Below are positions 1 through 48,680 of a DNA stretch of 48,680 nucleotides, in pieces; position 1 is the stretch's first letter, and each line of letters opens with the position of its first letter. The notes under the pieces are model-generated. The model did not search any database and had not been told where the DNA came from. It worked only from the letters and a program-made list of their open reading frames with translations. Made by a program: the position numbers and the translations under genes. The stretch is from assembly GCF_000485595.1 (NCBI RefSeq), contig NW_014577076.1:930727-979406 (forward strand), read 5' to 3'. The stretch is from Priapulus caudatus (Eukaryota).

Positions 1-561
1 GCATGTATAGTAACTCAATGTTACGCGCATTGTTCAGTAGTGCGAATCAGTGCAAAGTGAATCCCGTCTGCATGGGCCGGTTTATTTACCGCTGCTACAG
101 AGCTTTAACGTCGCTGCAGGGGCATGATTTTTTAAATCATTTTTTTCGTTTTGCGATGTCAGATGACCTCGGAGGTCAAATCCAATGTGCCCATGTTCCA
201 ATGTTTTCAAAGTTACATGTAATGGCCATCCTTGGACATATATAGAGTAGCCGATATTGATTTGAATCGAGAACAGACAAACAGAGAAACAAAATAGGCG
301 CGCACCACACCTAACCGCGTCCAAAACATATCGTTTCTGTCTCGCTTTATCAACCCTAAGGAATAAAACCATGCAAGTGATGCATTCGCACATACTCGAA
401 CATACGTGCGCGCACTTATTCTCTCTGCGTTTCCTCTCATATAGGATGTGCCTACTATTGCGAATATAAACTAAAAGTTTGTTTAGTTAAAATATACTCG
501 CGTATCAAATAGCCATACACCACGTATTTTCCTATTCAACATGCACGAAATAGGCTAACGC

Positions 562-794
562 TCCATTAGGAGTGTTCCCAACTTTGATATCATTAATGAT
601 TAATGATTAATGATTACTGATTCATGATTAATGATTAATGATTAATGATTGATAATCCTAACCCTAACCCTAACCCTAACCCTAACCCTAACCTAAATGA
701 CATTAAACCACAAACTAATATAATGACCATATATATATATATATATGTTATTATGACCATTAATGACATTAAAGTTGGGAACACTCCTAATGGA
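562..794. mobile_element. MITE-like element with ~37-bp terminal inverted repeats and an internal (CCCTAA)n array
   Basis: Left arm tccattaggagtgttcccaacttt...cattaatg (562-598) is the reverse complement of cattaatg...aaagttgggaacactcctaatgga (758-794). Internal (ATTAATG)n repeats and about six CCCTAA units at ~657-695. No clear TSD. Confidence 0.7.
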
Positions 795-3023
795 ATATCA
801 CCCACAAAATGTACCATTATCGCGGAAACTGAAGACGAGACAGATCCTCTCACGTTACGCATGACTGGCGAACTATGCCGGCTGACAATCAGGTGAGTTT
901 ACGCGTAGTAACGCACACCTGCGCGTAGGCTGGCCGTCTGTTTGGCTTCCTAGATAAAACGTTAACGTGTTTTTGTACGCACAATGCGTGTATAATAACA
1001 CATATTGTTATCTCACTGTGACTTAATCTTGTAAAAAAAGATTATGCGCGCTCGTGTGTTTACCGCCATACATGCGGTCATCGTACTACACTCTTACTGA
1101 GGAGTTGTCACTGGCGAGGCTAGCGGAGCTGCGCCATCCTTATCTATATAGCATTTTCATAGAAGGAAATTGCTGACTTCGGTTAATTTGGTGTATCCCA
1201 ATTAATCAGTGTTCGATGACAGTATATTAGATCTAGTAAATCTTAACGATAGTAAAAAAATGTCATTTAAAAAACTGCATCTGCAATAAGAAATTCCCTG
1301 CCGAGCCCCATAATAATGTACCTGGCAACTGTTCTGCGATTTGCTCAATTTTTGGCGTATTCCAAAGATTGATGTAAAGGCGTATATTTCACTCTATCTC
1401 TCTAAGCTGTGACTATGTATTAGATGATCTATTATTTGATGTTTAAGGTAACGCACGGGCTCATGTTTACGTTGAGTTTTACCAGTTCATGTTTTTTAAT
1501 CATCTACATCAAGGCTTATGTATGCTATCTTATGTATGTAGGCCCATGTGGAATACTGTTCTATTGTTTTGGCGTTCCACAGACAAATTACCCTGGTAAT
1601 ATTGCCTTACTGTAAGGAAAACATGAAGTTTTGTGGACTTGGAAAATTAATGTCCCGGTATCGGGCAACATTGATTATTTGGGTTCTACGTTGCTCGTGC
1701 AAACAGGTAATAATTGTTTTGTTATTTGTAAATTAAGTAGTTAATAATACAACGAGAGTATGACTGGGGCATGGCAAAAGAGAACAATGACAATTTCACA
1801 TTCACTACCCTACCTATGATTTATATTGAGTAGGCCTAACTCAATAAGCACGAACAGACATGTTACCTTGAACACTCAATCAGCCTCATCTCTAATCGTT
1901 TTTCTTATATACATGCATAATAATTACATTTTAGAGAAATAGATCCAACTGTGCAAGGTTTGCGAAAAATCCCTCTATTCCGTCAAACTATCGCCCAACC
2001 AAATAGTCAACAAACACCTCTGGCAGGACTTCACGAAGGCTTTTTAATACATTCTGCGTGTATTTTTTATCTTTAGGTTTGTTATAATTTATCGTCCACT
2101 GGGTCTAACCCTTTGTCTCACATCGTAGCGACCATAGGTTGGGAAAACAGTGTTCGTGCTAGATGGAAGCATCGATCAGCGGGTAACATTGGGTTTTAGC
2201 GGACAATATTAATTTATATTTATATTTAACGTGGTAGGTAAACTCTGCATCAATAACAATACAGTCACAGTCATAACACACACATGGCTGTGAAAACATA
2301 TAAAAATTAAATGTGATACTTTTCCTACATTATACACGTATTACAACATATACTATATATATATTATAATATATATATATCATATTATATATAATATACT
2401 AATGATATTTGTGAAAGTTACACATTCAATAGGTATATTGATATCGCCGAGTATGTCAATCGATTAATATCGATGAAGTAAAAAAGATTTTACTATAATT
2501 GACTAATATTTAAAATAGTTTTGCAAGAAGGGCGGAAAGCGTTTATAGATACAATGACATTAGAGATGCGCAGTGTTATTTATAATCCTATATATAATAG
2601 AAGCGCGCTACGTATGGATGAAATTGTCACAACGCAGAAAGTGGATAGTGAAACGACCATTCATGACCCGCACCTGTTTAATGACCCTATTGCGAATGTT
2701 AGGTATGTATATATGCAGCTGTCATCGATGTTACCCATTAAACATTCGCCATAGAATAATCCGATATGTGGAACTCCCTTTGAGAGGTCGACGCCAAAAC
2801 TATTAAGTGGACGGAGCAGCGGAGCACCGATACGTGTGCCACGTCAGAATGTTTGCAATGGATATATAACGGTTATATTAGCCGACTAGAACGCAATCCT
2901 TGTCTAATACGCTACACATAATGCGACCTTAATCAGTCGCTGGAACGATTTCCTCTATTTTACTGCCGTGAAATGCGTCGTTTATTCTGGATATATTGAC
3001 GCCTATGTGTATCATGAGATTGT

Positions 3024-3063
3024 CAGGTTTGAATAATAATAGATCTATTATTATTCACTCCTG
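3024..3063. mobile_element. 40-bp palindromic micro-MITE (CAGG...CCTG)
   Basis: caggtttgaataataatagatctattattattcactcctg flanked by agattgt/atattgt (7-bp TSD, one mismatch). Duplicated copy at 5641-5681; independent copy at 31318-31357. Confidence 0.6.
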
Positions 3064-3137
3064 ATATTGTTATATCACGTGCTGTCAGTTTCGTAAATAC
3101 CATATCCCATACACAGACGACGCGCGTATACACAAAT

Positions 3138-3194
3138 GCAGACAGACAGACAGGCGTACAGACGTACAGCCAGGACAGACTAGACAGACAGACC

Positions 3195-3239
<45 letters not shown>

Positions 3240-3296
3240 GTACGACAGACACACAGACAGACACACAGACAGACACCACAGACCACAGACAGCAAC

Positions 3297-3335
<39 letters not shown>

Positions 3336-3477
3336 ACAGACAGACAGAGACAGACAGACATACAGACAGACAGATAGACAGGCAGAACGGACAGACAGAC
3401 GGCAGACAGACAGACAGACAGACGGACGGACGAACGGACGGACGGACGACGTACGACGGACGATACAGACAGACAGA
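3138..3477. repeat. (CAGA)n/(CGGA)n microsatellite
   Basis: Visible tetranucleotide array running into the gap. Confidence 0.95.
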
Positions 3478-3502
3478 NNNNNNNNNNNNNNNNNNNNNNN
3501 NN
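3478..3502. other. Assembly gap (25 N)
   Basis: 25 consecutive N. Confidence 1.
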
Positions 3503-5794
3503 GCACACCTGCGCGTAGGCTGGCGGTCTGTTTGGCTTCGCTAGATAAAACGTTTTAACGTGTTTTTGTACGCACAATTGCGTGTATAATAACACATATT
3601 TTATCGTCACTGTGACTTAATCTTGTAAAAAAGAATTATTCGCACGACTCGTGTGTTTACCGCGCCATACATTGCGGTCATCGTACTACACTCTACTGAG
3701 GAGCTTGTCCACTGGCGAGGCTAGGGCGGAAGCTGCGCCATCGCTTATCTATATAGCATTTTCATAGAACGACATTGGCTGACTTCGTAATTTGGTGTAT
3801 CGCGCACATTAATCAGTTTGTCGATGACAGTATATTAGATGCTAGTAAATCTTAACGAAGTAAAAAAAGGTGTCATTTAAAAAACTGCGATCTGGCAATA
3901 AAAATTCCCTGCGAGGCCCAATAATAGATGTACGCTGGCAACTGTTTCTGCGATTTTGGCTCAATTTTTTGGTTATTCGCAAAGATTGATGTAAAGGCGT
4001 ATATTTCACTGCTATCTCTCTAGCTGTGACTATGTATTAGATGATCTATTATATTGTGATGTTTAAAGTAACGCAGCGCTCACTGTGTACGTTGAGTTTT
4101 TAGCGCAGTTTTTATGTTTTTTAATCATCTACATCAAGTGCTTATCGTATGCTATCTTATGTATGTAGGCCCATGCATGTGGAATACTGTTCTATTGTTT
4201 TGGCGTTCCACAACAGACAAATTACCCTGGTAATATTGCCTTACTGTAAGGAAACATGAAGTTTTGTGGACTTGGAAAATAACTTGTCTCGGTATCGGGC
4301 AAACATTGGAATTTGGGTCTCTACGTTGCTGCGTGCAAACAGGTAATAATTGTTTGTTGTATTTGTAAATTAAGTATTAATAATACAACGAGACGTTATG
4401 ACATGGGGCATGGCAAAAGAGAACAATGACAATTTCACATTCACTACCCTACCTAATGATTTATATGAGTAGGCCTAACTCAATAAGCCACGAACAGACA
4501 TGTTACCTTGAACACTCAGATCAGCCTCATTCTCAATCGTTTTTCTCATATACATGCATATAATTACATTTAGAGAAATAGATCCAACTGTGCAAGGTTT
4601 GCGAAAATCCCTCTATTCCGTCAAAACTATCGCCCAACCAAATAGTCAACAAACACCTCTGGCAGGGACTCTTCACGAAGGCTTTTAATACATTCTGCGT
4701 GTATTTTTTATCTTTTAGGTTGTTATAAATTTATCGTCGCACTAGGTCTAACCCTTTGTCTCACATCGTAGCGACGCATAGGTTGGGAAAACAGTGTTCG
4801 TGCTAGATGGAAGCATCGATCAGCGGTAACATTGGGTTTTAGGGGACAATATTAATTTATATTTATATTTAACGTGGTAGGTAAACTCTGCATCAATAAC
4901 AATGCTGTATTGTTACAGTCATAACACACACATGGCTGTGAAACCATATAAAAATTAAATGTGATACTTTTCCTAAACATATACACGTATTACAACATAT
5001 ACTATATATATATTATATATAATATATATATAATATATATATATATGTAGGAAAGTTACACATTCAATAGGTATATTAGATGCCCGAGTATGTCAATGAT
5101 TATATCGATGAATTAAAAAAGAATTTTACTATAATTGACTAATATTTAAATAGTTTTGCAAGAAGGGCGGAAAGCTTTATAGATACAATTGACATTAGAG
5201 ATGCGCAGTGTTATTTATAACCTATATATAATAGAGCGCGCTACGATGATGAATTGTCACAACCAGTAAAGTGGGATAGTAAACGACCATCTGACCACCT
5301 GTTTAATGACCCTTTGCGAATGTTAGTATGTATATATGCACTGTATGATGTTACCCGATTAAACATTCCCCATAGAATAATCCGATATTAATACCCTTTG
5401 AGAGGTCGCCAGCAACTATAATGGACGGACAGCGCGAGTGCACCGATACGTGTGGCCACGTCACGAATGTTTGCAATGGAATTAATACACGGTTATATTA
5501 GCCGACTAGAACGCAATCCTTGTCTAATACGCTACACATAAGCGACCTTAATCAGTCGTGGAACGATTTCCCTCTATTTTACTGCCGTGAAATGCGTCGT
5601 TTATTCTGGATATTGACGCCTATGTGTATCATGAGATTGTCAGGTTTGAATAATAATAGATCTATTATTATTTCACTCCTGATATTGTTATATCACGTGC
5701 TGTCAGTTTCGTAAATACCATCATCCCATACACAGACACGCGCGTATACACAAATGCAGACAGACAGACAGGCGACAGACCGTACAGACAGAGC

Positions 5795-5857
<63 letters not shown>

Positions 5858-5915
5858 ACAGACAGACACACAGACAGACACACAGACAGCACCACACAGA
5901 CACACAGACAACAAC

Positions 5916-5951
<36 letters not shown>

Positions 5952-6080
5952 CAGACAGACAGAACAGACATGACAGACATTACAGACAGACAGATAGACA
6001 CGGCAGAGCGGAAGACGGACAGCAGACAGACAGACAGACAGACGGACGGACGAACGGACGACGGACGGACGGACGGACGG
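3503..6080 (+). repeat. Copy 2 of the ~2.6-kb direct duplication
   Basis: Colinear with 913-3477, starting immediately after the gap. Right end is approximate because it lies in the CAGA array. Confidence 0.85.
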
Positions 6081-6196
6081 AACGAACAGACAGACAGACA
6101 GAACGGGGGGGGGAGACAGACAGACAGACAGACAGTACAGACAGACAGACAGACAAGACAGACAGACAAGACAGACAGACAGACAGACAGACAGAT

Positions 6197-6228
<32 letters not shown>

Positions 6229-6460
6229 GGGACGGACGGAGCACAGACAGACAAACAGACAGATAAACAGAGAGACAGACAGACAAACAAACAGACAGGC
6301 AGGCGGGCGGGCGGGCGGAAGGGTCGGGCGGGTCGGGCGGGCGGGCGAGCGGGTGTACGGACGGACGGACGGACGGACGGACGGACGGACGGGCGGGCGG
6401 GCGAGCGGGTGTACGGACGGACGGACGCACAGGACGGACGGACGGACGGACGGACGGACG

Positions 6461-6503
<43 letters not shown>

Positions 6504-6684
6504 GGATGGACAATCAAACAGGCAGACAGATATAAAGACGTATGAACACAGCACATGTGCGCGCGCATACACGAACAGAAACAAACACGCGCGCGTGCGT
6601 GTGTACACACACATACATACAGCACGCATTATCATCGTCATCATTACCATCATTATCGTCGTCAACAATAACAACATCAGCAGC

Positions 6685-6723
<39 letters not shown>

Positions 6724-6960
6724 ATCAACATACACATGCCCCCGCGCGAGCACACACGCGCGCGCTCACACGCACACACGCACACGCGCACACAGGTACA
6801 CGAGTACACGCACCCACACGCACATAAGCGTACAACACGTCCTCATTACGCAAGAACGCATCCATACGCGTATGCACGCACGCACGCACGAACGCGCGTG
6901 CACACAATAAAACGCATACACACATGCTGTGACGCGCACACACCCACCTACGTACACGCA
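5757..6960. repeat. Compound microsatellite: (CAGA)n, (CGGA)n, (GGGC)n, (AAC)n, (CA/CG)n
   Basis: Visible simple repeats; source of the many LSVC/TDRQ ORFs in the track. Confidence 0.95.
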
Positions 6961-8560
6961 CACGTCGATAGGGGGACGTAACCACAGGAGGATGGTGTAT
7001 AAGCAGCTCGTGACCAAGGTGTTATACTGCGGGAGAAAGGCTTGACATGCGCACAAAGTCAGATAATAAAATATTTGAGAACAGCATGTTATCGGAAGAG
7101 AGGGATTATACATGAGCTTGATAGCAATGAGGCAGAGGCGCGCGATGAGTCGGATACTGGTGGAGGGTGATGGCGCGATAAGGAGCTTAACACTGATGAG
7201 TGATAACGTTCTATTCATAAACATATCAAATTCATGTAGAATGCTTCCCAAAAGTGTCTTATGTTATCAAATGCTCGCATAATACCAAAAGAGCACATTT
7301 ATCTTCCTGTTTACTACGTTTAATCATGATGTACTTTCAGTTCCTAGCGATGAGACGTGGGATTTATTATTTGAGCCCGTTCTTAACTCATGCGCGTAAC
7401 TGATCAAAATAATAAAGCCAATAACTGTTTCTCTACTGGCTATGTATGCGTGACAAACCATGTGCCCCGTCGGTGAAAGCAGGAATGCGAACACGTGTAC
7501 GAACTAAGACTACACGCGTATGCTCGCGGTTAGAGGCAGGCACTATGTGCGAACTGACGAGTACCGAGACTCTTACACACTTGATATGCCATTGCCTTGC
7601 TCAACCTATATACATGAACGTTTTAGGTGAGAAGTCGCATACACTCTACTACTTAGTGCTATCGAGGCGAATGCATCCGATAGAGAAACCCACATATTTA
7701 TTATATATCTATAAAAACGCGATATCGCGTCGAGTTGCATAGCAGCTGTTCACAGAGAACCCACCTGTGACGCGCTGGCCATATAATCTCTCGGGCTACA
7801 CAGCGACATAGATGCGGCTATGTAATGTACCTAATCTAATCACCTACAGGACCTTACCTTTCACAGTGGTCGGCGTTCAGTGCTCACTGTTTTCCGTTGG
7901 AGCCGTAGTCTTCAGTCGAGCTGCGCGTGACGAGGTCGACTGCTGCAAGGACGGCCGCTGAGTGATGCCGGCGAGATGACGACAACCATATAACGTGCGA
8001 GCGTACGTGCGTGCGTGCGCTCGTGCGTGCGTGCGTGCGTGCAAAGTCTTTGCTCCCGCTGCGCAGAAGTACCTGGGAGTCGGCCCGCCGTCGTTTATCG
8101 TGCCGACGTGTTTTTGCTTCGCGGAAAACGAGAGACACGAGCGTAATGAATGCGCAATAGATCGCGTGTCTGTTTGCAGCCTCTATTCGCAAGCGCGTCC
8201 GCCTGTCGGTGACAAGCAGCCAGTAGTGTGCGGTCCACGCGCGTGGGCGGTGTGGCGCTCAGTCGAGCATCAGCTGTGACGAGCAAGCGCGCTCTCTACT
8301 CGAAACCTGATCGAATAATGAATCGATGACGTGGATGGAGCTTTTCTTCTTCTTTTCGCGTGCATAGACAACAACGTCAGTGACTTTGTCATGCGCGCGT
8401 CATCACAATAAGGAGTTGAGTAGGTGAGATAAACCGAAACAGAACACGACTTTGCACGCGCCAGCGTAAAGGCGCTACCATGCTAATGAGCGTCGAACAG
8501 TGTTAGCTATTTTCAGCATGAAAGCTTTTGCCATTCATGCCGCTCGGTCCCGCGAAACTA

Positions 8561-10127
8561 ATAGAGTACCGAAGTGTGACGTCACGTTGGCAAGACAACG
8601 TACGGGCTGGTTCTACACAAGCCACTGGCTCCATAACATTAACTGCGTGAAAATGTTGTGCGTACGTAAAACACGAGTGTGTGCGCTGCAGACAGCGGTA
8701 AAGCATCGGTAGCAAGTCGATCTTACAATATTTAATGAATTAAAAAAAATTAAAAAATTTTTATTTTTTAATTTTGTTGTTGTTAATTTTCTATAGAGTA
8801 CCGAAGTGATGACGTCACGGTGGCATGACAACGAACCTACTGGTTCTACACAATCATATGCTCTGGTAACATTAACTGCGTGTCGTGTTTTGTACCCGAT
8901 TGTAACCATCATTCTGAGAGTCATTATTGCAGTTTTTATAGATTTCCAAAGAATGGAAGTGAAAAGCAACAAAACAAAAAAAAAATTCAGAAAACAAAAA
9001 TTTAAAAATTAAAATTAAATTTTTGTTTAAATTCATTAAATATTGTAAGATCGACTTGCTACCGATGCTTTACCGCTGTCTGCAGCGCACACACTCGTGT
9101 TTTACGTACGCACAACATTTTCACGCAGTTAAAGGCATAATAGGCCCATTGATTATACAAAGTTGACGAATGCTACAGTAACTGGCACCTTCTGTAGTTA
9201 ACAAGTACATTACCTTATAGTCAAACGCGTATTAGTTTGTCCAATATCACTGCTAATGACTAAGAAATGTCTAATTGAAATCCGTAAATCTGGTCATCTG
9301 GCGCCAACGCTAAATTGGTTGCCAAGCAAAATAGCCTCGAATTCGGTTAGGCAACGTCACATGTCGCTACGGGTGTTTAGCAGAGAATTGTTTGTCCCGG
9401 GATGCTTATATACGACTAATGAGCTAGTAGAATGTATCTCTGGGTGTATTCTCGGTATTGAGGCTCAAGTAAATAATCGTGGGTGCTAATGAACGGGTAC
9501 CCACATGTCTTCAATTTCAGACACAGGTGTATTCGTTTGACCAATATACGTAAATACGCGTAGTGCCGTCTGCTTTCCATGTTTAGTCTGTGGCCGTGGT
9601 TAGTCCGCGATCCTCCCATAGCGTTGGCTCCCAACACAGCCTACTTCATTATCACGAGCGTCCGTGATTCGTACGTGGATTCCACGTTCATTACAATCAG
9701 AGCTACTGTTACGTATACAGTTACGGTACTGTACTATCGCTAGCATTGCGTACGGCCGAGCGAAAATGCATGCGTGCGTGCGTTTTTGCATGCGCGCGAA
9801 AATGTCCGGTGGACTATAAATCTGTATCACACCCGTTTCGAAGTATGCGGTTTCGAAACTGTAAACAAGTCAGTCAACTGATTTCGTGGACTGCGGATTT
9901 CAATTAGACATTTCTTAGTAACCAGCAGTGATATTGGACAAACTAATACGCGTTTGGCTATAAGGTAATGTACTTATTAACTACACAAGGTGCCAGTTAC
10001 TCTAGCATTTGTTAAAATTGCATAATCGATGGGCCTATTATGCCTTTAATGTTATGGAGCCAGTGGATTGTGTAGAACCAGCCCGTACGTTGTCGTGACA
10101 ACGTCACGTCACACTTCGGTACTCTAT
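8561..10127. mobile_element. Non-autonomous DNA transposon with ~190-bp TIRs; right TIR interrupted by a nested element
   Basis: atagagtaccgaagtgtgacgtcacg... (8561-8750) matches in reverse complement 9020-9132 plus 10050-10127 (...cttcggtactctat). Diverged third copy of the terminus at ~8792-8880. Possible TA TSD. Confidence 0.8.
9133..10045. mobile_element. Kolobok-like non-autonomous element (TTAA TSD, AGG...CCT termini, ~150-bp TIRs)
   Basis: TTAA at 9129-9132 and 10046-10049. aggcataataggccc.../...gggcctattatgcct termini. Removing the element and one TTAA restores the host TIR (cacgcag-ttaa-tgttatgg). Confidence 0.8.
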
Positions 10128-11404
10128 ACGTCACAACATCGCCACAGAGCGGCAAAAGTAAACGCTGTTTGAAACATTCGACGATATAGAGATTATAGAC
10201 GACGATCGATGCATAAGATGATCAACGCTAAAGATGAAAGTTACGCTATTCATTCTTCATTCCTCTTCCTGATGCTGTGTGTCAACGCTCGAATCTGACG
10301 TGACGCGATACTCATGACGCGACTTGAATAATATCACAGAGATGGCGATGGGTTTTTGAGTTCAGTAAGAAACGAGGCAAGCACGCTTCCTGAAACATGC
10401 ACATTATTACAACAACAAATTTAATCAACCCGGCGTAATTAAGGGGAGATTAAACATATATTTTTAACCTTGTCATACTAATTAGAGTAGCATGTTGCTG
10501 AGAGTCCCTCCAACAACGCCCCAAGGGACGCGGCTTAACTGTCAATTTCGTAAATAGTTAACATTATTGTCATTTTCTCTTGGGGAACTCTGCCCAAAGC
10601 ATTAGCGCAGTACGTTCAAGTCACATAGAAGACGATAATTTTTCATGTAATGTAATGGGCAGCAGGTGATCCTAGCGTAACCGTATAGCTGCCGGTAAAT
10701 TCCGCTACGCAGGTGTCTATATATATACACCGCTGCAAATTCCATCGTCTCGTCACGTCTCCAAACCGCAAAAGGCATGTGGTAAACCGACCACGTAAAA
10801 CCTCTGGGAACATTAGTTCCAAATTGTAGAAGTGCCGTTGTAGTTTTTTTGGAATGAAGTAAGTAGAAGCAGAACGTGTAAAACGAAGCAAGCCTCTTTA
10901 GCCAGCTTCTCTAAGTAAGCCATTCTATGATAGCACATGTTTAATGGCACTGTCAACGCGCGGCGTAGCAATACTTGTCTACTAAGTCTTGCCTTAGACA
11001 ACTCTACACCTAGCGTACACACATCACTATAATAATGCCAATAGTCTGGGCTCGCGATACAGCTTTGATTTCAAGCGTCTACCTGCCGATTTTCGTGATC
11101 TAGTCTCACATGTAAAACCGTGCACTTTGCGAAATGCATTCATGTTTGACCAGAGAAGTTACGGAAATAGACGTCCTTCGGCATGGATAGCCTACCCCTG
11201 GCCAATGGCCTTTCGCAAATCGCCCAGCTTCCTCTGCAGTGTCCGTGCATGGATGTTAATGAGTGGAACATGCCATTAGCCCGGCCAGAGCCTTCCGTTA
11301 TCGTTTACATAGCTCGTTGCGAAATCGCTACTGCGATTACGGGAGCATTACTGTGGTTGGTTAGCTACAATCGTGCTAGACATGATATTTGTACGAACGG
11401 CTGA

Positions 11405-11437
11405 CTAGATAGATGATAGATAGATAGATAGATAGAT
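11405..11437. repeat. (GATA)n microsatellite
   Basis: Visible repeat. Confidence 0.9.
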
Positions 11438-13080
11438 GACGTACCGTTTGTTAGACAAAGTATGGACGCTTAAATAATGGGTCGGAAACGGATGTGTACT
11501 TAAATGATGATGGCAAAATTCTGCAGTTATGACTAGCTAGGGAAACGGCCTGTTAAATCAATCGTTTGTTTGTTTTTACATGAAAATACGAATTTCTTTT
11601 ATCTTCCTAGCTCATGCACGTAAGAAATGCATACAGGAAGCTTTCCACAACTTCAGAAATTAATTACTGAAGCTACATATTGTACCAAAAATTAAACATA
11701 TCCCGCTGCACTAATTATCGATCATAAAACGACGTAACACACGAGCACAGCAACTCATTATTATGAATGACCTGCATGTGTACGTGCAGCAATTTCACAT
11801 CACGAATATAATTTTTAATAAAATGCGCAATCAATTTCCTAGTAAGGAGATTTTGAATTCATTTTGCTTTGCTTAGACAGCAAAATAACTGTTTGCAGCT
11901 TGACAAGTATTGGTGGAAGGAAACACAAGGTTAGTCATCATTTCATGTCATCGTTACATGTAACTAACATGGTAATTAGTATGCAGTTTAGTAAAACACG
12001 TTACACTGAATCAGAATTATAATACATACTTGGCATTGTGAAGCAGCGGCCATGTAGTTCAGCTACTCATAGTCGCGTCACTATTGTGTGTTGCGATAGA
12101 AAAAAGGTTGATACTTGTAAAGGAAATTGAATCTTAAAGATCAATGAAGATGGGATGCTGCATTTTGCTGTAAGATTTATGTTCGATGCTTAATTATGGA
12201 TGGCGCCAGTTTTATTAGCGGTGTCGCTTTGTGCACTATTACGGCCGAATTATCCTGACATATGTATGTACGGTAGCAATGGTTATAATAAACAAACGTG
12301 TTTTGCCTAGAAAACGTCGGTAGTAACTTTTTTATGCGTACCAGTTAATAAAGATGAGTTCAGATCCCGACATTTTAAAGCAATAATATGCCAATTTTCA
12401 TTGAGTTCTTATTTGATTTATTTTATAGGATTATGTTTCCCCTCATAGATACACGTAATTGACCTGGTCCTACTAGTCACAAAATATAAGGATCTAAAAT
12501 CACTTACTCATTCCATATTCATGAAACTCGAAAGAATCTTGAACTGATGAAATGTAATTATTCCAGGGTGCGATACTAATTATAGATAATAAATTCTAGA
12601 TACCTATAGACACATGTCTTAGCTATACTCTCTGTGAATATTGAGTTTATTGACGCACGATTAATCAATATATTAGCAAATATATGCGTATCGTAATCTC
12701 CCGTACCGGCTTGAATATAGACACCCCCTACTGGGGTCGAATTAATTGCAGTGGAAGGTAATCACGTCTACGCGCACGCCATCTTGCGTGCAGTATGCCG
12801 ATAGATTTCCCGCTATTTAATTCACAATTCACAATGCCGAGCGACGATAGATGGCGCTGTGTGGCGTCATCACGCGAACACAACTGCCGCGTTAAATAAA
12901 CGCGATCTGTTATCCTAAGTCAATCATTGGCCGCATTACCGGCATGGCCAACTTTTCTAGTTACACCGCGGAAGGACTGGTGTCTAATTATTACCCCAGA
13001 ACATATAAGAGACGAGAGGTTTTGTTAAAAAAGAATATCTGTCCGACTAACCTAATACGTACTCGATTACTAGAGCTCAT

Positions 13081-14577
13081 AGGGTCTATGTCCCCCAGGG
13101 TACTATCGGAGGGTACCCTGGGTACGGTTTGATATATCGGAACGTACCCTAGTAACTATCTGATATGGTTAGGGTTAGGGTTAGTGTTAGGGTTAGGGTT
13201 AGGGTTAGGGTTAGGGAGTACAGGGGCGGATGCAGGATTTTGTCTAGGGGGGGGGGGTGCAGGTGGGAAAGGGCACTTTGAGATTTTGTTAGGGGCAACA
13301 CCGCCGCTTCGTGCGCGAGGACCGCAGGTGCGAAGGAACCGGTGGGGGGTCGGGGGGGCCTCCCCCAGAAAATTTTTAAAAATCAGACTCCTTTTTATGC
13401 ATTTTCAAAGCATATGAGGCGACATTTTTGTACTTCAAGTCTTGTCATAGCAATGAAACAGACAATTCCAGTACAAGGCAAAATCCACAAAGCCACAAAA
13501 ACCATCAACTTGCTTGAAATTAACTGCCATCAGAGCGACAAAATACTAGTACCCGGTGAAATCAAACTGCGATATGGATTGAACACACTTTTATTACAAA
13601 AGAAAATGAAAATCATTACATGTACTAGATTTATATGCTTTTCCGTTTTCATACATTTTAGCTTAAAACTGTGAAGCTTCAGCTTGAATTTCAATGACTG
13701 ATATATTATCTTCTTAAAATATACCTCAGTAATTACTGCTTGGCCATACAGGGCGTGTACAGGGATTTGTACGCAGGGGGGTCCAACCTAAACTCCAAAA
13801 ACTTGAGCCGCGGAAAGGGGGGTTGGGCGGGGCCCTGCCCCATGAAATTTTTTGAAAATTAGACCCCCTCAGATGCGTTTTCTGGCGAGCAGGTGGGGGG
13901 GTCCGAGACCCCTGGACCCCCACGCCCGTAGCACGCCGCCTGTGCCAGTAGTACTTGACTTTTAACAAATTTAGACAGAATGAAGTGGGCTCATTGCCAG
14001 AGAGAATATAGTTAATTAGTAGCTACTAAGTACGTTTTTAAGTTTAAAAAATTCAAAGATAACATCGAAAACTATTCAGAATGATATTATTGAAGCAAAA
14101 TTAGAGGGGGGTTATTACCGCGGCAGGAGGGTAGCCAGTCCTATAACAAAGCAAATCAAAGCGGTGCGCAAGTCTTGGCGGCGATCTGTCGCAGCCGCAG
14201 AAAGACATAGTCGGGTCGGCCCCCGTCGCCCCCTAAAAAACTCCTCAGGAATAACATCCAACGTTATTTTTCAGTATTTTTTTCTGCTTAAAAATCTATA
14301 TTATTTTTTTAAAAAATTGGAGAAAAATAATTTCGTGGGCAGAAAAAAGGCAACTCAAAATTTTTTAGGGGGGGGGGAGGTGCGCACGGCCCTCACCCCG
14401 CCCCCCGCCCGTGATCGCGCGCCTTGGGAGGTAAGGCTAGGCGACTCCGCGTAGAGCTCGTTAGTGGAGGTAGGCGAGGTAGCGGTCGCAGGCATATTAG
14501 ATAGTACCAGGGTACGTTCCGATTATATCGAACCGTACCCAGGGTACCCTCCGATAGTACCTGGGGACATAGACCCT
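13081..14577. mobile_element. Composite element: ~85-bp TIR element with internal (TTAGGG)n, carrying nested CAGGG-terminated G/C-tract MITEs
   Basis: agggtctatgtcccc...ctatctgatatg (13081-13166) pairs with catattagatag...ggggacatagaccct (14492-14577). TTAGGG array at ~13167-13216. Inserted G-tract sequence from ~13220 to ~14426. Confidence 0.75.
13749..13942. mobile_element. Nested MITE with CAGG...CCTG imperfect TIRs (hAT-like termini)
   Basis: cagggcgtgtacaggg versus reverse complement of cccgtagcacgccgcctg. Flanks tggccata/tgccagta may be a decayed TSD. Confidence 0.5.
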
Positions 14578-14644
14578 CTCAGCATTACGCGACCTAATAT
14601 CCCTAATAAGTACTCTAGTAAAGGATTAGCCGTCTTTGAGAATC

Positions 14645-14778
14645 ACACCACAGAACAAACAAACAAGACAAACAAACAACACCACACACACACACACACA
14701 CACCCACGCACGCACGCACGCCGGCACGCACCGGCCCGCACTCACGCACGCGACGCACGCGCACGCACGCACACACAC

Positions 14779-14824
<46 letters not shown>

Positions 14825-14845
14825 AGTATATATAATATATTATGT
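14645..14845. repeat. (CA)n/(CACG)n/(TA)n microsatellite
   Basis: Visible repeat. Confidence 0.9.
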
Positions 14846-15162
14846 ATATCAATGGGAATAAACGACAGATATATTAATTTAGCGCCGTGTACAATATTCT
14901 CGTTGTTGATGCCAAAATTGTAGAAGTAGATCGGTAGAACACGGCAAAACATGAATCAAACTTTTTGTATTCATACCCTGATATCGTCTATCATCGGGGG
15001 TCTCAACTGTGTCTGGTCAAAGCATCATATTATTCATTTATGCAGTAATATTAACTCGTTAATGGTTTAGCCATCCTCAGGATAAGGGATATTTTTTTAA
15101 GATAACAGCATGCTTACAGAATATATAATTAAATAACTTCATCGGATCTCTATAATTTACAT

Positions 15163-15387
15163 GCTAATAACGTTAATCTCAGTTAGATCCATAATCAGTA
15201 CAAAATAACTTACTCTGGCGAAATTTTCGTCCATCTCTCCGACAGACTTCCTCAGGTCTAACGTTTCTAAGTTCTACGGTTCTAAACGTTAGACCTGAGG
15301 AAGTCTGTCGGAGAGATGGACGAAAATTTCGTCAGAGTAAGTTATTTTGTACTGATTATGAATCTAATTGAGATTAACGTTATTAGC
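15163..15387. repeat. Near-perfect palindrome/foldback (104-bp arms, 17-nt loop)
   Basis: gctaataacgttaatctc...aggtctaacgttt (15163-15266) is the reverse complement of 15284-15387 with about three mismatches. Confidence 0.9.
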
Positions 15388-15596
15388 TTACAGAATATAG
15401 TCGTGTATATCCCTATGACAGTAAACGTTGTGATATATTCCTGCCACAGAATATGACGAATGTATTATGCAGTTTGGTCATGTACCATTTGCAAAATTAA
15501 TAACCCGCAACATTATCAATGCATTCGTTGCCCTCGTATACGTGTACTCGAGCTCATACGTTCAGAGAAACATACAAGAATATGTTCTTGTGCGTG

Positions 15597-15639
<43 letters not shown>

Positions 15640-17232
15640 GGATGTTCATGGGTGTGTGTGGTGAGGGGCGTGTTATAATTTGCTGATAAAGAACGCTATC
15701 ATTTATTCGCATATTATCATACGATACCACTTACCGACGTAGTTGAACCCTTCACAAAATATTGCAAGTTTGTGCGTATAAGAGCATAGGTATGTGGGCG
15801 TTGATTTAGCGTTTCCTCTGTTTTATACGCGCCAGACACATTAAACCGTGATTTCCTAATAGCAGTTGGTCGCATAAGCCGACGAGGCGTTTTCTCCTTT
15901 AAACAGCGAGACGACACGCGTCAGCTGAGACGATGCGCCTCGTCGGGTGTAACTGGGTGTGGAACGTACCCACGCCCATGTATTCTAATTCCCAGATTAC
16001 ATAGATCGCGATAAGATGTAGATTTTATTGCCAACATAGGTTAGATTTAATGTTGCGGCGATAAACGACGCCATACTTGCATAACATCGTGATTTTATCG
16101 TTGAGTTTTCCCCCGCTAATCCGGTTGTTATGCGGCCCTTGTTCTCCGTCGTGCCAACTATGGCGGTCTATTTCAAACCTTCCAGGTGGCGGAAAGGCAA
16201 TCTCCTTTGCATTAGTGATTGTTAATTGCTAATTAGGCGATTATCAGCAGTGGCATTTCGAGTCGATCGCATGACGTCATTCGCTGCGAGCTCTCGTGAC
16301 TTCCCGTTGGGTTGACGGAGAAAGATGATAATTACGTAGCGGTTTCTTGGCTGAGGCTCGGCGTAATGTGTTATTCCTATAATGGCTGAACACATGAGCA
16401 TATCGAGCGTATGTTAAATCGATATCGCATTACACTGTCTGACCGTAGCGCGATGGATGGAATGCGGCATTGAAAAATTACGTCGCAATGTGAATAAGCT
16501 CATCGGAAAGCAACAGTAATAGAAAGAAAAGCGAATGTGCATTGAAACATGGTGGTGGGCAGTGTTGGCATGGGTACGATTTTGATTCATGGGTGGGTAA
16601 CTGGAGGGTCACTTTCACTTCGTGGCAAGGTGGTTATGTGCACGCACAGACACATGAAGAGCACACACGTACACGTACGCATACGCGCGCGCACACACAG
16701 ACACAAACACACACCAGAGCACGCGCACGCGCGAGCACACACACAAACACACATACACAGACATATGACGCAGAGGGCGCCCACGCACGAAACAACACTC
16801 GTGCAACACATTCAAAATTGTATGACAAAATAATTTGTTAGAATTACGGTGAAAAGTTAAAGATATTAATATCAATCTATGCCTAGCTTGTGAATGAAAG
16901 AAATACGAGTGAGCTATGGACCTTTTGTTTCATAGAGTGTGCGTATATCAAATTGTCAGCAGCTACGAGTGATTATGTGTAATTGTGCGCAACGCGGTGA
17001 ATTCAGTCGTTAGCGCACTTATGTCAACAGAGAGTTATGATCAGCTACGGCTAGGTGCCCACAAATATGAAGTAATGATCACGTGATCGGTTAATAAATA
17101 CAACAGGCATCGAAATCGTCACCGGGCGTTCCTAGTCGCCGAAAAACCTCGGTCTCTTTTTCACGTAATCTATTCATCGCTGACTAGCATCTTTTTCTGT
17201 TGAAGATTCGTCTAGCTGTATACCGTCACGCA

Positions 17233-18182
17233 GTAGGGGAACCCGGGGCAAAGCGGAACCCGGGGCAAAGTGGAATTGTCTCAGCAGATCTATGTTGATG
17301 CCGCCAGCTATCTGTGACTGTTTTCATTAGAAGCTCAGTTGATGATGCATCGTTTTTGATGGATGCCATTTGCATGAATCAGCTATGTACATTTTTTTGG
17401 ACGAAAGTCTGTTTTTTATGTGTTTAAACGGATATTTTTTAGAAATGAATCATCTGCTAAATCACTGGAATTCTTATGTAGGCTATTTTGTTGAATCTAA
17501 GGCCAATGTGTGCCATATGCATGATGATATTCTTTGCGTAGTTGTCTGCACAGCGTAACGCCACATGTATAGAAACTATCATGTGTTCGGGGCAAAGTGG
17601 ATGGGGCAAAGTGGAACAGGGTTCCACTTTTCCCCGGCCATATTTGATAGGCCTAGATGTATTTTATTATTATCAGATTATTTATTAGGATCTTAATTAG
17701 TACTCTCAGTAGCAGGTAGACCTCTATGTCTGTCTTTGCATCATTTTAACACCTAACTCGGTAACATTGGCCTAATTGTGTCTTCCCTAGACTTACATAT
17801 TGTGTAAGCGTCCTATAATGGCATTTTTCTTTCATATTTAAGGCAAAATGGTACGCAACTATGAATTTGATGTTCAGAGTTAGACACTGAAAGAGGACGC
17901 AACATTTTTGACACAATATACATGGAGTAAAATGACATTCCACCTTGCCCCATAACAGGTTTCACTTTGCCCCGGGAGTCTGGGGCAAAATGAAATATTT
18001 ATAATTTTTATAATTTTGTATATTTCAATAAAGTCGTTTTTTAGATTAACTTTGTTTGTACCGCCTGTTAGTTCTTGTCCTAAGCCAAAGGATTAGAGCC
18101 AAACATTTCACTTTGTTTCGCTTTTTCACAGCGTTTTGGCCAACCAAATTTTTTCGGTCCACTTTGCCCCGGGTCCCATTAC
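17233..18182. mobile_element. Non-autonomous DNA transposon with short TIRs and repeated GGGGCAAAGTGG motifs
   Basis: gtaggggaacccggggcaaag versus ctttgccccgggtcccattac. The motif recurs in both orientations near 17245, 17262, 17589, 17603, 17625, 17941, 17963, 17982 and 18159. Confidence 0.7.
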
Positions 18183-21100
18183 GCATATAATTTCGCGTGT
18201 CAAAATGAGGGCAATACATGTGTTACATATACGTAGCCAAGTGATACATAGCAGCGCTGTTTGCTCGTTTCAGTTTGCTTAGCTCATGCATGAAAATGGC
18301 TTCAATTCTCCCTCTCCCGGTGGGTGTAGCCTCACAACAACGCTCTGCAGTCCACGCATGAAAGGCAGCTTGTCTACATTCACATTAAATGTCAGTTATT
18401 TATATCGCAGAGTAATTAAATTCTCAATCCCGGGGTGTTCTCGACACTCGTGACGATGGCGAACGAAATCGGATTATGTCACTTGCGCTGCGCGGCTGCA
18501 GGCGTCCTGATAACGTTAAGGCGGCCTTGCATTGCTGTATACACCCACGGCTACGTCATTGCGCGATGCGCGGGGAATTATAACGAGGCGGCTTCGCACA
18601 CAACAGGATTACGGCGCGGATGTAATATAAAGCGTCTGCCGCCTACGCGAAATTAGAAAGTCAAATGCGACGCTATCGCTGCCGGCAACCGGTGCCTCTC
18701 GCTAACAGCAGCGAGCCACGTACGGACAGTGCAGGCAGACGCGGGCCGCTGCTTGCTCGCTCGTACGTCGCATCAGAATTGCGAAGGGCTTCAGTCGCTC
18801 ACACTGAGTTGTGCGGTGAACACCGCCGCCATTTTCGCTCTCTCGGCACGCCGCGGCGAGCAATAAATGCCTTCGATCGCCACGCGCGGGTTCAATCACA
18901 GACAATCATATGAGTTCTGACTAGCTCGGCGTAATTGTTTACTCGACCGTAATTGTGTTTCATCTTCGGCACTAACTAGCTTGTGTATGGTTTCACGTGT
19001 GGGCAGGCCAAATTATGACCGTGCAGTTACGGATAATACGGTCAACCGTGCGAGTGTATATGGCCTCTGCGTGATACATGCCATGAATGTAATTCGCGCT
19101 GGTATAAGTTTCCAATTGGAATGGGAGAAATTGGGCTCGAAAGCGCTACGTAATGCCGGTGGAGAAGCCGCTATTTGGCACTTGTGTTCGATTAATCTCT
19201 TGGCGCAACAGAGCCAGAACCTGTGGGTCTCTTTTCTTGGCCGATGTCCAGGGTGTGATGCAGTTTTAGTAAGCGCTCTTCCGCTCTCACGAACTCCCCA
19301 CCACCTCATCCGTCAGGCTGGCTCCTAACCAAGGACGTATGCGAATATATATACATTACCCACAAATGAGAAGAGGGAGTGCGCATACAGACGCGTACAC
19401 ACATATACCTCGGACACCCGTATATGAACGAATCCTTGCCGCCCAACTACGAAATACTATCTGTTAGCTGTGTGGCTACCTAATGCAACAGCACACGAGC
19501 AAGCTAGCAAACCTTTCGACTATTCTATGTAAATCACACTGAAAAACACACGTGAAAACGTATCCAGTCACGCGCTCACTGGCACTCACCTGCGCACACG
19601 TGACAACGTGTCACCTATTGCTGGTACCGACAGGCGCCCACGGCTATCGCCCACTTGCTCCCATCAGTGTCTACTTGTGTTCACAGGGGGCCACATTCAA
19701 CACCGCTTACTACTAGGAGACACGAGTATTGACAGAGTAGAGCAACTATGTTAAACAGCCCTTTCTTCCGCTTTACAAAGTTAGAACAAACTGATGCAGG
19801 CTAACAACTAGTTGTTAACTGTTTATTTCATAGCTCAATAGCATCAAGTGACAAGCTGAATCGAACCTACACGAGATAGAGCAATGAATCGACGTGTCAC
19901 AGTGACGGTTCAGGCCTCCGCTCCACACATGTCAATGTTTTGACGACGGTCATTACACCAAGTAAACGAACACTGACGTCACGCCATGAAACCCTGGCGA
20001 ACTAACGCTGACAATCTAATGCGTTCATATACGATGGCACCATAGAGTGAATGTGTGAGTTATATCCATTAATTACTATCAAACGTCAGCATTAGTCGGT
20101 TGGTGTACGACTAGTTCGATGTAAGTAGGCTAGCCTATCAAGCATATTAAGTCCTGATAAGGATGTCTATTTCGGACCTTATGTTTTGCGCTAAACATGA
20201 AATTCAGAAGGTGTACTTCGAATTCATTTTCAATTGACAGAATATGACAACAATGATATATAGGCATAAAATGCACAACGGAAGCGTTTTAAATAGCGAT
20301 TTTTAAATGGGGAAATGACGCTAACATGTGTAATTTGTTATTTATATAGTAAATAAAAAAATCGTTGTAATTTTATTGATACTATTATATATGTCGTTCA
20401 CGTAAGACAATCCTACTATACAGCTGATAATTGAGATTGTTTAAAACTGTATTATGGGGCACGGCCACCTGACACTCCGTTAGTGTTACTGCCTATAAGG
20501 AGTATTATATCCGTAACTTGCATAGCACCGCCACTACTTATCTCAGCATAGATGGAAATGGACATAATCACCAAATCATACAATCCCATACCAAATCACC
20601 AAATCACACAATCACATAAACATAAAATCAACAAATTACAAAATACATAAATCATCACATTAATTAATACAGAAGAACATTTTTGAAGCACTTGGACTGA
20701 CACAGGCTATCAAATCAGCCGCGTCGATTGTAGGTACTCGAAATCATGATCATTCAACACACTCTTAGCAACACGAGTAATCCTCATCAGAAAAAAACAA
20801 AGACCGAAAATTGCACATTTTATATTGCTTAGCGTCAACAACAAACGGTCATGTATTGCTTGCGGGAATTGCCGATCACCACGCAAAACATTCATCACAA
20901 ATGTCTGTGGCCTAAGTTAGATAATACAAAGACGTGTATGATGCTCTTCAAATAATCCCCCCTCTGGTAATTATCGTTCCTACTACGACGACTACACCGT
21001 CCATTTAGCAACGTCCAGAATCGATGTTCCCGATAAAGAAGCAGTCTTTTGTTTGCTTGTGTTATCGGTTCTTGCAGCTGCATGTTTTCACTGAGTGACG

Positions 21101-22143
21101 GGCTAGTTCAAATATACATAACTCGCCGCCCACGCACACGCGTGGGTTGCTATTAAGCACGCACAACTGCTCGTAATTGCTGTGAAAACACAGACGCGAT
21201 TTTTGACTTCGTAATCAGTTCCTACCACGCGTGATCCTCTCAAGACAAAACCAATAAATTAGCCACACGCATCTAGGGGTGGTAACGTTAAAGACTCATT
21301 AAAGCTCAAAAACTCCATGGAACAAAAAATCAACTATATCTAACCTCAGGAAATCACAAACAGATGAATGAAGAAGTCAGTGTGCATTATGCTGGATTAG
21401 TATAGTAGAAAAAGCATCTTGCACGGGTTTTCCATGTGCTAAACTATTTCTCTAACCTTTGCAATAAATATTCAGAGTAAGTTCAAGACCACTTTTGACG
21501 ATATAACGAGTGTAACTTGATAACAGAAAAGTATACACAGTTGCATACTGACACTTTTCTACTTTTTTAAGACATGCAAGACGTGTGTATTGGAACCGGG
21601 GATATAACAACGGCGTAAACAAGAAGTTGACACATTATTCAAACATATAATGTTCTGCATCCGTTGCTTGTTAAAGTTTATGCCTAGTTACAAGTCACTC
21701 CACAAGCCACTCTTTTTTAAAACAGTAACAACCACTGTTGAGTATGGTACGTTACATGGATAATCAGTCCATGTCTTGAGCTGTGTAGAAAGAGGAGTTA
21801 TCAGCTAGTTATTTAGGACGGTTCGTCCAATATTGGGTTCCAACAAACGAATTCAACGATCCGTTGTGAAACGACGTCAGATGGATTCCACAGTTTATTA
21901 TAATATTAATAGTGTATGGCAAGTGTATGGTAATAGTGAACTCCGCTAGTAGGCCTTCACATGTGTACGGTTGGAAGAACTGGTGTTACGCAACCCAGGT
22001 TGCCGATGCGCGGGAGGGAAGGGGCAAATGTAAGATATCTACGATGTCATCGACAACATCGTGAAAAAACCTATGTAGCAGCATTCCATTGGCAACTTAT
22101 CTTCTTAGTCCGGTAGTTGAAGGTGAAATATCGATGCTACCCG

Positions 22144-23561
22144 AAAAAAATGGTATAAAGACGAGCAGATTTTTACACATGATGAGCAGGATGTTGTCAT
22201 AGAACAACATATCCAAAATCCGCAAAAATTCCTTGAGTCCAAAAGTCTTTGAATACTTTGCACTTTTTTGCATGTTTTGTAATGGGAAATGAGCATGAGC
22301 AAGGCTTGTCAAGTAGTGGGGTCAGATATGTGAAAATTTGTGGGTTTTGTAGTAAAAGCACCAAAATTGGCACGAATGAAGTTAAGGGCATACTAAATGA
22401 TTTTAGATATAGTGCCAAGCTAATTCTTTTCCGTAACGGCCGTAACAATGGAAAATTCAAAATGGCAGCCGCGCGATTCTCAATATCTACTAATTGTTCC
22501 ATCTTCGTAAATATTTGACACAAAAACATTAATATAGTGTCATTGTTTTACTTGCAGAATCTAATGGTGTGATTATCTCAGTGAAAAAATGCATGTATCT
22601 GAAGCTAGGTCACAGGTTAATGCTAAAGATTCAAGATGACCGCCATCTGAATAGTAAATATCTGTCCTATCTTTGTAAATATTTGGCATAAAAACAGGAA
22701 TAAAGTGTCTTTTTATATCTTTTTAGGTTTATAAAATTATTCATTGTTCGTTAAACATTATATGTTCTGTTTATATGTTTTATTTGGTGGCCATCTTAAA
22801 TTTTTAGCATTAACCTGTGCCCTATCGTCAGATACATGCATTTTTTCACTGAAATAATCACACCATTAGATTCTGCAAGTCAAAAAACACATAAAAAGAC
22901 ACTTTATTCATGTTTTATGCCAAATATTTACACAGATAGGATAGATATTTACTATTCAGATGGTGGCCATCTTGAGCTTTTAGCATTAACCTGTGCCCTA
23001 ACTTCAGATACATGCATTTTTTCACTGAAATAATCACACCATTAGATTCTGCAAGTCAAAAAACATATAAAAAGACACTTTATTCATGTTTTTGTGTCAA
23101 ATATTAACGAAGATGGAACAATTAGCAGATATTGAGAATCACGCGGCGGCCATTTTGGATTTTTTATTGTTACGGCCGTTACGGAAATAAATTAGCTTGG
23201 CACTATATCTAAAATCATTTAGTATACACTTAAACTCATTCTTGCCAATTTTTCTGCTTTTACCACAAAACCCACAATTTTTTCACATATCTGCCCCCAC
23301 TATATCACTTGACAAGCCTTGCCCATGTAAGGCTTGTCAAGTGAATGCTTATTTCCCACTACAAAACATGCAAAAAAGTGCAAAATATTGAAAGACTCAT
23401 AAAAAATTTCCCCCAAAGTGGATTTTTGCGGATTTTTGATATGTTATTCTATGACACATCTTTATACCATTTTTTTCCTGGTCAAAATGCTCTACTACCA
23501 GACTATCTATCGTCTAGTATCAGTCGTCCAAGGGAAAAAAAATGGTATAAAGATGTGTCAT
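22144..23561. mobile_element. Large foldback-type DNA transposon remnant (long imperfect inverted repeats, internal ~176-bp tandem duplication)
   Basis: 22144-~22720 is the reverse complement of ~22880-23476. Tandem copies at ~22786-22930 and ~22962-23106. An extra inverted copy of the terminus at ~23535-23561. Confidence 0.75.
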
Positions 23562-24786
23562 ATTATGGCCCTGTCTTCAATCGTAGATGTTACTGCTGAC
23601 GCGTATACAGCTCGTCGCTGGACCGCCTCTATGCGGTGTTGATTTGCCGCGGTTGATGGATTCCAGACAGAGGAGGCATGTTCGATGTGATCCAAAATAA
23701 CTTGTTATTGACCCTCATGCTCAAAGTCATCGTGGTATCGACGAAAACCTGCTTCTTTATCTATCAAAGATAAACCAGGCAGTCGTCAGCACACAAAAAT
23801 GATATAGTTGAATTTCAAACATTGTTTAGAATGTTCTTGATTCACCACGTGAAAATGAGAGGTTAAGCTTAGGGTTCCAAGGGACGCTTAGGATGGTAAT
23901 TATGGACACATAATAATTTTTTTTCGTCAGAGCAACGTTCTGCATTCGGTTACTTAAGGAGTTCTTTGGTAGTCTCTCTACTCTAACGGTTTTTCTAACG
24001 ACGGCACAATATTCTAGCGTAGTACCTACAATTGTTTTCCCTTTGTTATTTTATTTGTCTCTTTACTCACATTCTTATTTCTGGTCTTCTCACCGGGAAA
24101 TCAGGTGTAGTATAAGGTAGACAACGCCGACAATTATAGTATATGCGTGTATAGTAATGAATATGGTAGACTGGACCACACTAAACCTGCACCTGCACCA
24201 AACTACCTGCCAACCTACCTGCACCAAACACCTGCACCAAACTAAATTCACAATATATGCGGACAAAAGGTCGATAAGATGTCTCGCCTCAAAAATATTA
24301 TTTATCCTAGCACACCTACTTGCCATCGGGCTAGCCAAATTGTGAGTACACAGTGACACGATGAATGCAATCTTATTCGCCGGGCAAGCCAACAGACAAA
24401 TGGCTAAAGCTTTGGAAACACCAAATAACTAGTGATGAATGCTGGTTCGTACTAAGCGAGTGTTGCCTGTGTGAAACTAACCGTTTACAACTCTTTAAAA
24501 CTACTACGCAGTATACACGCACTGCACATTGCAAGGTAACCTTCACTATAGTTATTTAATCGACAAAGACACCTAATTGAAGCCTTAAACTTTGATCCCG
24601 CCATTTCCTGATCAGATTTCACTTTATTACGTCGCGTATTTCTTTAACGAGGAACGTATATATTACGCCATATGTTTAACCTGAATTCTACATGGCACAT
24701 TTTTAACCACCTTTTTCAAGCCAATTTTTTCGCTATTGAGGTCAGTGAAAGGCACCCAGAGTACCAATGATAGCGAAAGGAACCGT

Positions 24787-24798
24787 GGAAAGTAAGTT

Positions 24799-24858
<60 letters not shown>

Positions 24859-24879
24859 NNNNNNNNNNGGAAGTAAGTT

Positions 24880-24959
<80 letters not shown>

Positions 24960-24984
24960 TAGTATTATTGTTATAATAATAATA

Positions 24985-25022
<38 letters not shown>

Positions 25023-25059
25023 ATTATTATTATTATTAGTAGTAGTAGTAGTAGTAGTA

Positions 25060-25116
<57 letters not shown>

Positions 25117-25146
25117 ATAGTAGTAGTAATAGCAGCAGTAGTAGTG
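24787..25146. repeat. (TTA)n/(TAA)n/(TAG)n microsatellite containing a 10-N gap (24859-24868)
   Basis: Visible repeat. ggaa(a)gtaagttagtg+(tta)n occurs on both sides of the gap. Confidence 0.95.
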
Positions 25147-26409
25147 TCTATGATTATGTAATATGTCTGATACCGTCTTGCTATTAATGAAATATTGGTT
25201 TTGGCAATATACGAACAAAGATTGCCATCAATATTGACTCCATCACCATTCTAGAAATGACGCGCTCACCTCGCTTACTTTAAATGTTTTGGCATTTTAA
25301 AATGATTAGAATATTTCGATAGCGCCTGGAATTACCCTTTCCATTTTCACGTCGTCACATCTAAATTGTGTTGCTGTCCAATAACAGGGGGCATCACTTT
25401 AGATAAATAGTTATTGCTTGATGCTCTCCGTTCGCGTTAGCACGCGAAAGTTTACAGTTTTAGGGAATGTAGTCATCGCGCTCTATACATTTCCAATCGT
25501 GAGCTGTTCTCGCAATGATAAGTCATGTGATGACATGCGCAAGTCTGTAGACTTAGTCACTACGCACGGATTCGTACATGATGTGTGTTTATATTTGTTA
25601 TTACAATCACAACATAAGTTTCGCGCTGGCCGTTTTATGAGGGAATGAGGCCACGTGCTTTCTGTATTCCGTCAAGTAGGCAGCCAGGCGGGCGTGCAAG
25701 CGGCCGGACGTGCGGGGAAGCATGCAGGCGAGCGATTATAAACCAGCAGCAGCGGCAGCATCTTTTCCCGGAAGGAGATCGGCCGTTTGACTGCGTTAAC
25801 CCGATACAAATGTGTCGGCAGGGGATGACATTCACATGCAATGAGCTCGCAAGCATAACGCGCGAACATCGCAACGGTTCGTGATTCCTAACCTAGGTCG
25901 AAGAAGTTGCAGGACAAGAAGTGGAGAGTTTCGCGGGGGGGAAGAGGAGGAGTGAAAGTGGCGACACGGGCGGGAATGGAAGTGGAGTAAGAGGAGCGAG
26001 AAAAAATATGTCTTAAATCGGTGTTGTCGATTGTAGCCGAGTTATTAGCTGGCGACTTTCATTGCGAATTTATCTAGAGCTCGTTCATTTTTCGCGCCGT
26101 TATTCGAGCCGACTTCTTGTGCTGGATTTGATTTATTTGGGTCACATCGGCACGTGGCTTCAACCACGTAGGGATTACGGACAGAGCCTCTCTTCCTTCC
26201 GTTGTCCGCGCAAAAACTTCGCAACTCGGTTCAGGCGCGGCCCTGCCTTGCATCAGACGTCTCTCGCGCTGGCAGGTGGTTCTAATAGCAACCGCTGCGC
26301 GAAATAACCACTTGCGTGCGCGTGAAAGTCGGCGCAGATAATTAGAGCTATGATGGCTGCAGGTCGACCGGGAGGGCTCCCCCGAGCTAACGCGCGGTCC
26401 GCACGTTGT

Positions 26410-26689
26410 CTACCAGCCCTGTGCGAGCATTACTCTACCAGCCCTGTGCTAGCATCACTCTACCAGCCCTGTGCTAGCATCACTCTACCAGCCCTGTGCT
26501 AGCATCACTCTACCAGCCCTGTGCTAGCATCACTCTACCAGCCCTGTGAGAGCATCAGTTTACCAGTCTTGTGTGAGTATCAGTCTACCATCCCTGTGTG
26601 AGCATCAGTCTACCATCCCTATGCGAGCATCAGTCTACCAGCCTTGTTTGAGCATCAGTCTACCATCCCTGTGCTAGCATCAGTCTACC
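26410..26689. repeat. 25-bp minisatellite, ~11 units (TACCAGCCCTGTGCTAGCATCACTC)
   Basis: Units start at 26411, 26436, 26461 ... 26661 with 25-bp periodicity. Confidence 0.95.
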
Positions 26690-27040
26690 GACGCGCAGCG
26701 GCAGAGCAACTATGCTCAACTAGACTAGTTGCCGCGTCGACGTGACGCGTCAGCAGCGCACCGATAAACAAATTGTCGTCATCGCTTCGCGCGTCCTATA
26801 GCTCTCCGCAGCATTATCAATAAAGCTGGGCGGAGATAGTCACACTCGCTCAGCGCTATAAGCACCCGCCGCGCCACGCGCGCTACATGCAAACCCCGGA
26901 GACGAACGCACGTGCGCATTTAGAATCGGGCGGTCTGCGCGTGATACAACGGTACGACGCGCGAGCGTTTACGGCACGAACGCCGACGATGTGTCGGCAC
27001 TGACTTAACAAGAGCTACGACTGGTAAAACGACGGGCGAA

Positions 27041-27430
27041 ATGACAACGCATGGACCTGTGCTTCTGCGAGTGATCGTCAGACTACTATGGCTGCTGTGG
27101 ACGGCGGAGCTACTGCGGGCCGAAAACTTTACGATAGGCTATATCACCGGGAGCGCCCGCAGGCCCGGCAACAACGAGTACAACCGGCCCGGGCTGGCCA
27201 TCAGCGGAGCAATCACGCTCGCTGTCAACGAGATCAACGCGAATCCCGATCTGTTGCCCAACGACTATTTGAACTTTGCGGTGGCCGAAACGTACGGCGA
27301 ATCCGCCGAGAGCCTGAAACAAACTGCGCTGTTTTGGCAAAGCAATGCGGCAGTTATTATTGGTCCGCAAGAGACGTGCGTTTGCGAGGCAACTCTAGCC
27401 GGATCGTTTGGAATTCCAATGGTGTCATAC
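27041..27430 (+). CDS. Gyc32E: rGC coding exon 1 (signal peptide, MTTHG...GIPMVSY)
   Basis: ATG at 27041, hydrophobic signal ending ...[10 protein letters not shown], donor tac|gtaagt, phase 0. Confidence 0.93.
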
Positions 27431-30400
27431 GTAAGTATAAATGTTAATAATTATGCAATAGTCCGTCATACTTTGGTGCACATAGGGCGTGCGTGTGCGG
27501 GGATGTGTGCGCGAACATCTATTTGTCGGGGCGTATGTGCCGGCATGTCAATTTGTATATGTATCTGTATCTACATCAAATTCCCTCTTCCTCGTTTGTC
27601 TTATTTTAAGTATTACAAATCTTAAATAGCATTATTTCATGTATCTTTTAAGTATACTATTATACTACCACATCTACTATAGCAGTGTGGAAAACAGCAA
27701 TGAAACAATACTGGCAAATTATTCAGTTTTAAATTCACTTCGGTTTATTGATTTATTCATTCATCCATGCATCCATGCGTCCTTGCATCAACCCTTTCAT
27801 CAATTCACTCTTCTCATTCTCCCTTTCATTTATTCATTCATTCATTCATTCATTTATCCATCCATCCATCCATCAATTCATTCATTTATTTGTTCGTTCT
27901 TTCGTTCGTTCGTTCGTTTGTTCGTTCGTTCGTTCGTTCGTTCGTTCGTTCGGTCATCCCTTCTTTCCTGCTTTCGTTCTTTCACTCATTTATTCGTTCA
28001 TCCATTGATTAATTTATTCGCCCATCCATCCATCAATATATGCATGTATGTATCCAGTCATCCATTGATTCATCCATCGATCCATGCATCTATCCATCCA
28101 TCCATCCATCCATCCATCCATCCATCCATCCATCCATCCATCCATCCATCCATCCATCCATCCATCCATCCATCCATCCAGCCAGCCATTCATTCATCCA
28201 TCCATCTATCCATCCACCCATCCATCCATTCATTCATCCATCCATCTATCTATCCACCCATCCATCCATCCATCCGTCCATCCATCCATCCATCTATCCA
28301 CCCACCCATCCATCCATCCATCCATCCCATCCATCAATCCATCAACACACGCAGAATTTATCTACGCAAAATTATGTATGCTAGCATCGTGCCACTAACT
28401 ACTCTCTTCATATGCACTGCAACATGATTACTCATATACAACCATTTACAACAAGATCATTTGTCGATTTATTTATTCATTCATTCATTTACTTATTTAC
28501 TTATTTATTTATTTATCTATTTATTTATTTAGTTAGTTAGTTAGTTATTTTCCTGACCCGAGAGTAATGAACAAATGTGTTTAATTTAATACATTTATTA
28601 ACCTAATCTAGCTCCATGTAATCAGAACGTGTTTTGTGTGTGACGTGCTATTTTGGTTACGCATCCCTCGTGTGTGAGAATATTACTCCTCATTTCATTT
28701 TGTGTAAAAGTGCTTGTTTAAGCATTGTATGGTAAGGATCCGGTACAATAGGTATGATGAGACAAGCCAATTTAACCTCGAATGTTGCCGCGTGTCTTAA
28801 TTATTAAATGACAATAGCTATAACGATTATAAATTTATGTCAATAATAAGCAATAATTATATAGGTTAATAATTAATTATTAATTAACAATTGCAACAAA
28901 GGGCAAAGTTTTGATTGCACATACATCAGATTATAACGGGTTCATTTTCTAATGTTACCGGATTCCATAAATGCGTCAACGGAAGAGAGTCTCATTTAGG
29001 TAAGATCAGGAGTTAATAATGACAAATTTGTCATAATTTGTCATTATTAACTTCTGGTAAGATGGTAACTTCTGGTAACTTCTGGTAACTTCTGGTAACT
29101 TCTGGTAACATGGACCTGGTATGCTGCAGTGACTATAGGTATATTGATTGTAACAGTATATAACAGTAACAGTGACAGTGGCAATGACAGTGACCGTGGC
29201 AGTGACAGTGGCAGTGACTATGACAATGACAGTGACAGTAACAATAACAGTAACATAAGCAGTAACAGTAACGGTAACGGGAACGGGAAAGGGAACGGTA
29301 ACGGTAACGGTAACGGTAACGGTAACGGTAACCGTAACTGTAACGGTAACGGTAACTGTAACTGTAACGGTAACGGTAACTGTAACAGCATCATCAATAG
29401 CAGCATCAGCAATAACAGAAATAGCAGTAGCAATAACATGTTTATTGTTCACAAACTACGCTTATCACTGCGGAATGACGCAATTCGTCGTCTTGTCTTA
29501 AAGTGATAGTAAAATGAATTAAGTGTGATTTTAAACTCGTAGAAACATCAGCTCGATCGTTTATCCTGCGCACGTACCAATGCAACATAAAACGTGAAAT
29601 ACCACCCACGAGAGGTATACATTGCCCAGCCCCTGGCCACGTGCCGGTATGTCTTTCTACGTACGTGACTGAGCCCACGCCTTGCCAATGACTTTTATCA
29701 ATGGCAAGCGACCGATGCAGCGAGTATAAACATACTGAAAGAGCAAACATCTTCCGCGCGGGCTTAGATCAATACGACTTTGTAAAAGGTTCAACACTAT
29801 CATGGCTTTAGATGCCGGAATAGGGGAATCGCTTAGATTCCTGCGGTAATTGTTGGGACAAATACTTGCGCCTAAGAATGTAAACTGGGAGAGAGAGCGA
29901 AAATAAACAAAGAGCACTTAATATAAGCACTCGGCTTACTGATGGCTAAATACAGCCACTGTGAGCTGTGAAAGTGTTTTAGCTTCACAATTCGTGCACA
30001 TTATGTGAACTAGATAAGTAACGTTTATAGCACAACGGAAAGAGCCCCCTTTATCACCCGCCTGACGTTCCCATCTCAGAACGGTTACCATAGACTATTT
30101 ACATTCTTTGCATTTCTGCTTCACTTGGAATGATTCCTTGCTCAATCCACGTTGCTTATACAGCCAAGGGTCTCTTCAAACCACTGTAATATATATCTCT
30201 AAACAGCGAGTGGGGCCTCTGCACGTGTTCGGTCGGGCACAACATTCGAAATTGGAAAGAAGCCACGAAATATACGGTATCGCCGGAAACCAGAGCGCAA
30301 ACAACCCACGCGGCATATTGGAAATTTGGAGGTTTGTGTCTCGTGTTGAACCAAGGTTGACGGTTCATAGCCGATTATTTCCTATATTAACGACATACGC

Positions 30401-30918
30401 TATTAACCTTTGATCTGGGCTCATGCAGTAAGCAGTTGTTTTGCCACCCTGTGTCGATATTATACGTTGGCTATTGCAAAGACAGATTGAAGATTTGGAA
30501 ATAAGTTAATAATTTAGTTTGTACAGAAATGTGGATTGTCGGATGGACCCTGTTTAGTTAATCTAGTTAACTAATATTGTGAAAGCAAACGTAGTTTCCA
30601 TGCGTTTACTCTTTTTTCTAATTACAGACCATACAGTTGTATATTGCAATAAATATGTTTTCGAAAGAATACTATGCATTCACGCATTGCGTATGTAATC
30701 TTGATAGGCGAATGAGGTATAAGTAGAACCACTTCGGTTCAAAGTAAAAGCGTCTACGTAGACGAGTACGTTGTTGTACCAAAGCAATATAGGCCATGTC
30801 AAGTTTAAAATGAACAGAATGTGAGCATCTTACGCGTAGCCCAATTTTCTAGCAGAGTATGGATATTTTCAAGCTTAGCGACTAATTTAACGACCACGGG
30901 CAGAGGAATCAGTCCGGG

Positions 30919-31017
<99 letters not shown>

Positions 31018-34000
31018 AAGTAAGAGAGAGATGAATAAACTGGATGTTTTTAGGACTCTTGTCTCTATCCTCTCTTGATTGATTCCTCTGCTTTATGTTC
31101 GCTAAATTAGTCGGTAAGCTTGAAAATATCTGCGATTTGCATGACTGCGATTTTAGATATGAACTCCCTGCCGTGTGTCGTGCGGACGTATGAACGTCTG
31201 TCGCGAAGCAAAGAACGTGCTTTACTGCTAAGCAGTTTCCGGCTCTACAATAAATCAGTAGTTATAGAATTCACTATCACCTTATTTGCCGGCTGTAATA
31301 TTCCGAGTCCATATAATCAGGAGTGAATAATAATAGAATCTATTATTATTCACCCTGATATAATATTCCTATAGTATAAATATAATACCCAGTACAGTCA
31401 TCGCCGTTATGTGTTTCAGTACTGTCCGGAAACAGTGGTATCAAACAAGTACCAATACCCAACGTTCGCCCGCACGCGACCACCGGACTATCAGATCTCA
31501 AAGTCACTCGCAGCGCTGCTGAAATACTTCAACTGGACGACTGTAGCCGTGCTCAGCAGTGACGCGTCCGATTTTAGCAACGTCGCTACTACTATCATCA
31601 AGATTCTGAAGGCGTCTGGCATTGACGTGGCGACACACAGGACCTGGCAAGGAACGTATTACCACGATTTCACCGAAAACCCCTTCGTTAAGCTGGTCGA
31701 AGAGACTTTAATGGACGCAAGAAGTAAGTGCTCGAGAGTTTAGTGTGGTTTATGATCGCCCTACCTTCCTGGCTGGTACGGTGATTCGCTTAATCACGAT
31801 ACAATGTTTAAACGCTGAATGGAAGCTGTAGTTAAAATCACTACATGTAAGCTTGCGATGTCATGCAATTCCTTCCTATTATGCAACGCTCCCATCTATG
31901 CGATGCTAATAATTATGTCATGTATATAATGCAACCATGTCGATCCACAGAGTGATATAATGTATAAATGAAACAATAATATCTAGCGTAACGTTTTGCA
32001 TAATCGCCCCTACAATTTCATGTAACGCTACTATATCGTGCTGTGCCGCCATATCGCATAATCTCATCTAAATCTCATTAACACGACTCGCAATATCGCA
32101 TATCGTTTACACGTCTACATTATATCTCTCTAACTCAGTATGCTCTAATCTCACTAACGTATGCCATAGAATAATTGCATTTACGGCATTATACGTTCTT
32201 TGTAACGCTTCTGTGCGCCATGATAGAGAAAAATCACACGCAACGTTCCTTCATATTAAATAACCTTCGTAGCGGTGGAGCGTAAAACACCTACTTCGGC
32301 ACCTACTTTACACCGAAATAAATCGGACAAAAATAACTATGAAGGTCTTGAAGAAACTAATCCAACGGTCGTTCCCTATTGTCTGACACACGCGGGTCGT
32401 TGAGTTAACAGTATTAAATACTTAAAAGCGAAATAGAATGGCTTTAACCCTATACCTCATCGTCAAACGTAGACATATTTACACACGCGTCTACGAACTC
32501 TTCGTGACATGTGCGGTAAATTATACCCCTATTTGCAGTAGTAAGTAGTCTATACCATACACGGCTTGTTTAGGTTAGCATTAATTGGCTCGTAGATGCC
32601 GTTTTACCAATGGTCACTAAATCAAATGAATCGTTCACTGACCTTTCGTATGGTCTGAGTACTGACGGCAGCTTTTATGTGTGACCCGGGTGCGCAGCGT
32701 ATGTGCCCATTCGCACCATGTGTTGTCCAGGGTGTCCATGTGTTTCGTTGATTTTATAACGAGTATGTAAATTAATACTTAACTGACGAAAGATCGGACA
32801 TACTACTTTATAATATGATTCACTCTAACAGCAGCGGTATAAAGCCGTTACTTTTTGAAGTTATATTATGTTATACGGAATGTACTTTCCACTTTTAGCG
32901 TAGCATCCGCAAATAAGGGGAATGATTTTGACGTTGGTCTAGGCGTATTATGAATATGTAAGTTTGCAGCGGCATACATTTGGACATTTTTTGCAGCAAA
33001 TATCGTATTTAGCTTTCAGCAAACTATCATAATCTTATTAATCTTATGTTATCTTCTCTATTCATGGAGCACAATATCGTACTAGGAGATTAAATTGAAT
33101 GCTGCAATTGGGTTTATTTCATGGTGCAGGTTATGAAATTACGATATATGCGCGTAAGAAAATTCACGAACTTTCTTGAGCTGCTAATGGGTATTTAAAT
33201 GCGACGGCTTCAAACGAGCACCTCATTGCTAAACTAATCGCTTTATCAACCAGGACACATCTGTTTCATATCAGCGTTTTTGAGGCGAGAAGGCAAGGCA
33301 GTTGTCGCAAAAGTGCAATGAAGCTACTTATTCCATTTGACAGCGCGCAAGATCAGTCTTTGCCGCCTACGTAATTATAGACTCAATTTCTAGGCGAGGC
33401 AGTTGTTCGTGGCCGTTGTAAAAACACAGAGAACCGTAAATGTCATAGTAACTTAATTATAGAATCAGAAGCGTGCTTTCTTAAATGGACTTTTTTAGTG
33501 TATGCCGAAGGAAGGTAATTTTAACATGCTGCCCTATTCTTACGTTTCCCACACGATAAGCAATAAGCAATTTTTTTATGTCGATGCGAAAATATTCGCG
33601 GCTATAATACAGACGGATTTCTCATCTTGTTTAACAAGGTTCTTACTGTTGTTTTTAAATTGTTTGACATGTGCAATACTCACAGAGTATAGTAACCTTG
33701 CCGAACAGCTGCATATTACGCATGCACTTTAAGATGTGTCTTAAAACGTGAGAAATGTCTACCGGCACCCTATCTATGGTAGAAGTCACCGCTGTAAGCT
33801 GCGTACGTGATCGATCTCAGCTAGTCGAATGAAGTGATCCATAGCATCGGTTTGAAATGCCAGTTTAGTTGTACGGGCGTATAGATAAAATAAATAATAG
33901 CGCTTGGATTTACAACATAGCTCGCGGATTACAGAAACAATTTTAATTACCGATATTAGGGCATCCTTAACCCTGCTCCGAAATACATTATTATGTTTAC

Positions 34001-34474
34001 ACGCACATATACGAGCATAACACACGCGCGCGATGTCCCGGATGTTACACCATGGTTCTAATTGCTAGTAATAGTAATCGTTGCTGCGACCGCGGCACTG
34101 GTACTGGTGGTACGCCGTAGCTAGGACTGATGCCTTCATATATATTGATATTTCAGTATATGTTGTCATCGGGAAGCAGACAGAGTACATAGGATTGATG
34201 ACATACATGGAGGAGAGACAACTCCTCAACGGCGACTATTTTGTCGTTGGGGTTCATTTTGATCAGTACAACCCTGAAGATCCAGAGGAATACATAAAGG
34301 GTAGGATCGCTGTTCTTCGCAACTCAACGTCTCTAAATAACATTTTATTTTGTACAAAAACATAAAGGTATAAAGCCTATACATATTTTAAAAAAAACAT
34401 CCGACTCTTTATTTGATAAAATATACAATAAACACGCGCACGCACGCACACACGCACGCACGCACGCACGCACG

Positions 34475-34549
<75 letters not shown>

Positions 34550-36966
34550 ACACAAGCACACACACACGCATTATATATAATCTTATTTTACATTGCATAG
34601 GTAATGCTTATACTAAAGATGTCTTCCCCTTTCACTACTGTAACCAATTTGTAACAAATCCCACAACCCCCAGAGTAAACCCCACGCAAAAACTAAATTG
34701 AATTATAACCTTGAAGCATTAGGAACTGTAAAACGTGGATAGCAAGCCTGATGAAAATCTCGAATTCAAAATAGCTTTTGTCGCCGGTTACAAAATGTCG
34801 TTTAAAACATGTTTTTCAAAAGTTATATTCTCTAGGCAAAAGCTTGGATTAAACTTAATCCAGAGCAAGGTATGGCTGCTTGTCATTTATGTATAAACGC
34901 ACAATCGCGAAGTTCTTTTGTTCAGTTCGTGCTGTGGTGTTCGTCTCTGCATTTTCTTTATCGTAAAGCGACATGTCGCCTCCGGTGTGTGCTGGATGTT
35001 TTCACTCTTCCGTCGTAGGTGTGCTACAGACGCACGTTGACACGCGCAGTCGCAGAGCCTTTCAGTCTTACATCGGGATCATCAGCTCCGCGCCCGTGTA
35101 CCCGGCGTTCCAGCACTTCTCGGCGAAGGTAGACAGTTACCTGGAGTCGCCACCGTTCAGCCACCCCAACCCGTTTAAGACGAAGGGACTGGATGTCCCT
35201 CGAAAGGTACGCACGCGCTCGTCTGGCGTGAAAACTACAAGCTAACCTGCGTTATTAGTATACGAATGTGATTATCTCATCAAATGAGCATCAGCGTAAA
35301 TTAGAAGACACACACATCGTGCGTTAATACTTATTACACGGCATCCATATGTGCAGTGTAATTGTGAAGCATGAGACCTATACTCAATAAACGATAAGGT
35401 ACCCTATTTACTGTTACGGGCAGATGACAGGTAAAATACACACAATTTCTCATGGTATTATGATATCGCAAATATTGCATAAACTGCCAACATTGTTGTC
35501 ACGTCAGTGTAAAAATATAATATGGTTTATATGACTTCATGATCTCATTAGATCAACCAGGGGGCGGCACACCTTTACGACGCAGTCTACCTATATGCTC
35601 GGGCTGTGCATCAGGCAGAAGCCAACCACGATGATCCACTCAATGGTCACGTTTTGATCAATTACATGAAAGAGCAGACGTATCTGAGTAAGTGAAACGC
35701 AAGATTACGAATGGCGCTGACTCAACGCGTCGCAAACTCGTGAACAGCGTAGTCTATAACACAAATATCAAATAAACGTTATATGTAACAGTTATTTACG
35801 CACACACCAGATGCAATACATCCTCTCGCTGGGGTTTATTCTCTCATTTACCATCATTAGCCATCATGGCCATCATTAGCCATCATTAGTTACATTGGCC
35901 ATCATTAACTTCAAACTCCTACTTTCTTCATATTCACATCTCACGCGATGCATCCAATAAAAGCTTAGAATGCCCCGAAAGCACGTAGCTTCTGTTTCAT
36001 CTCAACGCAATTCGTTTCTCTCGCCCTCTAAATCGACCGGCGTAGGTGCGATGGGATACATGACGTCGACGGACGAGAATGCTGACGCGAAAGGCAACTA
36101 CACGCTAATTGCGTTCAGTCGGCTTCCGGGAGCGGAAGCGCGATACGGCCTGACGCCCGTGGGCACGTTCGAGCATATGGAGCCAGGCGAGGGTGAAACA
36201 ATCGGCCTTCCGGTAAGATATGTATGTATTATTCGATCTAACACACGCTTTGCAGTAAACTCGCTCTTGTACTAATTGTGACTGCACGTATGTACGTGGG
36301 CGTGTGCGCGTGCGGGCGTGCGTGCGTGCGTGAGTGTGTGCACGCGCGCGTTTGTTCATTTCACATTGCGTTGCATGTCGTATTCCCTTACATCGCGACG
36401 GCGATGTATCATGGTAAATTAATTTGAAATTATCATGTATGCGTGTGGCGTGCGCGTGCGCGCGCACATTTGTGTGCTGACTGCGTGCGACTCTACCTTC
36501 TGCCGTTCGGTGTCATAAATATGTTTTACCATATATCAAACAAGTCATAACTGTAACTATATGTACGTTTGCAAATCAAGCATTATATTGGTGGGTAATA
36601 GACGGACGTGTACACCCGATTTGTTCCTATTCTCAAAACGCATGCATGTTAAATCAATAAAGTAGCTATCTGTGTTGCGCATGAATTAGATACAGCATTG
36701 TAAATATAATATATAATATCAACTATATATTATAAGTGTGAATAAATTTATCATAACCGCGTAAACGCGCAACATTGGATGACGTCACGCGTGACGCATC
36801 GCTGCAGCTTGTCCGCTGACGACGCTCATGTTTGTCGCTGCAGCGTCTAAGAATTTACGACCGCATCCCGTGGCGCGGTAGGGGGCCGCCAGCCGCCGTG
36901 CCAGCGTGCGGCTTCCGTGGCGTGAGCTGTCCGAACAACAACATCGTGGGTCAGATCTCTGTGTGA
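27041..36966 (+). CDS. Gyc32E: Receptor guanylyl cyclase Gyc32E-like gene, 7 coding exons: signal peptide plus ANF-receptor-type ligand-binding domain (483 aa if ending at TGA 36964-36966; otherwise the 5' part of a longer gene)
   Basis: join(27041-27430,31420-31723,34157-34300,35019-35206,35552-35687,36046-36212,36844-36966) is 1452 nt and open. All introns are GT-AG with matching phases 0,1,1,0,1,0. Motifs [60 protein letters not shown] and CGF-G-C match the recalled insect Gyc32E ectodomain. Confidence 0.88.
27750..28345. repeat. (TCCA)n/(TTCA)n/(TTCG)n microsatellite in rGC intron 1
   Basis: Visible repeat; source of the HPSI ORFs. Confidence 0.95.
29048..29435. repeat. (AACTTCTGGT)n followed by (GTAACG/GTGACA)n simple repeats
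   Basis: 10-bp repeat at 29048-29109, hexamer repeats at 29160-29435. Confidence 0.9.
30920..31030. repeat. (TA)n(GA)n microsatellite
   Basis: Visible repeat. Confidence 0.95.
31318..31357. mobile_element. 40-bp palindromic micro-MITE with perfect 7-bp TSD
   Basis: atataat|caggagtgaataataatagaatctattattattcaccctg|atataat. Confidence 0.7.
31420..31723 (+). CDS. Gyc32E: rGC coding exon 2 ([10 protein letters not shown]...LMDAR)
   Basis: Acceptor tttcag|, donor a|gtaagt. Encodes [17 protein letters not shown] and FNWT. Confidence 0.93.
34157..34300 (+). CDS. Gyc32E: rGC coding exon 3 (IYVVIG...EEYIK)
   Basis: Acceptor tttcag|, donor g|gtagga. Encodes the GDYFVVG motif. Confidence 0.9.
34432..34570. 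repeat. (CACG)n/(CA)n microsatellite
   Basis: Visible repeat. Confidence 0.95.
35019..35206 (+). CDS. Gyc32E: rGC coding exon 4 (GVLQT...DVPRK)
   Basis: Acceptor cgtag|, donor aag|gtacgc. Encodes AFQSY and PPFSHPNP. Confidence 0.9.
35552..35687 (+). CDS. Gyc32E: rGC coding exon 5 ([18 protein letters not shown]...QTYL); absent from the ORF track
   Basis: Acceptor cattag|, donor a|gtaagt. Encodes the LYDAV hallmark of ANF-receptor domains. Confidence 0.92.
36046..36212 (+). CDS. Gyc32E: rGC coding exon 6 ([20 protein letters not shown]...IGLP)
   Basis: Acceptor cgtag|, donor ccg|gtaaga. Confidence 0.92.
36844..36966 (+). CDS. Gyc32E: rGC coding exon 7 ([40 protein letters not shown]); absent from the ORF track, 3' end uncertain
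   Basis: Acceptor ctgcag|. Encodes the juxtamembrane W..G.PP..P.CGF.G..C motif. Ends at in-frame TGA 36964-36966, or splices earlier at gt|gtgaga (after 36962). Confidence 0.82.
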   Translation, partial: RLRIYDRIPWRGRGPPAAVPACGFRGVSCPNNNIVGQISV

Positions 36967-38744
36967 GAGAAGAAGAAGCTGCAGACGAAGAACGTTAACC
37001 CTAGCAGCCGCTGGGAGACGCCGCGGCAGCAGCTGTTCATCGCGGCGAAATCCCACTATATTGATAACGCGAACTTATAACGATAGCGACAACGTCACGT
37101 TACCATGATTATTGTGAGACATAATTTAAGGTAAGTTGTGAAGATGTAGAACGCGCTTTGGGAAAGTGTTTACCTATAGATGTAAATATGAGAGGCAGTG
37201 TAGACTTCTTGGATCCGTATAGCTAAACATGATTATTTTATTGTCGTATAAATTATGGAAGAACAGTACCGCCAGTCGATGCTATAGTTAAGGTTATCGT
37301 TATGATTAAAAACATGTGAGAACATTTTACGCTATACGTGGGTATGGAGTTCTGACTGTTCTGATAGCCCGGTGGTATTAACTATTGAGTTTAAATCGCC
37401 ATTATTAATCCTATAGTTGTTTCCAACATGCAGAAACTGGCCTTATGCTAATGTAATTCATGTCCGTGTAAAAATTAGAGCTATGTACTTGTTATTTGTA
37501 AGGGCTTAATCCTGATAGTATCTTATGCATTTGATTATTATTGCGCACTACTCATTGCACTGTACGCTTGAAAATAAAATCGGTGAGATCCAGGTACGCA
37601 CGTAGCAGTGAATATTGATTGACACCAGCGCAATCACGTAGTGACACCTTTAATTTCTCTATCGCTGTTGAAATGCCTACAGAAATTAAGTTATACGATT
37701 TGTCAATTGATTGCACCAGCTATCATTTAACGGGAAATGACCCGTAGGGACGTAGAGTGCAATTTGCACATTGTGCGAATATTGTCAAGATAAACGATAT
37801 ATACATTTTGGGAGTAAAGACGGTTTGAAAGGCGGAACAGGTGGAATAGGCGCCTGAAATGTGACGCGCGCTGATGAAATGGGGGCATGTTTATTGCGCT
37901 TGACAATGTCGACGTTATTTTCTATCGTATTTGAGTTACATGATAAATTCTAACAGCATTCTAAAGCGATTTTACCAAAAACGAAATTAAAATGTAACGA
38001 AATTACAATTCGAAGGCGCTGTAACGTTAAATGACGCTTATTGTCCAGCCATTTCATTAACTCTGTATATTCCTGCTGTTCTTCCTCTTGCCAATATCCG
38101 CCGACCATTTTCACCGGACCGAAGTTACTGTCGGTGCTAATTTGTCGGATATACACATTCTAGAGACCTATATGCTTGAGTATAATGACATTTTATGTTA
38201 ATGCGAAATCTATATGTGCATAATATATAGCGCAAACGAAAACGTATATGGGCCTTGCCATTATTGTACCGGGCATGATGAAGTATTAATTATTATCACC
38301 GCTTGTTGATGATAATGGGTTAAAAGTTTATAATTGTGGTGTATAAGATTAATATCGTAGCACAATTGTGTTGCAGCTTTGGATGTATCAGAGTTTTATT
38401 TTCGCAAGTGTGCTGCATATTCTTGGATTGTAAATAATATTTATTTTGGAAACGGCTTGTAGTGTTTGCAGCAGTACTAAATGAATAAAGGATATACTGA
38501 CTCAGTGCGTGTCTCCATGTGGTTAATGTTAAACTAGCTACTGTAGCCTTGGCGAATTTTGTAGGCTATTTATAGGCACAACTATTTCGGAACTTGGCGT
38601 GATCGGTTTGAACACTTTGTTTACATTCTTCTCGTTTCGATCAGATGAGAGAGCAAAGAATAACAAACATTGAAATCTGTGAAGCTGATTACTTTACAAG
38701 TATAGCAATAGATCAGCTAGTTGGTATAAATTTAGCATATTCCG

Positions 38745-38890
38745 CATATATATATGTATATATATATATATATAATTATATATATATAGTATATATATAT
38801 ATACTTACATGCATACATACATACATACATAGAGGGCCGTGTATAGAGAGCAGAGAGGGGAGATAGATAGATAGAGAGAGAGAGAAAAAA

Positions 38891-38921
<31 letters not shown>

Positions 38922-38940
38922 AAGAAAGAAAGAGAGAAAA
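38745..38940. repeat. (TA)n/(CATA)n/(GA)n/(GAAA)n microsatellite
   Basis: Visible repeat. Confidence 0.9.
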
Positions 38941-41900
38941 CGATAGAAAGATACAGGCGGGCAGAGTAGGGGATAGCGACAGATATACAGATAGTGGTGA
39001 GGATATAAGAACACGTATCTCGTTACATAATCGAGGTATATCTATACACTCGTGATAAAACAGCTATGATAATTATAAACACGCCAACACAATTAATAAT
39101 TTTGTGTCATTTACAAATATGTTATAGAACCTATTCCATAGTTTATTCGTCGTTATTACGTTTCATTCATCTCAATGATTAGTGTTCTTTAACTTGAGGC
39201 AAAGGCTCTACACACAGGAGCTATCCAAAGGTAGTGTTTAGATGAGGACATGCGATACGAGGACGACCAAGCATGATATACATACAGAAAGTCAATACTA
39301 CCCCTTTGGCGATAGGTTGAAATATTGTCACGAATAAACCCCATGCAGATTCACTTTATTCGAGCGAACGCATGTTTACCTCTTCATTCATGCTGGTGGT
39401 TAGCCCATCTTTTTAAATAAATAAATAAATAATTCATTAATTAAATAATAATAAAATCTAGCACAGCGGAAGAGGCCGCAGAAATAGTGGCATACAATTC
39501 TCAAGCAGAGTGTGCCTATGCGTTTGCGTGTGCGTGCGCCTGTGCGTGTATGCGTGTGTACGTGTGCGTGATCGCATACGTGTGTGCTTATGTACTTATG
39601 TACTTATGTACTTTCCGCATCTGCAACTGCCCGCGTGTGTGCGCGCGTGCATGTGTGCGTGAGTCTGCGCGTGGGCATGGACGTGCGCGCAAGTGTCACT
39701 GTGTGTGCGTGGAGTGATATATTCATGGGCGCGTGAAGAAGTTAGCTCTCTCTGACGAAAGAACTCTGTCTTTACAATAATGAATCCATCGGCGGCTCAT
39801 ACTTGATCACGGGCTATCATATTTAAGTGCATCGCACATTATCGCTTACTACGAGCTGCTACATGAGCACCTCGCGCCACCTCTAGGCACAAGTGAGAAT
39901 TTTTGCAGTTTCAGATATATTTCACGTCTTTGTAGGTGGCGCCACATTCTATTATTTAAAAGTTCATACTTTTTGAGATGCTACAAGGGCACATTTATAG
40001 TCATAATTTATTATCAGATGGAATATCGAAAATCTGAACATTGTTGACGGATTGTGATGTCAAGCAAATAAGACGACATCAAGCAAGAGCAGTAAAAATG
40101 ATGATTTTACACATATGTGCACATTCTTACAGTGCTTAGTATGCAAGATCGTATAGCCTGCACAAACGGACATTAGAATGCGGAGAGAATGCATGCATCT
40201 GCTATATATTGCCGCAAGCTGAGTATGGGCGCAACACAAAATAGAATTACCCTAATATGATCTGCTGGCCGATACATATCAAATAGGTTATGTTTTTTTA
40301 ATTGTTTTTAATTACACCACTATTAAACTCTCCTTGCTCGTATAATAACAGCACAATATTCGATAAATTTACATTCAAAGTCACCTTCACTGCAATGCAG
40401 GTTTTGCTATCGTGTGACAACGACTTGCCGCATGATATCTTTTTTTGCATTATAGCTCGGAACTGCTCTACCATATAAAAAAAATCTTTAAATTATGACG
40501 TCGATACGACACGTAATATAACAGATCTGATCTTCAACAAATAGTTAGACTTTACTGCAAGATGTTTCACAATGCTACCACGCGAGACACAGTGTAGTAT
40601 ATGTCACGGAAAACGTATTGCCGACTATAAATCGGTCAGCTATTAAAAACTCACGTGAGCTATTTATAGAGAGGAAACGTAAACTAGTATATATTTTTAA
40701 AGAAAATAAATTAACCCGCGAATTCCGCAAGACGCCTGTGACACAGCGCAGGCGAGACATGGCAATAAATATACGCGCTTTTTCTCGCTAGCCGCCGTGT
40801 CATCTCATCATTAGTGTGAGTATCTGTTACGGATAAAAATAAACTCATTGAAAGCACATTCCGGTGGAAGCAAGCGGCCAGCGGTAAATGTGTAATGTCA
40901 CCGACACATCCTCTCTACACGCGAATCTTTATGTCGAGTCTGGCAACTCAACTTCGAGTTCAATCAGAGCCATTTTCAAATAAAACCTGAACTATTTATT
41001 GCTACATCACACGGGGTACACACGAATGAGTCAGCGTACTCGAAATAGCATATGCGCGAGACAGCTGCTGATGTGTTTTCACTAAGTCGGCCCATATGTA
41101 ACGTATTATAATATTTGCCGAAAGGTAATCGCATTTCCTTAAAATGGAAGCCAGCATGTGCCTGTTAGAATGGTTTATGGCAGGTTCCAGCATGGTCTTG
41201 CAGCGACTCTGGTAAACAGGCGTTTAGTTGTAGCAGCTTTTAGTCGTTTATATGCCCTCAAATATGAATCTTTGTTTAGAGAGAAAGCACTACATGCGAT
41301 AAAGTCAATAGGAATCTGTAACAAACTTTATATATTAGTACTGTACATTTATTTTCATTGTTTGACAAAAGCTCTTAATAATATGCCTGTACAAAGTAGT
41401 TCTAGTAATGTAGTAGTTGATAATTTTTCCGTTGCTAGAACCAAGTACTCTCCATCCGCGTAGATCAATCTAAGGATAGTAATTTGATTAAATACAATAC
41501 ACAGTGAGTAAATAACATAATTACGCATATAATAAGATATTATACCTAAGATTTTATCTTTCCCCCAGGTCGCAACCTGACGCCGCGGGACCAGTGGTTT
41601 ACCAGTAGGCAGATAATCAATACAACCAAGGGAACCACTAGTGCACAATAACACATGCGTGCGTGCGTGCGTGTGTGCGTACGAGTGTGTATGAGTGTAA
41701 GCGTATAATTATGAATATATGTGTGCAATACATATTATATAACGGGTGATGAGCTTGCTTTGAATGTTTACATGCAGAGTTTGTATGAAAATCGTGAAGA
41801 AAGTAAGTTTATGGGTGAGTTTTATATAACTACTACCAACGCCAACAAAATTGAAGCGCCATAAACGAACATTTTTATACGCAGTAATGCACATGATACA

Positions 41901-42466
41901 CGTAATAAATATGTGGGCGTTTTACCATCTCACAAGACCACCTTAACGATTACCCTTTTTTATTATTACATATCTGACGTAAGTAGAGCGGTTTTGATAT
42001 AAGTGAAGTTGAAGTTTTGATATAAGAGCGAGTTTAAAAATGAAAAAAAGTCAAGCTTACTCTTAACAACTGCTCACAATACCCACGTCTTATTAGTTAG
42101 AGGTAGTTTACGTAAATCAACGGTCTACGGCCGTTTGCCGATTTTAAAAGTCGCAGAGAGAGAACAAATATATTTCACATATAGTTTAGAAATGTCAGCC
42201 TAAATAAGTGAAAAGAGGAAATATACTGCATCAGCCATCGTAATAGTATTGAGTATAGCGCGTTATTATAGATTATATATTATCGTAATGAATGTAGTGG
42301 AGTGAGTATACCTCCGTCTATATCAATTATATAATCAACGTATAGTTTAACACACAGACTATGACCATATAAAGACCATAAATGCTGTCGGCTTATTCGC
42401 TCTGTGTGCTAAAGTCAATTAACAGCGCAGCGTAGTTACATTCACCTATGCGTACATATCCACGCA

Positions 42467-42468
<2 letters not shown>

Positions 42469-42523
<55 letters not shown>
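42469..42523. repeat. (TA)n microsatellite
   Basis: Visible repeat. Confidence 0.95.
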
Positions 42524-42524
<1 letters not shown>

Positions 42525-43147
42525 TGGCTAGGATAGATTAAATACACATTAATCTTCAAAATTCGGTTGCCTATAGCGTAGCTCTTATAACTCATATAGC
42601 CCTGATATATTAAATTTTATCCACGTGGCTCTTTCAATATATAGATACACGATTAGCAGCAATTATTGTGGATGCACACATAACACGTTTACGAAAATAT
42701 TTATAGATAAATGACCAATAACTATGTAAATTACGATACATACACTGACAGGCGAGAAACCCGCTTTCTTTTCTATTAAAACCTGCATGAATAATTAATA
42801 ATTATGAGACGTAGCGGGTGACCAAGAAATTATGTCTATGAATGTAAAAAGACACGTTGCGTAGGGGCTGCACGTGATATTGTATGGGCTGTCGAGATGC
42901 GCGTGTTAGCTGTTACAACGCAAATAACACTTAGTGTAAAGTCTCGTTAGTTGGTGAGATAGGGGTCATAATAACCCCCGAGTGCGTGGTTGGCGTTACG
43001 CAAATCTGTACAATCCCCGCGCAAAAGACGTTAATCATAACCCATATCTTAGACGTTTAGAAATTTCCGCACGATTCTGTAGCAGCAACATATCATCGCT
43101 ACACCTACTCAACTGCCCGCGGACCGACACGACAAGCCTGCTACCAA

Positions 43148-43554
43148 CACAGGCACTTGAAACGTCTCAATAAAAAAGGTAAATAAACACGAAATGTATT
43201 TACTACCAAAGTCTTAATGTTTCTCTACGCTATTTCGCCTATTATTGTCGATAACTTGCTGTAAATGCCGTTTAAATGCTCATCTGCAACACACAAGTAC
43301 ACCGCACGCACCCCTGTGCACAAACAACAAGAATAATAGACTATTACTCTATTATTCTTGTTGTTTGTGCACAGGGCGTGCGAGCGGTGTACTTGTGAGT
43401 TGTGTGTTGCAGATGAGGATTTAAACGGCATTGACAGCAAGTTATCGACAATAATAGGCGAAATAGAGTAGAGAAACATTAAGACTTTTGTACTAAATAC
43501 ATTTCGTGTTTATTTACAATTATATTTTTTATTGAGACGTTCCAAGTGCCTGTG
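43148..43554. mobile_element. 407-bp foldback MITE (almost entirely inverted repeat) with target-site duplication
   Basis: cacaggcacttgaaacgtctcaat... pairs with ...attgagacgttccaagtgcctgtg; centre gaataataga-ctattac-tctattattc. TSD ctaccaa (43141-43147, 43555-43561), or 9-bp gctaccaac if the termini lie one base further in. Confidence 0.9.
43509..43533 (-). terminator. Candidate polyadenylation signals of the EH-like gene
   Basis: AATAAA on the - strand at 43528-43533 and 43509-43514, the first such hexamers I found after the stop codon (~240 nt downstream). Confidence 0.45.
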
Positions 43555-43773
43555 CTACCAACCCTCCCCCGGAATAATCTCTATATCTCACAAGATACGA
43601 GCTGCGTGCACGCGAAGGACAACGCAGCGGCGAGTGTCGAGAGACAGAGAGATGTGACGTGGATAAGCGTCACGTTATGTCCCGCTGTTATACATCGTCG
43701 CTGTCATCGGCGGCGTTACTGTTCGAAAACTTCGCATTTACGTGAGTGTTAACTAGGTGCGTGCGAGAAGCGC

Positions 43774-44466
43774 TTACGGCGAGTCACTTTCGATCAGGTA
43801 GAACTGCTCGTTCTGACAGTTGGGGTCGGCCGACAGCCCGCTGCTGTCTCTACATGCCATCGCGCACCCATTGCTGTCGTACGACTCACTCCCGTACTGG
43901 AACACGCACTGAACACATTGCTCCAAGCAGACGATGTACGGATGCATGCGTCTGCGTATATGGAACACCTGTAGGCCGCCACGACTGGCGGCGCTGACCT
44001 CAGGAGCATCTCCCATCATCAGGTCATCGGAAGCTGGCTGATCCGCCGACAAATCTTCGGACAACGCTGCGGCGGCCGACTCGGTCGCCTGTCGGCGAGT
44101 GCGAATCTGAGCTTTCTGCAGATAGGATCGCAGCGCCGCGCGCTTCTCTCGCACCTTCTTAATGGCGCCCTCGCCGGCGGCATCCTTGGCGGAGAATCTC
44201 TCGGGCAGGCGTTCATCGATTGCATTATCGTTCGGCCAGTCGATCGGCTTCTCTTTGCATCCCTGCCCGCCGCTACGTCCGGCAGTCAGGATGCACCAGT
44301 TTGCGCATACCTCCATGCTTTCGCGGCCCTTCTCAAAGTTTTCCCGACACAGAAAGCACTCCTCGATGCAGTCCATGAGTGGGAAGCTGTAGCAGAGGCC
44401 GTGGACAATGCACAGCGCTAGCACGAGGCCCGTGATCATCGATGCCGTCCCCATGATTGGCTTCAT
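43774..44466 (-). CDS. Eh: Secreted neuropeptide precursor with two tandem eclosion-hormone-like domains (230 aa, single coding exon)
   Basis: GC-rich ORF with signal peptide (aa ~1-27). Two domains with identical spacing C-x3-C-x2-C-x13-C-x3-C-x11-C (C33-C70, C180-C217); insect EH is C-x3-C-x2-C-x12-C-x3-C-x10-C. Cleavage sites REKR, RTRR, RRR. Acceptor-like tttcag immediately before the ATG. Confidence 0.85.
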   Translation of the reverse strand: MKPIMGTASMITGLVLALCIVHGLCYSFPLMDCIEECFLCRENFEKGRESMEVCANWCILTAGRSGGQGCKEKPIDWPNDNAIDERLPERFSAKDAAGEGAIKKVREKRAALRSYLQKAQIRTRRQATESAAAALSEDLSADQPASDDLMMGDAPEVSAASRGGLQVFHIRRRMHPYIVCLEQCVQCVFQYGSESYDSNGCAMACRDSSGLSADPNCQNEQFYLIESDSP

Positions 44467-47400
44467 CTGAAAGCGGACGACGAGTAGCTTTTAATTATAA
44501 CAGACCGACGCTATAGTGGTTTGCAAAGCTTTCATAATCGCACGCGTTTATCCATCCAACCAAAACCGGTCAACACGGCAACAGCCAATCGGGAAAGACT
44601 TGTCTGAAAGTTCTAAACATCGAGGATAAATCGACATGTTGTTATTCGTTCATGGTTGTCATTTTCTGCCCCAACTTTTGAATTCATCGTACACTATTTT
44701 AGCAATACAAATCACAATTATCTTGCGCAGTTCCTTTTAGACTTAAATCTCTTTTTTAAATTTAGAGAACACAGTATAATCGCGGATGATGTGTAGTGCT
44801 GAAAATGTTTTTAGTTGATAAAGGTGTTTTAACGGGAACCTGTAAAAACGTTTAGCGTTTAACTAACCGCTATGAATGGCTTCACGAGGTAACGTGCTTA
44901 TTTCACATCTCAGAGCAAGGTATCGAGTGTTCAGCATTCAAATCTAGAAACGAGAATCGTCGTGATCGAACTAGATGGGTGAGATTATTCTAGAGCTGGC
45001 ATACCTATGCGCGAACGGCAAACGAATCGGCCAAAGACACGTTGAGCGTCGCGGGGCATAGAGATAGAGTGGCTCGGCAAAAGATAATTACGTTAAGGTC
45101 GTATTGTCAGCACGCAGTCGTAAAGATGGAAGGCGTGCTTCGAATTCCGCGCGTCTAATCAGTGCCGCGATCTTGTCTATATACAACCACCGGCTGCCAC
45201 GACGCGGCTGACTTCAGCCCTCTAGATGATTGCTGCCAAGCGGGCCGGCTCATCCATCCGTCTTCCCCCGCACTCGTCTAAACCACGCACACATATATAC
45301 GGCCACCAGCATGCATGCCAGCAGCCCACCACCACCTTGACGGGCGCGCGCGCGAGCGTAACTTTATGCTCGCTATAAGCGTGAGCTTGCATGGAGAGTT
45401 TGTGTAACAGTGTTGTAATCAGCGATCGTAAAAATGCGTTGGCGTTGGGGGGCTGGGCGGCAAGTTGTTTCGGCCCACTCATTTATAGGACTTTCCGGCT
45501 CTCAACTACTTCCAGACAAGCTATGCTTTGGTCATAGCTGGCGGAGCGAATCTGTATGGCAAGTTGGTGCGAACTGATTAGGTTCCGGTCGCGCTGTGAA
45601 GCCAGGCAGCGTATAACTTGTGAAATCACTTTCTCGTGCGTTGAATTCCACGACGTGCAGGGAGTAATCGGATTAGAACGGTATGGTCTAAGATAAGTGT
45701 GTACACGTTAAGAAATCGCAAATCCGCAGGCCGCGAGTTTCCGACATTACTCACGTTGTTTATCGTCGGTTGATCAGCTCGAAATATCCAATTAGTTAAC
45801 CGAAATGACAAAGTCTGTCACCGCGTCGAGTAAAAACGAGGACCGTAACAACTCACAGCTTCTGTTCCTGTTTAGCAGTATGATGTACGCGCGCGAAGAA
45901 TGCCGACGATTACAGGCAGTTCAGCCACTTTTTTAATGTCATCGTATATTTATTTTTATTCACAATCCACAACGGGTGCAGTGCCATTGCGAATCTGTTA
46001 TGTTCAATAAGATTGATAGTTTGCATTAATTTCTCCTAGTAATCAGTGCAGCTGTGTTAATACAAATAAACGAAGCGATATCGTAGGCGTAAATCGATGA
46101 TTATTAGGATATTATTGCGCATATTATTTTCATATAGTGATGCGTGTTGAAATCGACACACCTTACTGTTTGCGCGGCTTTATTAACTTCCAATCTGGCG
46201 TAACTACTGTCGAACGCATTGGCTAATGCAAAAATGATGGAACAGTGTCCTTCATTAGCGTGAAAAGCTTAGTATTAAAACGCAATGCAGACACGTGTGT
46301 TTAAGATTCAGTCTCATGCAGTGACACTGAAATATACATATAATAGCCGTGAATTGAGAGACCGTGCCCGTATTCTACCATATACTGTGTGATTTCGGGC
46401 AATGGCCCACGCCTCTCCAGTCTATGTCTGTATATTAAGAATTTCTACTTTATTTTCTGCCCGTCTTCTAAAACTAACCACCATAGTCACGCTTACAATT
46501 TTAAAAATACGAAAGTCCAAAGTCTCACTTACCAGATTAGAATATTCTATCATTAGCAACCGAACTATACATTCTCTAACACTCACTAGATCTTTTAATT
46601 TCTCATCGTAATTTCAACACGCCAAAATAACAATCGTATAGCGATGGGTTTGTAACACTAAAAATAGGCAGACAGGCTACTGTTAGAAATCTCATTTACA
46701 GATATTACTAAGGATACGCACTCATACACAGATATAGCACAATGAATTTATTCTAACCTTTCTCATCTAAGCATGGCGTTTTGTTTTGTGTATCATACCT
46801 ATGGTATTTCGGTAAATCACTAAGGGTGCAAGCACAATAACTATAAATCGTACTCATGCTGTTGCAGTGTCCTACCTTTGCAAGATGAGTCACAGGACAC
46901 TCCACCACGGCCAGCACTCGAAAACACTTCCACACTCTCTATTCCCTGCCGTCGTACTTGGTTATATAGATGGCTTCAGCAGAGAGCGATCACGCGTCAG
47001 TCCAAGAGCCTGGCGCCCGCTGAAAAACGAAACACGGTGCATGTGTGTGCGTGCTCGCTCCTTATGGTGCCAATTCCGATTAGGCCGGGGAATATTGATT
47101 GGGAAAAGTGACGTCACCCTAAGAGCGAAAGTTCGATTACGCCGTTTAATGTGGAGCACATTGGTAGCGGTGGCGGCGGTGGTGGCTGTGGTTGCGCTGG
47201 TGTAGGGCTTGTGAAGAGGCAGGCTGTGATAGGCTACCCGTAGGTACTCCTTCGATAGAAACCACTTCGTCACTTAGAGAATAATTGATTATCGGACGGC
47301 GACAAGCCAGAGACTCCGGGGCAGGCAATCGGTCGAGTAACTATCGCGATGCCGCCATTAGGCAGTATTATTTTATGATTCCATTAAAGATACACGTTAA

Positions 47401-47514
47401 TGCTCACCAGGATCTGCAGATGCAATTATAGATATAGATATTTTATTAAGATAGTAGCAATAAATCAATAGACATGGCGCGAACTGGTTTAATGCTAGAA
47501 CGGTATTCTGGCAC

Positions 47515-47858
47515 AGTACACCCACACGCGTACAAACAAACACAAACACGCGCGCGCGCAGAGAAACACGCAAGCGCATTCACACATACATGTAGACGCA
47601 TGTAAGTACAAATACTTACGCACACACGCATGTGCATGTGCATGTGTGCATGTGCGTGCGCGTGTGCGTGCGCGTGTGCGTGGAGGTGTGCGTAGGCGTG
47701 CGTGTGCATGTGCGTGTGCGTTTGCGTGGGCGTGTGCGTGTTCGTGTGATTGCATGCGAGTGTGCGCGTGTGTCTCTCTTTCGCTCTCTCTCGGACTCTC
47801 TCGCTCGCTCTCTCTCGCTTTCTCTCTCTCTCTCTCGTGCGCTCTCTTTCGTTTTGTG

Positions 47859-47936
<78 letters not shown>

Positions 47937-47964
47937 TATGTGTGAGTTTGTGCGCGTGTGTGTG

Positions 47965-47996
<32 letters not shown>

Positions 47997-48030
47997 TGTG
48001 TGTGAGAGCGAGAAAATGAGAGAGAGAACT
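47515..48030. repeat. Compound (GT)n/(GTGC)n/(CT)n microsatellite
   Basis: Visible repeat; source of the HTHT/VCVC ORFs. Confidence 0.95.
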
Positions 48031-48680
48031 AACATGGCCTTTACGCTGTTGCTGCAATATCGACGATTTCCGTGAAGAAATGCAGGCGAATAGAGATAAA
48101 TGAACTCACTCCCGCTGTGTCGAGCGGGTACGAGCCGGGCGGCGAATTTTTTTTCCCCAAACGGTATAACATAGGAAGGATTTAGGCGCCTTCTGATTGG
48201 CTGGAATTTGGCAAGATGTCAGCCTCCATGACTTGTAGCCAAAATCCCTAATTATCGACCAAAAACTTTCCCGAACTTTCTGTAAGTTAGGTTAAGGTAG
48301 TTTTTAGTATGTTTTCTTTAAAACAACATGGGTTTGAGTAAATTAACCCAAATATCATGCTGTTTCTTGACTGATTTGCTTTGACTGAAGAAAATCTTCA
48401 AGACAAGAGAACAAACGCCGGTTTATGATAAGTATAACTTAAGTTTTCTGATGTATTTTCAATGAAAGACACATATTTTACTCATTATTATAACATATAA
48501 TATTACTATAATTGCAATTCTTTGTGCAAATGTGTTATTTTCATCTTAATCTTGAGAGGGTCTAGGCTTATAATTATAGCTGCCGAGTTTCTGGTTCTGT
48601 TTATGTTTGTGCTGTGGTCCGATTAGTTTACGTTTCAGCTGACCTCAGGGTTAAACACTAGGCTACTACTACGACTACTA

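Follow-up and report, generated by a model that had tools for sequence, protein, structure and literature searches.

A transcribed, likely secreted ectodomain of the EH-receptor clade beside an EH-like peptide gene in Priapulus caudatus

Results

Organization of the locus

The stretch of DNA analysed here, referred to as the window, comprises 48,680 nucleotides of the Priapulus caudatus genome (assembly GCF_000485595.1, contig NW_014577076.1, positions 930,727 to 979,406 of the forward strand), and coordinates are counted from its first letter. A gene of seven GT-AG exons on the plus strand runs from an ATG at 27041 to a TGA at 36964-36966 and encodes a product of 483 aa; about 5.3 kb past its 3' end, and convergent with it, lies an open reading frame for a precursor resembling eclosion hormone (EH), here called EH-like. 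The features of the two are as follows.

27041..27430, plus strand: exon 1, coding part, and start of the ANF_receptor ectodomain; hydrophobic N-terminus, likely a signal peptide at about residues 1-27
31420..31723, plus strand: exon 2
34157..34300, plus strand: exon 3
35019..35206, plus strand: exon 4; junction to exon 5 in three reads of run X2
35552..35687, plus strand: exon 5
36046..36212, plus strand: exon 6; an alternative donor at 36222 would give the three additional residues of RefSeq isoform X1
36844..36966, plus strand: exon 7 (terminal), coding part; cag acceptor, C465/C472 juxtamembrane pair, 11-residue tail and TGA, without a transmembrane (TM) helix
36967..38498, plus strand: 3' UTR of about 1.5 kb, unbroken from exon 7; read depth climbs toward the 3' end
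37573..37578, plus strand: AATAAA, the candidate named by an earlier reading of the sequence
38484..38489, plus strand: AATAAA directly 5' of the end of coverage; likely the polyA signal used
43774..44466, minus strand: EH-like precursor ORF, 230 aa; hydrophobic N-terminus and two six-cysteine domains with basic cleavage sites between them
44233..44385, minus strand: EH-like domain 1; Cys spacing 3-2-14-3-11; no Pfam match at E 0.1
43792..43947, minus strand: EH-like domain 2; Cys spacing 3-2-14-3-11; partner in the complex model

The 483-aa product is 100% identical to RefSeq XP_014668348.1 (label P0001), a Priapulus caudatus entry named "guanylate cyclase 32E-like isoform X2", and the RefSeq scaffold that carries its gene extends over 1,446,534 bases (~1.45 Mb). 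Its 90% cluster holds two members, of 483 and 486 aa (isoforms X2 and X1), with a common stop. A match to ANF_receptor (PF01094) covers residues 56-411 at 156 bits, three N-glycosylation sequons are present, and the one hydrophobic stretch is N-terminal (residues 7-25); past residue 60 the best hydrophobic window reaches 1.04, the stop follows 11 residues after C472, and Pfam finds neither a kinase-homology nor a cyclase domain in the 483-aa protein. Because a hydrophobic N-terminus is combined with the absence of a TM helix, the protein is likely secreted, as judged from its sequence, and because TM helix, kinase-homology domain and cyclase are all lacking it is unable to make cGMP itself. 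An AlphaFold2 model (pLDDT 93.7, pTM 0.91) is uncertain in the last few residues only, and natriuretic-peptide-receptor (NPR) ectodomains make up its 11 best Foldseek matches; the chain is predicted to fold as a complete natriuretic-receptor-type ectodomain. A sequence search of the PDB with the ectodomain places calcium-sensing and glutamate receptors on top, and the fold search places NPR ectodomains there.

Placement in the EH-receptor clade

The long relatives closest to the 483-aa protein share 42-50% identity with it over >90% of the length; among them are CG10738 of D. busckii and C7ACU1 of Bactrocera dorsalis, the latter of which we take to be BdmGC-1. In the available part of one study, CG10738 is described as the Drosophila EH receptor and as the orthologue of BdmGC-1 (PMC12393706), and the text available from Gera et al. 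assigns EH receptors, Gyc76C and Gyc32E to different clades (PMC12611267). A maximum-likelihood tree was built from 50 ectodomains that we selected from the fetched proteins, a set that holds no labelled D. melanogaster Gyc32E. XP_014668348.1 falls within a clade of 24 rows with support 100/100, together with D. busckii CG10738, other arthropods, two molluscs and a tardigrade, and the Gyc76C-like rows fall outside it. The earlier sequence-only reading had assigned the gene to Gyc32E, an assignment that has to be given up in view of this grouping with CG10738; "32E-like" is an automatic NCBI name that many members of the CG10738 clade bear. By phylogenetic placement, then, the ectodomain belongs to the EH-receptor (CG10738) clade. 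The protein is by descent an EH-receptor ectodomain; lacking the TM, kinase-homology and cyclase parts, it does not count as a receptor guanylyl cyclase.

The positions counted as conserved number 112, each shared by 90% or more of 67 clade members. XP_014668348.1 keeps 102 of them, a fraction within the span of 0.82-0.93 shown by full-length orthologues of mollusc, tardigrade, sea-spider and barnacle origin; in two more distant rows the count is 80/112.

End of the reading frame

The earlier reading held that the receptor guanylyl cyclase frame ends where the TM helix should begin, and this is borne out, as the TGA closes the coding part of exon 7, the RefSeq stop is the same and the reads agree. 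Its premise, that in receptor guanylyl cyclases the helix follows soon after a Cys motif, also holds: the motif CG[FYW]xxxxC is found in 123 of 126 long relatives, and in 121/123 of these the best-scoring hydrophobic window opens 4-9 residues past the second Cys. Profile HMMs of the TM/juxtamembrane and intracellular regions, built from 123 full-length relatives and searched against six frames of the window, gave no match (best scores -0.6 bits and -5.1 bits, respectively), which agrees with the earlier statement that no downstream TM, kinase-homology or cyclase exon occurs in the window; the ectodomain profile recovered 7/7 exons in the same search. A TM/juxtamembrane remnant 3' of the TGA was likewise sought by profile, and none was found. 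Raw reads over the TGA, a check that the earlier reading had named, list no alternative letter at a depth of ~3-8 per run, and no gap or joint is listed there in the RNA reads. That reading had also offered splicing after 36962 as a way out of exon 7. The donor sequence is present (tgt/GTGAGA, phase 2), but it has no read support, and splicing at this site is not supported as the main route. A perfect donor at 37131 (aag/GTAAGT) was considered and rejected, as depth shows no drop across its GT.

Transcript evidence

Sequencing runs were taken by species label and comprise X1, which consists of contigs and is RNA by guess only, and the raw-read runs X2, X3 and X4; X2 and X3 come from one study of 51-base single reads, with the two read directions about equal. 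The gene is covered in two of the three raw runs (X2 and X3). X4 has no depth on the gene, and its covered bins (1/30) correspond to a GT repeat; this run is not evidence on expression. With both read directions summed, depth is 0 in 5/5 bins of intron 6 (36506-36835), and in X2/X3 it then stands at 4.7/3.1 over 36902-36967, 8.0/7.0 directly after the TGA, 9.2/9.3 across the GT at 37131 and 40/42 over 38000-38123, before falling to 0.14 beyond 38496. A contig of X1 also ends at 38498, and the transcript end is placed at ~38498, directly after the AATAAA at 38484-38489. Coverage that starts from the exon 7 acceptor, rises and ends past this AATAAA has the pattern of a plus-strand polyadenylated terminal exon. 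The more proximal AATAAA to which the earlier reading had pointed does exist at 37573-37578, but it is rejected as the polyA site, as read depth holds up across it.

The soluble form is real, and no other form was seen in the sampled RNA. The soluble 483-aa ectodomain, one of two branches left by the earlier reading, is upheld by reads whose depth is sustained through the TGA and on into a long terminal exon, and by the two RefSeq isoforms, both of which end at this stop. Power to detect junctions was low, with 1/7 known exon ends appearing as a loose end in the first mapped stretch; a second mapping, directed at junctions at 36950 and 36963, used the same read share, and among the loose ends listed repeat-derived reads dominate. 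Given this low power, a minor full-length isoform spliced past the window may exist. Libraries with a 3' bias would further mask a full-length isoform.

A second ectodomain-only gene

A search for proteins of near-equal length returned 24 matches, two of them from Priapulus, the second being XP_014668744.1 (label P0015; 497 aa, 47% identical), a further ectodomain-only paralogue that strengthens the soluble branch. This protein ends directly after the juxtamembrane region without a TM helix, its first juxtamembrane Cys is replaced by Gly, and it keeps 96/112 of the clade-conserved positions; its gene lies outside the window on a contig of equal length, probably the same scaffold. The two Priapulus proteins are sisters in the 50-ectodomain tree (support 100/97), with end branches of 0.64 and 0.77 where the median is 0.58. 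Five clade-conserved positions are altered in both (H75, E88, H115, Y176 and G400), and at the H115 position XP_014668348.1 carries an extra Cys.

That two diverged genes share their point of truncation suggests that the soluble lineage is old, or that a similar loss happened twice, and speaks against an error. That the TGA or the absent TM region reflects a mistake of sequencing or assembly is largely refuted and, in our estimation, extremely improbable. In favour of such a mistake, the assembly has draft status and contains two runs of N elsewhere in the window, and depth at the TGA is low; however, RNA reads match the genome across and past the TGA, and the second gene shows the same truncation.

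A separate full-length Priapulus receptor, for which the earlier reading had proposed a search, was not found among the 120 listed of 132 long matches, and neither was a longer product of the ectodomain locus in that same set; the search drew on ~8000 word-sharing candidates and covered pieces of 265 aa or more that include ectodomain sequence. No membrane EH receptor with which a decoy would compete was located in the Priapulus searches. As for soluble orthologues in other animals, no clear case emerged among 316 fetched proteins: 170 of these reach the juxtamembrane end, and 10 of the 170 have no TM segment after it, namely three from Priapulus, three long models that run into intracellular sequence, and four that end at or near the ectodomain end and may be fragments.

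These observations bear on whether the locus could instead be the 5' half of a full-length EH-receptor gene. In that case the exons for the TM, kinase-homology and cyclase parts would follow past the end of the window, a long intron would enclose the EH-like gene, and polyadenylation within an intron would yield the soluble form as the predominant isoform of the RNA sampled. Such an arrangement would account for the lack of another full-length Priapulus EH receptor among the 120 listed of 132 long matches, and it would fit the retention of C465/C472 together with the residues IVG, which resemble the start of a TM helix and stand before a possible phase-1 donor (tgg/GTCAGA at 36950), at the position where the TM segment of the orthologues begins; junction power was low, and the profile search covered the window. 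However, depth rises rather than falls past the candidate donors, both RefSeq isoforms stop at the TGA on a 1.45-Mb scaffold, an intron of >11.7 kb would be required where the six known introns of the gene span 345-3989 nt, and the sister gene is cut at the same place. We regard this arrangement as unlikely, while giving it some weight.

The neighbouring EH-like peptide

The two domains of the convergent precursor are 31% identical to each other. Domain 2 matches the Pfam family Eclosion (PF04736) at E 0.00097 with 19.3 bits, below the curated cut-off of 25, and this is its sole family match. For comparison, the Cys spacing of fly EH is 3-2-12-3-10 in a supplement to PMC6660194. The neighbour is classed here as EH-like, on a six-Cys pattern that is present and a Pfam cut-off that is missed. 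No relative of the peptide was found in the PDB at E 10, and the ESM Atlas gave no usable match for domain 2. A figure legend in the NP-HMMer preprint names an EH alignment for priapulids and rotifers (10.1101/2024.07.20.604414), and going by this legend the Priapulus EH precursor may already be known; "caudatus" is absent from the searched part of the EH supplement of PMC6660194. The tie between the ectodomain and its neighbour, suggested by the earlier reading, appears stronger than that reading could know, because an ectodomain placed in the EH-receptor clade stands beside a peptide that looks EH-like.

A model of the complex

A complex was modelled from two copies of residues 28-474 and EH-like domain 2. 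It scored 0.78 (runs of 0.78, 0.88 and 0.78) against 0.00 for the best control, all three controls scoring 0.00; the runs share at least 94% of contacts, and the pLDDT of the partner is 90. The mark applied is passed by 51/78 solved pairs as against 2/108 mismatched pairs, and, for eukaryotes, by 39/65 solved pairs that have no similar complex of earlier date and by 2/126 unrelated pairs; in blind draws of neighbouring genes, 7/44 pass. The present job differs from those on which the tool was calibrated, in that it had two copies of chain 1, a short peptide and alignments that went unused. Passing the mark does not say which family member binds. Memory of a like complex is a less likely source of the score, given that the PDB contains no relative of the peptide.

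In the model the peptide contacts a single protomer only, on a predicted surface formed by approximately residues 209-215, 281-284 and 329-344. Conservation over the 27 positions of this predicted interface is 0.52, compared with 0.64 for the average position, and is thus not enriched, and the clade consensus is matched at 6/27 of these sites by XP_014668348.1 and likewise by the tardigrade orthologue. Below-average conservation and the 6/27 consensus matches mean that interface conservation gives the model no independent support. Several interface positions stay hydrophobic. Short of showing binding, the model supports the view that the ectodomain would bind the EH-like peptide.

It could also be proposed that the gene is a functionless transcribed remnant, or that its product takes a ligand other than EH and its adjacency to the EH-like gene is due to chance. 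The five clade-conserved positions changed in both proteins, the unenriched interface and the rate at which blindly drawn neighbours pass the mark (7/44) would be in keeping with this proposal. However, the frame is open across seven exons, 102/112 conserved residues are retained, the end branches (0.64 and 0.77) are to be compared with a median of 0.58, the mRNA is spliced and polyadenylated, and the complex score is strong where 3/3 controls gave 0.00. We consider either version improbable.

Discussion

Taken together, the present data allow a model to be proposed in which the gene encodes a dedicated secreted EH-binding protein, that is, a polyadenylated mRNA giving a whole ectodomain without an anchor that is predicted to bind the peptide encoded next to it. 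We hold this to be the probable explanation, with appreciable doubt. According to this model, an EH-receptor gene would have been duplicated, one copy would have lost the step into its TM exon and adopted a downstream polyA site, and this soluble copy would have been duplicated again to yield the two ectodomain-only genes. The product would then be secreted and, if the complex model is right, bind the EH-like peptide outside cells as a buffer or carrier; by competing with a membrane EH receptor, it would influence how large the hormone pulse at moulting becomes and how long it lasts. We favour a buffer over a carrier, although the data do not separate the two.

A further scenario may be considered in which Priapulus has no one-piece EH receptor, and secreted ectodomains encoded beside the hormone gene would serve as the subunits that recognise EH. 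They would pass it on to a membrane cyclase with a gene of its own, as a split receptor, or would signal in trans via another receptor guanylyl cyclase. Both of the Priapulus clade members found are ectodomain-only, and a peptide modelled on one protomer would leave other surfaces free. However, a TM-coupled cyclase normally requires its own ectodomain, and the failure to find a one-piece receptor applies to ~8000 candidates and 120 listed of 132 long matches from a draft assembly, among pieces of 265 aa or more that include ectodomain sequence. This scenario strikes us as very improbable.

As a dedicated secreted EH-binding protein, the Priapulus product may be compared with several known systems. 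With CG10738 and BdmGC-1 it has an orthologous ectodomain and the juxtamembrane Cys pair in common, but it lacks their TM helix, kinase-homology domain and cyclase. With Drosophila Gyc32E and Gyc76C it shares the superfamily, whereas Gyc76C-like rows fall outside its clade. Soluble ligand-binding proteins encoded by genes separate from those of the membrane receptors include IL-18BP, IL-22BP and Drosophila Secreted decoy of InR; the principle is similar, and the fold and hormone system differ. NPR-C (NPR3) is membrane-anchored, has a short tail for internalising hormone and holds one peptide between two protomers. In the available part of PMC12394403, NPR-C is described as a cyclase-less paralogue that reduces ligand availability, and a figure legend there gives NPR-C without a TM domain, which conflicts with the membrane anchor just mentioned. 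The Priapulus protein resembles NPR-C in its ectodomain fold and in being a cyclase-less paralogue, and it would act in the manner of NPR-C or of a secreted decoy, but it differs from NPR-C in having no anchor and in that the peptide is modelled on one protomer. Vertebrate GC-B3 and NPR-Bi are truncated splice forms of GC-B without signalling activity, GC-B3 being described as severely truncated, according to the portion of text available (PMC5579180). Whereas GC-B3 and NPR-Bi arise by splicing from a signalling gene, the Priapulus ectodomain is kept whole, is the only form seen and is encoded in two genes.

In the literature covered, from which most subscription journals are absent, no account was found of the Priapulus protein or of any soluble EH receptor, and no paper was found that cites the three accession numbers. 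Priapulids were left unsearched for the EH pathway by de Oliveira et al. (2019), as far as the available text of that work extends (PMC6660194). What is already known is that RefSeq lists the protein, as an automatically generated model with a misleading name, and that soluble decoys are an established principle. A soluble EH-receptor ectodomain would be a potential natural reagent for a hormone that has no relative in the PDB. EH drives moulting, and, if true, the proposed model would place an additional level of control over EH signalling outside the cell, in a phylum that is informative on the origins of moulting control.

Transcript and flanking sequence of the ectodomain gene

The start codon (ATG) of the ectodomain gene is preceded, at a distance of approximately 350 bases, by a tandem array of a 25-base unit (window 26408-26689; 11.3 copies, 89% matches). 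In the RNA-seq runs, six sites within the 3' UTR of this gene (37244-38254) were read with another letter, and none were listed in its coding exons, where depth was much lower than in the 3' UTR. Introns 4 and 5 were covered at low depth (0-1.3; window 35714-36043), and the greater part of intron 6 at a depth of 0, a difference suggesting that some of the RNA is unspliced.

Neighbouring sequence

Both hormone domains of the eclosion hormone (EH)-like precursor are carried by a single open reading frame (43774-44466, minus strand). An acceptor-like ttttcag directly abuts its ATG on the 5' side, and from this sequence context it is likely that the gene possesses an upstream non-coding exon. The hexamers noted with this reading frame were:

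43533, minus strand, AATAAA
43514, minus strand, AATAAA

A short, GC-rich stretch at 47140-47205 (plus strand) translates to Met followed by a hydrophobic run and could represent a signal-peptide exon of another gene; it matched neither Pfam nor the transmembrane profile built from full-length relatives.

The ectodomain protein and a Gyc76C-like relative

At residue 115 of the ectodomain-only protein P0001 (exon 1, ~window 27383) stands a Cys, where the EH-receptor clade conserves His. Including this residue, the mature chain contains five Cys, and the odd Cys could act as a dimer link. Among the fetched relatives, P0216 (Epargyreus clarus XP_072944061.1) is a Gyc76C-like RefSeq model of 470 aa with three transcript accessions, its gene being located on a 17.9-Mb contig. 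Its C-terminus falls exactly at the juxtamembrane Cys. P0216 may be either a cut model or else the product of another ectodomain-only gene.
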